Shown here: positions 1 to 64,000 of the stretch, in pieces | How positions within the stretch are numbered: the first letter of the stretch is position 1 | Layout of the letters: each line of letters begins with the position of its first letter | Source: an uncultured Clostridia bacterium | Lineage (GTDB): Bacteria; Bacillota; Clostridia; UMGS1810 | DNA length: 64,000 nucleotides | Assembly (NCBI GenBank): GCA_934463115.1 | Contig: CAKSIN010000010.1 | Location: 3,239 to 67,238 of the forward strand | Direction: 5' to 3' | Notes under the pieces: generated by a model | Told to the model about the DNA's origin: nothing | Databases searched by the model: none | What the model saw: the letters and a program-made list of their open reading frames with translations, nothing else | Made by a program: the position numbers and the translations under genes

Positions 1-1
1 A

Positions 2-229
2 AAATTCAAAACTGTTGCGGTAGGTACTCATGGTTGTATAAAAAACAGGATTGATAAGGATTATTTCAAAGACGGGCTTGCGGAAATAGTTAGAAGGCTA
101 TCGCCGAGAACAATTATTGTGTATGGCGCTGCACCTGATGATATTTTTAAGAAGTACCGGGATGCGAGCATAAATATAATGCCTTTTGAAAGCGAATTTT
201 CAAAATCCAGAAAGCAGGTGACTGCTTAA
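2..229 (+). CDS. 3' fragment of a DUF4417-like protein gene (5' end outside the window)
   Basis: Frame 2 is open from the window edge to TAA 227-229 (...FKTVAVGTHGCIKN...RTIIVYGAAPDDIFKKYRD...SKSRKQVTA*). The family call rests only on remembered DUF4417 C-termini. The stop overlaps the next start (TAATG). Confidence 0.35.
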   Translation, partial: KFKTVAVGTHGCIKNRIDKDYFKDGLAEIVRRLSPRTIIVYGAAPDDIFKKYRDASINIMPFESEFSKSRKQVTA

Positions 230-235
230 TGGGTG
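206..235. repeat. 30-bp direct repeat, copy 1 (covers the last codons and stop of the DUF4417-like gene and the toxin start)
   Basis: TCCAGAAAGCAGGTGACTGCTTAATGGGTG matches 809-838 at 28/30 positions. The 21-nt core 210-230 is identical to 813-833. Confidence 0.85.
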
Positions 236-507
236 CAGGTGCAGGTGGTAATTTCGGAAATACAAGGGGGAGTAAAAGTATTAAATATCCCGGTAACGAT
301 CCATCAATATCGCCCGGTAAAGATTTTGAATGGCGCGGAAAAACCGATCCAAAGGGTGGTAAAGGTAACTGGTATAACCCCAAAACCGGAGAAAAATGGA
401 ATTCGGATTTAAATCACGGAGATCCTATCGGTCCTCATTGGGATTATATTGATTCAAATGGCAATAAATATAGAGTTTTCCCCGATGGGCGCTTAGAGAA
501 AAAATAA
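229..507 (+). CDS. Small stand-alone toxin-like module resembling the C-terminal domain of a polymorphic toxin
   Basis: 92 aa. A Gly-rich linker (GAGAGGNFGNTRGS) is followed by a K/G/W/H-rich domain (GKGNWYNPKTGEKWNSDLNHGDPIGPHWDYIDSNGNKYRVFPDG). There is no signal peptide or delivery domain. The start is coupled to the upstream stop, and a small partner gene follows 13 nt downstream. Confidence 0.45.
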   Translation: MGAGAGGNFGNTRGSKSIKYPGNDPSISPGKDFEWRGKTDPKGGKGNWYNPKTGEKWNSDLNHGDPIGPHWDYIDSNGNKYRVFPDGRLEKK

Positions 508-520
508 TTTGGAGGTAATT

Positions 521-781
521 ATGATGAATAAAAACGATTGGCGATTAACAAATCAAATGAATTATTTGTTTCAAAAAACACTTATAAAGAAACACTATCA
601 ACCGTTTCGCAAAGGTTGGGAGCACGATCATTGCGAGTTTTGCGGAACTCGAATAGACTCTTCGCTGACATTTGCTTATGCAACAGAAGATGATTATCAT
701 TGGATTTGTGAAGAATGTTATCAAGATTTTAAGGAAATGTTTCAATGGAAAGTAATTGATAAGATAACATCAAAAGAATAG
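521..781 (+). CDS. Immunity-like small protein with a putative zinc ribbon (HDHCEFC...CEEC)
   Basis: GGAGG RBS 5 nt upstream of ATG 521. 86 aa with two Cys pairs (CEFC, CEEC). Its position directly after the toxin-like ORF is typical of cognate immunity genes. Confidence 0.4.
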   Translation: MMNKNDWRLTNQMNYLFQKTLIKKHYQPFRKGWEHDHCEFCGTRIDSSLTFAYATEDDYHWICEECYQDFKEMFQWKVIDKITSKE

Positions 782-791
782 AAGGATAATT

Positions 792-825
792 GTCACCTGC
801 TTTCCGGATCCGGAAAGCAGGTGAC
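792..825. repeat. Perfect 34-nt palindrome (17-bp arms, GGATCC centre)
   Basis: GTCACCTGCTTTCCGGA/TCCGGAAAGCAGGTGAC. The right arm is part of direct-repeat copy 2. It lies 11 nt after the immunity-like stop and has no T-tract, so it is not a classical terminator. Confidence 0.85.
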
Positions 826-838
826 TGCTTAATAGGTG
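809..838. repeat. 30-bp direct repeat, copy 2 (ATG of copy 1 is ATA here)
   Basis: TCCGGAAAGCAGGTGACTGCTTAATAGGTG lies 603 bp downstream of copy 1. Confidence 0.85.
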
Positions 839-1001
839 TGTGAATTTTTAATATTACGCCACTTCTATATAAAAAGTTTCTGTCTTGTTACAACCGTATG
901 TACAGTGGTGTGAGAGAGGAGAAATTCATTAACGGTAGTTTCGCCTCAATTGCAGAAAAAACGACGGATAGTTCAAGTTTCAACAATAAGGGATAATTGT
1001 C

Positions 1002-1031
1002 TTGACAACAGTGCGCATGTGACTTTAAAAT
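1002..1031 (+). promoter_or_regulatory. Sigma-A-like promoter preceding repeat unit A
   Basis: TTGACA (1002-1007), 18-nt spacer, TAAAAT (1026-1031). Confidence 0.4.
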
Positions 1032-1350
1032 ATAATTGGATTATAGGTGAGAATCAAATTTCCATTCCGTCTCATGGCTATGGGAACGCGCAGGGACTTG
1101 TTATCACTTACAAAATCATTCATTGTGTGCCGCCGAAAGGGCGCGAATCTATCGCGCCGCGGTTCGGCTAAAATCGACAACACAATAGGAAATAAGATTA
1201 TATGTGCCGCCGATTTTGCACTATGAATGATTTTGCTCGTGAACGCGTCCGCCGCACAACCCCAAGGCCGAACGTCGGAACGAAAATTTTCCGCGGTAAG
1301 GATGTTTGTTTACTTGTAGCTGGTTAGTTGTAAGCTAAACTTTTGCGCCG

Positions 1351-1377
1351 TTGACAACCGCAATTGTTTGATATACT
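1351..1377 (+). promoter_or_regulatory. Promoter-like element at the 3' end of repeat unit A
   Basis: TTGACA (1351-1356), 15-nt spacer, extended -10 TGATATACT (1369-1377). Confidence 0.4.
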
Positions 1378-1682
1378 TTGTATATCAAATTTCCATTCCG
1401 TCTCACGGCTATGGGAACGCGTAGGGGGCTTGTTATCACTTACAAAATCATTTATTGCATGCCGCCGAAAGGGCGCGAATCTATCGCACCGCGGTTCGGC
1501 TAAAATCGACAACACAATAGGAAATAAGATTATATGTGCCGCCGATTTTGCACTATGAATGATTTTGCTCGTGAACGCGTCCGCCGCACAACCCCAAGGC
1601 CGAACGTCGGAACGAAAATTTTCCGCGGTAAGGATGTTTGTTTACTTGTAGCTGGTTAGTTGTAAGCTAAACTTTTGCGCCG

Positions 1683-1709
1683 TTGGCAACCGCAATTGTT
1701 TGATATACT
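1683..1709 (+). promoter_or_regulatory. Promoter-like element at the 3' end of repeat unit B (probable GH112 promoter)
   Basis: Same element as 1351-1377, but the -35 reads TTGGCA (1683-1688). The -10 is TATACT (1704-1709). It lies about 140 nt upstream of ATG 1847. Confidence 0.4.
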
Positions 1710-1846
1710 CTGTATATCAAAATTCCATTCCCTCTCATGACGGTGAGAGCATGCGGGACAAATCGCGACTTAGAAAATAATTATTGCGTGCCGAAACCGA
1801 TTTAAAAATCACCTGATACATCAAATTACATACGGAGGTTACATAC

Positions 1847-3985
1847 ATGAAGAATACAAAAGGTTCATTTACGCTGCCCGGTGAAAGCGGCTACGAAGAT
1901 CTCACACTTAAGCTTGCGGAGAAGTGGGGAGCGGATGTAATCCGCGACAGTGACGGTACGGAGCTGTCGCCGGAGATAGTTGATGCCGGATACGGAATAT
2001 ATTCCACAATATGTATTATCCGAAACCACAACGATTGGGCAAAAAAGAATCCCGACAAGCTCCAGCAGACATTTCTTATTTCAGAGCCGGTGGTAGCTGA
2101 GAATACAACCGTAACGGTAAACCTTATGGACGGATATTTCAGCGAGCAGTTTTCGCTGAATGATTCCGACGAGTCGGTTGCGCTCTGGCAGGTGTTCGAC
2201 AGAACGACAGGCGAAGAAGTATGCGGCTGGGAATACAGCAGCGACGCGGTGGTAATAAACGACGCGATACCGTTTCACAAATATACGGTAAATTTTTTGG
2301 CATATCGCATTTGGGAAGAAATATCAATGTACAATCATGTAACGAACAACTGGAACACCGAGCACATGATGCAGATTGATCCCGTCTATCCCGAAACACA
2401 GGAATACATGATGTCGTGGATGCGCAGCTGGTGTGAGTCGCATCCGAAAACAACCGTTGTACGTTTTACATCCATGTTCTATAATTTTGTGTGGATATGG
2501 AGTTCATATGCCAAAAAACGCGAAGTTTTTTCGGATTGGGGTTCCTACGATTTTACCGTAAGCCCGAAAATGCTTGATGATTTCGGCAAAAAATATGGAT
2601 ATAACCTGACATCGGAGGACTTTATAAACGGCGGAAACAGGCATGCAACGCATTGCGCGTGCCCGAAGCGCATTCTTGATTACATGGAGTTTGTAAACAG
2701 TTTTGTAATTGAGTTTGGAAAAAAGCTGGTTGATATCGTTCATTCCTACGGGAAAAAAGCATATGTGTTTTACGATGACAGCTGGGTTGGTGTGGAACCG
2801 TGGGGAAAGAGATTCGGCGAATTCGGATTTGACGGACTCATCAAATGTGTGTACAATGCATTTGAAGCAAGACTGTGCGCCGGTGTGAAAGATGTGGATA
2901 CACACGAGATACGTCTGCATCCGTATCTGTTCCCGGTTGGTCTCGGCGGCGCTCCCACATTTGCACCCGGCGGCAATCCCACGGCAGATGCCAAATCATA
3001 TTGGAAAGACGTTCGCCGTGCACTTCTGCGCGACAGGATAGACAGAATCGGTCTTGGAGGATATTTGTCGCTCACATTGCCGTTCCCGGATTTTAACGAC
3101 TATATCGAAAAAATTGCGGACGAATTCCGCGCGATAAAGGATTTGCATATATCGGGCAAACCGTATGTAAAAAAACCACGCGTTGCCGTTTTGACATTTT
3201 GGGGAAAGCTGCGTTCGTGGATATGCTCCGGTCACTATAACGACAACCCGGCAGTTTGCCTTATTGATATAATCGAAGCGCTTGCCGGAATGCCTCTGGA
3301 TATTGAGTTTATCAGCTTTGATGATTTGCTCGGCGGCGCGCTTGATAATTTTGACGTTGTGATAAATGCCGGAGCGGCAGGTACCGCATGGTCGGGCGCA
3401 AAGGAATGGGAAAATCCCGATGTAACCACTGCCATAACCGAATGGGTATACGGCGGCGGAGTGTTCCTTGGTGTCAACGAACCGTCGGCAGTATGTGCGG
3501 GTTCCGAATTCAGAATGTCACATGTGCTGGGGGTTGATTACTGCGGTGTCGACAAGCTGTGTCACGGGAAGTTCGGATTTGACGTATCCGAATCCGATTC
3601 GGTGCTCGATTCAACGACTCTTTCGGGCAAGGATGATATTTATATTATATCAGACAAAACAAAGGTACTTCTTGCCGACGGCGAGAAACCCGTTATCACG
3701 CGCAATGATTTCGGAAAAGGTGTAGGACTGTATATGTCGTCGTTTAAGCATGGCGATATTAACAACCGCACACTTCTCAATCTTATTTTGGAGAGCTGCG
3801 GCGATACTTCAGCGGAATATCTCACGGACAATCCGCACACAGAGTGCGGATATTATCCGAATGGCGGATTCCTTGTGGTAATAAACAACAGTGCCGACAG
3901 TCAGACAACAACCGTCAAAACACAATACGGTGACAAAACGGTTACGCTTGACGGCTATGACGCAAAAATAATGAATATTAAGTAA
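1847..3985 (+). CDS. 1,3-beta-galactosyl-N-acetylhexosamine phosphorylase (GH112, lacto-N-biose/galacto-N-biose phosphorylase)
   Basis: 712 aa with a GGAGG RBS. Full-length similarity to remembered GH112 enzymes (FTLPGESGYEDL...WGADVIRDSDGT, YTVNFLAYRIWEEISMYNH, VVRFTSMFYNF, GGYLSL, ISFDDLL, VVINNS...TTTV). Confidence 0.9.
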   Translation: MKNTKGSFTLPGESGYEDLTLKLAEKWGADVIRDSDGTELSPEIVDAGYGIYSTICIIRNHNDWAKKNPDKLQQTFLISEPVVAENTTVTVNLMDGYFSEQFSLNDSDESVALWQVFDRTTGEEVCGWEYSSDAVVINDAIPFHKYTVNFLAYRIWEEISMYNHVTNNWNTEHMMQIDPVYPETQEYMMSWMRSWCESHPKTTVVRFTSMFYNFVWIWSSYAKKREVFSDWGSYDFTVSPKMLDDFGKKYGYNLTSEDFINGGNRHATHCACPKRILDYMEFVNSFVIEFGKKLVDIVHSYGKKAYVFYDDSWVGVEPWGKRFGEFGFDGLIKCVYNAFEARLCAGVKDVDTHEIRLHPYLFPVGLGGAPTFAPGGNPTADAKSYWKDVRRALLRDRIDRIGLGGYLSLTLPFPDFNDYIEKIADEFRAIKDLHISGKPYVKKPRVAVLTFWGKLRSWICSGHYNDNPAVCLIDIIEALAGMPLDIEFISFDDLLGGALDNFDVVINAGAAGTAWSGAKEWENPDVTTAITEWVYGGGVFLGVNEPSAVCAGSEFRMSHVLGVDYCGVDKLCHGKFGFDVSESDSVLDSTTLSGKDDIYIISDKTKVLLADGEKPVITRNDFGKGVGLYMSSFKHGDINNRTLLNLILESCGDTSAEYLTDNPHTECGYYPNGGFLVVINNSADSQTTTVKTQYGDKTVTLDGYDAKIMNIK

Positions 3986-3996
3986 TTTTGGGCAAA

Positions 3997-4029
3997 AAGA
4001 AAAACCGTCGGACAAAGACGGTTTTTCTT
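3997..4029. terminator. Bidirectional rho-independent terminator between the convergent GH112 gene and sigH
   Basis: 13-bp stem AAGAAAAACCGTC/GACGGTTTTTCTT with a 7-nt loop. A-run and T-run flanks give a U-tract on both strands. Confidence 0.8.
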
Positions 4030-4182
4030 TTTCCTTTAAAAGGAGGGAAAATTGAAAAAAGTTTGTTTGTTGTGGTATGTATATATAATAGCATATTTTC
4101 CCTGTTTTGGCAATATTTCAATTGACGAAATATACGAAAATCAATCATCATTTTTGTGCACAAATCACAAAAATAGTGATTT

Positions 4183-4821
4183 TTACAATATTCCGTCGGA
4201 CTCGGAAGCTATTTTTTCTATTTTCTTTTTGATTCTTTGCAGGGCATTGTCTATGGATTTTTCCGATTTACCCAGTTCGGCAGCTATTACACAGTATCGT
4301 TTCCCGGCAAGATATTTCCTGAGAACGCATGTTTCGTATTTGCTGAGCGACGCAATAAGCCTGTTTTCCAAAAAGTCGGAACGCTCACGGTTTATCATTA
4401 TCTCCTCGGGATCAAACTTGTGCTGTTCGGCAAGCGAATCGAGAAGTGTGCTGTCGCTGTCATCTCCGAAAGAACTTTTGCTGAGTGATATATACGAATT
4501 GAGCGGTATGTGCTTTTGACGTGTCGCGGTTTTTATTGCGCTTATTATCTGTCGGGTAATGCACAGTCCGGCAAATGAGCGAAATGTTGCGCCGCTGCCC
4601 GGTTTGTAATCGCGCACCGCTTTGTACAGACCTATCATACCCTCCTGAATAATATCTTCTCTGTCGGCTCCTATCAAAAAGTATGTCCGCGCCTTTGCGC
4701 GCACAAAGTTTCGGTATTTATCAAATATATAGTCAACCGCCCCGGAATCTTTGTCGGGAACGAGGGAGAGTATTTCTTCATCAGACATTTTGTCAAAATC
4801 ATATTTTTGCATTTGTACCAC
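4183..4821 (-). CDS. sigH: RNA polymerase sporulation sigma factor SigH
   Basis: 212 aa. Typical SigH N-terminus and regions 2 and 4 (DYIFDKYRNFVRAKARTYFLIGADREDIIQEGMIGLYKAVRDY...FRSFAGLCITRQIISAIKTATRQKH). Confidence 0.85.
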   Translation of the reverse strand: MVQMQKYDFDKMSDEEILSLVPDKDSGAVDYIFDKYRNFVRAKARTYFLIGADREDIIQEGMIGLYKAVRDYKPGSGATFRSFAGLCITRQIISAIKTATRQKHIPLNSYISLSKSSFGDDSDSTLLDSLAEQHKFDPEEIMINRERSDFLENRLIASLSKYETCVLRKYLAGKRYCVIAAELGKSEKSIDNALQRIKKKIEKIASESDGIL

Positions 4822-4919
4822 CGCCTGTTAAAATTTTATATTATAAAATCCGATTTGTCAAGAGTCGGCTTGTTCTATTTTTGAGACAACCTAATATACT
4901 TGTATTGTGAGGTGGTTCT

Positions 4920-5828
4920 ATGAGCATTCCCGAAGAGCAGATTCGAGCGTATATACCGTCTGCCGTGCTCTGCCGTATGGGCGGCGGCATTTTTGAGAAA
5001 GGTGTAACCGAGCTGAGATTTTCGGTCGGAAAACGCCCCATGGCAGTCACGCGCAGTGGACTCGAATATATACTCGGCGGTGAACATGCCGGGTATGTTG
5101 TGCGGCACGGGGATATTGTCGAGGTGGCGGACAGCGTGTCACATGGTAGCATGTACTCTGTAAACGGCAGTATTGTAAACGGATTTGTCACCGTTCCCGG
5201 CGGCCACAGAATCGGCTTTTGCGGAACGGCGGTGTATGACGCGGACAAAATTGCGCATATCAAGGATATATCGGATATATGTATTCGTGTTGCACGTCAG
5301 GTCATCGGCTGTGCCGACGGTATTGCCGGTGAACTGTACAGCGGCAATGTGCCGTCAAACATTCTTATTGCTTCTCCGCCGGGATGTGGTAAAACAACGG
5401 TGCTGCGCGATATATGCAGAATCCTCGGAAACGGTTCACCGCGGCACAGACCGCTCAAGGTAGGAATTGCCGATGAACGCAGCGAGATAGCTGCCGTGTA
5501 CAACGGCGAGAGTCAAAACGATGTCGGCGAAGCGTCATTTGTGTGTACCGGGTACAATAAACTGCACGCAATAAATATCATGCTCCGTGCAATGTCACCG
5601 GATGTAATCGCAACCGATGAAATAGGGAGCAGTGATGATTTTGACGCAGTGCAGACCGCGCAAAGGAGCGGTGTGTCAGTTGTGGCAACGGCTCATGCAC
5701 GCTCGCCGGATAATCTGTTTGAAAAATTCGGCAAAGAAAAACTGCACGCGTGTTTTGACAGAATAATATTTTTGTCAAAAATGTCTGTTGCGGACAGAAT
5801 ATACAGGAGGGAAAACAATGATTATTAA
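4920..5828 (+). CDS. spoIIIAA: Stage III sporulation protein AA (AAA+ ATPase)
   Basis: Walker A motif SPPGCGKTT, GAGGTGG RBS, first gene of an eight-gene spoIIIA-ordered operon. Confidence 0.9.
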   Translation: MSIPEEQIRAYIPSAVLCRMGGGIFEKGVTELRFSVGKRPMAVTRSGLEYILGGEHAGYVVRHGDIVEVADSVSHGSMYSVNGSIVNGFVTVPGGHRIGFCGTAVYDADKIAHIKDISDICIRVARQVIGCADGIAGELYSGNVPSNILIASPPGCGKTTVLRDICRILGNGSPRHRPLKVGIADERSEIAAVYNGESQNDVGEASFVCTGYNKLHAINIMLRAMSPDVIATDEIGSSDDFDAVQTAQRSGVSVVATAHARSPDNLFEKFGKEKLHACFDRIIFLSKMSVADRIYRRENNDY

Positions 5829-6333
5829 AATTATCGGAATTGCTTTGGTGATGATATCGGCAACGCTTATAGGTTTTTGCTTTTCGGAGTGTATGGTCTG
5901 CCGCGAGCGCGAGGTAGACAATCTCGGTGACGCGGTGGCAATTATGGAGGATTGCCTTGAATGCACAATGGAGCCGGTAGGCCGCCTTTTCGGAAAAGCA
6001 TTGCCCCATGTCAAAGGCGGAGTACACGACATGTTTGCTCTTACGGACAAATATGTCGCGGACGGGATGAGCGCGTCAAAGGCATGGTGTGCGGCATTGG
6101 ACGAGAGCGCATGTGCGCTGTGTCTCAGACGTTCGGACTGCGAATATCTGAAAGCGTGCGCCGATTCTTTTTGTGCAAACGATATCGGGCAGCAGAAGAT
6201 GCAGCTGAAGTCTCTGCGCAGCAAAATATCAATGCTCGGTGACGATATAAAGAACTACAACAATAAAAACTGTCGGCTGTATAAGGCACTCGGTGTATAC
6301 GGCGGAGTGTTTTTGTGTGCCGTACTCTTTTGA
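5818..6333 (+). CDS. spoIIIAB: Stage III sporulation protein AB
   Basis: Start chosen at ATG 5818 behind AGGAGGG. N-terminal TM segment. Position and size fit SpoIIIAB. Confidence 0.8.
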   Translation: MIIKIIGIALVMISATLIGFCFSECMVCREREVDNLGDAVAIMEDCLECTMEPVGRLFGKALPHVKGGVHDMFALTDKYVADGMSASKAWCAALDESACALCLRRSDCEYLKACADSFCANDIGQQKMQLKSLRSKISMLGDDIKNYNNKNCRLYKALGVYGGVFLCAVLF

Positions 6334-6344
6334 GGAGGCTCCGG

Positions 6345-6542
6345 ATGATTGGAACAGAGCTTATTTTTCAGATAGCCGCCATAGGAATTATTGTTTCGGT
6401 GCTGTGCCGCCTGCTTGTTCAGTCCGGGCGCGACGAGCAGGCATTCATGGTTTCTCTTGCCGGGCTTATATCCGTAATGCTTATTGTCGTCAGGCAGGTC
6501 AGCACATTGTTTGATACTGTCAGGGAGCTGTTCGGACTATGA
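6345..6542 (+). CDS. spoIIIAC: Stage III sporulation protein AC
   Basis: 65-aa two-TM protein (MIGTELIFQIAAIGIIVSVL...) with a GAGGAGG RBS. Confidence 0.85.
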   Translation: MIGTELIFQIAAIGIIVSVLCRLLVQSGRDEQAFMVSLAGLISVMLIVVRQVSTLFDTVRELFGL

Positions 6543-6928
6543 TTATAATGCTTCGGGTGTCGGCTCTCGCGGTTGCGACGGCAATTTTTTCGCTTGTTGT
6601 AAGCCGTGATTTCAAGGTGGGTGCACTGGCTTTGTCGCTGACGGCATGTATGTGCATTTTTGCGGCGGCTGTCGGTTTTCTGGGCAGTGCGGCAGAGGTG
6701 CTTGATTCAATAAAAGGATTGAACTCGGCGAATAAACGGTGTGTGGAACTGATGATAAAAGTGCTCGCCGTTGCATATGCCGCGAATTTTGCCGGCGATG
6801 TGTGTACGGAGGCAGGGGTAAAGTCGGTTGCGTCGGCTGTGGAAACATTCGGAAAATTGGTAATGCTGTCGCTTGCATTGCCGATGCTTCTTGAAATATT
6901 CAGATCGGTGGTTGGAATGCTCAAATGA
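6539..6928 (+). CDS. spoIIIAD: Stage III sporulation protein AD
   Basis: 129-aa polytopic membrane protein with overlapping start and stop codons. Operon position fits. Confidence 0.85.
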   Translation: MIIMLRVSALAVATAIFSLVVSRDFKVGALALSLTACMCIFAAAVGFLGSAAEVLDSIKGLNSANKRCVELMIKVLAVAYAANFAGDVCTEAGVKSVASAVETFGKLVMLSLALPMLLEIFRSVVGMLK

Positions 6929-8034
6929 CAAACAAAAGGATAATCATGGCGGTATTTGCAACAGTTGTATTTACAATCGCATTTTTGACATGGCGCGGAG
7001 CAGCCCGGGCGGACAGTTCGGTTGTGAACGACACATACATATCGGAACTTGACACCCTTGCAGGCTACGGCACATTCGGCGATTTGATTTCGGATATTAT
7101 AGACGGCGGTCATCCGGATCCGCGCGGTATCCTGCAAAATCTGATATCGTTTATAGCCGGCGATATCCGCACTGCGGCCGCATATTCCTCCGCAATTGTG
7201 GCGGTTGCCGTTATGAGTGCATGTATCGGCGGTGCCGGAAGCGGCTTTTTGCAAAAAAACGGCGAAACGGCTTTTTTAATTTGCTATTGTATTGCAGCGT
7301 CATTCTCGGTCGGTGTGTTAAAAACCGCGGCGGAGTCGGCAGTGCAGTGTGTGGAGAGAATCTCGGCATTTGTAAAGATGACGGTTCCGGCATACATAGG
7401 GTTTGTCACGGCAACGGGGGCGGTGGGTGCCGCCGGAACAAGAACCGTTTTTCTGATAATGGTAAATATTGTAACGGATTTTGCCGGAAATGTTATGCCG
7501 GGGGTTTTTTTTAATATCGGAATAATGTACGCGGTAAACTATATGTCCGGCGAGATACACGTTGTGAGACTTGTTGAGCTTGTACGGCAGGTAATGTTCT
7601 GGATTCTCGGCTTGCTCCTTACGGTGTTTGCCGGTTCTGTCGGATTGTCGGGTATTAATGCCGGCGCCGGGAATATGTCTGTCAAAGCGCTGAAATACAC
7701 TGTCGGGCGGTGTGTGCCGGTTATAGGCGGATTTTTAGCGGAGTCGACTGATGTACTCGCCGCCTCTGCCGCAATATTTCGTTCGGCATTTGGAACAGCA
7801 GGGATAATTATTTTGTTTTCAATGTGTCTGCTCCCTGTGGCAAAATTGTTTGTTATGGGGGTATCACTCAAGGCGGCGGCAGGTATAGCCGAGCCGTTCT
7901 GCGATTCGCGTATCAGTGACTGTGCGGCCGGAATCGGTCAGACCATAATAGACATAACGCTGTGTATTGTGCTTGTTTCGGTAATGCTTATGCTTGCCGT
8001 TGCGGTGCTTATTCTTACTGCGGCAGGGGGGTAA
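6925..8034 (+). CDS. spoIIIAE: Stage III sporulation protein AE
   Basis: 369 aa with a signal sequence and multiple TM segments. Operon position fits. Confidence 0.85.
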   Translation: MTNKRIIMAVFATVVFTIAFLTWRGAARADSSVVNDTYISELDTLAGYGTFGDLISDIIDGGHPDPRGILQNLISFIAGDIRTAAAYSSAIVAVAVMSACIGGAGSGFLQKNGETAFLICYCIAASFSVGVLKTAAESAVQCVERISAFVKMTVPAYIGFVTATGAVGAAGTRTVFLIMVNIVTDFAGNVMPGVFFNIGIMYAVNYMSGEIHVVRLVELVRQVMFWILGLLLTVFAGSVGLSGINAGAGNMSVKALKYTVGRCVPVIGGFLAESTDVLAASAAIFRSAFGTAGIIILFSMCLLPVAKLFVMGVSLKAAAGIAEPFCDSRISDCAAGIGQTIIDITLCIVLVSVMLMLAVAVLILTAAGG

Positions 8035-8041
8035 CAGAGTG

Positions 8042-8506
8042 ATGCAAACTGTAAATTCCTACACGGTTTCCGTTTGCTTTGTTATTTTGCTGTGCACGGC
8101 TTTTCAAATGCTCATGCCGTCGGATAAATTCAAGGTGAACACGCGCATTATTTCCGGGATATTTATTCTGTCGGTGCTTGTCAATCCGGCATTAAAACTT
8201 ATCGGCGGAGATATTGAAAGCCGAATGTCAAACGGCATTGCCGGCGGTAATCCGTCTGCGGATGAGCAAGTTGAAAATTTGCAAGGCGAGTTGGACTCAG
8301 CTTTTCGCAAATCTGTAAAGAGGGGCATGGCGGACGAAATAGAAAAATGCGTATCCGAAAAGTTCTCTTTGGGCGAAAAGATTACGGCGGATGTGTCCGA
8401 CGATTGCCTGCGCGTCACACTGCGCAAAGTACCGCAGGATATTCGCGGCGAGGTTTCGGACATAATCAAAAACCGGTTCGGTATCGAACCGCAGTATACG
8501 GAGTGA
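8042..8506 (+). CDS. spoIIIAF: Stage III sporulation protein AF
   Basis: Start at ATG 8042. N-terminal TM pair. Operon position fits. Confidence 0.75.
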   Translation: MQTVNSYTVSVCFVILLCTAFQMLMPSDKFKVNTRIISGIFILSVLVNPALKLIGGDIESRMSNGIAGGNPSADEQVENLQGELDSAFRKSVKRGMADEIEKCVSEKFSLGEKITADVSDDCLRVTLRKVPQDIRGEVSDIIKNRFGIEPQYTE

Positions 8507-8512
8507 TAATAT

Positions 8513-9064
8513 ATGATACGGGGCATAAATATGCAGGGTATAAAGGAAAAATTTTCGGGAACCGACAGGATAAAATATCTTGCAGTGCTTCTTGCGGCAG
8601 GGGTGGTTATGATTTTGATTTCAAATTTTTCCGGCACTCCAACGGCAAAAAAGACAGTCGATAACAACAGCGGCAGTACCGTATCCGAAACATCTGTGCC
8701 CGACAGCCGCAGCACAGAGGAATCTCTTGCAAAAATACTGGAAAAAGTCAAGGGAGTGAGCAATGTATCGGTGTTTATTACATATGATAATAACGGCAGC
8801 AAAAAAATCAGCTCCAACACAAAGGAGAGCATCGAAAAATCGGATTCTTCCGAAAAAACTTCAACCGAAAAAACAACAGTTATGAGCCGCGCGTCCTCAG
8901 CCGAAGAACCGTTTGTCAGCGAAGAGAAGCTCCCGAGCATACGCGGCGTTCTGATTGTTGCCGAGGGTGTCGGTAAAAGTGAAATTAATGCCGAGATAAC
9001 CGAGGCTGTATCGCAAGTTCTCGGGGTTGCGATACACAAAGTCAAGATTTTGTCAGCAGACTGA
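8513..9064 (+). CDS. spoIIIAG: Stage III sporulation protein AG
   Basis: N-terminal TM segment, low-complexity linker, and a conserved C-terminal ring domain (PSIRGVLIVAEGV...KVKIL). Confidence 0.8.
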   Translation: MIRGINMQGIKEKFSGTDRIKYLAVLLAAGVVMILISNFSGTPTAKKTVDNNSGSTVSETSVPDSRSTEESLAKILEKVKGVSNVSVFITYDNNGSKKISSNTKESIEKSDSSEKTSTEKTTVMSRASSAEEPFVSEEKLPSIRGVLIVAEGVGKSEINAEITEAVSQVLGVAIHKVKILSAD

Positions 9065-9066
9065 AT

Positions 9067-9624
9067 ATGAAAGAGGGAAAGGATATGTTTATGATATTTA
9101 AGAAAAAGCAAATGCTTATTGTGACTCTTGCCGTGCTTCTTGCCATAGCCGGTTATCTGAATTACAGATATGACGAAAAATCCGATACAAAAGACGTTCT
9201 CAGCATAAGTGACGGCGAAACCGATCACGATGTGGGAGAGGCTGTAAAGGTCAGCGGCAGCGAAAATGACGAAAAGAGCGAATCCGACAGCTTTTCGTCA
9301 TATAGGCTTGAGCGCGAGCGCGCCCGTGCAAAGGCAAGAGAGGAACTGGAAAAAACTATTTCCAACACCGCGGTATCCGAAGAATCAAAAAAGGCGGCAG
9401 AGCAGCAGCTCACGCGCCTGAGCGGATATTCCGACACCGAAACCACGGCAGAATCGGTGCTCAAATCAAAGGGGTTTGAGGATGTTGTGGTGTTTATATC
9501 TGGTGACGCGGTGAACGTTACGGTTAAGAGCGATGGGCTTTCTTCGTCCGATACGGCAAAGATAATTGACGCTGTTTATGAACTTACAAAAAATAATAAT
9601 ATAAAAATAGTTGAAGTTGAGTAA
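9067..9624 (+). CDS. spoIIIAH: Stage III sporulation protein AH
   Basis: TM anchor, charged linker and a YscJ/FliF-like C-terminus. Last gene of the spoIIIA operon. Confidence 0.8.
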   Translation: MKEGKDMFMIFKKKQMLIVTLAVLLAIAGYLNYRYDEKSDTKDVLSISDGETDHDVGEAVKVSGSENDEKSESDSFSSYRLERERARAKAREELEKTISNTAVSEESKKAAEQQLTRLSGYSDTETTAESVLKSKGFEDVVVFISGDAVNVTVKSDGLSSSDTAKIIDAVYELTKNNNIKIVEVE

Positions 9625-9683
9625 AAAATGTGGTATACTGTTCCTATAGATATTATTTTATCCTTTTCGGGAGGTATATTGTC

Positions 9684-10100
9684 ATGGAAGAAATAAGAGA
9701 AAATATCGATACAACCGGTAATGTTAAAATATCGGAAGAGGTAATCATAACCATTGCCTCGGTTGCCGTTTCGGAGATTGAGGGTATCAGCGGTACGGGA
9801 ACCGGAATCGTTGAGGGACTGGCGCGCAAATTTGCAAAGAGACCTGCCGGCGGCGGTATAAAGGTTTCAATGTCGGATACCGATGTTACGATTGACATTA
9901 ACGTGATTATGAACTACGGAGTTCGTATTCCGGAGGTTGCATGGAATGTTCAGGATGCGGTTAAAAAGCAGGTTGAACTTATGACGGGCTTGAACGTTAC
10001 AAAGGTGAATGTGCGTGTTGTTGGAATTGAGATTCCGGCAGATGAAACAGCACCGGAGATTGCCGAAAACGCCGACGGAACAGAAGACAGTAACGAATAA
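9684..10100 (+). CDS. Asp23/Gls24 family envelope stress protein
   Basis: Start at ATG 9684 behind GGGAGG. Contains the Asp23 hallmark (ISEEVIITIASVAVSEIEGI...VNVRVVGI). Confidence 0.85.
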   Translation: MEEIRENIDTTGNVKISEEVIITIASVAVSEIEGISGTGTGIVEGLARKFAKRPAGGGIKVSMSDTDVTIDINVIMNYGVRIPEVAWNVQDAVKKQVELMTGLNVTKVNVRVVGIEIPADETAPEIAENADGTEDSNE

Positions 10101-10166
10101 CAAAATCAACCGCTGCCATGTGGTGATAATACCCGGCAGCGGATTTGAACTATACGGGAGGAAAAG

Positions 10167-10568
10167 ATGAGCAGAAAGGCAGCGCGCGAATGTGCATTCA
10201 GTCTGATATACGAAATACCGTTTCATGATACCGATGCACACGAGGAAGTTATAAACATGTTCCTGAATTCGGAGCATGTAAAGAATATTACGGACAAAGA
10301 CTCGGAATATATCCGCACAACGGTTTTGTCGTGCTTTGATAATATCGGCGAAATCGACGAAAAAATCAGCTCGTCGCTGAAAAAATGGACGATTGACAGA
10401 CTGTCAAAGGTGGATTTGTCTGTATTGAGATTGTCGCTCAGTGAGACTAAATACAGCGGTGTACCGCTTGAAGTATCCATAAATGAAGCGGTGGAGCTGG
10501 CAAAAAAATTCGGTGATGACGACTCGCCGTCGTTTATAAACGGTGTGTTGGCCGATATCAACAGGTAG
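10167..10568 (+). CDS. nusB: Transcription antitermination factor NusB
   Basis: 133 aa (SRKAARECAFSLIYE...NEAVELAKKFGDDDSPSFINGVL). Confidence 0.9.
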   Translation: MSRKAARECAFSLIYEIPFHDTDAHEEVINMFLNSEHVKNITDKDSEYIRTTVLSCFDNIGEIDEKISSSLKKWTIDRLSKVDLSVLRLSLSETKYSGVPLEVSINEAVELAKKFGDDDSPSFINGVLADINR

Positions 10569-10575
10569 GTTTGTT

Positions 10576-11793
10576 ATGCAGGTTATTACCGTAGGTGAAC
10601 TCAACAGATACATTAAACAAAAAATCGAATCCGATTCACTCATGACGGGTATATGCGTACGCGGTGAAATATCAAATTTCAAACACCACTACACCGGGCA
10701 TATGTATATGTCGCTGAAAGATGACACGGGCAGCATACGCGCGGTTATGTTCCGCTCGGCTGCATCGCGTATTGCCTTTGTGCCGCAAAACGGCATGATG
10801 GTAATGGTAACCGGCAGAGTAGGAGTTTTTGAACGTGACGGGCAGTATCAGATATACATAGACTATATGGCGCCGGACGGAATAGGTCAGCTGTATGCCG
10901 CGTATGAACAGCTCAAATCCGAACTTGAGGCAGACGGATATTTCTCGGCGGAGCACAAAAGACCGATTCCGAAATATCCGATGTCGATAGGGGTTGCAAC
11001 AGCACCGAATGGGGCGGCTGTGCGTGATATAATAAACATTGTGTCACGCAGATATCCGCTTGCAAAGGTTATGGTATATCCCACGCTTGTGCAGGGCAGC
11101 GAGGCGGCGCAGTCCATATGCGGTGCAATTGAATATTTCAATTCGCATACAAATGCCGATGTGCTCATAGTGGGCAGAGGAGGCGGCTCGATAGAAGATT
11201 TGTGGCCGTTTAACGACAGAAATGTTGCAATGGCAATATACAATTCGGGTATACCCGTAATTTCGGCTGTCGGACACGAGACCGACTTTACAATAGCCGA
11301 TTTTGTTGCCGATCTGCGCGCCCCGACACCGTCGGCGGCAGCCGAACTTGCCACACCGTCGGCAGCCGAGCTTGCGGCATGGCTGTGTGCAGCGAGAGAA
11401 CGGCTCAGAGTGTCGCTTGCGCGCCTCGCCGAGAGCAAAAGGGCTTTGCTCAAATCGCTTATGTCGCGCAGAATATTTTCGCAGCCGGAATTGATGCTTG
11501 AACAAAAGACAAGCCTTCTCGACAGTACTGTGAGCAGCCTTGCGGCGGCATATACCGCAAGAGGCGACGAACGGTCGAAACGTCTGTGCGAATGTTCGTA
11601 CAAGCTGTCGGCGCTGAATCCCATAGGTGTTCTGGCACGCGGTTACAGCGTGGCATACGGCGATGACGGCGTGTTAAAATCGGTCAGTGATTTTGACAGT
11701 GAAAAGAAATTCTTTTTGCGTGTGTCGGACGGCAGCGTTGAGTGCCGTTCACTTGGAGTAAAGGAGGAAACGAACGGTGGCAAAAAACTTTGA
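10576..11793 (+). CDS. xseA: Exodeoxyribonuclease VII large subunit
   Basis: Start at ATG 10576 (MQVITVGELNRYIKQ...). Contains OB-fold and catalytic motifs (GRGGGSIEDLWPFN, GHETD). Confidence 0.9.
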   Translation: MQVITVGELNRYIKQKIESDSLMTGICVRGEISNFKHHYTGHMYMSLKDDTGSIRAVMFRSAASRIAFVPQNGMMVMVTGRVGVFERDGQYQIYIDYMAPDGIGQLYAAYEQLKSELEADGYFSAEHKRPIPKYPMSIGVATAPNGAAVRDIINIVSRRYPLAKVMVYPTLVQGSEAAQSICGAIEYFNSHTNADVLIVGRGGGSIEDLWPFNDRNVAMAIYNSGIPVISAVGHETDFTIADFVADLRAPTPSAAAELATPSAAELAAWLCAARERLRVSLARLAESKRALLKSLMSRRIFSQPELMLEQKTSLLDSTVSSLAAAYTARGDERSKRLCECSYKLSALNPIGVLARGYSVAYGDDGVLKSVSDFDSEKKFFLRVSDGSVECRSLGVKEETNGGKKL

Positions 11794-12001
11794 AGAAAAT
11801 ATTTCCGAACTTGAGGAAATTATTAATACACTGGAGAGCGGAAACGCTCCGCTGGACAAATGCATAGAATTGTTTGAAAACGGAGTCAAACTTTCGAACG
11901 AATGTCTGAAAATGCTTAATGACGCACAAAAGAAAATTGTTCTTCTTACCGAAAAAGGGGAACAGAAATTTGATACCAAAGAGGAAAACGAAGATGAATG
12001 A
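11777..12001 (+). CDS. xseB: Exodeoxyribonuclease VII small subunit
   Basis: 74 aa (FEENISELEEIINTLESGNAPLDKCIELFENG). Overlaps the end of xseA. Confidence 0.9.
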   Translation: MAKNFEENISELEEIINTLESGNAPLDKCIELFENGVKLSNECLKMLNDAQKKIVLLTEKGEQKFDTKEENEDE

Positions 12002-12842
12002 TTTTAAAAAGGAATATGCAGAAAGAATAAAACTTATAGACGACTACATGCGCGGTGTGTTTGCACAAATGCCCGAATGTGAACCGCCTCTCGGCGAGGC
12101 AATGGAATACGCGGTATTTTCCGGCGGAAAAAGAATCCGTTCCGTGCTGTGCATTGAAACGGCACGTATGCTCACAGGCAGTATAGACGCTGCGCTTCCG
12201 TTTGCCGCCGCAATAGAATTTATTCACGCATTTTCGCTTGTTCACGACGATTTGCCGTGTATGGACAACGACGATTACCGCCGAGGAAAGCCGAGCTGTC
12301 ATAAGAAATTCGGTGAAGATATTGCATTGCTTGCCGGGGACGCGCTTCTGTGCTATGCATCGGAAATCATGGCGGATGCTTGCGAAAACGGAGGAAAAAA
12401 TCAAATCCGCGCAATGCGGCATGTGCTCAAATCTGCCGGAATCGGCGGAATGATAAACGGACAGGCGCAGGATCTCGCCATAGCCTCTAAGGGAAAAGCG
12501 GATGAAAAAAGGCTGGTTGAACTGATAGAGCAAAAAACAATGGCGCTCATCATGACGGGAATTGTCAGTGCGGCATACCTGTCGGACAGTGACGAAAAAA
12601 CCGTTCAGGATTTGTTTGATTTTGCCTACAATATCGGAATAGCGTTTCAGATACGCGATGATTTTGAAGATGAGGCGGAGGACAGCAAGAGCGAACACAA
12701 CAGCCCGAATTTCATAAACACACTGGGGCGGTTTGCCGCACTCGAGCGGATGAACGGTCACCGCGCCGCTGCCGAAAACATTATTGACAAATACAAAAAC
12801 AATGAATTTATAAAGGGATTAATCGGATATCTTTTCGATTGA
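11994..12842 (+). CDS. ispA: Farnesyl/geranyl diphosphate synthase (polyprenyl synthetase)
   Basis: Start at ATG 11994. FARM motif (LVHDDLPCMDNDDYRRG) and second Asp-rich motif (FQIRDDFED). Confidence 0.9.
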   Translation: MNDFKKEYAERIKLIDDYMRGVFAQMPECEPPLGEAMEYAVFSGGKRIRSVLCIETARMLTGSIDAALPFAAAIEFIHAFSLVHDDLPCMDNDDYRRGKPSCHKKFGEDIALLAGDALLCYASEIMADACENGGKNQIRAMRHVLKSAGIGGMINGQAQDLAIASKGKADEKRLVELIEQKTMALIMTGIVSAAYLSDSDEKTVQDLFDFAYNIGIAFQIRDDFEDEAEDSKSEHNSPNFINTLGRFAALERMNGHRAAAENIIDKYKNNEFIKGLIGYLFD

Positions 12843-12849
12843 GGAACAA

Positions 12850-14700
12850 ATGATAATGAGTTATCTTTACGATATAAAATCGCCGGATGATATAAAAAAA
12901 CTGAATATTACGCAGCTTGCTTCACTTGCGGATGAAGTGCGGGAATTTCTTATAAAAAACGTAATGCAGACTGGGGGACACCTTGCGTCGAATCTCGGAG
13001 TTGCCGAGCTCACAATAGCCATGATGTATGCGTTCGATTTTCCGGGCGACAAGGTTGTATTTGATGTGGGGCATCAGTGCTATGTGTACAAGATGCTTAC
13101 CGGCAGGCTGAATCGCTTTGACACGCTGCGCAGGCTCGGCGGACTTTCGGGTTTTCCGAAATGCACCGAGAGTGTGTACGACAGCTTCGATGTGGGACAT
13201 GCCAGCACATCTATTTCGGCGGCGGTGGGAATGGCGCGCGCAAGAGATTTGGACGGCAGAAGCGAGAATATCATAGCCGTTGTGGGCGACGGCGCGCTTA
13301 CCGGCGGAATGTGCTTTGAGGCGCTAAACGATGTCGGCTCCGGAAAAACAAAGGTTATAATTATTCTCAACGATAACGAAATGTCAATACAGAAAAATGT
13401 CGGAGGGCTGTCGGCTCATCTTTCAAAGCTGCGTTTTTCCGACAAATACCGCAGCACAAAAACGAATATTCACGGTTTTCTGAGCAATGCCGGCAAAGTG
13501 GGAAAGATAGCGGGCAATGTTCTGCATAATGTGAAGGACGGCCTTAAATATGCCACCATAGCCGCGCCGCTTTTTGAAGATCTCGGACTGACATATATGG
13601 GGATTATAGACGGAAACAACATTTCGGAGCTTGTTTCGGCGTTTAACGCGGCAAAAAGGGTTGAGGGACCTGTGCTCATACACACATTTACCAAAAAAGG
13701 CCTCGGCTATGAGGAGGCGGAAAAAAATCCCAGCAAATACCACGGTGTGAGCAGCCTCACAACGCGTATATCGCGCCGCGAAATGAAGTATACCGACGCT
13801 TTTTCCGCGCTTATGACGAACTTCGCCGCAAATTCCGACAAGGTGGTCGGCGTTACCGCGGCAATGACGGACGGCTGCGGACTCGCGCAGTTTGCCGCGG
13901 AATACCCCGACAGATTTTTCGACGTCGGGATAGCCGAGGAACACGCCGTTACGATGTCTGCCGGCCTTGCAAAGGGCGGATATACGCCGGTATTTGCGGT
14001 GTATTCCACATTTTTGCAGCGCTCATACGACCAGATTATCCACGATGTGTGCATGCAAAATCTGCATGTGGTGCTTGCCGTGGATCACGGCGGACTCACC
14101 GGTGAGGACGGCGAAACACATCAGGGACTTATGGATATGGTTATGCTCAGCCACATTCCGAACATGACGCTCCTTATGCCGTCGTGCTATGACGAGTTTA
14201 AACAGATGATGCACTATGCCGTGTTTGAATGCACCTCTCCCGTTGCGGTCAGGTATCCTAAAGGACAGGTATCGTTCAGAAATATTACCGCGCCTTTTGA
14301 AACCGGAGTTCCGGAAATTGTGCAAAACGGCGGCGATATTCTTATCGTTTCCTGCGGAAGAATGACGGATACTGCGCTTTGTGCGGCAGAAAAGCTCAAG
14401 GCCGACGGAATATCCGCTTGCATCGTAAACCTGCGTACAGCCGAAATTTCCGACAAATCGGTTATTTCGAAATTGTCGGAGGGGAAAAAGGCGGTGTTCA
14501 CGGTTGAGGACGGAATTGTTAGCGGCGGAGTCGGAGAACATATCGCCGCGTCCTGCAATTTTAAGTGCAGTTTTTTTGCACTGGGGTTTGATACGTGCTA
14601 TGTTCCGCACGGCAAACAAAGTGAACTGTTTGCCATGTACGGTCTGGACGCAGACGGAATATATTCACGAATAAAAAAAGAAATTGAAAAAAGTGATTGA
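12850..14700 (+). CDS. dxs: 1-deoxy-D-xylulose-5-phosphate synthase
   Basis: 616 aa. ThDP motif (GDGALTGGMCFEALN) and a transketolase-like C-terminus. Confidence 0.95.
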   Translation: MIMSYLYDIKSPDDIKKLNITQLASLADEVREFLIKNVMQTGGHLASNLGVAELTIAMMYAFDFPGDKVVFDVGHQCYVYKMLTGRLNRFDTLRRLGGLSGFPKCTESVYDSFDVGHASTSISAAVGMARARDLDGRSENIIAVVGDGALTGGMCFEALNDVGSGKTKVIIILNDNEMSIQKNVGGLSAHLSKLRFSDKYRSTKTNIHGFLSNAGKVGKIAGNVLHNVKDGLKYATIAAPLFEDLGLTYMGIIDGNNISELVSAFNAAKRVEGPVLIHTFTKKGLGYEEAEKNPSKYHGVSSLTTRISRREMKYTDAFSALMTNFAANSDKVVGVTAAMTDGCGLAQFAAEYPDRFFDVGIAEEHAVTMSAGLAKGGYTPVFAVYSTFLQRSYDQIIHDVCMQNLHVVLAVDHGGLTGEDGETHQGLMDMVMLSHIPNMTLLMPSCYDEFKQMMHYAVFECTSPVAVRYPKGQVSFRNITAPFETGVPEIVQNGGDILIVSCGRMTDTALCAAEKLKADGISACIVNLRTAEISDKSVISKLSEGKKAVFTVEDGIVSGGVGEHIAASCNFKCSFFALGFDTCYVPHGKQSELFAMYGLDADGIYSRIKKEIEKSD

Positions 14701-14764
14701 TTATGTTGTAATTTTGTGATATACTATCAAGTTGTATATATGTTTGAAAGTTTGGTGTTGGAAA

Positions 14765-15562
14765 TTGAAAGGGCGACTTGATGTTGAACTTGTAAACAGA
14801 GGACTTGTGGAGAGCCGCGAAAAAGGACGTGCCCTTATTATGGAGGGCGCGGTGTATGTCAACGGTCAGAAGGCATACAAGGCAGGCGAGAGCGTTAAGG
14901 ACGGAATGAAGATAGAAATTCGCGCCGGCAAGCTGAAATACGTGAGCCGCGGCGGACTTAAACTGGAAAAGTCAATTGAGGTTTTTCCTGTTTTGCTTGA
15001 AGATTGCGTTTGTATGGATATCGGAGCGTCTACCGGAGGTTTTACCGATTGTATGCTTCAGAACGGCGCAAAAAAGGTATATGCTGTGGATGTCGGATAC
15101 GGCCAGCTTGCGTGGAAACTGCGCAGTGATGAACGCGTTGTTAATATGGAACGCACAAATATCCGATATATTGATTATGACACTGTTGAGGACGAGGTGG
15201 ATTTTGTTTCCACCGATGTTTCGTTTATATCGCTTCGGCTTGTGCTGCCCGTTGCGTATAATATTCTTCGTCCCGGCGGTGAAATGGTCGCTCTTATAAA
15301 ACCACAGTTTGAGGCAGGCAGGGAACAGGTTGGAAAAAAAGGTGTTGTTCGTGATATAGCGGTTCACAGAGAAGTGATCAGAAACGTAACCGAATTTGCG
15401 CTTGAAAGCGGATTTTCGGTTGCCGGTCTGGATTATTCTCCGATTAAGGGGCCGGAGGGCAATATTGAATTTTTGATGTATCTTAGAAAGGACGGCGAAC
15501 ATCTGAATGCTGCTGATGACAGCGTGATAGACGAAGTAACGCGCAGTGCGCACGGCATTTGA
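14765..15562 (+). CDS. tlyA: TlyA family rRNA 2'-O-methyltransferase (hemolysin A-like)
   Basis: S4 domain (RLDVELVNRGLVESREKGRALI) plus an FtsJ-like domain (CMDIGASTGGFTD). The start is uncertain: TTG 14765 was chosen within the ORF 14732-15562. Confidence 0.85.
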   Translation: MKGRLDVELVNRGLVESREKGRALIMEGAVYVNGQKAYKAGESVKDGMKIEIRAGKLKYVSRGGLKLEKSIEVFPVLLEDCVCMDIGASTGGFTDCMLQNGAKKVYAVDVGYGQLAWKLRSDERVVNMERTNIRYIDYDTVEDEVDFVSTDVSFISLRLVLPVAYNILRPGGEMVALIKPQFEAGREQVGKKGVVRDIAVHREVIRNVTEFALESGFSVAGLDYSPIKGPEGNIEFLMYLRKDGEHLNAADDSVIDEVTRSAHGI

Positions 15563-15565
15563 GAA

Positions 15566-16324
15566 ATGACAATTATGAATGATAAAGAACAACCCGACAA
15601 AAAAGAAGAAAAAAGTCAAAAAGAAAAGAATCCGCATGCCGGACACAGGCAGAGAATGAAAGAAAAATTTAAGGAATGCGGCATTAATGCGTTCAGCGAT
15701 TATCAGGTAATGGAGTTTCTGATGTTTTATATTTACAGGCGAAAAGATACCAATATAATCGGACATGAATTGATTAATGAGTTCAAAAACCTTGAAGGAG
15801 TATTCGGCGCACCGTATGAATCTCTCATAAAGGTTAATGGAATAGGGCATGAGGCTGCACTGATTATTAATTTTATAGGTCAGCTCAGAAACAAAATTTC
15901 TCTCGATTCAAAAAGATGTGAACATGAGATTATGATAAACACAACTTATGCGGGCAATTATTTCTGCGATTTGTTCAGAGATCTCAATTTTGAAAGACTG
16001 ATGCTTATGAGCCTCAGAGCCAACCGCGAGATTATTGCTGTCGATACCATAAGTGAGGGAACAGTAACATCAACTCCGGCGGATTTGCGGACTATAGCCG
16101 AAATGGTATTTAAACGTAATGCCGCGGCGGTTATCATTGCACATAACCACCCGAGCGGAAACGTTCATCCGTCCGGAACTGATATCGCCCTGACAAAGAG
16201 GATAGTGCAAATGCTTGAACTGATGGATGTTGCTGTTATTGACCATATTATATGCAGCGGCGAACGTTTTACGAGCATGTTTGAACGTGGATTTATGGAT
16301 TCCGCAAATGGCGGTCTGCTATGA
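15566..16324 (+). CDS. radC: RadC/JAB-domain protein (UPF0758)
   Basis: HhH region followed by the JAMM motif (IAHNHPSGNVHPSGTD). Confidence 0.85.
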   Translation: MTIMNDKEQPDKKEEKSQKEKNPHAGHRQRMKEKFKECGINAFSDYQVMEFLMFYIYRRKDTNIIGHELINEFKNLEGVFGAPYESLIKVNGIGHEAALIINFIGQLRNKISLDSKRCEHEIMINTTYAGNYFCDLFRDLNFERLMLMSLRANREIIAVDTISEGTVTSTPADLRTIAEMVFKRNAAAVIIAHNHPSGNVHPSGTDIALTKRIVQMLELMDVAVIDHIICSGERFTSMFERGFMDSANGGLL

Positions 16325-16393
16325 TTCGGGACTGAATAAAAGTACATAATATGCCGTATGCGGCGTACCGGCAGTGTTAGGAGGAATCGGTGT

Positions 16394-17356
16394 ATGAAAA
16401 GCAAAAGTACGTACGACAAAAACCCTGTTCATATTACAAGCATAGGAGGGCAGGCGGTTATAGAAGGCGTTATGATGCGCGGCACGAAGATTATAGCTAC
16501 GGCTGTGCGCAAATCGGACGGAAGTATTGTTGTTGACAAAAAGCCTGTCAATTCATTTGTGAGCAAATACAAACTGAACAAAATTCCAATCATACGGGGT
16601 GTGGTGTCTTTTGTCGAGTCGCTTGTAACCGGCATGAAATGCCTTATGTTTTCGGCAGATCAGATGGATATTGAGGATGAAGAAGGATATCAGCCGTCAA
16701 AATTTGAAAAATGGCTTGATGATAAATTCGGCGACAAGGTAAAGGATATAGCAATATATTTTTCAGTTGTGGTGGCACTGTGTTTCAGCGTCGGTCTGTT
16801 TATGCTGCTTCCGAATGCTCTTGCAACACTGTGCACATTCTTTACAAAAAATCATGTAATCCTCAATCTCTGTGAGGGTGTAATCCGAATGGCAATATTT
16901 CTCGTGTATCTGACTTTGGTTTCAAAGATGAAGGATATCAAACGTGTGTTTGAATATCACGGCGCCGAGCACAAGACAATTGCAACATACGAAAGCGGCG
17001 CCGAACTCACCGTGGAAAATGCAAGGCAGCATTCGCGGTTTCACCCGAGATGCGGCACAAGTTTTCTCCTTATTGTAATGGTCGTGAGTATAATTATATT
17101 TTCGTTTATACATTGGGGAAGTATGTGGCGAAACATGCTGTACAGACTTTTGCTTTTGCCGGTTGTCGCAGGATTGTCATATGAAATGATAAAGATTGCC
17201 GGGCGGAGCAAAAACCGTTTTGTGTCATTGCTCACCAAACCGGGACTATGGCTCCAGCGCATTACCACAAGCGAACCGGACGACAGTCAGCTTGAGGTGG
17301 CAATACAGGCACTTTCGGCTGTTCTCACCGGTAACAAAGAGGATGACAAATGGTAA
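16394..17356 (+). CDS. DUF1385 domain membrane protein (commonly precedes prmC)
   Basis: Start at ATG 16394 behind AGGAGG. Contains GGQAVIEGVMMRG and EYHGAEHK motifs. Overlaps the prmC start. Confidence 0.8.
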   Translation: MKSKSTYDKNPVHITSIGGQAVIEGVMMRGTKIIATAVRKSDGSIVVDKKPVNSFVSKYKLNKIPIIRGVVSFVESLVTGMKCLMFSADQMDIEDEEGYQPSKFEKWLDDKFGDKVKDIAIYFSVVVALCFSVGLFMLLPNALATLCTFFTKNHVILNLCEGVIRMAIFLVYLTLVSKMKDIKRVFEYHGAEHKTIATYESGAELTVENARQHSRFHPRCGTSFLLIVMVVSIIIFSFIHWGSMWRNMLYRLLLLPVVAGLSYEMIKIAGRSKNRFVSLLTKPGLWLQRITTSEPDDSQLEVAIQALSAVLTGNKEDDKW

Positions 17357-18198
17357 AATATACGATAGGCGATGCTCTTCTTGAGGGCATCGCTTTGCTT
17401 AAAGAAAACAAAATTGAATCAGCCGGTGAGGACGCGCGAGTGATTATGGCGCATTGCCTCGGGCACGACAAACTGTATATTACCGTTCACCGTGATGATA
17501 TTCTCGGCGATGAGGAAAAGAAAATATTCTTCTCTGCCGTGCAGCGGCGCGCAAAAAATGAACCTGTGGCATATATTACGCACAGCCGTGAATTTATGTC
17601 GCTTGATTTTTATGTGGACGAAAATGTTCTTGTTCCGCGTCCGGACACCGAAATTCTTGTTGAAAAGATTATAGAGCTGTGCAGCGGCGGGAAAACGCGT
17701 ATTTTTGATGTATGCACCGGCTCGGGTGCAATAGCCGTTTCACTTGCAAAATATATGCCGGAATGCAGTGTATGCGGACTTGATATAAGTGCTCCTGCTG
17801 TGAAAATTGCGAGGAAAAACGCTGCTGCAAACGGTGTTGATGACAGGTGCGAATTCAAAGTTGCGGATGCACTCTGCTTGCCGGAGTTTTCGGCTGATTG
17901 CATTGTATCCAATCCACCGTATGTATCGACGGCGGAAATGACGGCACTTATGCCGGATGTGGGTGATTTTGAGCCGCATATTGCGCTGTATGGCGGCAAT
18001 GACGGACTGTCGTTTTACCGCTCAATATCGCAAAGCGCTCCGAGCCGTCTTTCGGACGGCGGTATTCTTGCGTTTGAAGTGGGTTTCACCCAATCGGAGG
18101 ACGTGTCGGACATTATGACATGCGCCGGGTTTAAAAATATACAGACCGTGCATGATCTTTCGGGCATCGAAAGAGTTGTTTTCGGGTTCAAAATGTAA
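17350..18198 (+). CDS. prmC: Peptide chain release factor N5-glutamine methyltransferase
   Basis: SAM motif (FDVCTGSGAI) and NPPY motif (VSNPPYV). Confidence 0.9.
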   Translation: MVKYTIGDALLEGIALLKENKIESAGEDARVIMAHCLGHDKLYITVHRDDILGDEEKKIFFSAVQRRAKNEPVAYITHSREFMSLDFYVDENVLVPRPDTEILVEKIIELCSGGKTRIFDVCTGSGAIAVSLAKYMPECSVCGLDISAPAVKIARKNAAANGVDDRCEFKVADALCLPEFSADCIVSNPPYVSTAEMTALMPDVGDFEPHIALYGGNDGLSFYRSISQSAPSRLSDGGILAFEVGFTQSEDVSDIMTCAGFKNIQTVHDLSGIERVVFGFKM

Positions 18199-18293
18199 AA
18201 ATTAATCTTGATTTATTTGAAATTTCATTATATAATAGTAGTATCAAAGAATTATTCGTCGTATATACAGACAGATTTGAAAGGGCTTTATAT

Positions 18294-19256
18294 ATGAAAA
18301 TACCTATCGGACGCGAAAGCGCCGTACAATTGTTTGAAAACTGCCTTGCCGAAAACAGGCTTGCGCAGTCATATATTATAAATGCTCCTGCCGGTATGGG
18401 CAAAAAGATATTTGCAAACTGCGTTACGGAGATGACTGTGTGTTCTGACCACAGTGCATGCGGCGAGTGCGCGTCGTGCAAAAGCTTTGCGGCGCATGCT
18501 CATCCGGATGTAATTGAGGTAAAGCGTGATGAGGACAGGGCAACCCTCGGTATTGACTCGGTGCGTGCAATTCTTGGAGAAGTGTATATTCGTCCGGCTA
18601 TGTCGGATTACAAGGTTGTGATTGTTCATGAGGCTCATCTGCTTACCGCCGAGGCACAGAATGCCATGCTCAAGGTGATTGAGGAGCCGCCGCGCGGAGT
18701 GGTTTTCCTGCTGCTGTGTGACAGTGTGTCGCCTATATTGCAGACGGTTAAATCGCGTTCGGTGACAGTTAATCTCCGACCTCTTTCGGCAGATGAACTG
18801 CGGACGGCAGTCGGCAGTGATGCCGGTGATTTTGAAATCGGATTTTGCGGCGGCAATCCCGGTAAACTGCGGAATTTGATGTCCGACAGTGATTTTTCCG
18901 CGCTGAGGAACGAAACGGTTGATTTGTTTTCGAAAGCTCTCGGCGGCGGTGCGGCGAATGTGTATGACTTTGTAAATTTCTTTGACGGAAACAAGGAAAA
19001 ACGGGAGGAAATATTTGATATTGCGCTTTGCCTTGCACGGGATGCTGTGTACAAAAAACTCGGCATTGCCGAATATATGATAAATAAAGATAAAATACAA
19101 CAGATAGGTGCATTCACATCGAAAACCGATACTGGCGGATGTGTGCGTATTCTTGCGGATATGCTCGCGACAGTGCGCGACAGGGGCAAGAACGGCAACT
19201 ACACCATGGCGGTTACACAGATGCTTTTTGAATGCAGGGAGGTTATACATGGTTGA
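18294..19256 (+). CDS. holB: DNA polymerase III delta' subunit
   Basis: AAA+ fold with a Zn module (CGECASCKSF), plus AQNAMLKVIEEPP and SRS motifs. Confidence 0.85.
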   Translation: MKIPIGRESAVQLFENCLAENRLAQSYIINAPAGMGKKIFANCVTEMTVCSDHSACGECASCKSFAAHAHPDVIEVKRDEDRATLGIDSVRAILGEVYIRPAMSDYKVVIVHEAHLLTAEAQNAMLKVIEEPPRGVVFLLLCDSVSPILQTVKSRSVTVNLRPLSADELRTAVGSDAGDFEIGFCGGNPGKLRNLMSDSDFSALRNETVDLFSKALGGGAANVYDFVNFFDGNKEKREEIFDIALCLARDAVYKKLGIAEYMINKDKIQQIGAFTSKTDTGGCVRILADMLATVRDRGKNGNYTMAVTQMLFECREVIHG

Positions 19257-20118
19257 TGTAACAGGAATCAGATTTAAATCGCTTGGAAAAATATATTATT
19301 TCGATCCCGGTGAGTTTGAACCGAAATGCGGAGATAACGTTATTGTGGAGACATCGCGCGGAACGGAATACGGACATGTTGCAATAGCAAGAAAGCAGGT
19401 AGACGAGAGCGAAATAGTTCCGCCGCTTAAAAAGATAATCCGTATTGCAACACCGGAGGATGACGAGGTTGTACGTCAGAATAAAATAAAGGAAAAAGAG
19501 GCATTCGAAATATGCCGTGAGAAAATTGCCAAACACAATCTGGAAATGAAGCTTATTGAAGTTGAGTATACTTTTGACCATAACAAGATACTGTTTTACT
19601 TTACGGCGGACGGCAGAATCGATTTTCGCGAACTGGTGCGTGACCTCGCGTCGGTTTTTAAAACAAGAATTGAGCTGCGGCAGATAGGTGTGCGCGACGA
19701 AGCCAAAATGGTTGGCGGACTCGGAGTGTGCGGCAGGGTTCTTTGCTGCAATTCGTATATGGGAGAATTCGTTCCTGTGTCCATTAAAATGGTAAAGGAG
19801 CAGGGACTCTCGCTCAATCCCACAAAAATTTCGGGGACATGCGGCAGGCTGATGTGCTGCCTTAAAAACGAGCAATCGGTATACGAATCGCTTGCGGCGA
19901 AAACTCCCGGAGTCGGTTCGGTCGTTATGACTCCCGAGGGCAAGGGTGTTGTTGCGGATGTCAGCCTGCTTAAGGGCATAGTAAAAGTTACGATAGATTC
20001 CGACACCCAGAAAGAACAGATTGAATTTAAGGCAAAAGATGTAAAACTGCTTAAAAAGGGCAGAGGAAAACGGGAAGAAAAGGTGGATATGGAAGAACTT
20101 AAGCAGCTTGAAGACTGA
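19249..20118 (+). CDS. PSP1 domain protein (stage 0 sporulation YaaT/RicT-like)
   Basis: Start at ATG 19249 behind GGGAGG. PSP1 C-terminal Cys cluster (GVCGRVLCCNSY...GTCGRLMCCL). Follows holB, as in other Firmicutes. Confidence 0.85.
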   Translation: MVDVTGIRFKSLGKIYYFDPGEFEPKCGDNVIVETSRGTEYGHVAIARKQVDESEIVPPLKKIIRIATPEDDEVVRQNKIKEKEAFEICREKIAKHNLEMKLIEVEYTFDHNKILFYFTADGRIDFRELVRDLASVFKTRIELRQIGVRDEAKMVGGLGVCGRVLCCNSYMGEFVPVSIKMVKEQGLSLNPTKISGTCGRLMCCLKNEQSVYESLAAKTPGVGSVVMTPEGKGVVADVSLLKGIVKVTIDSDTQKEQIEFKAKDVKLLKKGRGKREEKVDMEELKQLED

Positions 20119-20287
20119 TTTTTTTCGAAATATCAATATTTTTTGCATAATTTCGTATAAATTAAAAAAAACTCTTGAAAATATAGTTTTTTTGTAGTAC
20201 AATATTGTCGGCGAATAAAGCCGAAAAAATGTTATCATTCGCGGCAATTGCCGATTGATATGATTATCGCATAAGGAGGTGTATCCA

Positions 20288-20458
20288 ATGGCATACGTTA
20301 TAAGTGAAGATTGCATCAGCTGCGGTGCTTGCGCAAGCGAGTGTCCCGTAGGCGCTATCTCGGAGGGCGACGGCAAATACGAAATCAACGCTGACGAGTG
20401 CATCGAGTGCGGTGCATGCGAAGGTGCATGTCCCGTAGACGCACCCCACGCTGAATAA
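20288..20458 (+). CDS. fdx: 2x[4Fe-4S] ferredoxin (56 aa, below the ORF-track length cut-off)
   Basis: AAGGAGG RBS. MAYVISEDCISCGACASECPVGAISEGDGKYEINADECIECGACEGACPVDAPHAE has two CxxCxxCxxxCP motifs. The 20264-20449 minus-strand ORF is its antisense shadow. Confidence 0.9.
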   Translation: MAYVISEDCISCGACASECPVGAISEGDGKYEINADECIECGACEGACPVDAPHAE

Positions 20459-20472
20459 TTTTGATAGCGATT

Positions 20473-20500
20473 AAAAGAGGCTGCCGACGCAGCCTCTTTT
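20473..20500 (+). terminator. Rho-independent terminator of the ferredoxin gene
   Basis: AAAAGAGGCTGC-CGAC-GCAGCCTCTTTT: 12-bp stem and 4-nt loop with a T-run in the descending arm. Confidence 0.8.
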
Positions 20501-20541
20501 GAGTAGGAGACATTTATTTATTACGGAGAGCATAGACAATT

Positions 20542-21225
20542 ATGGAAAGAATAGACGATTTGGGAATAGGCGGACTCAGACTTTTGCAGGACACGGATTT
20601 GTTTTGTTTCGGAACAGACAGTGTGCTTTTGAGTGATTTTGTCCGTGCCGGTACGCGTGATACCGTTGTAGACCTTTGTACGGGAAACGGCATAATCCCG
20701 GTGCTGCTCAGCGCCAAAACAAAGGCAAAAAAAATATACGGAATAGAAATATTAAAAGAATCGTTCGCACTTGCTGTGCGAAACACTAAACTCAATTCGC
20801 TTTCCGAAAAAGTTGAATTTATAAATGACGATATAAAGAATAAGGATAAATATTTCAGCAGCGGTTCAATAGAGGTTGTAACCTGCAATCCGCCGTATAT
20901 GAAGGTCGGAGCGGGATTTACAAATCCGGACGACTTAAAAGCTGCGGCACGCCATGAACTGTACGCCGATCTGGACAGTGTTGTGTCGTGCGCGGCATGG
21001 CTGCTTAAGTTCGGCGGCAGCTTTTATATTGTTCACAGAGCCGACAGGATGTGCGATGTTTTGTGTACAATGAGAAAGTATAAGATAGAACCGAAAAGGC
21101 TGACTCTTGTGAGTCATTCGCCGTATCACGAGCCGAGCCTGGTTATGGTTGCCGGTATGCGCGGCGCAAAACCGTCGCTGAAATTTGAAAAAACGATATA
21201 TGCCGGAATACACGGAGGTGAGTAA
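20542..21225 (+). CDS. tRNA (adenine-N6)-methyltransferase-like SAM-dependent methyltransferase (YfiC/TrmN6 type)
   Basis: SAM motif (VVDLCTGNGI) and NPPY motif (TCNPPYM). Confidence 0.75.
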   Translation: MERIDDLGIGGLRLLQDTDLFCFGTDSVLLSDFVRAGTRDTVVDLCTGNGIIPVLLSAKTKAKKIYGIEILKESFALAVRNTKLNSLSEKVEFINDDIKNKDKYFSSGSIEVVTCNPPYMKVGAGFTNPDDLKAAARHELYADLDSVVSCAAWLLKFGGSFYIVHRADRMCDVLCTMRKYKIEPKRLTLVSHSPYHEPSLVMVAGMRGAKPSLKFEKTIYAGIHGGE

Positions 21226-21226
21226 T

Positions 21227-22087
21227 TTGGAGTGCGGAACACTTTACCTTGTTGCAACGCCTATAGGTAATCTTAACGATATGACATATCGTGCGGTTGA
21301 CACACTGAAAAATGTTGATTTTATTGCCTGTGAGGACACAAGACATTCTCTGCGGCTGCTGAACCATTTTGACATACACAAGCCGCTCACAAGCTATTTT
21401 GAACATAATAAACGCGAAAAGGGCGAGTATATTATATCAAGGCTCAAATCCGGTGAAAGCGCGGCGCTTGTTACCGATGCCGGCACTCCGGCAATATCCG
21501 ATCCGGGTGAAGACCTTGTGCGGATGTGCATTGAACAAAATGTCAAAGTCGTTCCTGTGCCGGGATGTGCGGCACTTATTAATGCGCTCATTGTTTCCGG
21601 ACAGGATACGGGCAGGTTTTGTTTTGAGGGATTTTTGTCGGTGAACAAAAAGAGCCGTTCGGAGCACCTTGCGTTTCTCGCCGGCGAACGGCGGACTATG
21701 ATTTTTTACGAGGCTCCGCACAAACTGCGCCGTACTTTGGATGATATGATCCGTACATTCGGCGGCGACCGCCCGGTAACGCTTGTGCGTGAACTCACTA
21801 AGCTGCACGAACAGATTATGTGCACAACTCTAAGCAAAGCCGCGCAGGTATATGACGGGGTTTCTCCGAAAGGTGAATATGTAATAGTGCTTGCCGGAAT
21901 GAGCGAGGAACAGGCGGCGAATAAGAGAAAAGAGGAATACTCGGATATAAGCATTATACAGCATGTTGACCGCTATATATCCGGGGGCATGACAAAAAAG
22001 GATGCTATCCGCGAGACTGCAAAAAGGCGCGGGCTTTCGCGCCGCGATGTGTACAACGAATATGAAAACGGAAGCAAAGGAGTGTGA
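21227..22087 (+). CDS. rsmI: 16S rRNA (cytidine1402-2'-O)-methyltransferase
   Basis: TTG 21227 lies 6 nt after GGAGGTG. Contains GTLYLVATPIGNL and DAGTPAISDPG motifs. Confidence 0.9.
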   Translation: MECGTLYLVATPIGNLNDMTYRAVDTLKNVDFIACEDTRHSLRLLNHFDIHKPLTSYFEHNKREKGEYIISRLKSGESAALVTDAGTPAISDPGEDLVRMCIEQNVKVVPVPGCAALINALIVSGQDTGRFCFEGFLSVNKKSRSEHLAFLAGERRTMIFYEAPHKLRRTLDDMIRTFGGDRPVTLVRELTKLHEQIMCTTLSKAAQVYDGVSPKGEYVIVLAGMSEEQAANKRKEEYSDISIIQHVDRYISGGMTKKDAIRETAKRRGLSRRDVYNEYENGSKGV

Positions 22088-22091
22088 CACC

Positions 22092-22964
22092 GTGAACAAG
22101 CAGGGATATGTGTACAAATCAATGGAAAAATACAGGCGAAAATTTGCTCTGATATGCGGAGTAATATTTGTACTTTGGGTGTTGTTTACGGTTGCAAAAT
22201 GGCCGTATATACGCACGAAAATGTTTGGTGCAGTTGCACTTGACGAATCGGAGTATTTGTCTGAAACGGGAACAAAAACGCTGACCGAACCGCTTGTGCT
22301 GGATCGTCATGAGACAAAAGAACCGACGTCGATATATTCCAAACAGAACAGCTATTGGCAGGACGGCAGGTATCTCTTTAATATGAACATAAGCAATATT
22401 AAAGAAACTGATGTTGAGTTTACCTCAATTCTTGAGGTTTCGTCATCTCAAAAGCTGGAGTACCCCACTGCCGTAATCTATACTGCCGATCTTGCCGGGA
22501 AAACCACTGTAATAATAGCTGAGCCGGAGCAAAAATTATCCGACAATATTCAAGGTTACCTTGTGGAACCGCAAAGAGCGGTTTTGTCCCGTCTGTCGGA
22601 AAATATGAAAGACGGCGACAAGCTTGTCCTGGCAGATTGGTTTATTGACTGCCGTAAGATTGATATGGGGCTTGATTCCACGGATTTGCATATTTCGTTT
22701 TTGATGCTGATGGTTCTGATTCTTTTGCTTATTCGTCTGGCACAGGAATATATCAATCCGCTCAGCACACCGACGTACCGGCAGCTTTCACGCTACGGCA
22801 ACATAACCGATATAGCCGCCGAAGTCGACAGAGAGGTAGAATCCGCAGACGCATACACAGAGGACGGAAAGTTTATATGCGAAAACTTTATCATTGAAAA
22901 TGATACTTTCAAAAAGAAAATTACGCGTAATCATATGGTAAGTGATGAAAAACGACATTCATAG
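22092..22964 (+). CDS. Hypothetical membrane protein (two predicted TM segments)
   Basis: GTG 22092 follows AAAGGAG. Hydrophobic segments are FALICGVIFVLWVLFTVA and ISFLMLMVLILLLIRLA. No recognisable family. Its TAG stop is completed by the first base of the adjacent repeat element. Confidence 0.5.
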   Translation: MNKQGYVYKSMEKYRRKFALICGVIFVLWVLFTVAKWPYIRTKMFGAVALDESEYLSETGTKTLTEPLVLDRHETKEPTSIYSKQNSYWQDGRYLFNMNISNIKETDVEFTSILEVSSSQKLEYPTAVIYTADLAGKTTVIIAEPEQKLSDNIQGYLVEPQRAVLSRLSENMKDGDKLVLADWFIDCRKIDMGLDSTDLHISFLMLMVLILLLIRLAQEYINPLSTPTYRQLSRYGNITDIAAEVDREVESADAYTEDGKFICENFIIENDTFKKKITRNHMVSDEKRHS

Positions 22965-23235
22965 CCGAAGGAGAGTAACCCGAACCCGCCTGAAAAGGCA
23001 TAATTTCGGCATCTTTTGGCTTGTCATCTTCGCAAGGCGACAGCCTTGCTTCATCTTCCGCACCAAAATCTGTTCAAAATTCTATCCTTTTCAGGTCAAA
23101 GAATTTTGAGAGAACGGATTTTTGGTTGCGCAAGGCAAAAACGCAGGTAATCCTTTGTGGATTACCGAGTATTTTAACACAGCGAAAGCGGAAATCCGTC
23201 TCTCAAAATCGGAGTTCGGATTATTCTCTTTTGGC
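22964..23235. repeat. Structured repeat element, copy 1 (272 bp, TA flanks, 24-bp terminal inverted repeats)
   Basis: The termini 22962-22985 and 23214-23237 pair over 24 positions (20 Watson-Crick, 3 G:T, 1 mismatch). Internal helices are 22989-22998/23086-23095, 23014-23019/23063-23068, hairpin 23032-23049, 23103-23121/23192-23209 and hairpin 23146-23166. Homologous in reverse orientation to 57472-57746. Confidence 0.75.
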
Positions 23236-23237
23236 TA

Positions 23238-23260
23238 GGCATGTGGGAGTCGAACCCGAT
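23238..23260. repeat. Solo terminus of a further copy of the same element
   Basis: GGCATGTGGGAGTCGAACCCGAT matches the reverse complement of the copy-2 right terminus (GGCATGCAGGAGTCGAACCC) at 19/20 positions. It starts directly after the TA that flanks copy 1. Confidence 0.6.
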
Positions 23261-23307
23261 ACAGCGGTAAAGAAACGGTAAAAAAATAAAAATTTTGAAA
23301 AAAACGC

Positions 23308-23336
23308 TTGACTTAGCGTATATTTTGTATTAAAAT
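23308..23336 (+). promoter_or_regulatory. Sigma-A-like promoter of the atp operon
   Basis: TTGACT (23308-23313), 17-nt spacer, TAAAAT (23331-23336). About 100 nt upstream of atpB. Confidence 0.55.
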
Positions 23337-23434
23337 GAGGGCATGAAAATTGTTAAAAAAAAGACATACTCGGGCGGTAACGCGTAAGCGGTGCCGTCTG
23401 TAAATATTTTTTTGAGGAAAAGAGGTTTGGCTGT

Positions 23435-24226
23435 ATGAGTAAAAAGAGACGGACTGTCAGTCTGATTGTATTCATCGGCGCGGTTTTGATTTTGCTCGCG
23501 GCAATTATAGCAGTTCCGTCCGCCAAGGATTCTTCCGAAACTATTCAGTCTGTAATGCGCGACAGCGTGCTTCACGAGGAACGCAAGATTAATTTTTTCG
23601 GAATGGCGGTTAACCCCGGACTTGTTTCGGCGTTTACGGTAACGGGAGTGTTTTTGGTTTTTGCACTCTTTGTGAGATTGTTTGTTATTCCGAAGTTTAA
23701 GCTTGTTCCCGGAAAGTTTCAGCTTGTTCTGGAGCAGGCAGTGGGACTTTTTGATTCGCTCGCGAAAACGAGCAGTCCAAAGATGAACAACTTTCTCGGG
23801 GCATATATTTTCACAGCAGGTGCGTACATATTTGTGGGAACGCTGTTTGAACTTACAGGTGTGCAGGGGGTTACCGTATCGGGTAAGCCTATTGACCTGC
23901 CGGCTCCACTGTCCGACATAAACGGTGCCATTACAATGGGATGCCTGTCGTATTTAATTATTATGTCGGGCGGATTTATCCGCAACGGGTTCAAGGGTAT
24001 CGGCAAAACGCTCAAGGATTTTTCACTTCCGATATCAATGAGCTTCAGACTTTTCGGTGCACTGCTCAGCGGCGCACTTGTAACAGAGCTTGTGTATTAT
24101 TATACGGCGCTCAACTTTGTACTGCCGGTAATAGTCGGTGTACTTTTTACACTTATGCATGCACTCATACAGGCATATGTGTTAACCATGCTTACGGCAC
24201 TTTTCTACGGAGAAGTTTCCGAGTAA
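23435..24226 (+). CDS. atpB: F0F1 ATP synthase subunit a
   Basis: 263-aa polytopic protein with the conserved Arg region (SMSFRLFGALLSG) and the C-terminal HALIQAYVLTMLT motif. Confidence 0.9.
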   Translation: MSKKRRTVSLIVFIGAVLILLAAIIAVPSAKDSSETIQSVMRDSVLHEERKINFFGMAVNPGLVSAFTVTGVFLVFALFVRLFVIPKFKLVPGKFQLVLEQAVGLFDSLAKTSSPKMNNFLGAYIFTAGAYIFVGTLFELTGVQGVTVSGKPIDLPAPLSDINGAITMGCLSYLIIMSGGFIRNGFKGIGKTLKDFSLPISMSFRLFGALLSGALVTELVYYYTALNFVLPVIVGVLFTLMHALIQAYVLTMLTALFYGEVSE

Positions 24227-24258
24227 ATACATCATTATACAAATGGGGGTAATTCAAA

Positions 24259-24588
24259 ATGAAAATGAAAAAGAATGTTAAGAGGATTTTTGCAATAGTT
24301 ATGCTTGTGCTGATGTTTTCGGCAATGAGCACTGTGGCATATGCCGCAAACGGTGACGCTTCGGCTACAGGTTCAAAGGCTCTTGCAGCCGGAATAGCAG
24401 TCGGCCTTGCAGCTGCCGGCGGTGCAATAGGTATGGGTGTTGCAATAGCAAAATCGGTAGACGGCATTTCACGTCAGCCCGAAGCCGACGGAAAAATCCG
24501 CACAAGCCTCATGCTCGGACTTGTATTTGTGGAAACGGCAATTATATATGCACTTATCGTAGCTATACTCGTTATATTTGTACTCTGA
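24259..24588 (+). CDS. atpE: F0F1 ATP synthase subunit c with an N-terminal signal-peptide-like extension
   Basis: The C-terminal 75 aa form a canonical c hairpin (GIAVGLAAAGGAIGMG...SRQPE...LVFVETAIIYALIVA). The first ~30 aa (MKMKKNVKRIFAIVMLVLMFSAMSTVAYA) look like a signal peptide. GGGGGT RBS precedes ATG 24259. Confidence 0.85.
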   Translation: MKMKKNVKRIFAIVMLVLMFSAMSTVAYAANGDASATGSKALAAGIAVGLAAAGGAIGMGVAIAKSVDGISRQPEADGKIRTSLMLGLVFVETAIIYALIVAILVIFVL

Positions 24589-24604
24589 TCGGCAGGTGAA
24601 CAAT

Positions 24605-25093
24605 ATGAATATACCGCTTAATGTTGATTGGCATCAGATTCTTTTGCATCTGTTCAACTTTGTGATATTGTTTGGAATACTTTATTTTCTGCTGTATAAA
24701 CCCACGAAAGATTTTATGCAAAAGCGTGCGGATTACTATAAGAAAATGGACAGCGATGCGAACGAAAATCTCGAAAAAGCCAAACAGGCAAGGCAACAGT
24801 ACGAAGCTAAGCTGGGCGAAGCCGAAAAAGAGGCATCCGAGCTCAAAACCGCTGCTGCAATTAAGGCAGACCGCGCGGCAAAGAAGCGTATTGAGGATGC
24901 AAAGGATAAGGGCAACAGAATTATAGAAGACGCTAAAAAAGCTGCCGAAGCTCAAAAAGACAAAATTCTGCTTGAGGCAAATTCCGAAATAGAAAATATG
25001 GTATCGGCAGCAATAGACAAAGCTATGGCATCTACCGGAGTTAACACCGGAAATTCGTTTGACGAATTTTTGGATGCCGTTAAAAAGGAGTGA
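24605..25093 (+). CDS. atpF: F0F1 ATP synthase subunit b
   Basis: Start at ATG 24605. One N-terminal TM segment followed by a long charged helix rich in A, K and E. Confidence 0.85.
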
Positions 25094-25098
25094 CCGAT

Positions 25099-26886
25099 AT
25101 GGCAGACCACGAGATAAGAAAAATCGGTGTTCAGGCATATATATACAGCCACGAAGAACCGACGGGCAGCCAAAGGGAACGTCTGCAGAGCTTTCTTGAA
25201 GAAAAGTATCATTCAAATGTTAATATTGTCTGGAGACAGGACAGCGGAACGCAGGACGGTTTCCGCATTGAAATAGGTACGTCTGTGTATAAGTGGAGCC
25301 TCGACAAGGTGTATGACTGGACTCCGCAGGGCAAAGGACGTCAACTCAAAGAAAAGGTAGCCGAGGCTATAAAGAACAAGAGCAACGTTATGCCGCTGAT
25401 TAAGCAGGCAATGGACGGCTGGAAACCGTCGCCCCATGCCGACGAAATCGGAACGGTTCTCACGGTCGGCGACGGAATAGCGTCGGTCGGCGGATTGGAG
25501 AGCGTATGCTACGGTGAAATTCTTGTGTTTGAATCGGGAGTAAAAGGCATGGCGCTTGAACTTCGTGGAGATGACATCGGATGCGTTTTGTTTGGAGACG
25601 ATTTTGACATTACACAGGGAAGCGTCGTTCACAGAACGGGCAAAATAGCCGGAGTACCCGTAGGCGAAAACTTTATAGGGCGTATTGTGGACGCTCTCGG
25701 CAGTCCGATAGACGGAAAAGGGTTTATAAAAGAAGACGGATATTACCCGATAGAAAGAAGCGCTCCGGGTATAATAGACCGCCAGGGAGTAAATCAGCCG
25801 CTTGAAACAGGGATTCTTGCCATAGATTCAATGTTCCCGATAGGCAGAGGGCAGCGTGAGCTCATTATCGGCGACAGACAGACCGGAAAAACCGCGATAG
25901 CGCTGGATACTATTTTAAATCAAAAAGACAAAAATGTTATTTGTATATACGTTGCAATCGGTCAGAAGGCAAGTTCGGTTGCAAGACTCGCTGAAACTCT
26001 CAGAAAGTACGGCGCCGACAAATACACGATTGTGATAAACGCTACCGCAAGTGACAGCGCGCCGCTGCAGTATGTTGCACCGTATGCCGGATGTGCTATG
26101 GGCGAATACTTTATGGAGCGCGGCAGCGATGTGCTTATAATATATGACGATTTGTCAAAGCATGCTATCGCTTATCGTGCATTGAGCCTGCTTTTGGGAC
26201 GTTCGCCGGGACGTGAGGCATATCCGGGAGATGTATTTTATCTTCATTCGCGTCTGCTGGAACGTTCGGCACATTTGAGCGATAAAAAGGGCGGCGGCAG
26301 TATGACGGCACTCCCGATTGTAGAAACACAATCCGGTGATGTTTCGGCATATATTCCGACAAACATAATATCAATTACCGACGGTCAGATTTTCCTTGAA
26401 AGCAATTTGTTCTTTGCAGGTCAGAGACCGGCGGTTAATGTGGGGCTTTCGGTGTCGCGTGTGGGCGGAGCCGCGCAGACAAAGGCTATGAAAAAGGCAG
26501 CCGGCACCATTCGACTCGACCTTGCTCAATATCGCGAGATGGAAGTTTTCACACAGTTTGCCAGTGACCTTGACGATGCAACGAAACGTCAGCTCGCATA
26601 CGGTCAAGGGCTCATGCGTATGCTTCGCCAGGGGCAGTATTCGCCGTACAGCCAGCACGAACAGGTTATAATTTTAACTGCTGCGCTTGGTCACGCAATG
26701 CAAAATATACAGCCGGACAGTGTACCGGAATTTATTTCAAAGCTTACGGCGCTTATAGAAAACAAGCATTTTGATATATGTGAAAGAATTTCAAACGACG
26801 GGGTGCTTTCCGACGAAGATAAGGACAGTATAATCAGTATTGCAAAAAAGCTTGCCGCCGATGAATTTGCAACACAGGAGATGTGA
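25099..26886 (+). CDS. atpA: F0F1 ATP synthase alpha subunit with an N-terminal delta (OSCP) C-terminal-domain-like extension
   Basis: Residues from about 95 onward are canonical alpha ([18 protein letters not shown]-loop GDRQTGKT). The first ~85 aa ([61 protein letters not shown]) follow the pattern of the delta C-terminal domain. No separate atpH lies between atpF and this ORF. Confidence 0.85.
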
Positions 26887-26891
26887 TATGT

Positions 26892-29208
<2,317 letters not shown>

Positions 29209-29209
<1 letters not shown>

Positions 29210-29625
29210 TGGCAGAAATGTTTGATCTCAGTGTTCTTGCATCGGATAAAACATTTTATGTAGGCAAGTGCTCATCTCTTGTCATACCCACATCAAGCGG
29301 ATTGGCAGGAATATTGGCGCACCACCGCAATATGATAGCGGCTATTGTTCCGGGAACAATGAAATATACTGATTCGGACGGTGCGGAGCACATTGCGGCA
29401 GTGTCCAACGGAATGATAAAGGTTGAGGACGGCAATGTTCTGGTGCTTGCAGATACCGCCGAACGCCCGGAAGAGATAGATATTAACCGTGCGAAGCGTG
29501 ATGCCGAACAGGCAAAAGAGGCTATTCTGCAAAAGAAAAGCATACGCGATTACAGGTCTGCACAGGCAAGAATGGCACGTGCACTCAGCCGAATTGCCGT
29601 TGGCGATTTAAGCAGAATGAATTAG
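29209..29625 (+). CDS. atpC: F0F1 ATP synthase epsilon subunit
   Basis: 138 aa with a beta-sandwich and a helical hairpin. Last gene of the operon. Confidence 0.9.
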
Positions 29626-29639
29626 ATAGGATAATACAG

Positions 29640-29678
29640 ACGTTGTCGGCAGAGATATCTCCGGCAGCGTTTTTGTTT
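29640..29678 (+). terminator. Rho-independent terminator of the atp operon
   Basis: Stem ACGTTGTCGG/CCGGCAGCGT (10 bp, 2 G:U) followed by TTTTGTTT. Confidence 0.6.
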
Positions 29679-29756
29679 ACAAAAAATAATATTGCACAAA
29701 ACGTTTAACTGTGGTAAAATTAAAACGTTATCAATAAATATACGGAAGTGATACTT

Positions 29757-30794
29757 ATGTTTGAAAATATTAAAAACAGAGAATTTGATGTAATAGGCAT
29801 AGGAGAAGTTATGCTGAGATTGTCGCCGGGCGGAAAAGAGCGCATTTCTCAAAGTGAGACGTTTGATAAAATGGCGGGCGGCTCGGAACTTAATGTTGTG
29901 TCCGGCATAGCGCAGCTGGGATTAAGAACAGGAATTATAACAAAGCTGCCGGACAATGAGGCAGGGAAATTCGTTGAAAACAAAATACGATACAGCGGAA
30001 CCAGCAATGATTATATTATTTTTGATAAAAGCAAATCGAAACGTCTCGGAATATACTACTACGAAGGCGGTGCATATCCGCGTGTGCCGGTTGTGGAGTA
30101 CGACAGGCAAAATTCCTCTTTTCTTAGTTTTTGCAGAGATGATATTTCATCTGCGGTGTATTCGGAAACAAAGATTTTTCACTTAAGCGGAATTACTCTT
30201 GCTCTGAACGATACACTCCGCAGCGAGGTTACGGACATGGTTCGTGAATTTAAAAATAACAGCACTCTTGTCTCGTTTGATGTAAACTACCGTGCCGGGC
30301 TGTGGGATGAGGATACGGCGAGAAATACCATTCTCGGCATAATGCCGTACATAGATATATTATTTGTTTCGGAAGAAACGTCAAGACGTATGTTCGCAAA
30401 GGAAGGCAGTATAGAAGAAATTCAGCTTGAATTTGCCGAGCAGTTTCCGAATTTAAAGATGATTGCAAGCACAAAGAGAACCGTAACATCACCCACCAGA
30501 CATACATTTACATCTACGGTGCTGGATTGCACAACCAAAAACAGTTTCTCCGAGGAAGCATACAGAGATATTGAGGTTGTCGACAGAATAGGCAGCGGTG
30601 ACGCTTATGTGGCAGGTGCGCTGTTTGGGGTACTGAAGTTCGGCAGCGCCGAGGAAGCCGTTAAATTCGGCAACGCCATGGCAGCTGTAAAGAATACAAT
30701 ACCGGGCGATATGACGGTGTGCAGCTATAAGGATATATGCCGTGTGATAGACGCACATTGCAAAAAGGGAGCAGTAAGCGAAATGGTTCGGTAA
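29757..30794 (+). CDS. PfkB-family sugar kinase (2-dehydro-3-deoxygluconokinase-like)
   Basis: N-terminal GIGEVMLRL and C-terminal VVDRIGSGDAYVAGALFG (PfkB signature 2). Confidence 0.8.
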   Translation: MFENIKNREFDVIGIGEVMLRLSPGGKERISQSETFDKMAGGSELNVVSGIAQLGLRTGIITKLPDNEAGKFVENKIRYSGTSNDYIIFDKSKSKRLGIYYYEGGAYPRVPVVEYDRQNSSFLSFCRDDISSAVYSETKIFHLSGITLALNDTLRSEVTDMVREFKNNSTLVSFDVNYRAGLWDEDTARNTILGIMPYIDILFVSEETSRRMFAKEGSIEEIQLEFAEQFPNLKMIASTKRTVTSPTRHTFTSTVLDCTTKNSFSEEAYRDIEVVDRIGSGDAYVAGALFGVLKFGSAEEAVKFGNAMAAVKNTIPGDMTVCSYKDICRVIDAHCKKGAVSEMVR

Positions 30795-30800
30795 TGTTGC

Positions 30801-31448
30801 TTGGAGGTGGCGGAATTGAAACTTTTGATAATTATTTTTGAACTGATTGGAATACTGTCGTTTTCCATTTCCGGTTCGGTTGTCGGGATAAAGAAGAAAA
30901 TGGATATGTTCGGTGTCTGTATGCTGGGTATTACAACGGCTGTCGGCGGCGGAATAATCCGTGACCTTATGCTCGGCAACATACCGCCGCTGATATTTAA
31001 TTCTCCGGAGTATCTTTTCCTTGCCGCGGCGGCATCATGCATTGTCCTTATACCGTCGCTCAGGACAATAATTGAAAATGCAAGAATTTCGGAAATGCTG
31101 ATTTTTGTAACAGACACAATAGGTCTTGCGGCATTCGTTGTTGATGCGGTGAAAATCGTAATTTCATGCGGATACAAAGATAATTTTGTTTTTGTCGTAT
31201 TTGCTTCGGTTGTAACCGGTGTCGGAGGCGGAGTAATGCGCGATATGTTCGCGGAAAAAGTGCCGTATATTTTTTCAAAACACATATACGCATGCGCGGC
31301 GATTGCCGGGGCAGTCTTGTGCCTGACTATGTGGGACGCATTCGGCGCTGATATAAGTATGCTGACAGGATTTGCGGCAATAGTGATTATCCGCTGTCTT
31401 TCTGCAAGGTTCAACTGGAATTTGCCGGTGTACAATCCTCAAAAATGA
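30801..31448 (+). CDS. Trimeric intracellular cation channel / UPF0126 (YadS-like) membrane protein
   Basis: Two UPF0126 repeats (GGGIIRDLMLG and GGGVMRDMF). The start is uncertain (TTG 30801 or 30816). Confidence 0.75.
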   Translation: MEVAELKLLIIIFELIGILSFSISGSVVGIKKKMDMFGVCMLGITTAVGGGIIRDLMLGNIPPLIFNSPEYLFLAAAASCIVLIPSLRTIIENARISEMLIFVTDTIGLAAFVVDAVKIVISCGYKDNFVFVVFASVVTGVGGGVMRDMFAEKVPYIFSKHIYACAAIAGAVLCLTMWDAFGADISMLTGFAAIVIIRCLSARFNWNLPVYNPQK

Positions 31449-31528
31449 GGTTTATCCGACAGGTATAATTTTACATAATACAGAGTATAATACTACTAAA
31501 AATTATACCTATACAAGGAGAATTTGCT

Positions 31529-31768
31529 ATGTCGGATAAAAGAAATAATGTACATGAATGGCTTTTTGGTGTTTTTAAACCGCGCAAAACCTGTTCGGAT
31601 GATATTATAATGCAGGCGGACAAGGTTATTGAAAATTATATTTTTGACAAGAACAAGCTGATTCATCGCAAATGTAAAAAAGTGAGTAAATCGGAAAGAA
31701 TGTTTCCTGTATTCATGACGGCTGCCGTTATTGCGGCTGCAACTGTATTGTTTAAAATTATACTTTAG
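31529..31768 (+). CDS. Hypothetical tail-anchored small protein (79 aa)
   Basis: AAGGAGA RBS and a C-terminal TM segment (FPVFMTAAVIAAATVLFKIIL). A strong terminator follows. Confidence 0.45.
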   Translation: MSDKRNNVHEWLFGVFKPRKTCSDDIIMQADKVIENYIFDKNKLIHRKCKKVSKSERMFPVFMTAAVIAAATVLFKIIL

Positions 31769-31773
31769 GCATA

Positions 31774-31818
31774 AAAAACCACGGTACAAACTGTATTTCG
31801 GTTTGTACCGTGGTTTTT
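31774..31818. terminator. Bidirectional terminator between convergent genes
   Basis: 18-bp stem AAAAACCACGGTACAAAC/GTTTGTACCGTGGTTTTT with a 9-nt loop. Confidence 0.85.
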
Positions 31819-31820
31819 GG

Positions 31821-32390
31821 TTATTCGTGACTGACCGAAGCTATATCTTCGGTCAAAACTTTAAGTATGTTTGCGCTCACCGCAATTTGCAGTGCAAGAT
31901 CTGTCATTCTGTCAGGATTGTCGTCCGCAGCGGCGATAATCGGATTGGCAACCGCCCCGATTTTTTCGTTAATATATGCGAACGCTTTGCATTGATTGGA
32001 CGCAAAAATCCCATACATCCGACGGATTTCATCTTCGCTGTCGAGCAGGGGAATGACTTTTTGTATTGTGGGTATATTCAGTGCCTGCTTCAGCGACGAT
32101 ATCATTATCAGATATGCCAGATGAATTTTCGAATATTTCTTTTTTTGCGGTGCCGGCATTACCTTCAGCTTAACATAATTGTTTATCATGGGCGGCGTGA
32201 TTGCCATAGCTCCGTCGGACGGGGCATATGCCAGAGTGTCCGTATAGCGGTTCATAAGCACTATCACCTGATCCATGTACAAATCAATCTCCGGAAGTTC
32301 GTCCCATGTCGGTGTGCGGTATTCGGATAAAACCTTTTCCCAGCCACGCAAATGTGTTTCGAATTCATTCTTTGTGTAGTTCATTATCAC
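31821..32390 (-). CDS. DUF1836 domain protein
   Basis: 189 aa with the remembered DUF1836 pattern (LPEIDLYMDQVIVLMN...ITPPMINNYVKLKVMPAPQKKKYSK). Confidence 0.7.
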   Translation of the reverse strand: MIMNYTKNEFETHLRGWEKVLSEYRTPTWDELPEIDLYMDQVIVLMNRYTDTLAYAPSDGAMAITPPMINNYVKLKVMPAPQKKKYSKIHLAYLIMISSLKQALNIPTIQKVIPLLDSEDEIRRMYGIFASNQCKAFAYINEKIGAVANPIIAAADDNPDRMTDLALQIAVSANILKVLTEDIASVSHE

Positions 32391-32396
32391 AAATCC

Positions 32397-32921
32397 TTAT
32401 TTATCAAAATTGAAATATGTTTCCATAATTCTCGTTTTCTTAAACATAGCAAGGAGCAATATTGCAATTACGGCACCTACAACTGCCTGAACGGTGTTCA
32501 TAAATATTCCTGCCGCTGCGGCAACAGCACCCATTCCACCGCCTACGATAAGGCATTCAAAGAGAAAATAGCCGCCAACCATTATTATTTCACCGATTAT
32601 TGCGCCGATTACAGCTGCAGTAATTTTGCACCCTGATTTTTGAAAAATCATTCCTGCAACCGCTGCCGTAAGGAACTTGATTGCAAGCGTCGCCGGAGCA
32701 TAGACAGTGTAGGACGAAAGAACATCTGCCAGCATAGCGCCTATGCCTGCGGCAATTCCGCCGGTGAGCGGTCCGAGAACAAATCCGGACAGCAAAACAA
32801 TTGCTTCGCCGAGATTAAAATATCCTTTTGTGGGTGTCGGAATTTGAATGACCATTGTGCATACAAGCGTCATTGCGCACAGCATTGCTGCGGTTGTTAA
32901 TTTGCGTACATTGTTACTCAT
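32397..32921 (-). CDS. ECF transporter S component (substrate unknown)
   Basis: Start at ATG 32921 behind GGAG. Six-TM S-component pattern (LTTAAMLCAMTLVCTMVIQIPTP...NLGEAIVLLSGFVLGP). Confidence 0.7.
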   Translation of the reverse strand: MSNNVRKLTTAAMLCAMTLVCTMVIQIPTPTKGYFNLGEAIVLLSGFVLGPLTGGIAAGIGAMLADVLSSYTVYAPATLAIKFLTAAVAGMIFQKSGCKITAAVIGAIIGEIIMVGGYFLFECLIVGGGMGAVAAAAGIFMNTVQAVVGAVIAILLLAMFKKTRIMETYFNFDK

Positions 32922-34179
32922 GTAAAACATCTCCTTGTGTTGTATTTTTGCTGTACATCAGCTTTAGTACAATTGGTGTGAGCACCGATGAACATATTAT
33001 AAGAAGTATTACCGGTGTAAAATATACCGGCTGCATAAGACCTACCGAAAGTCCCTTTTGCGAGACTATCAGTGCCACCTCGCCGCGCGTCATCATACCG
33101 ACTCCTATCTTGGCAGAATCGGCTGTCGAGTATCTGCACAGTTTTGCCGCAAGGCCGCATCCGATTATTTTGGACAGCAGCGCCGCTATTACAAAGCATA
33201 TTGAAAACATCACAATTGAGCCGGTAATTCCGGAAATATCTGTTTTAATGCCTATACTTGCAAAGAAAACCGGACCGAAAAGCATGTACGAATTTATATT
33301 CATCTTGCGTTCTATGTACGGCGCGTCCTGAATGTTGCAGAGTATGACTCCGGCTATAAATGCTCCGGTAATGTCGGCAACTCCGAAAAATCTTTCTGCC
33401 GAGTATGACATAATCATACACAATGCAAGACCGAGAATGGGTATTCGCTGTGTGTGCCCGTATGCCTTGTCGAGCTTTTTAAATATTTTGTATATAAAGA
33501 ATCCGAGTCCGCCGGATACCACAAAGAACATTAGGCTGCGCAGTATAACAGCTGCGGCATTTACATCGCCCTTTCCGCTGCCCATTCCCACAACAATTGT
33601 AAGTACAATAATTCCGATAACGTCATCTATAATGGCGGCGCTTACAATTGTTGTTCCTATTTTAGTTTTGAGTTTCCCGAGCTCCGACAGCGCTTTCACC
33701 GTTATGCTTACGCTCGTGGCGGTGAGGATAACGCCTATGAACAGCGCTTTGTAAAACTCCGGAGAACCCAGCGGCGAGAAACCGTGAAATATCATATACA
33801 GCAGCGTTCCGGCAACAAGCGGAACAAATACACCGCAGCATGCCACGGCAAATGCCACGGGGCCTGTGCGCACAAGCTCCTTTAAGTCTGTGCCGAGCCC
33901 GGCGCTGAACATAAGCAGAATAACGCCGATTTCTGCCATCTGGCTCAAAAAGTCGCTCGGGCTGATAAGGGTAAGCCCAGGTTTGATTAACCCGAGAACA
34001 GATGTTGCAATCGGCCCGATTATAAGACCTGCCACAATTTCACCCACGACCTGCGGAATATTCAGTTTTCTTGCAGCTATGCCGCAAAGCTTAGCTGCAA
34101 CGATTATTATTGCCAAATCTCGGAATATCATATATGGTTGCATCTGATGTATTACCACCTTTGTAATTAATACGTTCAT
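32914..34179 (-). CDS. Cation:proton antiporter (CPA2/NapA-KefB type)
   Basis: 421 aa, about 12 TM segments, motif PQVVGEIVAGLIIGP. The start could also be 34143 or 34131. Confidence 0.8.
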   Translation of the reverse strand: MNVLITKVVIHQMQPYMIFRDLAIIIVAAKLCGIAARKLNIPQVVGEIVAGLIIGPIATSVLGLIKPGLTLISPSDFLSQMAEIGVILLMFSAGLGTDLKELVRTGPVAFAVACCGVFVPLVAGTLLYMIFHGFSPLGSPEFYKALFIGVILTATSVSITVKALSELGKLKTKIGTTIVSAAIIDDVIGIIVLTIVVGMGSGKGDVNAAAVILRSLMFFVVSGGLGFFIYKIFKKLDKAYGHTQRIPILGLALCMIMSYSAERFFGVADITGAFIAGVILCNIQDAPYIERKMNINSYMLFGPVFFASIGIKTDISGITGSIVMFSICFVIAALLSKIIGCGLAAKLCRYSTADSAKIGVGMMTRGEVALIVSQKGLSVGLMQPVYFTPVILLIICSSVLTPIVLKLMYSKNTTQGDVLHE

Positions 34180-34224
34180 TATATCACTGCATGTATGTAT
34201 TTACAATATTTAATTTCGACAAAT

Positions 34225-35352
34225 TTAGTTATATGAGCTGTCTTTCTTTGTTTCATCAATATCAAAATCGCCGAGACATTCCTTTACATCAAGTCCTACA
34301 TATTTGCAGAAATCCACCATTTCGCCTACGGTGTTAACGTTTATGTCAATTCCGTTTTTGAGACGGTCAGAGTATGCAATGATTTCCTTTTCGCCGTGGG
34401 TGTATATTCTTTGTGCGCCTTCGGCTTTCGGTGCGTCGCGCAGCTCCTGCAAAAATACCGAGAGGTGCTTCTTTATTGCCTGTGCATCGCCGAAAATCGA
34501 CGGATCAATCGCCGCAAAAGCATGACACGTTCCGCCTTTGCCGCCTATATGAGTGTGATTCGACGTTATTCCGAGCGAAAGAATGGAGCAGAATATTTCG
34601 CATACCATTCCGTAGCCGTAGCCTTTGTGGCTTCCGCTTTGCTCGGTTTCGCCGCCGAGAGGCATTATTCCGCCGCCGTTTTTTGCAACTATGTTTGTCA
34701 AAACGTCTGCCGCGTCCGACGAACCTTTTCCGTTTTTATCCAGCGCCCAGCCGTCGGGGAGAGCTTTTCCGTTTTTGTTGTACACCTCCAGCTTTCCACG
34801 CGTTACAACAGTTGTAGATGCGTCGAAGAAAAACGGGTACGGTTCTGCCGGCATGGACATTGCAATGGGGTTGCTGCCGAGCATTGCCATACGTGCAAAA
34901 GTCGGAACCATTATCGCTTCGGAGTTTGTCATGGCAAATCCTATCAGTCCCTCGTCACATGCCATTTTTGCGTAATATCCGGCAATCCCGAAATGATTGG
35001 AGTTTCTTACGCTCACAATTCCGACTCCGGATTTTTTTGCCTTTTCAATCGCTTTTTTCATAGCATAGCAGCTGTTTAGCTGCCCCATACCGTCGTGCCC
35101 GTCCACAACGGCGGAAACAGGCGTTTCAAACACAGTTTCCGGTTTCGCGTCTATTTTGATCAGTCCCTTTTCGATTCCCTTGTGGTAACGTACAAGTCTC
35201 TGCATACCGTGCGATTCAATACCGTACAGATCGGACAGAAGCAGCACATCTGTTATAAGTTTGCTGTCCGCTTCGGAAAATCCGAGTTTTCCAAATGCGG
35301 TTTCACAAAAGCTTTTCAGCTTTTCGTAACTGAAATTAATCGTTTTTGCCAT
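34225..35352 (-). CDS. Ldh family oxidoreductase (malate/L-lactate dehydrogenase type 2 family)
   Basis: 375 aa with SHGMQRL, NSNHFGIAGYY and GSHKGYGYGM motifs. Confidence 0.8.
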   Translation of the reverse strand: MAKTINFSYEKLKSFCETAFGKLGFSEADSKLITDVLLLSDLYGIESHGMQRLVRYHKGIEKGLIKIDAKPETVFETPVSAVVDGHDGMGQLNSCYAMKKAIEKAKKSGVGIVSVRNSNHFGIAGYYAKMACDEGLIGFAMTNSEAIMVPTFARMAMLGSNPIAMSMPAEPYPFFFDASTTVVTRGKLEVYNKNGKALPDGWALDKNGKGSSDAADVLTNIVAKNGGGIMPLGGETEQSGSHKGYGYGMVCEIFCSILSLGITSNHTHIGGKGGTCHAFAAIDPSIFGDAQAIKKHLSVFLQELRDAPKAEGAQRIYTHGEKEIIAYSDRLKNGIDINVNTVGEMVDFCKYVGLDVKECLGDFDIDETKKDSSYN

Positions 35353-35579
35353 TATTTTATCCTCGTTTCTGTAATATAATAATGATATCTTACCATATAA
35401 ATGTAAAAAAGTACATAGTTTTTTTGAATATTGTTTGAATTATATGGATATTTTTACATATTGTACAGCAAAAAAGATAAAAGAATTTGTTAATATAAAA
35501 TCAGCATTGATTTTTTTCCAAATATTGTATATAATATAGTGAGACAAGTTGTAAGTATATATGAACCGGAGGGATACAA

Positions 35580-37313
35580 ATGGATTACAAACAAACGTAC
35601 ACTCAGTGGCTCGAATGCCCGTATGTTGATGAAAAAACAAAATCGGAGCTCAGGGGTATAGAGAATAACGACGCGGAAATTAAGGAAAGATTTTACAAAA
35701 ATCTGGAATTCGGAACAGCCGGACTCAGAGGAATAATTGCCGCCGGCACAAACTGCATGAATATCTACACCGTGCGCAAGGCAACTCAGGGACTGTGCGA
35801 GGATATATTGAACGAGGGCGGAGACGCACCGAAACGCGGTGTGGTTATATCGTATGACTGCCGCCATATGTCGCACGAGTTTGCGCTGGAGAGCGCAAAG
35901 GTTATTGCGGCAAACGGAATCAAGGCATATATTTTTGACGAGCTTCGCCCCACACCCGAGCTTTCGTTTGCGGTTCGCCACCTGAACTGTGCCCGCGGAA
36001 TAATGATTACCGCCAGCCACAACCCCAAGGAGTACAACGGCTATAAGGCATATGGCGAAGACGGCGGTCAGCTCCCGCCCGAATCCGCCGATTATGTTGT
36101 ATCCATTATGAACAAAATCGACATATTCACCGGTGTAAAGGTTATGGACGCGGACGAGGCAAAGTCGGCAGGGCTGATTGAAGTTATCGGCGCCGAGGTT
36201 GACGACGCATACTTAAAAAAGGTTTATGAACAGTCTATAGACGAAGATACAATTCATTCTCTCGGCAAGGATTTTTCGGTTATATATTCTCCGTTTCACG
36301 GAACGGGAAACAAGCCCGTGCGCCGCATACTCGACATGATTGGATGCCAAAATGTACGCGTGGTAAAGGAGCAGGAGCTTCCGGATCCCGATTTTTCAAC
36401 AGTTAAATCTCCCAATCCCGAGGACAAAGAGGGATTTTATATAGCAATAGATATGGCGAAAAAAGAACCGGCAGACATTATATTTGCAACAGATCCCGAC
36501 GGTGACAGACTCGGTGTTATCATTAAGGATTCAAAAGGCGAATATATGACATTAAACGGTAATCAGATTGGTGTATTGCTGTATGAATTTATTGTGCGAA
36601 ACAAAAAACTCAAAGGTGTACTCCCGGATAACGGAGCCGTTATCAAGACGATTGTTACCACGTCTATGATATATCCGATAGCCGAGGCATATTCGCAAAA
36701 GGTATACGACGTCCTCACCGGATTCAAATTCATCGGCGAAAAGATAAAGCAGTTTGAAACGGGTGAGCTCGACAACACCTATGTTTTCGGATTTGAAGAA
36801 AGCTACGGCTACCTCTCCGGAACATACTGCCGCGACAAAGACGCCGTTGTTGCCGCAATGCTTGTAACGGAAATGGCAGCCGATTACAAAAAACAGGGAA
36901 TGACTCTCTGGGACGGTCTGACAGCGCTGTACAAGAAATACGGCTGCTTTATGGAACGCTTAAAGACACTGACATTCACCGGAATAGACGGCGCCGACAA
37001 GATAAAATCCATTATGGAAAAATTCCGAAGCAATCCGCCGAAGGAATTTGCCGGAATGAAGGTTCATAAGCTCTGGGATGTTCTCGCCGGAACAAAAACG
37101 GATATAGACACCGGCAGGAGCGAACCGCTGGGCTTGCCGAAATCGAACGTGCTCAGATTTGAACTGGAAAACAATTGCTGGTTTGCTCTGCGCCCGTCGG
37201 GAACAGAACCGAAGATAAAATTCTATTTCGGGGTAAACGAGCCGGATATTGACTCGGCAAACAGGAAACTTGATTTGTGCCTGACAGAGCTCGACCGTAT
37301 CATAAACAATTAA
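35580..37313 (+). CDS. pgcA: Phosphoglucomutase / phospho-sugar mutase
   Basis: Active-site TASHNPKEYNGYK and Mg loop DPDGDR. 577 aa. Confidence 0.9.
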   Translation: MDYKQTYTQWLECPYVDEKTKSELRGIENNDAEIKERFYKNLEFGTAGLRGIIAAGTNCMNIYTVRKATQGLCEDILNEGGDAPKRGVVISYDCRHMSHEFALESAKVIAANGIKAYIFDELRPTPELSFAVRHLNCARGIMITASHNPKEYNGYKAYGEDGGQLPPESADYVVSIMNKIDIFTGVKVMDADEAKSAGLIEVIGAEVDDAYLKKVYEQSIDEDTIHSLGKDFSVIYSPFHGTGNKPVRRILDMIGCQNVRVVKEQELPDPDFSTVKSPNPEDKEGFYIAIDMAKKEPADIIFATDPDGDRLGVIIKDSKGEYMTLNGNQIGVLLYEFIVRNKKLKGVLPDNGAVIKTIVTTSMIYPIAEAYSQKVYDVLTGFKFIGEKIKQFETGELDNTYVFGFEESYGYLSGTYCRDKDAVVAAMLVTEMAADYKKQGMTLWDGLTALYKKYGCFMERLKTLTFTGIDGADKIKSIMEKFRSNPPKEFAGMKVHKLWDVLAGTKTDIDTGRSEPLGLPKSNVLRFELENNCWFALRPSGTEPKIKFYFGVNEPDIDSANRKLDLCLTELDRIINN

Positions 37314-37449
37314 TCACAAATGCTGAAATGAAAATAGACCGCCCGTCACTATCGCTGCAGCCAAAAGCCCGGCGATTGTGATGAGGCGGTATTTTGTTGT
37401 CATAAAATACCGCCTGAAAAATATAAATAATTCAGAGGTGGTGTATAAT

Positions 37450-37836
37450 ATGGTGGAACATGGATATGTAAGCGCGCGTGTCACAACGTCGAACGGTGAT
37501 TTGCCGATTATCGGCGCTGTGCTCAGTGTGATACTGAACGATTCGAACATGCCGACATTGCTCGGCAAACGTACTACAGATACAAACGGACTCACATCTT
37601 CGGTGCCGGTTCCCACTCCGGACAAATCGGTGAGCCTTTCGCCGTCGGAGGAGAAACCGTATACAAATGTTGATATACGTGTGGATAGAGCGGGTTACTA
37701 CACAGTGTTTATCAAAGACGCGCAGGTGTTTGCGGGAGAAACATCTGTGGCGGGCGTTTCGCTGATTCCGTTTGCCGAAAACGAACAATTCGACAATATG
37801 TCGAAGATTTTTCAGGAAACGCCGCAGAATCTTTAG
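37450..37836 (+). CDS. Carboxypeptidase-regulatory-like domain protein resembling the N-terminal pre/pro region of spore cortex-lytic enzyme SleC
   Basis: ATG 37450 follows AGAGGTGG. The pattern GYVSARVTTSNGDLPIIGAVLSVIL...TDTNGLTS...GYYTVFI resembles remembered clostridial SleC N-termini. Confidence 0.5.
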   Translation: MVEHGYVSARVTTSNGDLPIIGAVLSVILNDSNMPTLLGKRTTDTNGLTSSVPVPTPDKSVSLSPSEEKPYTNVDIRVDRAGYYTVFIKDAQVFAGETSVAGVSLIPFAENEQFDNMSKIFQETPQNL

Positions 37837-37847
37837 GAGGTGTCCGA

Positions 37848-38993
37848 ATGCCTATTGCAAATGTGCCCACAATACCGAGATATATAACTGTGCATCTCGG
37901 TGCACCGGGTTCCGACGCGCAAAATGTCACGGTGAGCTTTTCGCAGTATATAAAGAATGTTGCTTCCAGTGAGATTTATCCCACATGGCGCACGGCGGCA
38001 ATATACGCAAATATCTATGCACAGATATCCTATGCTCTCAACCGCGTGTACACAAGATTCTACCGCAACCAGGGATATAACTTTGATATTACGAGCTCAA
38101 CCGCCTACGACCAGAAATTTATCAACGGGCGTACAATATTTGAGAATATATCAAAGATTGTGGACGAGATTTTTACCACATACATACGGCGCATAAACTA
38201 CATCGAACCTCTTGCCGCAAAGTACTGCAACGGAACAACCGTAACATGCAACGGATTGTCTCAGTGGGGGAGCGAATACCTGGCAAGAGACGGCTACAGC
38301 AGTTTTGAAATACTCACATATTACTACGGCGACAATATTGAGCTTGTGCGCAATGCACCCATAGAGGATATATCTTCCATATACCCGGGAACCGCGCTCC
38401 GCCGCGGCGACAGCGGAGAGGCAGTGCGCGTAGTTCAAAATGCGCTCGATGTTGTGTCGAGAAATTATCCGGCGGTGCCGCGCGTAACGGTCGACGGGAT
38501 TTTCGGCGAGTCGACAGAAAACTCTGTCAGGACTTTTCAGAGAATTTTTAATCTTACATCGGACGGAGTTGTGGGCGAGGCAACATGGAACAAACTGTCG
38601 CTTTTGTATGTAGCTATTTTGCGGATTGCCGAGCTCGACAGCGAGGGGATTACACTGTTCGGCTCGTCGTTTGAATATCCGCAGGCGCTTCGGCGGGGCG
38701 ATTCCGGCAGAAGTGTTGTGATACTCCAATATATGCTCAATGTTGTAGCCGAATTTTACGACAGCGTTTCGTCTGCCGGCTCGAGCGGTGTGTTCGACGC
38801 GCAGACCGAAAATTCCGTTTTGTCATTTCAGCGTGCGTTTTCACTAAACCGCGACGGAGTGGTGGGCAGAGCAACATGGGATGCGCTTTACCGCGCGTAC
38901 AGCGGTATCTCCACAACGGTGCTTATACCGGACAGATCATCGCTTTCGTTCCCGGGCAGTACGGTGAGTACCGGCAATTCGGATTTTAGCTGA
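37848..38993 (+). CDS. sleC: Spore cortex-lytic enzyme SleC-like protein (catalytic region plus two PG_binding_1 repeats)
   Basis: GGAGG RBS. Contains YIKNVASSEIYPTW...YANIYAQISYALNRVYTRFYRNQGYNFDITSSTAYDQKF and two LRRGDSG...DGIFG...DGVVG repeats. Confidence 0.7.
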   Translation: MPIANVPTIPRYITVHLGAPGSDAQNVTVSFSQYIKNVASSEIYPTWRTAAIYANIYAQISYALNRVYTRFYRNQGYNFDITSSTAYDQKFINGRTIFENISKIVDEIFTTYIRRINYIEPLAAKYCNGTTVTCNGLSQWGSEYLARDGYSSFEILTYYYGDNIELVRNAPIEDISSIYPGTALRRGDSGEAVRVVQNALDVVSRNYPAVPRVTVDGIFGESTENSVRTFQRIFNLTSDGVVGEATWNKLSLLYVAILRIAELDSEGITLFGSSFEYPQALRRGDSGRSVVILQYMLNVVAEFYDSVSSAGSSGVFDAQTENSVLSFQRAFSLNRDGVVGRATWDALYRAYSGISTTVLIPDRSSLSFPGSTVSTGNSDFS

Positions 38994-39002
38994 TTTGGAG
39001 GG

Positions 39003-39545
39003 ATGATATTGGATAATTTACCCGTTAAAATAGTGACGGAAATTCAAAAAATGCTTCGCCTGATATCGTTTTACAATGATGATGTCCTGCCGGTAATTCC
39101 GGACGGACTGTTCGGCGATGATACAGCTCAGAGTGTAAGCAGTTTTCAAAATGCGTTTCTTATACCGCAGACAGGCGAGGTAGACAATCACACCTGGAAC
39201 AAAATAGTGGAGGAATACAAGCGGATTCTTGAGGACGAGAAGCTTATTGTCGGTACCGTTGTGTTTAATGAATCTCTGGGAGATATCTCTCCGGGTGAGG
39301 CAAATGCGGGATTGTATGTTATTCAGGCAATGCTGCTTGCACTGTCGGAGGAATTCGACAATATTGAGCGTGTGTATGTAACCGGTGTGCTGGATCGCGC
39401 TACGGAAAATGCCGTGCGCATGGTTCAGACAATCAGCGGAATCACTCCGAACGGTGTGATAGACCGCAACTTTGTGAATGTGCTCGGCAATCTCTACAAT
39501 GCGTTTATAACGCAAAATCATGTTCGCTCGCAGGCCGACGGTTAG
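39003..39545 (+). CDS. Peptidoglycan-binding (PG_binding_1) domain protein
   Basis: Two PG-binding repeats (PDGLFGDDTAQSVSSFQNAFLIPQTGEVD and TGVLDRATENAVRMVQTISGITPNGVID). Confidence 0.65.
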   Translation: MILDNLPVKIVTEIQKMLRLISFYNDDVLPVIPDGLFGDDTAQSVSSFQNAFLIPQTGEVDNHTWNKIVEEYKRILEDEKLIVGTVVFNESLGDISPGEANAGLYVIQAMLLALSEEFDNIERVYVTGVLDRATENAVRMVQTISGITPNGVIDRNFVNVLGNLYNAFITQNHVRSQADG

Positions 39546-39591
39546 TAACATTGACATCGGAGCCGACATATAATATCAATAAAAGAAGGGA

Positions 39592-39798
39592 ATGACTGGT
39601 ATGCGGGGCAAAAAATGCGGCGACGGAATCAGAAATTTTTGCCGTCGGATAGGCAAGGGAATCGTGATATATTGTATTCTCGGATTCACCGTCGGAATGC
39701 TCATGGCTATGTTTTTTCCGCCGGCTGTAATTGCGGTTGCGGAATGTATTATGCTTATTTTTCTTTGCGTTTGCCTTTATAACAGCAGCCTTTTTTGA
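39592..39798 (+). CDS. Hypothetical small membrane protein
   Basis: 68 aa with a basic N-terminus and two TM segments. No family recognised. Confidence 0.4.
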   Translation: MTGMRGKKCGDGIRNFCRRIGKGIVIYCILGFTVGMLMAMFFPPAVIAVAECIMLIFLCVCLYNSSLF

Positions 39799-39825
39799 AT
39801 TATATGCCGAAAGAGGGTGTCGGAC

Positions 39826-39897
39826 TTGAAGGTGGTTGTCCTTAATTTTCCGGGTTTTGTAAAGAATTTTTTGAAAAAAATATTTAGGGTTACATAG
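39826..39897 (+). CDS. spoVM: Stage V sporulation protein M-like micro-ORF (23 aa, TTG start)
   Basis: AGAGGGTG RBS 6 nt upstream of TTG. (M)KVVVLNFPGFVKNFLKKIFRVT has the amphipathic pattern of SpoVM (B. subtilis MKFYTIKLPKFLGGIVRAMLGSFRKD, from memory). Confidence 0.55.
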   Translation: MKVVVLNFPGFVKNFLKKIFRVT

Positions 39898-39960
39898 GAT
39901 GGTAATGCGTTAATCCCCTTGTAAATACTGCTATCGGTACTTACAGGGGGATTATTAGTA

Positions 39961-40299
39961 CTATTTTATACTGCACGACTTGGCATATGCGGCAATTAAA
40001 TCTTCCGCACATTTGGATTGCTCCGGAGTCATTTTCGACAGATATTTATTTAGGGAGTTGTTTTTATCGCGCGTTGCAGTTCCGAAAAGCAGGTAATCAG
40101 CATCGGTGTCGAGTACGGTGCATAACTGCATTAATCTGTGTACGGATATTCCGCACATACCTCTCTCAATATCACTTATTTGTTGAGCACTTCCCAAATT
40201 CAATTTTTCAGCAAGTCCCTCTTGGGTGATGCCTTTTGCTGTGCGTATATCCTTTATTCGCGAGCCGATTGCAGCATTGTTGCTGTCCTTTTGCCTCAT
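39961..40299 (-). CDS. XRE-family helix-turn-helix transcriptional regulator
   Basis: HTH_3 pattern (IGSRIKDIRTAKGITQEGLAEKLNLGSAQQISDIERG). Confidence 0.8.
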   Translation of the reverse strand: MRQKDSNNAAIGSRIKDIRTAKGITQEGLAEKLNLGSAQQISDIERGMCGISVHRLMQLCTVLDTDADYLLFGTATRDKNNSLNKYLSKMTPEQSKCAEDLIAAYAKSCSIK

Positions 40300-40476
40300 A
40301 GTTCATCACCTTTCTAAATGTGCTAACATTATTATAGTGTTTAAAGTTTTAATTATGAATAGTGTGAAGACATTAAACTAAGTATAATACATTTATAATA
40401 TTATAAAGCTGTAAATGTATTCAATAAATAAAATTAGTCAGCCGATAAATTTAAAATTTTTGGTATGTGTCCTGTT

Positions 40477-40509
40477 TTTACATTTTTCGATTCCGAAATG
40501 TGGTACAAT
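40477..40509 (+). promoter_or_regulatory. spoIIG-type promoter with an over-long spacer and 0A-box-like sequences
   Basis: TTTACA (40477-40482), 21-nt spacer, TACAAT (40504-40509). The spacer contains TTCGATT and TCCGAAA, which are partial matches to the Spo0A box TTCGACA/TGTCGAA. Confidence 0.4.
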
Positions 40510-40523
40510 AATTAAAAAAAGCG

Positions 40524-41384
40524 GTGAGTGACACGTACAGCGTATACATAGATGTTCTGTTTTTTGTAAATGTAATGATAAACACTGTAATACTTTTATC
40601 GACGGCAACCGTTCTTAAAATAAAATATTCCTCTTTCAGAATATTTATCGGAGCGGTTATCGGCGCGGTATATGCATGCGTTGTTTTTTTCCCGGAGATT
40701 CGCTTTATATATTCTGTCATGTTCAAAGCGGCAGCGGCAATGATTATATGTGTGATTTCTTTTGCCCCGAAAACATTCCGCCAATGCATAATATACACAG
40801 CGGCTTTTTATGCCACGACGGCTTTTTTCGGTGTCGCGGCGCTGGCGCTTTTATATTTTACGGATATCGGAATACGTCTCGGAGGGGTTATAAGCAACGG
40901 AGTATTCTATTTTAATATTCCGATTTCGTATTTGATTTTTTCGTGCGCGGTGTCTTATGCGGCAATATGCATAGGAGACAGAATGCTGAAAAGGCGAAGC
41001 CGGCGCAGATACTCGGTGATAACGATATCCAAGGGAGGCAGAAGCGTTAGTCTGCGCGCTTTGGTGGATACGGGCAATATGCTTAGGGATCCCATAAGCG
41101 GCAAGGCGGTTATTATTGCAGATGTGCATGCCGTGGCTCCGCTTTTTGAATTTGATGTTGAAAAGTACACGGATGCCGACAGCGAATTTGTCTCGCTGCC
41201 GCCGGGGTTTCGGTTGATACCATTTTCCTCGGTGGGGAAAAGCAACGGTCTGATGATTGCATTTGTGCCGGATTGTGTTAAAATAGATGACAATGTGCGT
41301 TCGGATATTGTAACGGCGCTGTGCGGCGGTGTTCTGTCAAAAAATCGTGATTATGACGCATTGCTGAGTCTGGAGGCACTTTGA
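40524..41384 (+). CDS. spoIIGA: Sigma-E processing peptidase SpoIIGA
   Basis: Five N-terminal TM segments and a C-terminal aspartic protease motif ([15 protein letters not shown]). Directly upstream of sigE. GTG start. Confidence 0.9.
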
Positions 41385-41415
41385 AATATATTATGTTGGA
41401 AAGGATGTATGCACT

Positions 41416-42123
41416 ATGATACGTACTATTTCAGATAAAATTCGAAAAATTATAAATGATATTCTGTATTCGCGTGAAATACACTACATAGGAAGCAGCA
41501 CAACACTTCCGCCTCCGCTCTCGGCAGAGGAAGAGGCAAAATTGCTGGAGATATACGCAACCGATCCGAAAAAAGTCCGCGGAGAACTGATAGAACGTAA
41601 TCTGAGACTTGTGGTGTATATCGCAAAGAAGTTTGAAAACACGGGAATAAATGTTGAAGATTTGATAAGCATAGGCACAATAGGCCTTATAAAAGCAATA
41701 AACACATTTAATACCGGCAAAAATATTAAACTTGCGACATACGCATCGCGCTGTATTGAAAACGAGATACTGATGTATCTTCGGAAAAACAGCAACAGAA
41801 AAACCGAGATATCCATTGATGAACCGCTCAATGTAGATTGGGACGGGAACGAGCTGCTTTTGTCCGATATACTCGGAACCGACAACGATATGATTTATCA
41901 GGAGATAGAATCGGAAGTCGACAAACAGCTGCTTTCCATTGCAATGAAGCGCTTAACCCCGCGCGAACGCAATATTATGGAACTGAGGTTCGGAATGAAC
42001 AGCAAACCGTCGAAAACACAAAAGGAGGTTGCCGACATTCTCGGTATCAGTCAGTCGTATATTTCACGGCTCGAAAAAAAGATAATTGAACGGCTGAAAA
42101 AGGAAATAACAAAAATGGTCTAA
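41416..42123 (+). CDS. sigE: RNA polymerase sporulation sigma factor SigE (pro-sigma-E)
   Basis: 235 aa with a pro-sequence, then [17 protein letters not shown] and regions 2 and 4 ([39 protein letters not shown]). Confidence 0.9.
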
Positions 42124-43004
42124 AATTCCGAAACCGCAATTCCTCCGAGCGTTACCGCCATTCCCAAAAGCGCGGCTGCACCGATTTCACCCTTGTAGGC
42201 AATTGACTGCGCCGCAAGAGTGATTATGGGCATAACGAACAGATACTTGCTTGTGATGGTTGCGCCGAGGTTTTGCACAGAGCGGTTCCATGTGGCAAAG
42301 CATATTGCCGAAGCAAATATTCCGAGAAACGCAAGGTAGATTATTACCTGAGTGTCGGCGAGTGCACTGAAATTTGTCGGGGTATGCTTAAATATCATAA
42401 ACGGGAGCATAACGAGCAGCGAATACAGAAACAGCCTGCGCGTTATCATAAACTGGGGATAGCCGAAATTTGATATTTTCTTTACGATTATTGAGTATAC
42501 TGCCCAGAGCCATATTGACGCAAAAATAATCAAATCGCCTTTTAATCCGGTGTCGATGGTTTTGGAATCTCCGAAACATATCAGAAATACACCGCCCAGG
42601 GAAATTATCATTCCGATAAGGTTTTTGCGTGTGAACTTTTCGCTTAAATATATGCTCGCCAGGATGGCTGTAAACAAAGGCGCTGCCGCCGTGATAAACG
42701 ACACGCTCGCCGGGCTTGTGTACAGTACCGATAAGTTTTCCAGATACTGATACAGCGCAGCTCCGGACATGGCGGCGGCAAAAATATACAGCTCGCGCTT
42801 TGCCCCGGCAAAACGAAACGGGTGCGGACACAAAATCCAAAGTACTATGTATGCGGTAAGATAGCGGAAGAACAGTATTTCAAGTGCCGAAAACTTATTC
42901 TCCAGGTGTTTTGTGCACACAAATGTTATTCCCCATATAAAAATTGTAAAAAAAGCTATTGCATGATCCGTTAATTTTTTTCGGTTAATTTTGTTTGATT
43001 TCAT
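42120..43004 (-). CDS. DMT-superfamily (EamA) transporter
   Basis: 294 aa, 10 TM segments, duplicated EamA pattern. Confidence 0.8.
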
Positions 43005-43072
43005 ATTGCCGTCTCCGATGTTCCTTTTCGGCTATTATATCAAAATCATCATATTGTGTCAATCGGCGGTTA

Positions 43073-43822
43073 CTACAGAAATTTAATATTGGCATACTCT
43101 TTTTCAAGATATTTGCCTATATCTATATCGCTTATCACGTGTGTAAGCGATTCAATTTTGCAAAGCCTGTAGGCGGAATAATGATTTATTTTGCTGTTGT
43201 CACACAAAAAAACCTTTTTTTCCGAGTTTTGAATCATAAGTCTCCGCGGCTGTATTTCGTTTGCAAAACAATCATACAGAACACCGTCGCGCGTGAGCGA
43301 CTGCACAGAGAAAAAACAGCAGTCGGCATGGAATGAGCGTATAAATTCCTCGGTGTGTGTTCCAACACAGCAGGAGCGGTTTTCTGCATTGAGGTGACCG
43401 CCGGCAAAATATGAATTTATCCCGTATTCCGAGCATAATGTCATGCCGGCGAGGCTGTTTGTAATAACAGTTAAATCCTTGATATTTTTGAGAAATCCGA
43501 GCATAAAGTACGTGCTGGTGGAGCTGTCCAGAAAAATAACATCCCCGGGGTGAACAAGTGAGCTTGCCTTTGACGCCACATTCAGCTTTTCCTCCGTGTT
43601 TTTGTGGCTGCGCAGGAAAAACGGAATCTGTTTGTTCAGTGATTCCTTAATTTCCGCTCCGCCGTAGCTTCGGGTTATCATTCCTTTCATTTCGAGCCGT
43701 GCCAGGTCGCGCCGTATGCTTGAAGGACTTATGTGAATTGCCTTTGATAAATATTCCACCGTGGCATATGTGTTTTGTTCGAGTAGCGCCATTATTTCTT
43801 TTTCACGTTCGTTACTGTACAT
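43073..43822 (-). CDS. DeoR/GlpR family transcriptional regulator
   Basis: Start at ATG 43822 (MYSNEREKEIMALLEQNTYATVEYLSKAIHISPSSIRRDLARLE) with a DeoR C-terminal sensor domain. Confidence 0.85.
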   Translation of the reverse strand: MYSNEREKEIMALLEQNTYATVEYLSKAIHISPSSIRRDLARLEMKGMITRSYGGAEIKESLNKQIPFFLRSHKNTEEKLNVASKASSLVHPGDVIFLDSSTSTYFMLGFLKNIKDLTVITNSLAGMTLCSEYGINSYFAGGHLNAENRSCCVGTHTEEFIRSFHADCCFFSVQSLTRDGVLYDCFANEIQPRRLMIQNSEKKVFLCDNSKINHYSAYRLCKIESLTHVISDIDIGKYLEKEYANIKFL

Positions 43823-43970
43823 GATATAAATCAACCCCTTTTTTGCGCACTCTTGCGCAATTATCATAAAAATACATAAAAATTTCCTATTTTTCCGCCG
43901 ATGTTGATTTTTGTTGCGTATTAATTATATAATAAATGTGTAAATTTGTAAAGAGTCGGAGATGAATTTT

Positions 43971-45407
43971 ATGTATGATATAGCAATAGTGGGCGGCGGT
44001 GTTGTCGGAGCGCTCACGGCGCGCGAACTTATGAGGTACAATGTCAGTGTTTGTGTCCTTGAAAAAGAAAACGATGTTGCCTGCGGTGCTACAAAAGCTA
44101 ATTCGGCAATTGTTCATGCAGGGTTTGACGCGCACCCCGGCACACTGAAGGCAAAACTGAATGTCCGCGGCTCACAAATGATGCCGTTTGTTGTGGCAGA
44201 ACTTGGAGTCAAATACAAAAACAACGGTTCCCTCGTTGTCGGTTATTGCGATGATGACATTGCCGTGCTCAATGAACTGCTTGAACGCGGCAACAAAAAC
44301 GGAGTTACGGGACTCAGACTGATAGACGCAGACGAATTGCACGGTATGGAACCGAACTTGTCCGCCAAAGCCATATGTGCGCTGTACGCGCCGAGCGGTG
44401 CAATTGTATGCCCGTATGAACTGTGTATCGCCGCAATGGGTAACGCTATGGACAACGGCGCTGAACTTATATGCGGATTCGAGGTAAAGGATATAGAATC
44501 GGCAGACGGCGGATATATCGTTAAATCCGACCGCAGTGAAATCCGTGCAAGATGCATTGTAAATGCCGCCGGAATGTATGCGGACAACGTGGCAAAAATG
44601 ATTGGTGACGAATCATTCAACATACACCCGAGGCGCGGAGAATATATTCTGCTGGACAAAGAGTGCGGAAATATTACAAACTGCACCGTGTTCCAAACAC
44701 CTACCGCAAGAGGAAAGGGAATACTTGTTTCGCCGACGGTTGACGGTAATTATATTTTCGGACCTACGGCTGTGGATATATGCGACAAAGAGGACAAGAG
44801 CACAACGCAATCCGGATTTTCGAAAATACTTTCCGAAGTATCGGGAGTGCTTGCACAAATTCCGCGCGGCAAGGCGATAACGTCGTTTTGCGGTTTGCGC
44901 GCTGTCGGGAACACGGGCGACTTTATAATAAATATCCGCGGCGGAAACTTTGTAAACGTTGCGGGAATAGAATCTCCGGGACTCTCGGCATCTCCGGCAA
45001 TAGCGGAATATGTTGCCGAACTGCTTAAGGGCAGCGGCATACTCAAGGAAAAAAATAAATCGTTTGATCCGATTCGCACGCCGTCACACCTGTTTCGGAA
45101 CGCGCCGGATGAAATAAAGAACGAAATGATTAAGGCGCGCCCGGATTACGGCAAAATCGTATGCCGATGTGAACAGGTTACGGAGGGCGAAATCGTTGAC
45201 GCAATACGCACCAATCCGCCTGCGCACGATATTGACGGAATAAAACGCAGGACGCGCGCAGGCATGGGAAGGTGTCAGAGCGGATTTTGCATGCCGTATG
45301 TTGCAAAAATCCTGTCCCGCGAACTGAATATTCCTCTTGAACATGTAACTAAAAGCGGCGGAAAATCAAATATAATAATCGGTAGAACAAAGGGTGAACA
45401 GAGATGA
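43971..45407 (+). CDS. FAD-dependent glycerol-3-phosphate dehydrogenase-like oxidoreductase with a BFD-like [2Fe-2S] domain
   Basis: DIAIVGGGVVG dinucleotide fold and a C-terminal CRCEQVTEGEI...GRCQSGFC. The start is ATG 43971 (ATG 43962 is too close to the SD). Confidence 0.8.
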   Translation: MYDIAIVGGGVVGALTARELMRYNVSVCVLEKENDVACGATKANSAIVHAGFDAHPGTLKAKLNVRGSQMMPFVVAELGVKYKNNGSLVVGYCDDDIAVLNELLERGNKNGVTGLRLIDADELHGMEPNLSAKAICALYAPSGAIVCPYELCIAAMGNAMDNGAELICGFEVKDIESADGGYIVKSDRSEIRARCIVNAAGMYADNVAKMIGDESFNIHPRRGEYILLDKECGNITNCTVFQTPTARGKGILVSPTVDGNYIFGPTAVDICDKEDKSTTQSGFSKILSEVSGVLAQIPRGKAITSFCGLRAVGNTGDFIINIRGGNFVNVAGIESPGLSASPAIAEYVAELLKGSGILKEKNKSFDPIRTPSHLFRNAPDEIKNEMIKARPDYGKIVCRCEQVTEGEIVDAIRTNPPAHDIDGIKRRTRAGMGRCQSGFCMPYVAKILSRELNIPLEHVTKSGGKSNIIIGRTKGEQR

Positions 45408-46642
45408 AAGAACTTGTAATAATCGGAGGCGGCCCGGCAGGCATGGCAGCTGCCGTATCGGCATATGAACACGGGATTCGCGATATACTCATTCTGGAAC
45501 GCGACGAACACCTCGGCGGAATATTGCAGCAGTGTATTCACAACGGGTTCGGATTGCATAAATTCGGCGAGGAACTCACCGGGCCGGAGTATGCGGCAAA
45601 ATACGAGGATAAAATTAACAAATACAATATAGAATATCTTTTGGAAACAATGGTGCTCAATATTTCGCACGATAAAACAATTACGGCAATAAATCGCAAA
45701 AACGGAATTTTTTCGATAAAAGCCAAGGCGGTAATCCTGGCAATGGGCTGCAGAGAGAGGTCAAAGGGTGCTCTTAATATACCGGGCAGCCGTCCGTCGG
45801 GAATCTACAGCGCCGGGTGCGCACAGAAACTTGTTAATATTGAGGGGTATATGCCCGGGAAAAACGTTGTTATCCTCGGCTCGGGAGATATCGGATTGAT
45901 TATGGCGCGGCGAATGACGCTCGAAGGCGCAAAGGTTCATGCGGTATGCGAGGTTATGCCGTATTCAGGCGGTCTTGCCAGAAATATCGAACAGTGTCTG
46001 AACGACTTTGGCATTCCGCTGTATCTGAGCCACACCGTTACCGAAATTCACGGCAGGGAGCGGCTTGAGGGCGTAACAATATCACAGGTGGATGAGTCGC
46101 GCATGCCAATTGCCGGCAGTGAGCGGTATATTGAGTGTGACACACTGCTTCTGTCTGTCGGGCTGATACCGGAAAACGAATTGACAAAGGGCGCCGGTGC
46201 TTGCATGAGCCCGATTACAAACGGCGCTGTGACAGACCAGGACAGGCAGACGGATGTAAGCGGAATATTTGCATGCGGAAATGTTTTGCATGTTCACGAT
46301 TTGGCGGATTATGTTTCGGAAGAGGCGGAAATTGCCGGGTTTGCTGCGGCCGAATATATTTGCGGAAATCTTTCGCAAACGCAAAACACGGCAATTGAAA
46401 CCGACGGAAAGGTGCGATACACCGTTCCGCAGAGAATAACCGCCGCAAAGGATACCGCCATTTTTCTCAGAGTGGGTAATGTTTATCGCAACTGCTGTAT
46501 AAATGTTTTGTCGGACGGAGAAAAAATATGTTCGAAGAAGATGATTAAGGCGGCGCCGGGCGAAATGATACGAATCAATTTAAAAGGTGCGGCGATAAAA
46601 GGCGCAAATAAGATTAAATTTGAATTGGAGGAATCCGAATGA
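45404..46642 (+). CDS. FAD/NAD(P)-dependent pyridine nucleotide-disulfide oxidoreductase (second subunit of the clostridial glycerol-3-P dehydrogenase-like cluster)
   Basis: Contains VIIGGGPAGMAAA and ILGSGDIGL Rossmann motifs. Start and stop overlap the flanking genes. Confidence 0.8.
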   Translation: MKELVIIGGGPAGMAAAVSAYEHGIRDILILERDEHLGGILQQCIHNGFGLHKFGEELTGPEYAAKYEDKINKYNIEYLLETMVLNISHDKTITAINRKNGIFSIKAKAVILAMGCRERSKGALNIPGSRPSGIYSAGCAQKLVNIEGYMPGKNVVILGSGDIGLIMARRMTLEGAKVHAVCEVMPYSGGLARNIEQCLNDFGIPLYLSHTVTEIHGRERLEGVTISQVDESRMPIAGSERYIECDTLLLSVGLIPENELTKGAGACMSPITNGAVTDQDRQTDVSGIFACGNVLHVHDLADYVSEEAEIAGFAAAEYICGNLSQTQNTAIETDGKVRYTVPQRITAAKDTAIFLRVGNVYRNCCINVLSDGEKICSKKMIKAAPGEMIRINLKGAAIKGANKIKFELEESE

Positions 46643-46995
46643 CACGGAATATGACATGCATAGTTTGCCCGATGGGGTGCAGTATTACCGTTGAGACGGA
46701 AGACGGCATTATACAGAATATTAGCGGAAACAGCTGTCCGCGCGGCGCACAGTATGCAAAAAGCGAGTGTACAAATCCCACACGCACCGTAACCACCACT
46801 GCAATGGGATCGGACGGATATCCGATACCGGTTAAAACCGACCGTCCTATTCCAAAAGATAAAATCCGTGAGTGCATGGATATAATAAACAGGATTGTTG
46901 TAGACGTTCCGGTAAAAATAGGTGATGTGGCGGCGAAAGATGTTTTTGGGAGCAACATAGTTGTTACGGCAAACCACGGAGGAAAATTATGGTGA
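46639..46995 (+). CDS. DUF1667 domain protein
   Basis: 118 aa (CIVCPMGCSITVE...CPRGAQY). Usual third gene of this cluster. Confidence 0.8.
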   Translation: MTRNMTCIVCPMGCSITVETEDGIIQNISGNSCPRGAQYAKSECTNPTRTVTTTAMGSDGYPIPVKTDRPIPKDKIRECMDIINRIVVDVPVKIGDVAAKDVFGSNIVVTANHGGKLW

Positions 46996-47777
46996 ATCTC
47001 GGAGATAAAAAATTATTTCTGCTCGATATGGACGGCACAATATACCTTGGAAATAAGCTGTTTGACGGCACAACCGATTTTTTGAACAATGTTTTAACGC
47101 ACGGCGGAAGATATGTTTTTGTTACAAACAATTCTTCGAAAAGTGTGGACGCTTATGTTGAAAAGCTGCGTGGTATCGGCATAGAATCGACGGCAGAAGA
47201 TTTTCTGACTTCGGCAGACGTAACGGCGGTTTATCTTAAAGAAAAGGGATATAAAAAGATATATGTTCTCGGAACAAAATCTCTTATATCGCAGCTTAGC
47301 GGAGCGGCACTCCCGGTCACGGACGCGCTGTGTGATGATATTGATTGCCTTTGTATGGGTTTTGATACGGAACTTACGTTCAAAAAGCTTGAGGACGCAT
47401 GCAAAATATTGGGCAGGGATGTTGACTATATTGCCACAAACCCCGATTTGGTTTGCCCCACGGAGTACGGCTATGTTCCCGACTGCGGTTCTGTAAGTGA
47501 AATGCTGTACAATGCGACAAGGCGGCGCCCGATATTCATCGGCAAGCCGAGCCCTCAGATGCCGCTTGCCGCAATGAAAAAATTCGGCTGTACAAAAGAG
47601 GAAACGGTCGTTGTCGGCGACAGGCTGTACACAGACATTGCCTGCGGTGTAAATGCCGGTGTAGACACGGTGTTTGTATTAAGCGGCGAGGGCACGCTTG
47701 CCGATGCGGAAAAGAGTGATGCAAAACCGACATATATATACAATAACATACGCGCCATGACAGATGATATATTTTAA
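46989..47777 (+). CDS. HAD-IIA family hydrolase (NagD-like sugar phosphatase)
   Basis: DMDGT motif I, VTNNS motif II and a GDRLYTDI C-terminal motif. Confidence 0.8.
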   Translation: MVNLGDKKLFLLDMDGTIYLGNKLFDGTTDFLNNVLTHGGRYVFVTNNSSKSVDAYVEKLRGIGIESTAEDFLTSADVTAVYLKEKGYKKIYVLGTKSLISQLSGAALPVTDALCDDIDCLCMGFDTELTFKKLEDACKILGRDVDYIATNPDLVCPTEYGYVPDCGSVSEMLYNATRRRPIFIGKPSPQMPLAAMKKFGCTKEETVVVGDRLYTDIACGVNAGVDTVFVLSGEGTLADAEKSDAKPTYIYNNIRAMTDDIF

Positions 47778-47804
47778 TATTTTACACAAATTGCAAATTA
47801 ATAC

Positions 47805-47833
47805 TTGACAAAATTCGGTTTTTGAGCTATCAT
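47805..47833 (+). promoter_or_regulatory. Sigma-A-like promoter of the tRNA pair
   Basis: TTGACA (47805-47810), 17-nt spacer, TATCAT (47828-47833). Confidence 0.55.
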
Positions 47834-47859
47834 ATATAAGTGCTCCAAGTGGTTAGTAC

Positions 47860-47936
47860 GCGCCTATAGCTCAGCAGGATAGAGCGAACGCCTCCTAAGC
47901 GTTAGGCCGGTGGTTCGAATCCACTTAGGCGCGCCA
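47860..47936 (+). tRNA. tRNA-Arg (anticodon CCU)
   Basis: Cloverleaf with acceptor GCGCCTA/TAGGCGC, anticodon loop CTCCTAA, T-loop TTCGAAT and an encoded CCA. Confidence 0.9.
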
Positions 47937-47945
47937 TCACTTTTT

Positions 47946-48021
47946 CGGGGTGTAGCGCAGTTGGTAGCGCACCAGACTGGGGGTCTGGGGGCCGTGGGTT
48001 CAAGTCCCGTCACTCCGACCA
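47946..48021 (+). tRNA. tRNA-Pro (anticodon GGG)
   Basis: Acceptor CGGGGTG/CACTCCG, anticodon stem CCAGA/TCTGG with loop CTGGGGG, T-loop TTCAAGT and an encoded CCA. Confidence 0.9.
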
Positions 48022-48022
48022 T

Positions 48023-48076
48023 ACCGAGTGTTCTTACAGAACTTGAAAGGTTTTGTATGACACTCGGTTTTTTATT
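48023..48076 (+). terminator. Probable terminator after the tRNA genes
   Basis: ACCGAGTG ... CACTCGGT followed by TTTTTTATT. The loop is long (30 nt). Confidence 0.5.
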
Positions 48077-48082
48077 GCCTTT

Positions 48083-48334
48083 TTAACTTGCGCAAGCGGC
48101 AAAATGAACATCTACTCCCTGTCTTGTATGTACCGAAATATTGTTTTCGGGCAGTTTTTCAAGGTCGGGTATTTCGATATTGCCTATGCAATTATAGTGA
48201 ATTGTGAGCTGTTGAACGGTTTTACCGTCAATCTTTTCGGACTGATGTACTTCAATTTTTTCAATCAATTCGTTTAACATTCTCGGAGTAAGTTTTCTTG
48301 CTCTGGTATATTTACGGACAGAAGCCATAAACAT
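48083..48334 (-). pseudogene. C-terminal remnant of a large serine recombinase (DUF4368-type tail)
   Basis: The ~80 aa tail LTPRMLNELIEKIEVHQSEKIDGKTVQQLTIHYNCIGNIEIP...VHTRQGVDV matches remembered TndX/TnpX-like recombinases. The resolvase domain and the rest of the protein are absent. Confidence 0.6.
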
Positions 48335-48361
48335 ATCAGCCGTTACAGCTTTGCTTTTTTC

Positions 48362-48496
48362 GGTGTTCAGTATGCATCCGCAGGTTACCGCGAAGCATTA
48401 GCAGAGTACAATATTACACAAAATATGTCAAGAAAGGGTGAGCCGTATGATAATGATGCCGAGGACTATTATGATGAATACGGCGGAGAATATTAA
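48362..48496 (+). pseudogene. Fragment of an IS3-family (rve/DDE) transposase
   Basis: Translates as GVQYASAGYREALAEYNITQNMSRKGEPYDNDAEDYY, which is the conserved ...QSMSRKGNxYDNAxxE... block. No start codon and no remainder of the gene. Confidence 0.6.
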
Positions 48497-48529
48497 CTTG
48501 ATAATAAAAATAATTTTAACATCCGACAC

Positions 48530-48582
48530 TTGACAAACACAAAAATTTGATTTACAATATAGTTAGTTTCAAATAACTAATT
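48530..48582 (+). promoter_or_regulatory. Promoter plus palindromic operator upstream of the HMA-domain gene
   Basis: TTGACA (48530-48535), 17-nt spacer, TACAAT (48553-48558). The operator is TTAGTT-N6-AACTAA (48563-48580). Confidence 0.5.
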
Positions 48583-48596
48583 GCGAGGTGTTTTAT

Positions 48597-48962
48597 ATGA
48601 ACGTTTCAACGGTAATTATATGTGCTGTTTTAGTCGCATTGTGCATATGCGCAGTAATCAGCTACTCCAAAAAGCTAAAGGGCGGATGCTGCGGAGGCGG
48701 GGGCGGCGAGATTAAAGTTAAGCCTGCTGCGGATTCGCGCGGATATGCAAATCGCGCAACGGTGTACATCGACGGTATGACGTGCTCGCATTGCAAGCTG
48801 CATGTGGAAAACGCGTTTAATTCCGAGGACGGTTTCTGCGCTGTTGTTGACCTCAAATCAAAATGTGCGCATGTACGTGCAAAGGAAACGATAAATGATG
48901 CCGATATGAGAAAAATTGTCGAAAAATCGGGATATTCATATGTAAAAACTGTGCATGAATGA
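48597..48962 (+). CDS. Membrane-anchored Cys-rich / heavy-metal-associated (HMA) domain protein
   Basis: ATG 48597 follows GAGGTG. One TM segment, then KGGCCGGGGGE, then an HMA fold with GMTCSHC. Confidence 0.75.
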   Translation: MNVSTVIICAVLVALCICAVISYSKKLKGGCCGGGGGEIKVKPAADSRGYANRATVYIDGMTCSHCKLHVENAFNSEDGFCAVVDLKSKCAHVRAKETINDADMRKIVEKSGYSYVKTVHE

Positions 48963-48975
48963 TACAAGAAAACTA

Positions 48976-49022
48976 TTGACATAATCGATTAGTTGTGCTA
49001 AACTAACTGTTGAAGGTTAGTT
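48976..49022 (+). promoter_or_regulatory. feo operon promoter overlapped by the same operator motif
   Basis: TTGACA (48976-48981), 17-nt spacer, TAAACT (48999-49004). TTAGTT-N6-AACTAA lies at 48989-49006, with a further arm AACTAAC-N8-GTTAGTT at 49001-49022. Confidence 0.5.
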
Positions 49023-49026
49023 ATAC

Positions 49027-49317
49027 ATGACTAACGAAGTAATACACATTGATTGGCAGCCGCACCCGTGTGATGCGGCGGAACCGGTCGGAACGGGGGT
49101 TAATATGATGCCGCTTAGTCTTGCCGCAGTAGGCGAAAACAATATTATCAAGAAAATCGGCGGAAAGCCGGAAGTACGCAAACATCTTGAGAATCTGGGG
49201 TTTGTTGTCGGCGGAAATGTGCAGGTTGTCAGCGCACTCGGCGGAAACGTCATTGTAAATGTTAAAGAAGCACGCGTTGCCATCAGTGAAGAAATGGCTC
49301 TCAAGATTATGGTGTGA
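49027..49317 (+). CDS. feoA: FeoA family protein
   Basis: The FeoA SH3-like domain starts at MMPLSLAAVGE (ATG 49105). The 26-aa N-terminal extension from ATG 49027 may not be translated. Confidence 0.8.
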   Translation: MTNEVIHIDWQPHPCDAAEPVGTGVNMMPLSLAAVGENNIIKKIGGKPEVRKHLENLGFVVGGNVQVVSALGGNVIVNVKEARVAISEEMALKIMV

Positions 49318-49344
49318 AATTTTTAAATTCAAGGAGGATACATA

Positions 49345-49566
49345 ATGAACACGTTAAAGCAGTCAAAAATCGGGGATAACGTTACCGTGATTAAACTGCA
49401 CGGTGAAGGTGCCGTTAAGCGCAGACTCATGGATATGGGTATTACAAAAGGTACGCAGATTCATGTGCGCAAGGTTGCACCGCTCGGAGATCCGATAGAG
49501 GTTACCGTGCGCGGCTATGAGCTTTCGCTCAGAAAAGCCGATGCAGAAATGATTGAAGTTCAGTAG
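49345..49566 (+). CDS. feoA: FeoA family protein (second copy)
   Basis: 73 aa (LKQSKIGDNVTVIKLHGEGAVKRRLMDMGITKG). Confidence 0.85.
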   Translation: MNTLKQSKIGDNVTVIKLHGEGAVKRRLMDMGITKGTQIHVRKVAPLGDPIEVTVRGYELSLRKADAEMIEVQ

Positions 49567-49604
49567 TAGTTTAAAAGAATCAAATTTTGTCAGGGGGAAT
49601 GGAC

Positions 49605-52094
49605 ATGAACATTAAGATCGCCCTTGCGGGTAATCCAAACTGTGGAAAGACAACGTTGTTTAATGCTCTCACAGGTTCCAATCAATTTGTCGGAAACTGG
49701 CCGGGAGTTACTGTAGAAAAAAAGGAAGGAAAGCTTAAAAAACACGACGGAGTGGTTATTACCGACCTTCCGGGTATATATTCTCTTTCTCCGTACACAC
49801 TTGAAGAAGTCGTTGCAAGAAATTATCTTGTAGATGAAAGACCGGACGCAGTGCTTAACATTGTCGACGGTACAAACCTCGAGAGAAACTTGTATCTTAC
49901 AACACAGCTTACAGAGCTTGGTATTCCGGTTGTAATTGCTATCAACATGATGGACGTTGTGCGCAAAAACGGTGATAAGATTAACATTGCCGAACTTTCG
50001 CGCGAACTCGGCTGCAAAATAGTCGAAATATCGGCACTCAAAGGCGACGGCGTTATGGAAGCAGCCGAGGCTGCAATCAAGGCTGCCGAATCGGGCAAAA
50101 CACTTCCGATGCATACATTCAGCGGAGCTGTTGAGCATGCAATTGCTCACATTGAAGAAGCTGTATTGCATGAAATGAGCGAAGAAAAGCAGAGATGGTA
50201 CGCAATAAAGATTTTTGAGCGTGACGAAAAGATTATTTCAAAGCTCGGAATTTCAGAAAACGTCCTCAGTCATATAGAAACAGATATTAAGGCTGCCGAA
50301 GATGAACTTGATGATGATGCCGAGAGCATTATCACCAACGAGAGGTACATATATATCGCTCAAATCATCAAGGGCTGCTACAAAAAGAAAAATGCCGGCA
50401 AACTGTCGACATCGGATAAGATAGATAAAGTTGTTACAAACCGCTGGCTCGGATTGCCGATATTCGCTGTTATAATGTTTTTGGTTTACTATATTTCAAT
50501 GGTAACCGTCGGCTCTATGGCAACGGATTGGGCAAATGACGGACTGTTCGGCGACGGATATCATTTGTTCGGAATCGGTTCTGCCGAGTACGGCGATGTT
50601 GCCGACGAATACGGCGAAGCCGCTCAGGTTGTAAACGGATATATAGAATATGCATCCGAAAACGGAGTTGATACCGATGATGTCAGTGCAGCACTCGACG
50701 CCGAGTCGGAAGACTTTAATGTAACTGCTGCTAAGGATGCATTGGATAAATTTGTTAAAGAAGTATCGGATATAAACAAGGCAACATATACCGTTGTTGA
50801 TGAAGAAACAATGGCAGATGAAGAAGTTACATCCACATACAAGGATTTGGTTGCCGCAGCAAAGACATATGAAGATTATGATTGCACAGATCCTGATCCG
50901 GCTGAGTACGGAATATGGGTTCCCGGTATCCCGGTTCTTGTATCCGATGCACTTGATAAAGCAAATTGTGCCGATTGGCTCGCAGGACTCATTAACGACG
51001 GTATAGTAGCCGGTGTCGGTGCTGTCCTCGGATTTGTTCCGCAGATGCTCGTATTGTTCCTGCTCCTCGCATTCCTCGAGGCTTGCGGTTACATGGCACG
51101 TATTGCATTCGTACTCGACAGAGTATTCAGAAAATTCGGTCTTTCGGGTAAATCTTTCATTCCGATGCTTATCGGAACAGGATGCGGTGTTCCCGGAATC
51201 ATGGCATCACGTACGATAGAGAATGACCGCGACCGCAAAATGACAATCATGACAACAACATTTATTCCCTGCGGTGCAAAGGTTCCCTTTATAGCAATGA
51301 TTGCCGGCGCAATATTCGGCGGTTCGGCATGGGTTGCAACTTCGGCATATTTCGTAGGAATGGCAGCTATCGTTGTATCGGGCATTATGCTCAAGAAAAC
51401 AAAAATGTTTGCGGGCGATCCGGCACCGTTCGTTATGGAGCTCCCGGCATATCACATGCCTACACTTCTCAACGTTTTGCGCAGCATGTGGGAGCGCGGA
51501 TGGTCGTTTATCAAAAAAGCCGGAACGATTATTCTTCTTTCAACCATACTCGTTTGGTTTACAAGCTACTTTGGTTTTGTAGACGGCAAGTTCATGATGC
51601 TTGAAGAAGATCAGCTCAATATGAGTATTCTTGCCACAATAGGCGGAGCAATTGCATGGATATTCAAACCCCTCGGCTGGGGCGAATGGCAGGCAGCGGT
51701 TGCGTCGATTACAGGCCTTGTTGCAAAGGAAAACATCGTTGGTACAATGGGTATTTTGTACGGCGGCGGTGACGGAAGTGTTTATGCAAATCTTGCAAAC
51801 ACATTTACGGCGGTTACAGGATATTCGTTCCTTGTATTCAACCTTCTCTGCGCACCTTGCTTTGCAGCTATCGGCGCTATCAAGCGTGAAATGAACAATG
51901 CAAAATGGACATGGTTTGCAATTGGTTATCAGTGCGGATTTGCATATGTTATTTCGCTTATTATCAACCAGCTCGGAAATGCGTTTACGGGCAATATGAA
52001 CGTTGTAGGTGTGGTTGTTGCAGTAGCGCTTATTGCCGCAATGGTATACATGCTGTTCAAGCCGTATAAAGAGGCAGACACACTTAAAATGTAA
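49605..52094 (+). CDS. feoB: Ferrous iron transporter FeoB, with a large acidic loop insertion
   Basis: G-domain motifs GNPNCGKTTLFN, DLPG and NMMD, followed by a polytopic permease. Start chosen at ATG 49605 behind AGGGGGA. Confidence 0.9.
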   Translation: MNIKIALAGNPNCGKTTLFNALTGSNQFVGNWPGVTVEKKEGKLKKHDGVVITDLPGIYSLSPYTLEEVVARNYLVDERPDAVLNIVDGTNLERNLYLTTQLTELGIPVVIAINMMDVVRKNGDKINIAELSRELGCKIVEISALKGDGVMEAAEAAIKAAESGKTLPMHTFSGAVEHAIAHIEEAVLHEMSEEKQRWYAIKIFERDEKIISKLGISENVLSHIETDIKAAEDELDDDAESIITNERYIYIAQIIKGCYKKKNAGKLSTSDKIDKVVTNRWLGLPIFAVIMFLVYYISMVTVGSMATDWANDGLFGDGYHLFGIGSAEYGDVADEYGEAAQVVNGYIEYASENGVDTDDVSAALDAESEDFNVTAAKDALDKFVKEVSDINKATYTVVDEETMADEEVTSTYKDLVAAAKTYEDYDCTDPDPAEYGIWVPGIPVLVSDALDKANCADWLAGLINDGIVAGVGAVLGFVPQMLVLFLLLAFLEACGYMARIAFVLDRVFRKFGLSGKSFIPMLIGTGCGVPGIMASRTIENDRDRKMTIMTTTFIPCGAKVPFIAMIAGAIFGGSAWVATSAYFVGMAAIVVSGIMLKKTKMFAGDPAPFVMELPAYHMPTLLNVLRSMWERGWSFIKKAGTIILLSTILVWFTSYFGFVDGKFMMLEEDQLNMSILATIGGAIAWIFKPLGWGEWQAAVASITGLVAKENIVGTMGILYGGGDGSVYANLANTFTAVTGYSFLVFNLLCAPCFAAIGAIKREMNNAKWTWFAIGYQCGFAYVISLIINQLGNAFTGNMNVVGVVVAVALIAAMVYMLFKPYKEADTLKM

Positions 52095-52132
52095 TGTAAA
52101 ATGTGAATATAATACACGGGAGGACTTGTGCT

Positions 52133-52309
52133 ATGATGACATGGATTTTGAGTAATATCGGAACAATTGTTGTATCTGCAATACTTGTGGCTGTTGTGTT
52201 GATAATAGTGAATTATCTTCGCAGAAACAAGGCGGCGGGCAAGTCCTCTTGTGGATGCAACTGTGCCGGATGTGCCATGCGCGGCAATTGTCACGGCGAA
52301 AAAAAGTAA
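52133..52309 (+). CDS. FeoB-associated Cys-rich membrane protein
   Basis: ATG 52133 follows GGGAGGA. One TM segment followed by SSCGCNCAGCAMRGNCHG. Confidence 0.75.
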   Translation: MMTWILSNIGTIVVSAILVAVVLIIVNYLRRNKAAGKSSCGCNCAGCAMRGNCHGEKK

Positions 52310-52331
52310 TTTAAAAAAGGATATGATTTAT

Positions 52332-52571
52332 ATGAAATTTGTTGATTTTTTGAAGAATGATAAAGTTTTGTTTTTTGCCGGCGGTTTGCTGACTGCGGCA
52401 TACGGCAAAAAAGTTCTGACGAGCGATAAAACCCGCAAGGCCTGCGTAACGGGACTTGCAAAATGCATGCAGTTGCAGAATGAAGCGAAAGAAAGCTTCA
52501 AGAATATGAAAGAGGAAGCCGAAGATATATGCTATGATGCTAAATCGGAAGCTAATCTTCAGGATAAATAA
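52332..52571 (+). CDS. Hypothetical small protein preceding the P-type ATPase
   Basis: 79 aa with a short hydrophobic segment and then a charged helix. No family recognised. The start is uncertain (52323 or 52332). Confidence 0.45.
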   Translation: MKFVDFLKNDKVLFFAGGLLTAAYGKKVLTSDKTRKACVTGLAKCMQLQNEAKESFKNMKEEAEDICYDAKSEANLQDK

Positions 52572-52583
52572 GTAAAATCAATG

Positions 52584-52622
52584 ATACGTGACTCGAACCT
52601 GCATTTGGATTGAGTCACGTAT
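52584..52622 (+). other. Stable hairpin between the small ORF and the ATPase gene (possible weak terminator or processing site)
   Basis: 11-bp stem ATACGTGACTC/GAGTCACGTAT with a 17-nt loop and no clear T-tract. Confidence 0.4.
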
Positions 52623-52654
52623 GTCTGTTCATTGACATAGGAGGCATGTAAATT

Positions 52655-54736
52655 ATGAAATATGAAATTATTTACGACAAGCCCGGCAGAATCCGTCTGC
52701 GTGCCGGCCGCGGAGCATTTTCGAAAAAAACGGAGACAAGCTTGGCAGAACACCTTTTCGGAATACAGGGTGTAAAAAGTGCCGAGGTTTCGGCAGTAAA
52801 CGGAGGTATGCTTGTTTGCTACACCGGTGATTGCCGCTCCGATATTCTCTTCACTGTGTCTGAACTGAATGCCTCAACACTCAAAGAACAGGAATTGTCT
52901 CCGGCGCGGATTATTGACGAGGAGTTCAAAGACGATTTGATTTCTCTTATAAAAAAGAGAGTTTTAATGAGAATATTTGTTCCGAATTTTTTGAGTTTAC
53001 CGCTGACGGTGTTTCGCGCAGTGCCTTTTGTAAAAAAAGGTTTAAGCAGCCTTATGAATGGTAATCTGAGCGTGGATGTTCTCGATGCGGTGTCAATTTC
53101 TGCATCAATACTTACCGGTTCACCGTCCACCGCGTCGTCTGTAATGACTCTCCTGGGAGTATCGTCACTTTTGGAAAATTACACGCGGAAAAAGACAAGC
53201 ACAGCCCTGTCGGACAGCCTTGCACTGAATATCGAAAAGGTTTGGCGTATAGGAGAAAACGGGGAGGAATGTATTCCGCTTGCTGAGGTGAAGGACGGCG
53301 ATGTGCTGCGTGTACGCAGCGGAAGCATGATACCGGCAGACGGTGTTGTAGTATCGGGAAATGCCGGTGTAAACGAAGCGTCAATGACCGGAGAATCATT
53401 TTTACAGTTAAAATCCGACGGCATGACTGTGTATGCCGGAACAGTGGTTGAAGAAGGATGCATTGATATCCGTTCCTCCGGATGTGCCGATGACAGCAGA
53501 ATACGCGGTATCGTCGAAATGATAGAAAGCTCCGAACAGCTGAAATCCGGAACACAGACACGCGCCGAGAGCTTTGCCGACGCGCTTGTGCCGTTCAGCC
53601 TTTTGGGGTGTGCGGTTACATATCTGTTAACGCGAAATGTGACAAAAGCCATGTCGGTTCTCATGGTCGATTATTCGTGCGCCGTTAAGCTGTCAACACC
53701 GATTTGCGTTATTTCGGCAATGCGCGAGGCAACCAATTATGATATAATGGTAAAAGGCGGCCGCTTCCTTGAAAATTATGCTTTTGCCGATACGATTGTT
53801 TTTGATAAAACCGGTACGCTCACAGTGTCGTGCCCGAATCTTGCAAAAATTGTAACGTTCGGCGAATACGGAGAAGACGATATATTGCGCATAGCTGCAT
53901 GCCTTGAGGAACATTTTCCGCACAGCGTGGCAAAGGCGATAGTTCACGCTGCCGAGGTCAAAGGACTGGAACACCGCGAGGAACACGCGGAAGTCGAGTA
54001 TATTGTGGCGCACGGAATATCGTCGGTTTTAAACGGCAAAAGAGCGCTGATAGGCAGCGCGCATTTTATTTTTGATGATGAAAAAATCCCCCTCGGCGAC
54101 GAGCAGAAAAAGGATATAGAACGCCTCGGCGAAAGGTATTCCATGGTCTACCTTGCAATAGGCGGAAGCCTGTGCGGCATCTTGTGTATTGAGGATCCTG
54201 TGCGTCCGGATGCTGCGGATACAATCGATAAACTCCGAAACAAAGGATTCAGCGATATCCTTATGATAACCGGCGACGGCGAGAGCACGGCAATGAGCGT
54301 GTGTAAAGAACTCGGTATAGGCAGATTCTATGCGCGTGTTCTCCCGGAGGATAAGCTGAATATAGTAAATGATATCAAATCCGGCGGACACAAAGTTGTT
54401 ATGGTCGGCGACGGAATAAACGATTCTCCGGCGCTTGCGGCCGCCGATGTGTCTGTTGCCATGAGGGACGCGTCGGATATTGCCCGCGAAACGGCGGATA
54501 TCACGCTTCTGTCGTCCGATTTGGAAAGACTTGTTGTGCTGCGCGAACTGAGCAAAAAGCTTTTCGACAGGATTCATGCCAATTATCGGTTTATAACGCT
54601 TTTCAACAGTGCGCTGCTCGCACTCGGAATCGGCGGGATAATATCTCCGGTGACAGGTGCGCTTTTGCACAATCTGTCCACGACATGCGTGTGCATAAAC
54701 GGAATGAAACCGTTCCTCGGCGAGGGTGATTTGTAA
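52655..54736 (+). CDS. Heavy-metal-type (P1B) P-type ATPase with an SCA transmembrane motif and a Cys-less N-terminal HMA-like domain
   Basis: Contains TGES, DKTGTLT and GDGINDSPAL. The TM metal motif reads YSCAVKLSTP where CPC is usual. 693 aa. Confidence 0.85.
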   Translation: MKYEIIYDKPGRIRLRAGRGAFSKKTETSLAEHLFGIQGVKSAEVSAVNGGMLVCYTGDCRSDILFTVSELNASTLKEQELSPARIIDEEFKDDLISLIKKRVLMRIFVPNFLSLPLTVFRAVPFVKKGLSSLMNGNLSVDVLDAVSISASILTGSPSTASSVMTLLGVSSLLENYTRKKTSTALSDSLALNIEKVWRIGENGEECIPLAEVKDGDVLRVRSGSMIPADGVVVSGNAGVNEASMTGESFLQLKSDGMTVYAGTVVEEGCIDIRSSGCADDSRIRGIVEMIESSEQLKSGTQTRAESFADALVPFSLLGCAVTYLLTRNVTKAMSVLMVDYSCAVKLSTPICVISAMREATNYDIMVKGGRFLENYAFADTIVFDKTGTLTVSCPNLAKIVTFGEYGEDDILRIAACLEEHFPHSVAKAIVHAAEVKGLEHREEHAEVEYIVAHGISSVLNGKRALIGSAHFIFDDEKIPLGDEQKKDIERLGERYSMVYLAIGGSLCGILCIEDPVRPDAADTIDKLRNKGFSDILMITGDGESTAMSVCKELGIGRFYARVLPEDKLNIVNDIKSGGHKVVMVGDGINDSPALAAADVSVAMRDASDIARETADITLLSSDLERLVVLRELSKKLFDRIHANYRFITLFNSALLALGIGGIISPVTGALLHNLSTTCVCINGMKPFLGEGDL

Positions 54737-54848
54737 ACATATTGATAACAAACGGTGTACTCTATTGCAAAAAAATTTTGGTTGTGCTACAATCCAATTG
54801 CAGGCAAAAGTAATTTATGTGTGTTGCCTGACAAAAGGAGTGTAGCAA

Positions 54849-55523
54849 ATGGAAAGAGAGTTACAAAAGACGATACCGAACCAGCTAATGGTTACAACAA
54901 TACAGAACCCCGAGTTCGAAAAGACATTTAATAATTTTCAGGAAATAATGATGATGTACAATTGTGCAGTCCGTGAGGTAAAAACCAAATTTGAGGTTCT
55001 CAATGACGAACTTGCGGTAAATAACAACCGAAATCCGATAGAGGTTATTAAATCACGGCTGAAAAAACCGCAGAGCATTTATCAGAAACTTATGCGTAAA
55101 GGTTTGCCCGTGAGCACGGAATCAATGTTCGAAAACCTTAACGATGTTGCCGGAATACGCGTTGTGTGCACATTTGTGGACGATATATACGAAATCGCCC
55201 GAATGCTTGCGCGCCAGGATGATATCACCGTTGTTGAGGTTAAGGACTATATAAAGAATCCGAAAGAAAACGGATATCGGAGTTACCACATGATAGTTGA
55301 GGTTCCGGTTTTCTTTTCGAAACGCAAGATGAATATGAAAGTTGAGGTTCAGCTGCGTACAATAGCAATGGATTTTTGGGCGAGCCTGGAGCATACCATG
55401 AAGTATAAAAAGGACATTCAGAATTCCGAAATAATATCGGATGAACTTAAGCATTGTGCCGATCTGATAGCGGAAACAGACCTCAAAATGCAGGCAATTA
55501 ACAATAAAATTCAAAGAAACTGA
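54849..55523 (+). CDS. Small alarmone synthetase (RelP/RelQ-type GTP pyrophosphokinase)
   Basis: 224 aa with RelA/SpoT synthetase motifs (DVAGIRVVCTF, GYRSYHMIV, EVQLRTIAMDFWASLEH). Confidence 0.85.
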   Translation: MERELQKTIPNQLMVTTIQNPEFEKTFNNFQEIMMMYNCAVREVKTKFEVLNDELAVNNNRNPIEVIKSRLKKPQSIYQKLMRKGLPVSTESMFENLNDVAGIRVVCTFVDDIYEIARMLARQDDITVVEVKDYIKNPKENGYRSYHMIVEVPVFFSKRKMNMKVEVQLRTIAMDFWASLEHTMKYKKDIQNSEIISDELKHCADLIAETDLKMQAINNKIQRN

Positions 55524-55624
55524 TAAATTATTGTGATACAATTGATGAGTGTCAAACTCCCGGGAAGAATGTGAATAAAAACAATAAACTTTTGAGTAAA
55601 AATCACAGAAATGTAATTTTTATC

Positions 55625-55652
55625 TTGACTTTTGGCAAAAAACATTTATAAT
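55625..55652 (+). promoter_or_regulatory. Sigma-A-like promoter of the SCIFF locus
   Basis: TTGACT (55625-55630), 16-nt spacer, TATAAT (55647-55652). Confidence 0.55.
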
Positions 55653-55694
55653 GTATAATATATGCGTATTTTATTTAAAGGAGAATATAAGATT

Positions 55695-55958
55695 ATGAAC
55701 AGAATCCAGACACTTGATACAAGAAACTTGACGGAGTGTGAGGGCGGATGCGGCGAATGTCAGACATCGTGTCAGTCTGCATGCAAAACATCATGCGGTG
55801 TTGCAAACCAGTCGTGCGAAAACACATCGAGAATAGTTACCCTGAACACAAGAAACTTAACAGAGTGTGAGGGCGGATGCGGCGAATGTCAGACATCGTG
55901 TCAGTCTGCATGCAAAACATCATGCGGCGTTGCAAATCAGCCGTGTGAAAACAACTGA
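55695..55958 (+). CDS. Tandem-duplicated SCIFF (six-cysteine) ranthipeptide precursor: two complete units fused in one 87-aa ORF
   Basis: AAAGGAGA RBS. The two 43-aa repeats each carry TRNLTECEGGCGECQTSCQSACKTSCGVANQxCEN. The 129-bp DNA period starts at 55719 and 55848. The cognate radical SAM maturase follows. Confidence 0.85.
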   Translation: MNRIQTLDTRNLTECEGGCGECQTSCQSACKTSCGVANQSCENTSRIVTLNTRNLTECEGGCGECQTSCQSACKTSCGVANQPCENN

Positions 55959-55976
55959 TTTACCGAAAGTGAGTAA

Positions 55977-56010
55977 TCCGACCGCCGACGTGCGGTCGGA
56001 AATTTTTTAT
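55977..56010 (+). terminator. Hairpin plus T-tract between precursor and maturase (probable partial terminator or attenuator)
   Basis: Stem TCCGACCGC/GCGGTCGGA with loop CGACGT, then AAATTTTTTAT. Confidence 0.6.
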
Positions 56011-56024
56011 GAGGATTTTGAAAT

Positions 56025-57398
56025 ATGATACATTGCTACAAACAGAACGGATATAATATTGTCATAGACGTGTACAGCGGCAGCATACATGTTGTGGATG
56101 ATGTTGCATATGACATAATCGGCATGTATGAAAACACACCGACAGATGAAATAAAGAGAATTATACACGATAAATATTCCGATCGCGGCATAGACGAAGA
56201 TGAGATACAAAAGTGCATAGACGATATTTGCGCGCTGAAAGATTCGAATCAGCTTTTTGCGGAGGATATATATAAAGATAAGGCAGATGTGCTTAAAGCA
56301 AAAAATAATATTGTAAAAGCGCTGTGTCTTCATGTTGCACACACATGCAATCTGAACTGTACATATTGCTTTGCCAGTCAGGGAAAGTATCACGGAAAAG
56401 ACGCACTAATGCCGTTTGAGGTAGGAAAGCAGGCGCTTGATTTTCTGATAGCAAATTCCGGCAGCAGAACCAATCTTGAGGTTGATTTTTTCGGCGGCGA
56501 ACCGCTTATGAACTGGGATGTCGTAAAACAGCTCGTGGCATATGGCCGTGAGCGCGAAAAGGACAGCGGGAAAAAATTCAGATTTACACTGACCACGAAC
56601 GGTATGCTGCTTGATGATGAGGTGACGGAATTTTGCAACAAAGAAATGCAAAATGTCGTGCTTAGTCTGGACGGCAGAAAGGAAGTTCACGACAGGCTGC
56701 GCAAAGACTACGCAGGGCATGGCAGCTACGACAAAATAGTGCCAAAATTTCAGAGATTTGTGCAAAAACGCGGTGACAAAAACTATTATGTCCGCGGAAC
56801 ATACACACATAACAACACCGATTTTACAACCGATATACTTCATATGGCTGATTTGGGATTTACAGAGCTTAGCATGGAACCCGTTGTATGCGCTCCGACA
56901 GATCCGTACGCACTTACAAAAGATGACCTTCCGACACTTTTTGAACAGTATGAACTGCTCGCAAACGAAATGCTGCGGCGCGAGCGCGAAGGCAGAGGAT
57001 TCAGCTTTTATCATTATATGATAGACCTTGCCCACGGACCGTGTATATACAAGAGAATATCCGGATGCGGCTCGGGCACGGAGTACCTTGCCGTTACACC
57101 GACGGGTGATTTTTATCCTTGCCATCAGTTTGTGGGAGATCCAAAGTATATTATGGGTAATGTACGCGATGGCGTCACAAACACGGCTATGCGCGAGAAA
57201 TTCCTCAAATGTAATGTATATTCCAGACCGGAATGTGCCGATTGCTGGGCAAAACTGTATTGCTCGGGTGGCTGCGCTGCAAATGCGTATCATGCAACCG
57301 GTGATATAAACGGTGTGTATGAATACGGTTGTGAATTGTTTAAAAAGAGGATGGAATGTGCAATAATGATGCAGGTGGACAGGGCAATGAACAAATAG
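56025..57398 (+). CDS. Radical SAM/SPASM thioether-forming SCIFF peptide maturase
   Basis: CNLNCTYC radical SAM cluster motif and C-terminal SPASM cysteines (CGSG...CHQF...CADCWAKLYCSGGC). 457 aa. Confidence 0.9.
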   Translation: MIHCYKQNGYNIVIDVYSGSIHVVDDVAYDIIGMYENTPTDEIKRIIHDKYSDRGIDEDEIQKCIDDICALKDSNQLFAEDIYKDKADVLKAKNNIVKALCLHVAHTCNLNCTYCFASQGKYHGKDALMPFEVGKQALDFLIANSGSRTNLEVDFFGGEPLMNWDVVKQLVAYGREREKDSGKKFRFTLTTNGMLLDDEVTEFCNKEMQNVVLSLDGRKEVHDRLRKDYAGHGSYDKIVPKFQRFVQKRGDKNYYVRGTYTHNNTDFTTDILHMADLGFTELSMEPVVCAPTDPYALTKDDLPTLFEQYELLANEMLRREREGRGFSFYHYMIDLAHGPCIYKRISGCGSGTEYLAVTPTGDFYPCHQFVGDPKYIMGNVRDGVTNTAMREKFLKCNVYSRPECADCWAKLYCSGGCAANAYHATGDINGVYEYGCELFKKRMECAIMMQVDRAMNK

Positions 57399-57433
57399 GA
57401 TTGTCTTAAATAAATATGTCAATCAATAAATGA

Positions 57434-57470
57434 CGGCGGCAAAATAAATCATATTTTGCCGCCGCTGTTT
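57434..57470 (+). terminator. Terminator-like hairpin after the maturase gene
   Basis: 12-bp stem CGGCGGCAAAAT/ATTTTGCCGCCG with a 7-nt loop, followed by CTGTTT. Confidence 0.6.
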
Positions 57471-57471
57471 A

Positions 57472-57746
57472 GGCATGCGGGATTCGAATCCGGATGTGGT
57501 TTAAAAATGGAAATTTCGCATAATACTGCAGAAAAATCTGCGAATATACGGACTGTATTATTCTTAAATTTTCTTTGTCTTATTTCAAAATTTCCTATTT
57601 TTAAACTCTGCGACCTTACGTTTAGAAAAATTTATTGGATTTTCAATGCGGAGGACGCAGACAGGCTGTCGCCTTTCAAGGACGACAAATTGAAAAGACT
57701 TCAATTTTTCAAACGTAAGGCATATTGGGTTCGACTCCTGCATGCC
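57472..57746. repeat. Structured repeat element, copy 2 (275 bp, TA flanks, 22-bp terminal inverted repeats), inverted relative to copy 1
   Basis: The termini TAGGCATGCGGGATTCGAATCC (57470-57491) and GGGTTCGACTCCTGCATGCCTA (57727-57748) pair at 19/22 positions. Internal helices are 57614-57623/57711-57720, 57640-57647/57689-57696, hairpin 57660-57677 and 57499-57517/57588-57606. Confidence 0.75.
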
Positions 57747-57750
57747 TACG

Positions 57751-59418
57751 TTATTTATCATTTATTACGCCGAGTCCCGCGCATGAGATGATATCTTTTC
57801 CGAAATCGCCCTGCATAAGTTTTACAAATTCTTCTGTTTTCGGATTCGGTTCGTCGCGTATCACTGCATAATAATTTGTGGTGTATGGGTATTTTCCGCT
57901 GCCGATGCTTTCGTCACTCGGTGCAATACCGTCTATGGAGAGGAGTTTCAAATCTACATCGCCGAGCACCTGCGGCACTGTCTGATAGTAATAGTACAGG
58001 CTGTAACCGATTGCCTTGGAGTCGGTGTGCGTTGCGTCGTATGATTCAACATCGGTCAGAATGCTCGCCATTATATACGATGTTCTTTCCTTTGAAATTT
58101 CATCGCTTATTGATTTTCCGTCCAAGATGAATTTTTCCATTTGCGCATGGCTTCCGCTGTCGTTGTTTCTGCAATATGCGGCAAGCGCCACATCATCACC
58201 GCCAAGCTCTTTCCAGTTTTTAATGCCGTTTTCGGTGTATATTTTTTGTATCTGTTCGGTTGTAATGTTATTAACCTTGTTGTCCTTTCCGACAAAGAAT
58301 ACAAGCGCCTCGTTGGCTATCGGGATAAATTTCAGTTTTACATTCTTTTCATCGGCATATTTTGTAATTTCTTCGCTCGGATCGGGGACAAATATAACGT
58401 CGGCTTTTCCGTCAATCAGATTTTTGTACGAATTTGAAGTTTTCGAATGTGCCTTTGGCATAGTTTCAAGGTTGTGAGCATTTTTGTAATACACATCATA
58501 GATATTCTGTGTGATTGCATAGGTTGAGGTTGAGCCGTCGAGCCGCGGAATATCAACATTCGGAGCGTCGGAGCGCAGTATTGCCGGAGCATTATTTGCA
58601 AAGAAATCGCGTATTATGTAATACATATACGTTGCACATTCGTCTCTCGTAAGTCCGTTTTGCGGTGCAAAGCAATAGTATTCTATAAATTCCTCGCCGG
58701 TATCTTCGGAATCCTCGTAATCCTCTATGAGCATATACCCGTTGGCTTTCATAGCCGCGTAGGATTCTTTTGCATAATCGGACACAAGGTCGCTGTCCGT
58801 ATAGTGTTCAAAATCAAATGCGCCCTCGTTTTTTATATATCCCATATCGCTAAGCATGCGGCACATCATGGATATAAACTGTTCGCGCGTCACAGCGTTA
58901 TTCGGGTTAAACAAACGGTCTTTTTTAAACACACCGCGTTCGCAAAGTGCGTTTACATATGGGGTAAACCAACTGTCTGACGGCGTATCTTCGAAATATG
59001 TCACTCCGTCTTTAGGCTCAACCGAAAAGAGTCTTGAAAACACGGCTGCCGCTTCGGCGCGTGTCAACACCCGATTGGGGGCAAATGTTCCGTCACCGTT
59101 TCCGACCATTATTTTTCTGGCGCTCATTTCTGCGGCAAACATGCCTTCGTATTCCGGGATGTCGGTAAAATCTGTTGTTGTAACCTTAAGCGGGATGATT
59201 TTTTCCGTATTCGGCGCATAGGCATAGACCTCGCCGTCATACAGCGTGCCGGAAAAAGGAATTATCTCGCCTGTCAGCGAATCACTTGCAACCGTACAGA
59301 TGTTGCCGCTGTAGTCGTTGTCATCGTCCGTATCGCAGTATAAGACATCCGATGACGCAAATGCATTTGCCGAAATGCTAAGCAGTATCGCGGCAGTTAA
59401 AATGGTTTTTTTGAACAT
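57751..59418 (-). CDS. Secreted SLH-domain protein with a C-terminal PstS-like periplasmic-binding domain
   Basis: Start at ATG 59418 behind GGAGGG. Signal peptide (MFKKTILTAAILLSISANAFA), two SLH repeats (FTDIP..., FEDTP...) and a PBP type-2 C-terminal half. Confidence 0.75.
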   Translation of the reverse strand: MFKKTILTAAILLSISANAFASSDVLYCDTDDDNDYSGNICTVASDSLTGEIIPFSGTLYDGEVYAYAPNTEKIIPLKVTTTDFTDIPEYEGMFAAEMSARKIMVGNGDGTFAPNRVLTRAEAAAVFSRLFSVEPKDGVTYFEDTPSDSWFTPYVNALCERGVFKKDRLFNPNNAVTREQFISMMCRMLSDMGYIKNEGAFDFEHYTDSDLVSDYAKESYAAMKANGYMLIEDYEDSEDTGEEFIEYYCFAPQNGLTRDECATYMYYIIRDFFANNAPAILRSDAPNVDIPRLDGSTSTYAITQNIYDVYYKNAHNLETMPKAHSKTSNSYKNLIDGKADVIFVPDPSEEITKYADEKNVKLKFIPIANEALVFFVGKDNKVNNITTEQIQKIYTENGIKNWKELGGDDVALAAYCRNNDSGSHAQMEKFILDGKSISDEISKERTSYIMASILTDVESYDATHTDSKAIGYSLYYYYQTVPQVLGDVDLKLLSIDGIAPSDESIGSGKYPYTTNYYAVIRDEPNPKTEEFVKLMQGDFGKDIISCAGLGVINDK

Positions 59419-59496
59419 TTGAATCCCTCCGTTTTTATTTGGTGTGTTCATTGTATCATACGCAAACGGAGAAATCAATATCTGTAAAATAAATGT

Positions 59497-59533
59497 AATT
59501 GAGCTGAAAAGAGAGAGTCTTTTCAGCTCAATT
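59497..59533 (-). terminator. Rho-independent terminator downstream of pyk
   Basis: 16-bp stem AATTGAGCTGAAAAGA/TCTTTTCAGCTCAATT with a 5-nt loop. A T-rich tract follows on the minus strand. Confidence 0.8.
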
Positions 59534-59535
59534 AT

Positions 59536-60945
59536 TTAAACAGTATAAACCCTCAGCGTATTTGTCGTTGCGCCGCCCGATTCCGATGAATTTCCGGTTA
59601 CGGCAACCGTTTCACCTTTGCGCAGTTTCCCAAGATTTTTAACTTCTTCAAGCGATTCAATAAATCTGTCCCCATTTTTTGTATTGCATAATACCGGCGT
59701 AACACCCCACGAAAGTGACAATTCGTGATAGACTTTTTCACTCTGTGTTATTGCGTACACCGGGCAAAACGGTCGCAGCCCCGATACTGAATACGCGGTA
59801 TGCCCCGAACGCGTAACAGCCAGTATTGCCGACGCATTCAGGTCTACAGCCGTCATTATAACCGCATGACTTATCGCATCGGTAACGGATGTTCTCGCAA
59901 ATTCAAAAGACGTAAAACGTTTTTTGTAGTTAATTGATTTTTCGGTTGTTTCGGCTATCCTCGCCATTGTGCCGACACTTATTTGCGGGTATTTTCCGGC
60001 GGCGGTCTCACCGGAAAGCATAATTGCGCTTGTACCGTCGTAAATGGCATTTGCAATATCGGAGACCTCGGCTCTTGTGGGGCGCGGATTTTCTATCATA
60101 GATTCAAGCATCTGAGTTGCCGTGATTGATATTTTGCCCTTTCCGAGGCACTGCTTGATAATCCGTTTTTGTATTTCCGGGAGCAGCTCAAATTCAATTT
60201 CCACTCCCATGTCACCGCGCGCTATCATTACGCCGTCCGATTCGTCTATTATTTCCGAAATATTTGACACACCTTCTTCATTTTCTATTTTTGATATAAT
60301 GCGTACATTGGATTTCGGGCATTCGCTGCGTATAAATCTTCTCAAATCTTTAATATCATCCGCATTTCGCACAAACGACGCGGCAATGTAATCAATGTCA
60401 TTTTCCAGTCCGAACCGTATATCTGACATGTCCGATTCACTCATATACGGCATGCGAAGGTCTGTTTCGGGCAAATTAATGCTCTTTCGCCCGCTCAGAT
60501 ATCCGCCGTTTTTAATAACCACAGTGACTTTGCCGCTCTCGAATTTGATTACTTCCGATTCAATCAGGCCGTCTGCAAATAGTATTTTGTTGCCGACAGA
60601 TACAGAATCGGGCAGATGCGGATAATTTACAAAAACGCTGTATTCATTACCGCTGCACGGATTTGTGCATAGTTCAAACTGCTGACCGGGGCGCAGAAAA
60701 ACTCTGCCTGATTCAAATGTTCCGATGCGAATTTCCGGTCCTTTTGTATCGAGCATAATTGAAATGGGTTTGTTAAGTGTTCTGCGCAGTTCCTTTATGC
60801 GGTCTATTCTCTTTTTGTGAATGTCGTGGTCGCCGTGCGAAAAATTCATCCGCGCAACATCCATTCCACATTCAATCATATCTTCAAGCACTCCGGCTTC
60901 ATCTGTGGCCGGCCCGAGTGTGCAAACAATCTTGGTCTTTCGCAT
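59536..60945 (-). CDS. pyk: Pyruvate kinase
   Basis: MRKTKIVCTLGPA..., MVARGDMGVEI-type motif (IARGDMGVEIEFE). ATG 60945 follows GGAGGTG. Confidence 0.95.
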   Translation of the reverse strand: MRKTKIVCTLGPATDEAGVLEDMIECGMDVARMNFSHGDHDIHKKRIDRIKELRRTLNKPISIMLDTKGPEIRIGTFESGRVFLRPGQQFELCTNPCSGNEYSVFVNYPHLPDSVSVGNKILFADGLIESEVIKFESGKVTVVIKNGGYLSGRKSINLPETDLRMPYMSESDMSDIRFGLENDIDYIAASFVRNADDIKDLRRFIRSECPKSNVRIISKIENEEGVSNISEIIDESDGVMIARGDMGVEIEFELLPEIQKRIIKQCLGKGKISITATQMLESMIENPRPTRAEVSDIANAIYDGTSAIMLSGETAAGKYPQISVGTMARIAETTEKSINYKKRFTSFEFARTSVTDAISHAVIMTAVDLNASAILAVTRSGHTAYSVSGLRPFCPVYAITQSEKVYHELSLSWGVTPVLCNTKNGDRFIESLEEVKNLGKLRKGETVAVTGNSSESGGATTNTLRVYTV

Positions 60946-60966
60946 AAACACACCTCCGTGACAATG

Positions 60967-62271
60967 TCATATTGCGTTATCGGAAAGATTAAAAAATGCT
61001 TTCATTCCCGGATAAGCCGATATATCGGACAATTCCTCGGATATGCGCAGCAGTCTGTTGTACTTGCATGTCCTGTCTGTTCTTGACGGCGCACCGGTTT
61101 TTATCTGACCGGCATTTACCGCAACGGCAATGTCGGCTATTGTGGTATCTTCTGTTTCGCCGCTCCTGTGCGACACAATTGCCGTATAACCGGCTCTGTT
61201 CGCGGTTTGTATTGCTTCGAGGGTTTGTGTGAGCGTGCCTATTTGGTTAACTTTAATTAAAATTGCGTTTGCAGCTTTTCTGCGTATCCCTTCGCTTAAC
61301 CTTTCTGCATTTGTTACAAACAGGTCATCTCCCACAAGCTGAACCTTGTCACCGAGTTCCTTTGTGAGAATCTGCCATGATTCCCAGTCGTTTTCTCCCA
61401 CACCGTCCTCTATGGATATTACGGGGTATCTGTCGCATATATTTTTCCAGTAATTAACGAGTTCACTTCCGCTCATTACAATACCCGATTTCGGGAGTTT
61501 GTATCCTCCGCCGTCGATCTCCCATTCCGATGCTGCGGCATCTATTGCGATTTTAAAGTCCGATGTAGTGTTGTAGCCGGCGGCATTTATTGCGTCGCAT
61601 ATAATATCCAATGCGTCCTCATCTTTTTCCAGCGACGGTGCAAATCCGCCTTCATCTCCGACAGCGGTTGCAAGGCCTTTGTCCTTTAAAAGCTTTTTGA
61701 GGCTGTGAAAAACTTCGGCACACCTTGTAAGTGCTTCTTTGAAGTTTGAAGCTCCTACAGGCATTATCATAAATTCCTGAATATCAATATTGTTCCCGGC
61801 ATGCGCGCCGCCGTTTAAAATATTCATCATTGGAACAGGAAGAATATGTGAATATGCGCCGCCGATATACTGATAAAGTCCTATGCCGAGCGCCTTTGCG
61901 GCAGCGTGAGCACATGCAAGCGAGACACCGAGAACGGCATTTGCTCCGAGATTTGATTTGTTCGGTGTGCCGTCCAGCCTGCACAGCACATCGTCTATCA
62001 TTACCTGATCCAAAACGTTCATTCCCACTATTTTTTCGGAAATAATTTCGTTTATGTTCTGTACGGCGCGTGTAACACCCATACCGTTAAACCGCTGTTC
62101 GCCGTCACGCAGTTCCACAGCTTCATACATACCGGTGGAGGCTCCCGACGGCACGGCAGCCCTGCCGACATATCCGCCCTCGGCAATGACCTCGGCTTCC
62201 ACGGTGGGATTTCCGCGCGAATCGATTATCTCTCTTGCAAAAACGTCTACAATTTCAATAAACTGTTTCAT
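60967..62271 (-). CDS. eno: Enolase (phosphopyruvate hydratase)
   Basis: Start at ATG 62271 ([28 protein letters not shown]). Contains the SHRSGETED motif. Confidence 0.95.
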
Positions 62272-62353
62272 ATCTGTGCACAATCCTTTCAAAAAAAATA
62301 CATACACCGCCTTTTGGCAGTATATGTATTTTATCACCGTAATGAATTTATAT

Positions 62354-62812
62354 TCACTTTTTTACAATTTCATCGGAATCAAGCATAATTGTTACAGGAC
62401 CGTCATTGAGTAACTCCACCTTCATATCCGCTCCGAATGAGCCTGTCTGAACCGGTGCACCGCAAAGTTCTTGCGAAATGCGCACAAACTCATTATACAT
62501 GTTTTCGGCACCGACAGGATTCATAGCGTTCGAAAACGACGGACGTCTGCCCTTTGCACAGCCTGCGTACAGTGTAAACTGACTCACAATCAGAAGTTCA
62601 CCGTTTATATCACTCAGCGACAGATTCATCTTTTCGTCACTGTCCTCAAAAATGCGCAGTCCAATCATCTTTTCCGCCATGGGTTTGAGCATATGTATGT
62701 TGTCATCTGCGGCAAATCCGACAAATGCAAGGATTCCCTGTCCGATATGCCCGATACATTTACCGTCGACCGAAACATCGGCTTTTTTTACACGCTGAAT
62801 AAGTATTCTCAT
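62354..62812 (-). CDS. dtd: D-aminoacyl-tRNA deacylase
   Basis: 152 aa ([17 protein letters not shown]..., SQFTLYA, NDGPVT). Confidence 0.9.
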
Positions 62813-63246
62813 TTTCCTTTACCTGCCGCAAGTATTGCATGCCAGATTACACTTACGAAAAAGAATATTGCCGTTACCGCACAAAGGACAATAAGTGTGT
62901 TTCTTGCCCAAAGATTGCCGACATTGAAGTTAAAGAAAATAATCGCCGGTACGTTAAACATAAATGTAAATCCAAATCCCATTATCATGAGATATATCAC
63001 GTATTCCACAAAATATTTCTTTCTGCCGCGAACGGAGTGAAATGCCAGAAACGCAGCGGCAATCCAGCTTGCCGCACCGCCGATGCGTGATGTGTTTATT
63101 GCGGTGTTATTCAGCGCAGGGTTTTTGAGCCCCATATATATGAGCATAATAACCACAAAGCTTATCATTGTGAGTGATGTTGTAAACAGCATGAGATTTG
63201 AATGCAGCTCACGCGATATATTTAGTTGTTTGTTTTTTCTGTTCAT
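62809..63246 (-). CDS. Hypothetical four-TM membrane protein
   Basis: 145 aa. Overlaps the dtd start by 4 nt. No family recognised. Confidence 0.5.
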   Translation of the reverse strand: MNRKNKQLNISRELHSNLMLFTTSLTMISFVVIMLIYMGLKNPALNNTAINTSRIGGAASWIAAAFLAFHSVRGRKKYFVEYVIYLMIMGFGFTFMFNVPAIIFFNFNVGNLWARNTLIVLCAVTAIFFFVSVIWHAILAAGKGK

Positions 63247-63283
63247 GTATCTTCCTCCAAAAATGGTTCAATCAAATCGTGCA

Positions 63284-64000
63284 TTACATATTGCCGAATT
63301 CGTACATCACTGCGGCAACAGTGGCTATCGGCGCTGTTTCACATCGTAGAATCCGCGCTCCGAGGGTTACGGTGTGTATTTCGGCTTCTCGCGCCGATTT
63401 GGCTTCGCTGTCGTCAAATCCGCCCTCCGGTCCGATTATGATGTTGATGTCTTTCACGTTGTCAGCCGTTTGCAGTGCATGTTTAAGACCGGTTTTGTCC
63501 TCACATTCATACGGCATAATATTAAGCGCGCTTTCGTGCGAAATCGTGTTTACCATGCTGTCAAAATCAACCGGCCCGCAGATTTCCGGAACAATTCCTC
63601 TTTGACATTGCTTTGCCGCCTCAAGAGCTATTCGCTGCCAGCGTGCCAGCCGCGATGAAATATTTTTTGATTTTGCAATGCATCGTTTCATATTGACCGG
63701 AACAATTTTTACAGCACCCAGTTCAACACACTTTTGCACAATAAAATCCATTTTATCGCCCTTTGGAATGCCTTGGTACAGGGTGACATTTATGCTACTT
63801 TCGTTTATATTATCCGATTTGCCGGTTATTTCGGCAGTAATTTCCGATTTGCTTATTTCGGTTATGCGGCATTCAAAATCATGGCACGCACCGTCACACA
63901 CGCATATTGTGTCGCCGATTCCGAGACGCAGCACACCCGATATGTGTTTGACATCGTCGCCGCAAATGTGAACCGAGTTTTCCGATATTTGCGCGGGATG
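63284..64000 (-). CDS. rsmE: 16S rRNA (uracil1498-N3)-methyltransferase (5' end beyond the window)
   Basis: SPOUT C-terminus (IIIGPEGGFDDSE...LGARILRCETA). The reading frame stays open upstream of the listed Met through to the window edge. Confidence 0.85.
   Translation of the reverse strand, partial: HPAQISENSVHICGDDVKHISGVLRLGIGDTICVCDGACHDFECRITEISKSEITAEITGKSDNINESSINVTLYQGIPKGDKMDFIVQKCVELGAVKIVPVNMKRCIAKSKNISSRLARWQRIALEAAKQCQRGIVPEICGPVDFDSMVNTISHESALNIMPYECEDKTGLKHALQTADNVKDINIIIGPEGGFDDSEAKSAREAEIHTVTLGARILRCETAPIATVAAVMYEFGNM

Follow-up and report, generated by a model that had tools for sequence, protein, structure and literature searches.

The window analyzed here, a stretch of 64,000 nucleotides (64 kb) from an uncultured Clostridia bacterium, carries two intergenic elements, copy 1 and copy 2, which lie 34 kb apart and share an architecture consisting of a terminal helix that closes two long hairpin domains. 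The question raised by this locus is whether such elements are mobile DNA or genes for a structured RNA, and the initial annotation had offered both as non-exclusive readings, namely a non-autonomous MITE of a TA-targeting transposon and a family of structured non-coding RNAs. We consider it very probable that copies 1 and 2 belong to a non-coding, TA-inserting MITE family that is present in multiple copies in uncultured gut Clostridia; the multiplicity of the family, its terminal inverted repeats of ~25 bp, its target preference and the occurrence of copies within coding sequences strongly support the first of the two readings.

The positions of both elements and of their parts are listed in Table 1. 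All sequences quoted in the initial annotation were found where it had placed them, and a hand count of the 24 positions of the copy 1 terminal helix gave the same 20 Watson-Crick pairs, 3 G:T pairs and 1 mismatch. The helices assigned to domain A (22989-22998 / 23086-23095) and domain B (23103-23121 / 23192-23209) are both present in the MFE fold of copy 1. Domain A ends in the apical hairpin GCAAGGC-GACA-GCCTTGC (23032-23049), the sequence of which is kept across subfamilies, and the apex of domain B is an 8-bp hairpin (23146-23166). The ORF at 22002-22964 terminates within copy 1, its TAG stop codon being the first three bases of the left repeat; the alignment of its product with homologues extends up to ...NHMVSDEKRHS. 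Copy 2 is located between convergent genes: it follows the stop of a radical-SAM gene (57398) at a distance of 71 nt, and an SLH/PBP-like gene stops (57751) 2 nt away from it. Its homology to copy 1 in the opposite orientation was borne out by alignment, but the span first assigned to it (57472-57746) omitted the terminal TAs. A solo terminal repeat beside copy 1 had escaped the initial annotation; the corresponding stretch in strain L073 reads TAGGCATACCTAACCCGATAC.

Table 1. Positions within the 64-kb window of the two elements, their structural parts and the solo terminal repeat.
Feature	Position	Strand	Sequence or remark
Copy 1, complete type II MITE	22962..23237	+ (alignment convention)	276 bp including TA at each end
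Copy 1, left terminal inverted repeat	22962..22985	+	TAGCCGAAGGAGAGTAACCCGAAC
Copy 1, hairpin domain A	22989..23095	+	seen in MFE fold
Copy 1, hairpin domain B	23103..23209	+	closed by a helix of 18 bp with a single A bulge, in MFE fold
Copy 1, right terminal inverted repeat	23214..23237	+	GTTCGGATTATTCTCTTTTGGCTA; 23/24 positions pair with left repeat
Solo type I terminal repeat remnant	23236..23262	+	TAGGCATGTGGGAGTCGAACCCGATAC; TA common to copy 1 right end
Copy 2, complete type I MITE	57470..57748	-	279 bp including terminal TAs
Copy 2, terminal inverted repeat	57470..57494	+	TAGGCATGCGGGATTCGAATCCGGA; T-arm-like hairpin inside
Copy 2, other terminal inverted repeat	57724..57748	-	minus-strand reading TAGGCATGCAGGAGTCGAACCCAAT

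The flanks and the empty sites speak for insertion at TA. As initially annotated, TA stands at each end of both copies. The conspecific strain L073 (neighbouring protein 98% identical; two differences in the aligned flanks outside the solo-repeat remnant) has no copy 1 and reads ...CATTCA-TA-GGCAT..., so that one TA stands in place of the TA-(274 nt)-TA of the window. The net insertion is 274 bp, and the target-site duplication TA occupies positions 22962-22963 and 23236-23237. Copy 1 is recently mobile, having been gained or lost between strains, and such presence/absence polymorphism is one half of the outcome which the initial annotation had regarded as deciding in favour of a mobile element, the other half being the lack of a detectable transcript. 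Two more empty sites were found in sister species: that for the L057 copy in L032, within an intact 342-aa DAHP synthase ORF, and that for the L025 copy in L005, within a 442-aa STAS-domain ORF. Both have exactly 2 nt at the insertion point; against the reading, these are TG and not TA, and a clean TA is seen only at conspecific L073, but the TG may reflect a synonymous C/T difference. As regards copy 2, no empty site was obtained: metagenome contig L076 carries the copy at the same site, L003 and L077 stop inside it, L002 stops at or inside it, and the relative L078, 79% identical, has a different synteny. Across the family, TA is found at both ends in 24 of 28 elements, the remaining four differing at one end by one base, and no direct repeat longer than TA was detected at the flanks of these 28. 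The target preference is weak and palindromic (GSN-TA-NSC): among 71 unique flanks, 41 have G at position -3 and 51 have either G or C at position -2. Some copies lie within coding sequence.

The exact terminal-repeat pattern was found in 56 stretches of species-representative genomes. By exact terminal-repeat matches alone, 21 of these stretches belong to the MAG Lapin-019__bin30 and 17 to Lapin-030__bin83, and the same pattern gave further stretches in bin45, bin51 and the human-gut Clostridia MAGs CAKSSN and CAKSGG; rabbit-gut 'Ruminiclostridium' MAGs hold about 20 or more each. The terminal-repeat scan of genomes yielded at least 27 complete family copies, 274-281 bp in length, and deletion derivatives and solo terminal repeats occur as well. 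Within one MAG, copies are 81-99.6% identical, compared with 45-66% between subfamilies. Type I termini, TAGGCATGnGGGAnTCGAACCC, are carried by copy 2 and by the solo remnant, with terminal inverted repeats of ~25 bp (TAGGCATGCGGGAaTCGAACCCgAG); type II termini, TAGCCGAAGGAGAGTAACCCGAAC, are carried by copy 1 and by a second copy of this type (L045, 709-983, reverse-complemented) with 82% identity to it. That copies 1 and 2 represent different subfamilies with different terminal repeats had been missed by the initial annotation. Coding capacity is nil, the sole ORFs that recur across copies being read-throughs of the repeat itself. Many family copies are found where a contig ends, and both copy 1 and copy 2 interrupt metagenome contigs of the window organism. 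An nhmmer profile of the family (alignment of 283 columns) found no further copies within the window.

The terminal-repeat pattern had no match in viral contigs, and its 11 matches in JGI/ENA metagenome contigs include no family member, each being either a tRNA-Sec gene or a fortuitous hit within a GC-rich coding region. Three of the pattern matches in genomes are really tRNA-Sec genes, and those in Bacteroidota and at two Lachnospiraceae loci apparently fall by chance in unrelated sequence. BLAST of both copies against plasmids gave no match; among phages, the apical hairpin alone was matched, over 25 nt, in two unverified 'Bacteriophage sp.' contigs that contain no full element. Integron attC sites were ruled out by the distance between the two copies, their opposite orientation, the housekeeping genes around them and the lack of a cassette array; REP/BIME elements were ruled out by their wrong size and architecture.

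Both copies fold far more strongly than shuffled sequences (z -8.7 to -11.3). In particular, the plus strand of copy 1 folds at -117.6 kcal/mol compared with -67.5 +/- 4.5 for its shuffles (z -11.3), and its minus strand reaches a z of -8.7; the two strands of copy 2 give z values of -10.1 and -10.0, and none of 200 shuffles folded as well in any of these four cases. The compensatory helices are likewise real: CCTGAAAAGG/CCTTTTCAGG in one copy corresponds to CCTTACGTTT/AAACGTAAGG in the other, with six double changes. In the family alignment, compensatory double changes affect 41 of 79 consensus pairs, and 94.5% of cells are paired, compared with 84.7% in shuffles (0/500 reaching the observed value) and 30-49% in slid-partner controls. 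Both sides have changed in 14/26 pairs of helices 2-5, which form domain A, and in 20/33 pairs of helices 6-8, which form domain B.

This covariation, together with an apical tetraloop that in most subfamilies reads as GNNA when one of the strands is taken (GACA, GCGA, GCCA, GCAA), is the evidence in favour of a strand-specific structured ncRNA gene family, in which the fold would be the functional product and the dispersed copies would be paralogous RNA genes. The fold, however, does not distinguish the strands: consensus energies are equal (-87.3 and -87.4), individual copies favour no consistent strand, and the apical hairpin is inverted in two copies, L022 and L028. Orientation relative to the neighbouring genes is random (11 co-oriented, 14 anti-oriented), no promoter or terminator is consistently associated with the copies, coding genes are interrupted by them, and a conspecific strain does without copy 1. 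Rfam 15, searched at gathering scores, recognized in the whole window only two tRNAs, both away from the elements, and scans of copies 1 and 2 by E-value returned sub-threshold noise only, so that neither copy matches a curated family. We therefore regard such RNA genes as very improbable. The initial annotation had held compensatory change to be atypical of MITEs, but a MITE is not thereby excluded: the covariation is real, and comparable conservation has been described for bcr1 (PMC3184786). A derivation from tRNA, either as a degenerate tRNA/tmRNA-like gene or as leftover attachment sites of an integrase that were copied from the 3' end of a tRNA, was suggested by the motif GGG-TTCGAnT-CCC, T-arm-like and contained in each type I terminus, and by the outer 22 nt, identical at 21/22 positions to the 3' ends of tRNA-Sec genes from Lachnospiraceae and Eubacteriales MAGs (L011, L048). 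The T-arm likeness, initially ascribed to the termini of both copies, holds for copy 2 (GGGTTCGACTCC) and not for copy 1, where it has decayed. Against this derivation, ARAGORN reported for the window only tRNA-Arg and tRNA-Pro, no tmRNA and nothing at either element, and the Rfam tRNA model matched neither copy at E-values up to 10. The motif is moreover inverted at the two ends, unlike the direct repeats of attL/attR, and type II termini have lost it, yet copy 1 was recently mobile; a handful of 22-nt matches to tRNA 3' ends among 185,579 genomes is, by our own estimate, within chance. A tRNA origin is thus already largely refuted, and we give it almost no credence.

The remaining alternatives concern how a mobile element of this kind moves or acts. 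The element might be moved as a folded single strand, DNA or RNA, by a structure-recognising enzyme, and not by a DDE transposase acting on double-stranded repeats. Selection on the fold would then explain the kept architecture, which is the same in types I and II despite their different terminal sequences, and the stems are almost fully Watson-Crick paired whichever strand is read. In addition, the deletions in L038 and L021, which have lost everything inside the terminal helix, and in L025, which has lost domain A, remove exactly hairpin interiors, suggesting that single-stranded DNA adopts these hairpins in the cell. However, transposons that move as single strands (IS200/IS605, IS91) are not known to duplicate their target or to carry terminal inverted repeats, and no candidate enzyme was found. 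The precise 2-bp TA duplication and terminal inverted repeats of ~25 bp are instead the signature of cut-and-paste IS630/Tc1 DDE elements (PMC2170065), and movement as a folded strand appears improbable. Because compensatory substitution spans subfamilies with different termini, and because one orthologous pair of copies is far more conserved (277/279 identical) than its coding flanks (about 93% identical), it may also be asked whether the family goes beyond a passive MITE. Its three-way architecture, in which the terminal-repeat helix closes two hairpins of ~50 bp and each type I terminus bears a T-arm-like hairpin, would then be under selection, and the element would act or move via folded single-stranded DNA or RNA. 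The fold could serve a step of transposition that depends on structure, or the element could process transcripts or insulate them as a module working in either orientation; we consider such a role unlikely, while noting that both the strong compensatory conservation and the near-identity of this orthologous pair exceed the needs of a Tc1/IS630-type mechanism and count against the simple reading.

For the preferred reading, a TA-inserting MITE family, the only grounds on which we infer an IS630/Tc1-mariner-like enzyme are the duplicated TA and the terminal repeats. A DDE transposase of this type, supplied in trans, would bind the ~25-bp terminal repeats, excise the element and transfer its 3' ends in a staggered manner to a TA. 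The precedent is the IS630-family element ISY100, which has 24-bp terminal repeats, duplicates its TA target and needs the terminal repeats alone for transposition (PMC2170065). The fold, comprising the terminal helix and two hairpin domains of ~50 bp, would be a symmetric property, equal on either strand; it may be kept because a compact or cruciform form helps a short element to bring its ends together and persist, or, alternatively, through hairpin-templated correction of the arms. Transcribed in either direction, the element would place long double-stranded RNA hairpins in neighbouring transcripts. No transposase ORF between matching terminal repeats was found in the window or at 78 loci, and a cognate autonomous IS was absent from the window, from 56 genome loci and 11 metagenome loci, and likewise from the collections of viruses, plasmids and phages; searches for plus/minus terminal-repeat pairs 0.7-3 kb apart and for a multi-copy ORF among the family loci were equally negative. 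The apparent start of an autonomous partner in L005 turned out to be a solo terminal repeat of 27 nt that a patatin-like gene contains in frame. Since IS copies are usually lost from MAGs and short-read contigs, the missing autonomous element is weak evidence against this reading.

The elements constitute a MITE family that had not been described before. It comprises two subfamilies and occurs in uncultured Clostridia of the rabbit and human gut, and possibly of the sheep gut; as a kind of element it is ordinary, but the hairpin architecture is unusually well kept. Its recognition spares two intergenic 'structured RNA' candidates from mis-annotation and explains the breaks of short-read assemblies at these loci of gut Clostridia. 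The element is also a marker of strain differences, can supply stop codons and interrupts DAHP synthase and STAS-domain genes in sister species, and the family offers a test case for distinguishing selection on folded DNA or RNA from hairpin-templated correction in bacterial MITEs.

The closest known kinds of element are RUP, Correia, Nezha and bcr1. Like the present family, Correia elements of Neisseria duplicate TA and have terminal repeats of similar length (~26 bp), and the hairpin formed by these repeats in transcripts is processed by RNase III; they differ in their length of 104-157 bp and in having an IHF site and promoter elements. RUP, a MITE of S. pneumoniae that targets TA, has been attributed to IS630-Spn1 (PMC2170065, PMC2229807), and it resembles the present family in its Firmicutes host, small size, non-coding nature, terminal inverted repeats, TA insertion, multiple and mostly intergenic copies and presumed mobilisation in trans (PMC2229807). 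It differs in being 107 bp long with repeats that match a known IS, whereas the elements described here measure ~276-279 bp and their parent IS was not found; the two long hairpin domains kept by compensation belong to this family, RUP having been compared by description. With IS630/Tc1-mariner elements such as ISY100, the family has in common terminal repeats of ~24-25 bp, exclusive integration at TA and the 2-bp duplication (PMC2170065), but those elements encode their own DDE transposase whereas this family encodes nothing, and ISY100 has no counterpart to the internal fold conserved here. The Nezha MITEs of cyanobacteria, whose mobility was inferred from filled and empty orthologous sites, and the Chunjie MITEs of Geobacter, several copies of which overlap protein genes, likewise combine terminal inverted repeats with very stable predicted folds (PMC3184786), although their hosts and sequences are different, Chunjie makes 9-bp duplications and the terminal repeats of Nezha are common to ISNpu3. 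Finally, bcr1 of the Bacillus cereus group is, like this family, a dispersed Firmicutes repeat of strain-variable distribution in which base-pair compensatory changes keep a cruciform-like structure (PMC3184786); it is ~155 bp long, its direct repeats measure 5 bp and its transcription is documented, in contrast to the length of 276-279 bp and the 2-bp TA duplication of the elements described here.

Comparison of genome and metagenome loci identified the structured sequence as a MITE-like mobile element whose target-site duplication is 2 bp long (TA), on the grounds that it is multi-copy, has terminal inverted repeats, duplicates TA, shows a target preference and presence/absence polymorphism, has inserted into genes and has left deletion derivatives. 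When 185,579 species-representative genomes were scanned for the terminal motif TAGGCATGNNGGANTCGAANCC, 56 stretches emerged, the majority in rabbit-gut 'uncultured Ruminiclostridium' MAGs (21 in Lapin-019__bin30, 17 in Lapin-030__bin83, small numbers in bin45 and bin51), with further stretches in the human-gut 'uncultured Clostridia' MAGs CAKSSN and CAKSGG and one decayed copy in a sheep Oscillospiraceae MAG. Mismatch-tolerant pairing of termini yielded 27 complete elements of 274-281 bp, each with inverted termini of ~25 bp. Bacteroidota loci and two Lachnospiraceae loci, apparently chance matches in unrelated sequence, were rejected as members, as were three matches to genuine tRNA-Sec genes; searching the metagenome-contig collection with the terminal pattern yielded no member of the family, and viral contigs and plasmids gave nothing. 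Copies frequently lie at contig ends, and metagenome contigs of the window organism break at or inside both of its copies, as dispersed repeats usually cause contigs to do. Identity is 81-99.6% among copies in one MAG, and 45-66% among four lineages, three of them of type I (rabbit, CAKSSN, window copy 2) and one of type II (window copy 1).

Coordinates of family copies, derivatives and associated features (L-numbers, compared loci)
Feature	Locus	Position	Remark
Copy 1, type II	window	22962-23237 (+)	276 bp with terminal TAs
Terminal helix of copy 1	window	22962-22985 / 23214-23237	20 Watson-Crick, 3 G:T, 1 mismatch (hand count)
Copy 2, type I	window	57470-57748 (-)	279 bp with terminal TAs
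Solo type I terminal repeat	window	23236-23262	27 nt; abuts copy 1, TA common to its right end
Solo type I terminal repeat	L005	5875-5901	27 nt; in frame in patatin-like ORF
GC-rich hairpin	window	57433-57465	14 bp; directly before copy 2
tRNA-Arg and tRNA-Pro	window	47860-48021	
TAG serving as stop codon	window	22962-22964	copy 1
TAG serving as stop codon	L028	2255-2257	
TAG serving as stop codon	L044	3558-3560	
TAG serving as stop codon	L041	1563-1565	
Type II beside truncated type I	L045	709-1038	57-nt partner
Type II beside truncated type I	window	22962-23262	27-nt partner
42-43-bp derivative	L021	6515-6556	two termini only: left joined to part of right
42-43-bp derivative	L038	3318-3360	as L021
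45-bp derivative	L024	3469-3513	ends at internal ATGCCT mimicking right end
45-bp derivative	L054	669-713	as L024
Inverted domain A apex	L022	6686-6966	whole copy
Inverted domain A apex	L028	2255-2534	whole copy
Orthologous filled site	L006 / L016	40-318 / 2333-2611	two rabbit-gut species
Orthologous filled site	L007 / L022	1625-1903 / 6686-6966	two rabbit-gut species
tRNA-Sec ending like type I terminus	L011	3243-3340	
tRNA-Sec ending like type I terminus	L027	4406-4503	
tRNA-Sec ending like type I terminus	L048	4065-4162	
tRNA-Sec ending like type I terminus	L062		
tRNA-Sec ending like type I terminus	L071		
Apical-hairpin match, phage contig	L060 (MT836023.1)	1497-1549	
Apical-hairpin match, phage contig	L061 (MT836997.1)	1497-1548	

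A sequence check found every segment quoted in the initial annotation in its place, and alignment A1 bore out the homology of copy 2 with copy 1 in opposite orientation; an nhmmer family profile detected no further copies in the window. Type I termini are common to copy 2, the rabbit copies and the CAKSSN loci L026, L029 and L056, whereas those of copy 1 differ (TAGCCGAAGGAGAGTAACCCGAAC), its nearest relative being the type II copy at L045 709-983 (82% identical after reverse-complementing, with differences again paired in stems). A 25-nt match to the apical hairpin of copy 1 (CGCAAGGCGACAGCCTTGCTTCAT) occurs without any difference in two human-faecal contigs labelled 'Bacteriophage sp.' (unverified), where it lies in a repeated block of ~120 nt that falls short of a full element. 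The GC-rich hairpin beside copy 2, downstream of a radical-SAM/SPASM gene, scored terminator-like on the minus strand in a terminator scan and probably acts as the terminator of that gene, in which case copy 2 sits just past it.

The initial annotation had considered a TA-targeting MITE and proposed a search for empty sites with a single TA in related strains. Such a site, which decided the matter, was found on L073, a contig of a conspecific strain that encodes P0001, a 98% identical homologue of the protein neighbouring copy 1. The gene-to-atpB spacer measures 190 bp in L073 versus 470 bp in the window, the flanks are near-identical (2 substitutions outside the solo-repeat remnant; alignment A5), and ...GACATTCA-TA-GGCAT... 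in L073 corresponds to ...GACATTCA-TA-[274 nt]-TA-GGCAT... in the window; copy 1 has therefore been acquired or lost within this species, TA being duplicated. The adjoining remnant (L073 about 3872-3895) reads TAGGCATACCTAACCCGATAC in L073 versus TAGGCATGTGGGAGTCGAACCCGATAC in the window, and thus varies between strains too. Two further copies, in L057 (bin45) and L025 (bin51), have uninterrupted counterparts within a 342-aa DAHP-synthase ORF of L032 (bin83) and a 442-aa STAS-domain ORF of L005 (bin45), respectively, where exactly two nucleotides replace TA-element-TA. These are TG, a C/T difference on the sense strand before AAGGAA, which would fit a synonymous third-position change. TA borders both ends in 24 of 28 paired elements, the other four being off by a base at one end, and none of the 28 has a longer flanking direct repeat. 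Pooled flanks (71 unique) revealed a weak palindromic preference, GSN-TA-NSC, with G at -3 in 41/71 and G or C at -2 in 51/71. The element's own end with its TA (GCC-TA) matches this target, which offers a reason why type II elements abut truncated type I repeats with a common TA at two unrelated loci, using opposite type II ends; the abutment may reflect preference for the GCC-TA made by a type I end.

Copies are mainly intergenic and near gene ends; 11 point the same way as the gene to their left and 14 the opposite way. The terminal TAG provides the adjacent gene with its stop codon in 4 of 28 copies, copy 1 among them. As more distant homologues of the window ORF 22002-22964 stop 5 residues earlier (alignment A4), its C-terminus may have been reshaped by an older type I insertion. 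The solo repeat in L005 lies within a minus-strand patatin-like ORF (5550-6458, 302 aa), where it encodes ...SDRHAGVEPKRLD..., and appears to be a remnant that the coding sequence tolerates. Besides solo terminal repeats, deletion derivatives include elements of 42-45 bp, consistent with slippage across hairpin bases, and a 204-bp copy in L025 from which the inner part of domain A is missing; such hairpin-interior deletions suggest that the hairpins form in vivo.

The helices of domains A and B, the two hairpin domains closed by the terminal helix, were recovered in the minimum-free-energy fold of copy 1, at -117.6 kcal/mol versus -67.5 +/- 4.5 in dinucleotide shuffles (z -11.3; reverse strand, z -8.7). 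The two strands of copy 2 gave z -10.1 and -10.0, and none of 200 shuffles equalled the real fold for any of these four strands. RNAalifold on structure alignment A2 (16 sequences from all four lineages) returned 79 pairs forming the same terminal helix and two domains, 41 of which are compensatory, with both sides changed and pairing kept in at least one sequence. Paired cells amount to 94.5% versus 84.7 +/- 0.5% with shuffled partners, a level reached in 0/500 shuffles, and to 30-49% when partners are slid by 1-3 columns. The compensatory pattern is thus real, as the initial annotation had noticed from two copies. At L006/L016 the element is 277/279 identical and the 250-bp flank 92.8% identical, which suggests that constraint or gene conversion acts on the repeat.

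The other, non-exclusive reading of the initial annotation was a family of structured non-coding RNAs. As a strand-specific gene family this was rejected: the A2 consensus folds equally well as reverse complement (-87.4 kcal/mol) and forward (-87.3 kcal/mol), energies of single copies favour either strand without pattern, orientation is random, copies have inserted inside genes and copy 1 is absent within its species. Neither promoters nor terminators accompany the copies with any consistency, and fold conservation is not strand-specific. Two copies, L022 and L028, differ from all others in carrying the ~24-nt apex of domain A (TTGACAGGCGCCAGCCTGCCTGCG) as its reverse complement, a DNA-level hairpin-loop inversion by which an RNA would have its loop sequence exchanged. 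Possibly the fold is kept by selection on so short an element to be compact or cruciform, by transcript effects working in either orientation, or by hairpin-templated correction of the arms. Rfam 15 at gathering scores matched only tRNA-Arg and tRNA-Pro in the whole window, and permissive E-value scans of both copies gave only sub-threshold noise. ARAGORN found the same two tRNAs and no tmRNA. The T-arm likeness seen earlier does exist, since each type I terminus carries the hairpin GGG-TTCGAnT-CCC; a tRNA-like gene or attachment-site remnant was nevertheless rejected, because neither copy fits a tRNA or tmRNA model, the two ends carry the motif in inverted orientation, and the motif has been lost from type II termini, yet copy 1 was recently mobile. 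Some Lachnospiraceae and Eubacteriales tRNA-Sec genes end in GGGTTCGATTCCCACATGCCTA, identical to the type I terminus at 21/22 positions (L011, L048); by rough estimate this lies within chance, and it may be chance or hint at the origin of type I termini.

As a MITE-like element, the family would be mobilised in trans by an IS630/Tc1-mariner-type DDE transposase. Exclusive TA integration, 2-bp duplication and terminal repeats of ~24 bp characterise these enzymes, e.g., ISY100 (PMC2170065), and Firmicutes offer a precedent in RUP of S. pneumoniae, a MITE that targets TA and is attributed to an element of the IS630 family (PMC2229807). The searched genome and metagenome loci held no transposase with matching termini, and trans mobilisation is accordingly something we infer from signature and precedent. 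The family is new and the kind of element already known; its notable point is the unusually faithful upkeep of its hairpin architecture. The initial annotation had judged compensatory change less typical of recently copied MITEs than of a selected RNA or DNA structure, a view countered by other bacterial MITE-like repeats: Nezha and Chunjie likewise have stable folds, and bcr1 of the Bacillus cereus group shows compensatory base changes as the window family does (PMC3184786), so that covariation is no argument against a MITE.

Follow-up and report, generated by a model that had tools for sequence, protein, structure and literature searches.

A two-unit SCIFF precursor gene in an uncultured Clostridia bacterium and its counterparts in other genomes

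Can a SCIFF precursor be doubled within a single gene, and what would its maturase then make of two cores in one chain? SCIFF and the maturase ScfB make up a RiPP system that is among the most widespread in Clostridia, and each precursor described is a free-standing peptide of about 45 aa that has a single leader and a single core. In contrast, one gene in the stretch of DNA analyzed here (64 kb from an uncultured Clostridia bacterium, referred to below as the window) encodes two modules in 87 aa, with the second leader lying inside the chain. A conserved two-module precursor offers a natural test of a leader acting internally, of a maturase acting on two cores, and of leader removal.

The ORF begins with an ATG at 55695 and ends with a stop codon at 55956-55958 (Table 1), and its 87-aa product reads MNRIQTLDTRNLTECEGGCGECQTSCQSACKTSCGVANQSCEN and then TSRIVTLNTRNLTECEGGCGECQTSCQSACKTSCGVANQPCENN. 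An earlier note on this DNA, made from the letters alone, had described it as two full SCIFF units of 43 aa each; the two full units stand, but unit 1 has 43 aa and unit 2 has 44 aa. Their assignment to SCIFF is borne out by the NCBIfam model TIGR03973, which matches the protein twice (127 bits in total), and by Pfam PF13165, which matches it over two stretches (127 bits). When isolated, each half alone exceeds the TIGR03973 cut-off of 50 bits (69.0 bits for unit 1 and 70.7 bits for unit 2), in an alignment that spans model positions 2 to 43 of 43 and includes the leader part. Both units keep the leader motif R-I-x-T-L-x-T-R-x-L...GG and the invariant six-Cys core; all six core cysteines (GGCGECQTSCQSACKTSC...C-E) are present in the translation of each, along with one additional leader cysteine per unit (C15 and C58). 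At the DNA level, Tandem Repeats Finder reports a repeat at 55719-55953 with a period of 129 bp, 1.8 copies, 94% matches, and zero indels. In the 64-kb window, the core motif GGNTGYGGNGARTGYCARAC has only two occurrences, and this ORF contains both; thus, the window holds no separate scfA gene. A PDB search with the precursor returned only chance matches to cathepsins (E of about 0.4 to 0.7). The product departs from the single-leader, single-core format of about 45 residues and is a variant architecture made from SCIFF modules, not a canonical member of the family.

Table 1. Features of the two-unit SCIFF locus (positions in the window)
Feature	Position	Strand	Basis
scfA-scfA, two-unit SCIFF precursor gene	55695-55958	+	ORF list; two TIGR03973/PF13165 matches
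Unit 1, residues 1-43	55695-55823	+	TIGR03973 match as isolated half
Unit 1 leader, residues 1-18, MNRIQTLDTRNLTECEGG	55695-55748	+	
Unit 1 core, residues 19-43, CGECQTSCQSACKTSCGVANQSCEN	55749-55823	+	
Unit 2, residues 44-87, without its own start codon	55824-55955	+	TIGR03973 match as isolated half
Unit 2 internal leader, residues 44-61, TSRIVTLNTRNLTECEGG	55824-55877	+	
Unit 2 core, residues 62-87	55878-55955	+	
Conversion-tract candidate, 21 codons (14-34), 63 nt	55734-55796	+	DNA-identical to 55863-55925
Promoter-like site, sigma-70-type TTGACT-16 nt-TATAAT	55625-55652	+	Consensus scan, 11/12 matches
RBS AAGGAG for two-unit scfA	55679-55684	+	Direct sequence reading
Terminator-like hairpin and U-tract between scfA and scfB	55977-56009	+	Folding
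RBS GAGGA for scfB	56011-56015	+	
scfB, radical SAM/SPASM thioether-forming SCIFF maturase, 457 aa	56025-57398	+	TIGR03974 match

No in-frame ATG, GTG, or TTG is found at the junction between the two units of the window ORF, and the unit 2 leader is without an in-frame start codon in 48 of the 49 double loci listed, which indicates that both units are made as one chain. The homologues all begin at the equivalent Met, within M-x-R-I-x-T-L. The promoter-like site, a pattern match only, lies about 40 nt 5' of the ATG and is overlapped by a second match at 55632-55659. Downstream, the stem-loop at 55977-56000 consists of a 9-bp stem with seven G-C pairs and a 6-nt loop, followed by AAUUUUUUAU, and folds with an MFE of -19.9 kcal/mol (z = -2.55). 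In a crude search, a hairpin with a T-run was found 3' of the SCIFF stop codon at 27 of the 33 single loci and 27 of the 49 double loci listed. The hairpin between scfA and scfB is a general SCIFF feature and nothing peculiar to the double; it is probably a partial terminator that would set a high ratio of precursor to enzyme.

The order first read from the sequence, a hairpin and then a radical SAM/SPASM maturase with the motif CNLNCTYC, was recovered in full. The maturase gene starts 67 nt past the scfA-scfA stop codon, and its product matches TIGR03974 with 766.1 bits (cut-off of 425); the score for the “not_ScfB” exception family NF040492 is 554.9 bits, below its cut-off of 855. The protein has Radical_SAM, Fer4_12, and SPASM domains, with CNLNCTYC as its CxxxCxxC motif. 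It is a close homologue of CteB, to which it aligns over its full length (residues 1 to 450; PDB 5WGG/5WHY, E = 1.3e-170), and the alignment takes in the N-terminal, leader-binding region, leader binding itself being predicted. Among 80 related loci listed, scfB lies directly 3' of the SCIFF gene in all but one (L051), and at the loci listed the length of ScfB is constant at about 454 to 457 aa whether the locus is single or double. The locus thus has the same leader motif, six-Cys core, and adjacent ScfB as the ScfA-ScfB systems CteA/CteB of Clostridium thermocellum and Tte1186a/Tte1186, and a two-gene cassette without protease or exporter and an intergenic hairpin are likewise common to those systems and the double. 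Profile searches of the genes next to the window's scfA-scfA locus found no protease or exporter gene, in agreement with the earlier reading, and this is the norm for SCIFF rather than a peculiarity of the double. No conserved neighbor besides scfB was found at the related loci among the window's neighbors tested.

The two-unit architecture is not peculiar to the source genome. A protein search across about 5.8 billion clusters yielded 6,972 SCIFF matches, the best 13 of which (P0001 to P0013; 79 to 108 aa, 70 to 81% identity, coverage of at least 98%) are all two-unit proteins, and about six more matches are fragments of doubles. Doubles are rare, at about 0.3% of SCIFF protein clusters. A genome scan covering one genome per species for 185,579 species gave at least 48 species-level genomes (L001 to L048) with both units in one ORF, at a spacing of 42 to 48 aa. 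These are mostly rumen and gut MAGs labeled as Clostridia, Oscillospiraceae, Lachnospiraceae, or Christensenellales. Doubles also occur in the cultured Filifactor villosus CCUG 46385 and in a Filifactor alocis MAG, and the P0009 cluster contains a 92-aa Parvimonas parva protein, found on 310 contigs, that NCBI names “six-cysteine peptide SCIFF.” Since F. villosus and P. parva are cultured carriers, the native product can be sought directly. Among 241 million metagenome DNA records, a pattern of two cores 126 to 147 nt apart (each core pattern beginning with TGCGG and matching about 85% of units) was found on 21 contigs, and all 20 of those checked are single-ORF doubles. The corresponding three-core pattern had no match in the same 241 million records, for which the 21 two-core matches serve as the control, and no three-unit SCIFF protein was found in the search of about 5.8 billion clusters. 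The latter result is informative because a three-unit protein would outscore all of the doubles found. The exact 87-aa protein of the window is absent from a collection of 15 billion sequences; the nearest genomes listed have 93% identity for the precursor and about 81% for ScfB.

In the searchable literature, we found only the single peptide and no description of a two-unit SCIFF, although a passing mention in the founding papers is possible, and we found nothing joining SCIFF and Filifactor. The earlier note had held that its claim would be weakened if fused doubles proved to be common and already described. This has come about in part, since doubles are already in the databases, where they carry the plain label “SCIFF”; however, they are rare, and we found no account of them in the searchable literature. 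Public database records from dozens of species contain the two-unit form without comment, so that the gene is less exceptional than had been supposed, and it is still useful.

The annotation of doubles is faulty in several ways. NCBI entries of 59 to 64 aa named “SCIFF, partial” start inside unit 1, and gene callers yield 47-aa products whose start, MCENT..., is the tail of unit 1. Among the protein matches, P0014, P0016, P0020, and P0021 are examples of doubles mishandled in this way or similarly. None of the doubles from the group A genomes (86 to 93% identical to that of the window) was found at full length in the 5.8-billion-cluster database. As doubles are called partial or truncated, counts of SCIFF precursors from genome mining miss or misreport them.

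A short tandem repeat can be misassembled, and the double might on that account be an artefact or an accident, that is, an assembly duplication, two neighboring genes joined by a sequencing error, or a neutral duplication of recent date that is decaying. Three related loci could be read in its favor: the units of L049 are in different frames, and L052 and L058 have a single unit. However, 13 of the 43 codons differ between the two copies in the window, 8 of them through synonymous changes, and a codon-by-codon comparison reproduced the count first made from codon 9 on, where 6 codons differ, 5 synonymously and 1 as Ser/Pro. In addition, the in-frame double recurs in about 70 independent assemblies, and units up to 28% apart in DNA have intact cores. 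The leaders also carry signatures of position, described below, that are common to several species, and thus the duplication is old. The artefact reading, which had been argued against from the substitutions in the window, is effectively refuted.

Comparison of unit 1 with unit 2 over the 26 core codons, pooled across 64 doubles, gives 272.5 synonymous and 13.5 nonsynonymous differences. The dN/dS ratio is 0.012 for the core, versus 0.23 for the 14 leader codons before it. In each double, nearly all of the differences between its two cores are synonymous. Both cores are under strong purifying selection, as had been suggested from six substitutions in the window, and the evidence now goes far beyond those; the two-unit architecture is conserved and selectively maintained.

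The high DNA identity of the cores, which had likewise been put down to purifying selection, is explained by it in part but mainly by gene conversion, as the third-position distances indicate. In group A (19 genomes), the third-position core distance is 0.15 within a genome, compared with 0.49 (unit 1 to unit 1), 0.47 (unit 2 to unit 2), and 0.48 (unit 1 to unit 2) between genomes. Across 66 doubles, the core distance is 0.056 within and 0.175 between genomes, and the nearest neighbor of a core is its own partner unit in 72 of 132 cases. For the first eight leader codons, the nearest neighbor is the unit at the same position in another genome in 116 of 132 cases, and the residue x of R-I-x-T-L is Q, N, K, or T in unit 1 and V, K, R, or F in unit 2 (66 doubles). 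The cores thus retain no trace of positional orthology, as is characteristic of concerted evolution. Codon-usage bias was considered as a source of the likeness of cores within a genome and was rejected, since in the same ORFs the codons at the N-terminal end of the leader cluster by position rather than by genome. These patterns indicate that, after the old duplication, gene conversion acted only on the core and the last part of the leader, and the stretch of the window that is identical between the units (Table 1) is consistent with a recent conversion tract. With position-specific leaders and homogenized cores, the doubles make a clean small case of intragenic concerted evolution. The signature at residue x also suggests that the maturase does not treat the two leaders alike; processing order or affinity, for example, might differ between them.

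As to origin, the double had been described as a fusion of two precursors. None of the 80 loci listed has a pair of intact scfA genes as separate neighbors (the units of L049 are frame-shifted), so that a duplication within the gene, in frame and covering nearly all of the ORF, is likelier than a gene fusion. The doubles fall into one large clade and a Filifactor/Tissierellia clade in a neighbor-joining tree built from 68 sequences of ScfB; the sampling favors relatives of the query, and the tree calls for caution. The single-unit loci L052 and L058 are nested inside the large clade. L058, which has the upstream ORF of its sister L027, consists of the unit 1 leader joined to the unit 2 tail of the L027 double. 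Recombination between the two repeats, or else a collapse during assembly, could account for the single unit at both loci.

How ScfB might treat such a chain can be considered in light of the published work on single SCIFF peptides. The SCIFF maturases Tte1186 and CteB make one thioether, which runs from the fourth cysteine (Cys32) to Thr37 in vitro and from Cys32 to the C-gamma of Thr34 in vivo (PMC8326336, PMC8172795, PMC10177961). This single thioether, with the fourth Cys as donor and a Thr as acceptor, has been demonstrated in CteA and Tte1186a (PMC8326336, PMC10177961), and although SCIFF has six cysteines, only one thioether is made in vitro (PMC8326336). In the window precursor, the equivalents of the donor and acceptor pair C32/T34 of CteA are C30/T32 in unit 1 and C73/T75 in unit 2, and the equivalent of Thr37 is Gly in both units. 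A role in quorum sensing has been suggested for SCIFF, for which no protease or exporter is known (PMC8326336).

We propose that nearly all of the scfA ORF, minus start and stop codons, was long ago duplicated in tandem and in frame, which would have produced a single 87-aa chain with the order leader 1, core 1, leader 2, core 2. The N-terminal peptide-recognition domain of ScfB would bind each leader in turn, the internal one included, and the enzyme would put the same Cys-to-Thr (C-gamma) thioether into each core, at the predicted positions C30-T32 and C73-T75. The doubly cross-linked chain would then be 4 Da below the unmodified peptide. Intragenic gene conversion holds the cores near-identical, and the leader codons at the start of each unit, about eight in number, evolve separately. 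From the sequences compared here, we consider it likely that both cores are modified by ScfB. The wider reading, of a selectively maintained two-module SCIFF precursor in which each leader is recognized and each core is cross-linked by ScfB, also seems to us a probable one.

The single thioether made by SCIFF maturases in vitro (PMC8326336) could also be taken to mean that one unit is the true substrate and that the other is a segment for extended recognition, a chaperone, or a decoy, which is not cross-linked. The systematic difference between units at residue x would fit such a division of labor, as it hints at leaders that are not equivalent. However, the near-invariance of both cores, despite many synonymous differences between them, would be surprising if one of them were an unmodified spacer, and the full family model fits one half as well as the other, so that we regard a single modified unit as quite improbable.

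The position of the cross-link may vary among doubles. The fourth core Cys is replaced by Ser in both units of the double at 1999-2262 of L028 (identical with P0001; AGC codons) and also in P0005, P0006, P0008, P0009, P0011, and P0012; in the Parvimonas-type proteins, P0009 among them, the fifth Cys is Ser as well. As the thioether donor is reported to be the fourth Cys, the cross-link position assumed above may not be general. Either another Cys is the donor in those lineages or the cross-link is dispensable.

There are known systems in which one enzyme acts repeatedly on one chain. In freyrasin (PapA/PapB), with its six CX3D motifs, a single radical SAM/SPASM enzyme forms several thioethers per chain (PMC8326336, PMC10177961). 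PapA has one leader and repeats short motifs within one core, whereas the window double repeats the whole precursor, the leader too, and the window ScfB scores 282 bits against the PapB family model NF047865, short of the cut-off of 340. In plesiocin (the graspetide PsnA2/PsnB), all four tandem core motifs are modified by one enzyme and a single multidomain product is kept. Plesiocin differs from the window double in its ATP-grasp chemistry, single leader, and four repeats, in place of ScfB, two leaders, and two repeats.

The repeat could also serve dosage. A protease whose gene lies elsewhere would then cut the modified chain, with the GG before each core as one possible site, and release two near-identical SCIFF peptides, which would double the yield per translation. 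Multicore RiPP precursors that are cut into several products have a precedent in the cyanobactins, whose precursors, such as PatE, hold several product cassettes in one gene with one shared leader; the cassettes are flanked by protease recognition sequences, and dedicated proteases are encoded in the cluster. The window double has in common with PatE that there are several cassettes per gene, but neither conserved protease sites around the cores nor a cluster protease was found at the window locus. Each unit is a complete leader plus core, as a precursor meant for cutting might be, and the GG before both cores goes along with a weak resemblance to the double-glycine leader family PF10439 (E = 3.4e-4, under the gathering score). 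The holding of the cores identical by gene conversion would also be expected if two identical products were wanted. However, cuts at GG alone would give unequal products, namely, core 1 with leader 2 and core 2 by itself. The junction between the units is not conserved across doubles (CEN-TS, CES-TG, CEA-KP, CESVSRPG, and CENTH), and no conserved cleavage motif was found there among the doubles compared. Furthermore, no protease or exporter gene lies near the locus, where scfB is the only conserved one of the neighbors tested, and the variable copy number to be expected of a dosage device is contradicted by the finding of two-unit forms only, with no triple. A cut polyprotein is less likely than not, but it is a rival to be taken seriously.

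With a variable junction that has no cleavage motif, no associated protease gene, and a copy number of two without triples, we lean towards a chain that would remain intact at least through modification and that may be bivalent. A stronger version, in which the doubly cross-linked SCIFF is never cut and is obligately bivalent, with copy number held at exactly two and the cores kept alike by gene conversion because two equivalent modules are needed by the molecule or by a ScfB dimer acting on it, strikes us as doubtful, and we give it little credence. If the bivalent reading were true, the SCIFF leader would work internally and stay in the mature product, and this would bear on the role of SCIFF, which is an open question in a 2021 review (PMC8326336).

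A few doubles are irregular. In L049 (6001-6303 of CP091729.1, a Clostridiales MAG described as “complete”), the two units are in different frames; unit 1 reads on into ...CESTRIFLHLTQ..., and unit 2 is called apart as the 47-aa P0021. The frame shift reflects either a long-read indel error or a pseudogenized double, and the close relatives L082, L095, and L096 have the in-frame intact form. P0010 (79 aa) has a unit 1 with an internal deletion of QSACKTSC, probably through slippage between repeated TSC motifs, and this is the only clearly degenerate unit observed.

The other neighbors of the SCIFF locus in the window are of varied function. Upstream are genes encoding FeoB (49587-52094), a FeoB-associated Cys-rich membrane protein (52103-52309), a heavy-metal P-type ATPase (52655-54736), and a small RelA/SpoT-type alarmone synthetase (54849-55523; YjbM-like, with a score below the cut-off). 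The P-type ATPase and the alarmone synthetase, which were the two tested, were not found next to SCIFF genes in other genomes. Pyruvate kinase and enolase are also among the neighbors, as is a convergent gene on the minus strand (57751-59478) encoding a 575-aa protein with SLH and PBP_like_2 domains. An Rfam scan of the whole window gave no family at gathering score beyond two tRNA genes, tRNA-Arg(CCT) and tRNA-Pro(GGG), which adjoin at 47860-48021. Between the end of scfB and the convergent gene lies a strong 14-bp palindromic hairpin (57433-57465) that may be a bidirectional terminator.

Follow-up and report, generated by a model that had tools for sequence, protein, structure and literature searches.

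We have found that the intergenic DNA at positions 57470-57748 of the window, by which we mean the whole 64,000-nucleotide stretch analysed here, is a 279-bp element with sharp ends, flanked by TA on either side and placed between two convergent genes. At one side it ends 2 nt short of the stop codon of the minus-strand gene (TAA at 57751-57753, closing a 575-aa ORF), just as the first-pass annotation had stated, and at the other it follows the terminator hairpin of a SCIFF maturase gene; the adjacency reported earlier stands, and the gap, given then as 4 nt, is 4-5 nt, with the stem ending at 57464-57465. The hairpin is also scored as a minus-strand terminator, and it is thus a common terminator for both convergent genes. 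Our analysis shows that the element was inserted into a TA between this common terminator and the minus-strand stop codon, and because it separates the 575-aa gene from its own terminator it is now part of the 3' untranslated region of that gene. We find no coding capacity in the element, whose copies and subfamilies differ from one another by single-base indels. The sole ORF at the locus (57456-57791) extends past the element into the opposite-strand neighbour gene, and the earlier view that it is not a gene is borne out, since it spans a non-coding repeat with indels of this kind between copies. Promoter and terminator scans within the element gave nothing above chance.

Table 1. Positions in the window of the element, its parts and the related features discussed in the text
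Feature	Position	Strand	Basis
Family-A copy, ~277-bp element including flanking TAs (57470-57471, 57747-57748)	57470..57748	(-)	9 full genome copies at 94-96% identity; family HMM match positions 1-275
Right-end terminal inverted repeat (element orientation); likeness to tRNA T-arm and acceptor 3' strand	57472..57491		19/22 match with other end; GGGTTCGAGTCCCGCATGCC at same end in other copies
Left-end terminal inverted repeat (element orientation)	57727..57746		
Domain 1: helices P2, P2a and P3 around the conserved core	57613..57721	(-)	Covariation in 30 sequences
Conserved core: hairpin GAAAGGC-GACA-GCCTGTC between direct repeats (T)CGTCCT	57647..57688	(-)	Best-conserved part of the superfamily
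Domain 2: long imperfect hairpin	57499..57606	(-)	Absent from natural deletion derivatives
Bidirectional terminator hairpin between convergent genes	57433..57465		
"Copy 1", a family-B element, TA / GCCGAAGGAGAGTAACCCGAAC ... GTTCGGATTATTCTCTTTTGGC / TA	22962..23237	(+)	6 full copies 97-100% identical, all TA-flanked
Solo family-A terminus (TAGGCATGTGGGAGTCGAACCCGATA) abutting the family-B copy, TA in common	23236..23261	(+)	

Read forward, the element runs TA-GGCATGCGGGATTCGAATCC ... GGGTTCGACTCCTGCATGCC-TA; its orientation is fixed by an asymmetric interior, and the minus-strand reading starts TAGGCATGCAGGAGTCGAACCC. The first-pass annotation had described the 22-nt ends as inverted repeats and had noted a perfect palindrome in the left terminus, and both features are present: TAGGCATGCGGGATTCGAATCC (57470-57491) and GGGTTCGACTCCTGCATGCCTA (57727-57748), once the latter is reverse-complemented, have 19 of 22 positions in common, and the palindrome GGATTCGAATCC occupies 57480-57491. 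In most other copies the repeats agree at 21 of 22 positions, and from one subfamily to another both ends change in concert. A palindrome able to form a hairpin lies within each terminus, and the tRNA-like appearance of the termini, real as far as the sequence goes, may reflect this. A tRNA gene was considered as their source, and none of the 33 host tRNAs matches within 5 mismatches.

The element had been described as the inverted second copy of another one in the window, copy 1, with which its reverse complement was said to align end to end. The two are indeed collinear (family HMM positions 3-275), but their identity is 47% (132 of 280 columns), and a BLAST search between them returns a 42-nt core alone. 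They belong to sister families, which we call A and B, and are not two copies of one element. The host assembly is an 88%-complete metagenome bin of 2.48 Mb in 62 contigs, several of which end by breaking within a family-A repeat. Besides its full copies, family A is represented by terminal fragments and by one copy with an internal deletion; the full copies of family B have the ends TA-GCCGAAAGAGAGTAACCCGAAC ... GTTCGGATTATTCTCTTTCGGC-TA. Full copies of both families occur in unrelated contexts, and a TA is found on both flanks of 13 of the 15 (7/9 for family A and 6/6 for family B). The two family-A copies that lack it are a single duplicated locus (C18:34708-34984 and C2:6428-6704), in which ~40 nt of near-identical flank accompanies the element on each side and the end reads ...CCT-C, not ...CCTA; here the duplication seems to have covered a larger segment with the element inside it. 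The difference in copy identity (95% for family A against 99% for family B), together with the finding that family-A sites are filled in other samples, fits a greater age for family A. We also confirm that the element at copy 1 supplies the G of the upstream TAG stop codon; since the flank that follows copy 1 also starts with G, the TAG stop predates the insertion. This insertion is found in every other sample of the same species whose contig reaches the site.

The target has a loose palindromic T-TA-A preference. We note that five of the six family-B copies abut a family-A terminus (TA then GGCATG) and have the TA in common with it, the copy at 22962-23237 being among them, which suggests that family B prefers a family-A end, or a TA beside a hairpin, as its target. 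Of the 15 host copies, 9 have a stable hairpin (<= -8 kcal/mol in 40 nt) directly after the right-end TA and 1 has one at the left end; these right-side hairpins are a terminator, a REP or the end of another element. A general right-end preference for hairpins was rejected, as it fell short of significance in a set of 40 sites drawn from many genomes (Wilcoxon P = 0.13). A REP or half-REP immediately adjoins two of the family-A copies (C9:86966-87242 and C23:11781-12057).

Several nested, shortened or composite forms accompany the full-length copies and add to the evidence for mobility. The family-A copy with an internal deletion is without positions 80-198 (G000:C14:16895-17054), a 47-bp mini-A consists of the two termini only (C46:4736-4783), and a 159-bp chimera joins a family-B left end to a family-A left end (C3:103786-103944), while 62-bp mini-B elements occur in metagenome contigs L269 and L274. 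A further derivative of ~190 bp, found in two genomes of the same genus (L294:1478-1670 and L297:1465-1636, in G299 and G115), comprises both tips and domain 1, with a short hairpin instead of domain 2, and in both genomes it is found at one and the same place, just before the start of a gene.

We present evidence that these elements are mobile and that their target is TA. A family-B copy lies between ctsR and mcsA (G000:C29:9194-9469), directly upstream of the mcsA ribosome-binding site GGAGG, at a site that is ~20 nt long and free of the element in each of the other four species of this genus. Metagenome contigs L239 and L240 carry the empty site, ...TTGTTTGTT-TA-GGAGGAATG... (GTTTGTT-TA-GGAGG), and contig L238 and the host genome carry the filled one, ...TTGTTTGTT-TA-(272 bp)-TA-GGAGGAATG...; the filled and empty contigs encode an identical McsA protein. 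Mobility and the TA target are thereby directly demonstrated for family B, and since this family is polymorphic between strains, the same contigs show that it is active within the species today. The first-pass annotation had offered insertion into TA as one of two readings; the single-TA empty site of the sister family, and the nature of the element as a dispersed multicopy repeat with TA flanks, uphold it. For family A, duplication of the TA is supported by the TA flanks and by the architecture common to both families. By sequence alone, a TA that the element carries with it looks the same as a duplicated one. At the window locus itself, one contig from other samples of the species is filled and the other ends 14 nt past the maturase stop codon, and three other family-A copies are, in other samples, either filled or on contigs broken within the element. 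Among related species, the minus-strand gene does not lie beside the SCIFF maturase in genomes of the same genus or at any of 80 maturase loci from other species, and the 575-aa protein has no exact counterpart on record. We note that presence/absence polymorphism and insertion at unrelated sites together imply that individual insertions are dispensable.

The interior of the element is highly structured. The folding energy of 57470-57748 as RNA is -92.5 kcal/mol (z = -10.1), and the other strand, folded as single-stranded DNA, reaches z = -9.2; in neither case was any of 200 shuffled sequences as stable. The two strands fold about equally well, and counts of G-U against A-C pairs favour neither clearly. 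The internal helices listed in the first-pass annotation are for the most part complementary and present in thermodynamic folds (57614-57623/57711-57720 with its extension 57625-57632/57703-57710, 57640-57647/57689-57696 with the hairpin 57660-57677, and 57499-57517/57588-57606), the exception being 57530-57536/57556-57562, which is not complementary; in its stead ATAATAC (57520-57526) pairs with GTATTAT (57555-57561), and a small hairpin forms at about 57527-57541. The anatomy is one of three parts, comprising a terminal stem in which the inverted repeats pair, domain 1 with the core, and domain 2, which is a long hairpin. Natural derivatives without domain 2 retain domain 1.

The internal helices are real and are maintained by compensatory change. 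In an alignment of 30 diverse members, whose interior consensus structure contains 59 pairs, 94.3% of paired cells are complementary, compared with 29-48% when partners are slid by 1-3 columns, and compensatory double changes are found in 300 cells, compared with 43-67 for slid partners; none of 500 shuffles attains the observed values of pairing and compensation. Helices 1-3 of domain 1 are 94-97% paired, with changes on both sides in 13 of 20 pairs, and helix 6, in domain 2, has 25 pairs, with compensatory changes in 21 of them. Conservation is greatest in the core (mean pairwise identity between subfamilies 0.79) and at the junction GGTCGAAGAGTTT (also 0.79), lower in the helices (0.62-0.65) and lowest in the terminal 22 nt (0.47-0.50), where both sides change together. 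Across subfamilies the core hairpin has the consensus yGMAAGGC-GNCA-GCCTKnC with the direct repeat TCGTCCT on both sides, and it is the sole part of the element that BLAST detects in distant genomes.

This core leads to a much larger set of relatives. Of 61 related genomes, 26 give BLAST matches, most of them to many copies, and a profile HMM reveals that core-only BLAST matches are full-length members of ~275 bp with different termini, some of them in other GTDB families. A covariance model built from the left domain was run on 399 genomes sampled evenly across the class and finds members in 78 of them, in 45 of 216 genera and in at least 15 families, the count per genome being capped at 9; among the best class-wide loci, 26 of 33 HMM matches are full length. 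Rfam 15 has no family that matches within the element, the best match in the region scoring 20.6 bits against a gathering score of 211, and a match to the tmRNA T-loop at the terminus (57728-57738) scoring 6.6 bits. The sole Rfam matches above threshold in the window are the adjacent tRNA genes Arg(CCT) and Pro(GGG) at 47860-48018. The superfamily is widespread in gut and rumen Clostridia, is absent from Rfam 15 and is apparently uncatalogued. We consider it very probable that the element at 57470-57748 is a non-autonomous, non-coding miniature inverted-repeat transposable element (MITE) belonging to this large superfamily of ~275-bp elements. It would nevertheless be an unusual MITE, in that its core is more conserved than its tips, no transposase or autonomous partner has been found for it, and ~80% of copies have one orientation.

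Orientation was scored relative to local GC skew (±10 kb), which is a proxy for the direction of replication. In 14 of 15 full host copies the strand reading TAGGCATGCRGGAGTCGAACCC... is the C-rich one, and in the host and 15 other genomes together the count is 33 to 8, with 12 ambiguous, copies within a genome not being fully independent. By the same measure, the GTAG-tagged REPs of the host, which probably move as single strands and serve here as a control, are biased 21 to 2 toward the G-rich strand. In co-directional gene contexts the element is antisense in 16 cases and sense in 2, so selection by transcription is a possible cause of the bias; the count remains 19 to 4 among copies that lie between convergent or divergent genes or at the edge of a contig, contexts in which no bias is expected from transcription. 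Surveys of Firmicutes found no orientation bias for IS630 (P = 0.565) and a replication-linked bias for IS200/IS605, IS607, IS110 and several DDE families (PMC3971601). Because IS630 is unbiased and some DDE families are biased, the orientation of the element argues against an IS630-type origin and is no proof of single-strand transposition.

The element encodes no enzyme of its own and must therefore be moved by one that works in trans. Symmetric inverted repeats, TA duplication and a loosely palindromic target are classic traits of DDE cut-and-paste transposition, and the element might accordingly be a MITE of the IS630/Tc1-mariner type, moved at TA by double-strand cut-and-paste with a DDE transposase supplied in trans, its fold being selected on read-through transcripts. 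We regard this as doubtful. The TA duplication with its exact empty site, the symmetric inverted repeats of 22-35 bp, the loose T-TA-A target and the frequent location of copies within transcription units would all fit, yet the DDE_3 domain (PF13358) is above cut-off in none of 61 genomes (the host and 60 relatives, several of them near-complete), where there is one sub-threshold hit in a relative, compared with 5 of 14 control genomes. Nor was any autonomous or otherwise longer element with these termini found in the host genome, its relatives, metagenome contigs, viral contigs, or plasmid and phage collections; in the host genome no pair of termini encloses a transposase, and 15 metagenome contigs with the exact family-B terminus hold MITEs or 62-bp mini-derivatives alone. 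The tips, moreover, are the least conserved part of the element, its orientation is biased where that of Firmicutes IS630 is not, and family B is active at present and polymorphic between strains, each of which counts against a DDE transposase of this type. As the host is represented by an 88%-complete bin, a transposase on an unbinned plasmid, a phage or a collapsed repeat is possible. Other candidates were rejected. Family-A termini 6-9 kb apart do not delimit a composite transposon, the intervening DNA being housekeeping genes; metagenome termini without the MITE interior, considered as autonomous elements, are 62-bp deletion derivatives or truncated loci; and a transposase of the IS427/IS5 type (PF13586) is in G005 alone and has unrelated ends.

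It is also conceivable, though we judge it unlikely, that the element resembles REPINs or PATEs and moves as single-stranded DNA through an HUH transposase of the Y1 type, either the RAYT-like gene of the lineage or an unrecognised enzyme, with the terminal hairpins and the TCGTCCT-flanked core hairpin serving as recognition and cleavage signals. The orientation bias has the same sense and a similar strength as that of RAYT-associated REPs (33:8 and 21:2), the fold is kept on both strands, a hairpin-forming palindrome is present at each terminus, and the core resembles a CGTC-tagged hairpin (PMC3733652). Y1 domains are found in 39 of 61 genomes, and by hand count weak-class Y1 genes are in 13 of 26 genomes with the element compared with 5 of 35 without it. 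The host has a RAYT-like ORF (G000:C30:13807-14163, minus strand), but this gene and its G024 orthologue are associated with, and flanked by, their own GTAG-tagged REP, GTAGGGAACGACCTGTGTGTCGTTCC, instead of the element. Physical linkage is absent as well: with the family HMM, none of 30 Y1 loci has an element within 1.5 kb, which led us to reject the Y1 transposases as a linked enzyme, and the high-copy genomes G022, G031, G015 and G036 have no Y1 match. In the Y1 systems known so far, duplication and long terminal inverted repeats are both absent; the termini of the element begin TAGG, TAAG or TAGC and carry no GTAG tag. PATEs derived from IS200/IS605 have subterminal hairpins, neither terminal inverted repeats nor a duplication, and a fixed target of 4-5 nt at one side only; the element has hairpins at both ends together with long inverted repeats and TA at either side. 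We note that the host RAYT-like ORF looks truncated at its N terminus (118 aa compared with 175 aa), and that a copy of the REP lies inside the RAYT-like coding sequence in two genera (G000:C30; L182:1459-1986), where it translates as ERH(A/T)GRSL.

The other reading offered in the first-pass annotation was a role as an RNA module in a 3'-UTR or between genes. That the element serves mainly as a structured RNA with a function of its own, for instance as a 3'-UTR stabiliser, processing site or tRNA-like module, and is repeated only incidentally seems to us very improbable and is needed to explain nothing that we see, since its strong covarying fold, the likeness of its termini to a tRNA acceptor and T-arm, and the sense-oriented position of the window copy and copy 1 directly after stop codons are set against the lack of an Rfam match, an orientation to neighbouring genes that is mixed and in co-directional contexts mostly antisense, the equal folding of both strands, insertion sites in unrelated genes, and a strain polymorphism which shows that the host needs no element at a given site.

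We favour instead the reading of the element as a MITE whose structure serves the element itself. Because individual insertions are dispensable, the long-term conservation of fold and core points to selection on the element's own propagation, and it is there that selection for the fold would act. In our view a folded single strand, most likely of DNA at the replication fork, is involved in transposition; alternatively, the conservation could serve a protein that reads the core during transposition. What is recognised would then be the core sequence and the paired state of the ends, not the sequence of the tips. Among possible movers, we allot a DDE partner a minor share of the probability, single-strand transposition by a Y1/HUH enzyme a smaller one, and the remainder to an enzyme that is unrecognised. 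A mechanism that is new for TA-duplicating elements, combining recognition through the core and end pairing, strand-specific insertion at the fork, and an enzyme that is host-encoded or an unrecognised one of non-DDE type, is a possibility that we put forward tentatively, and in this full form it is a rather unlikely one. Were it true, the superfamily would bridge REPIN-like single-strand elements and classical MITEs.

The superfamily is of practical as well as mechanistic interest. The repeat breaks metagenome assemblies, many contigs ending inside it, and it yields spurious ORFs such as that at 57456-57791, so a model of the family would better the annotation of gut Clostridia. Insertions that are flush with stop codons and ribosome-binding sites, and polymorphic between strains, could plausibly give rise to regulatory differences within a species; the insertion between ctsR and mcsA, for example, might change how the class III heat-shock operon is expressed. 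For orphan MITEs, Correia and ERIC among them, the identity of the mover is a long-standing question in the field, and an active family that has no recognisable transposase and combines a covarying fold, a contrast between tip and core, and a replication-linked orientation bias is a good system in which to find such a mover.

Several known systems invite comparison. RUP and other IS630-related MITEs are likewise non-coding, multicopy, intergenic elements of Firmicutes with terminal inverted repeats and a TA duplication. RUP is ~107 bp long and is attributed to IS630-Spn1, whereas the present element is ~277 bp long, has no IS630-type transposase in 61 genomes, is more conserved in its interior than at its ends, and is biased in orientation. 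The bcr1-type repeats of the Bacillus cereus group are mobile, MITE-like elements of ~150 bp whose predicted secondary structure is kept by compensatory changes and whose target duplication is TTTAT; compared by description alone, the present element differs from them in target duplication, size, sequence and host range. Correia/NEMIS of Neisseria and ERIC/IRU of enterobacteria also have a TA target and no identified transposase, are co-transcribed with adjacent genes and form long RNA hairpins (PMC2229807). These, however, are simple hairpins of 100-160 bp built from two arms, while the present element has an asymmetric fold of three parts, with a conserved core outside the arm pairing. The REPINs and TIR repeats of the RAYT/TIRYT tyrosine transposases are hairpin-forming inverted doublets, probably moved as single strands, that show a replication strand bias and rely on a single-copy, host-like enzyme, not on an insertion sequence (PMC3733652). 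The present element differs from REPINs in that it has no GTAG tag and does not flank a Y1 gene, and in that it has a TA on both sides and a structured interior of 220 bp.
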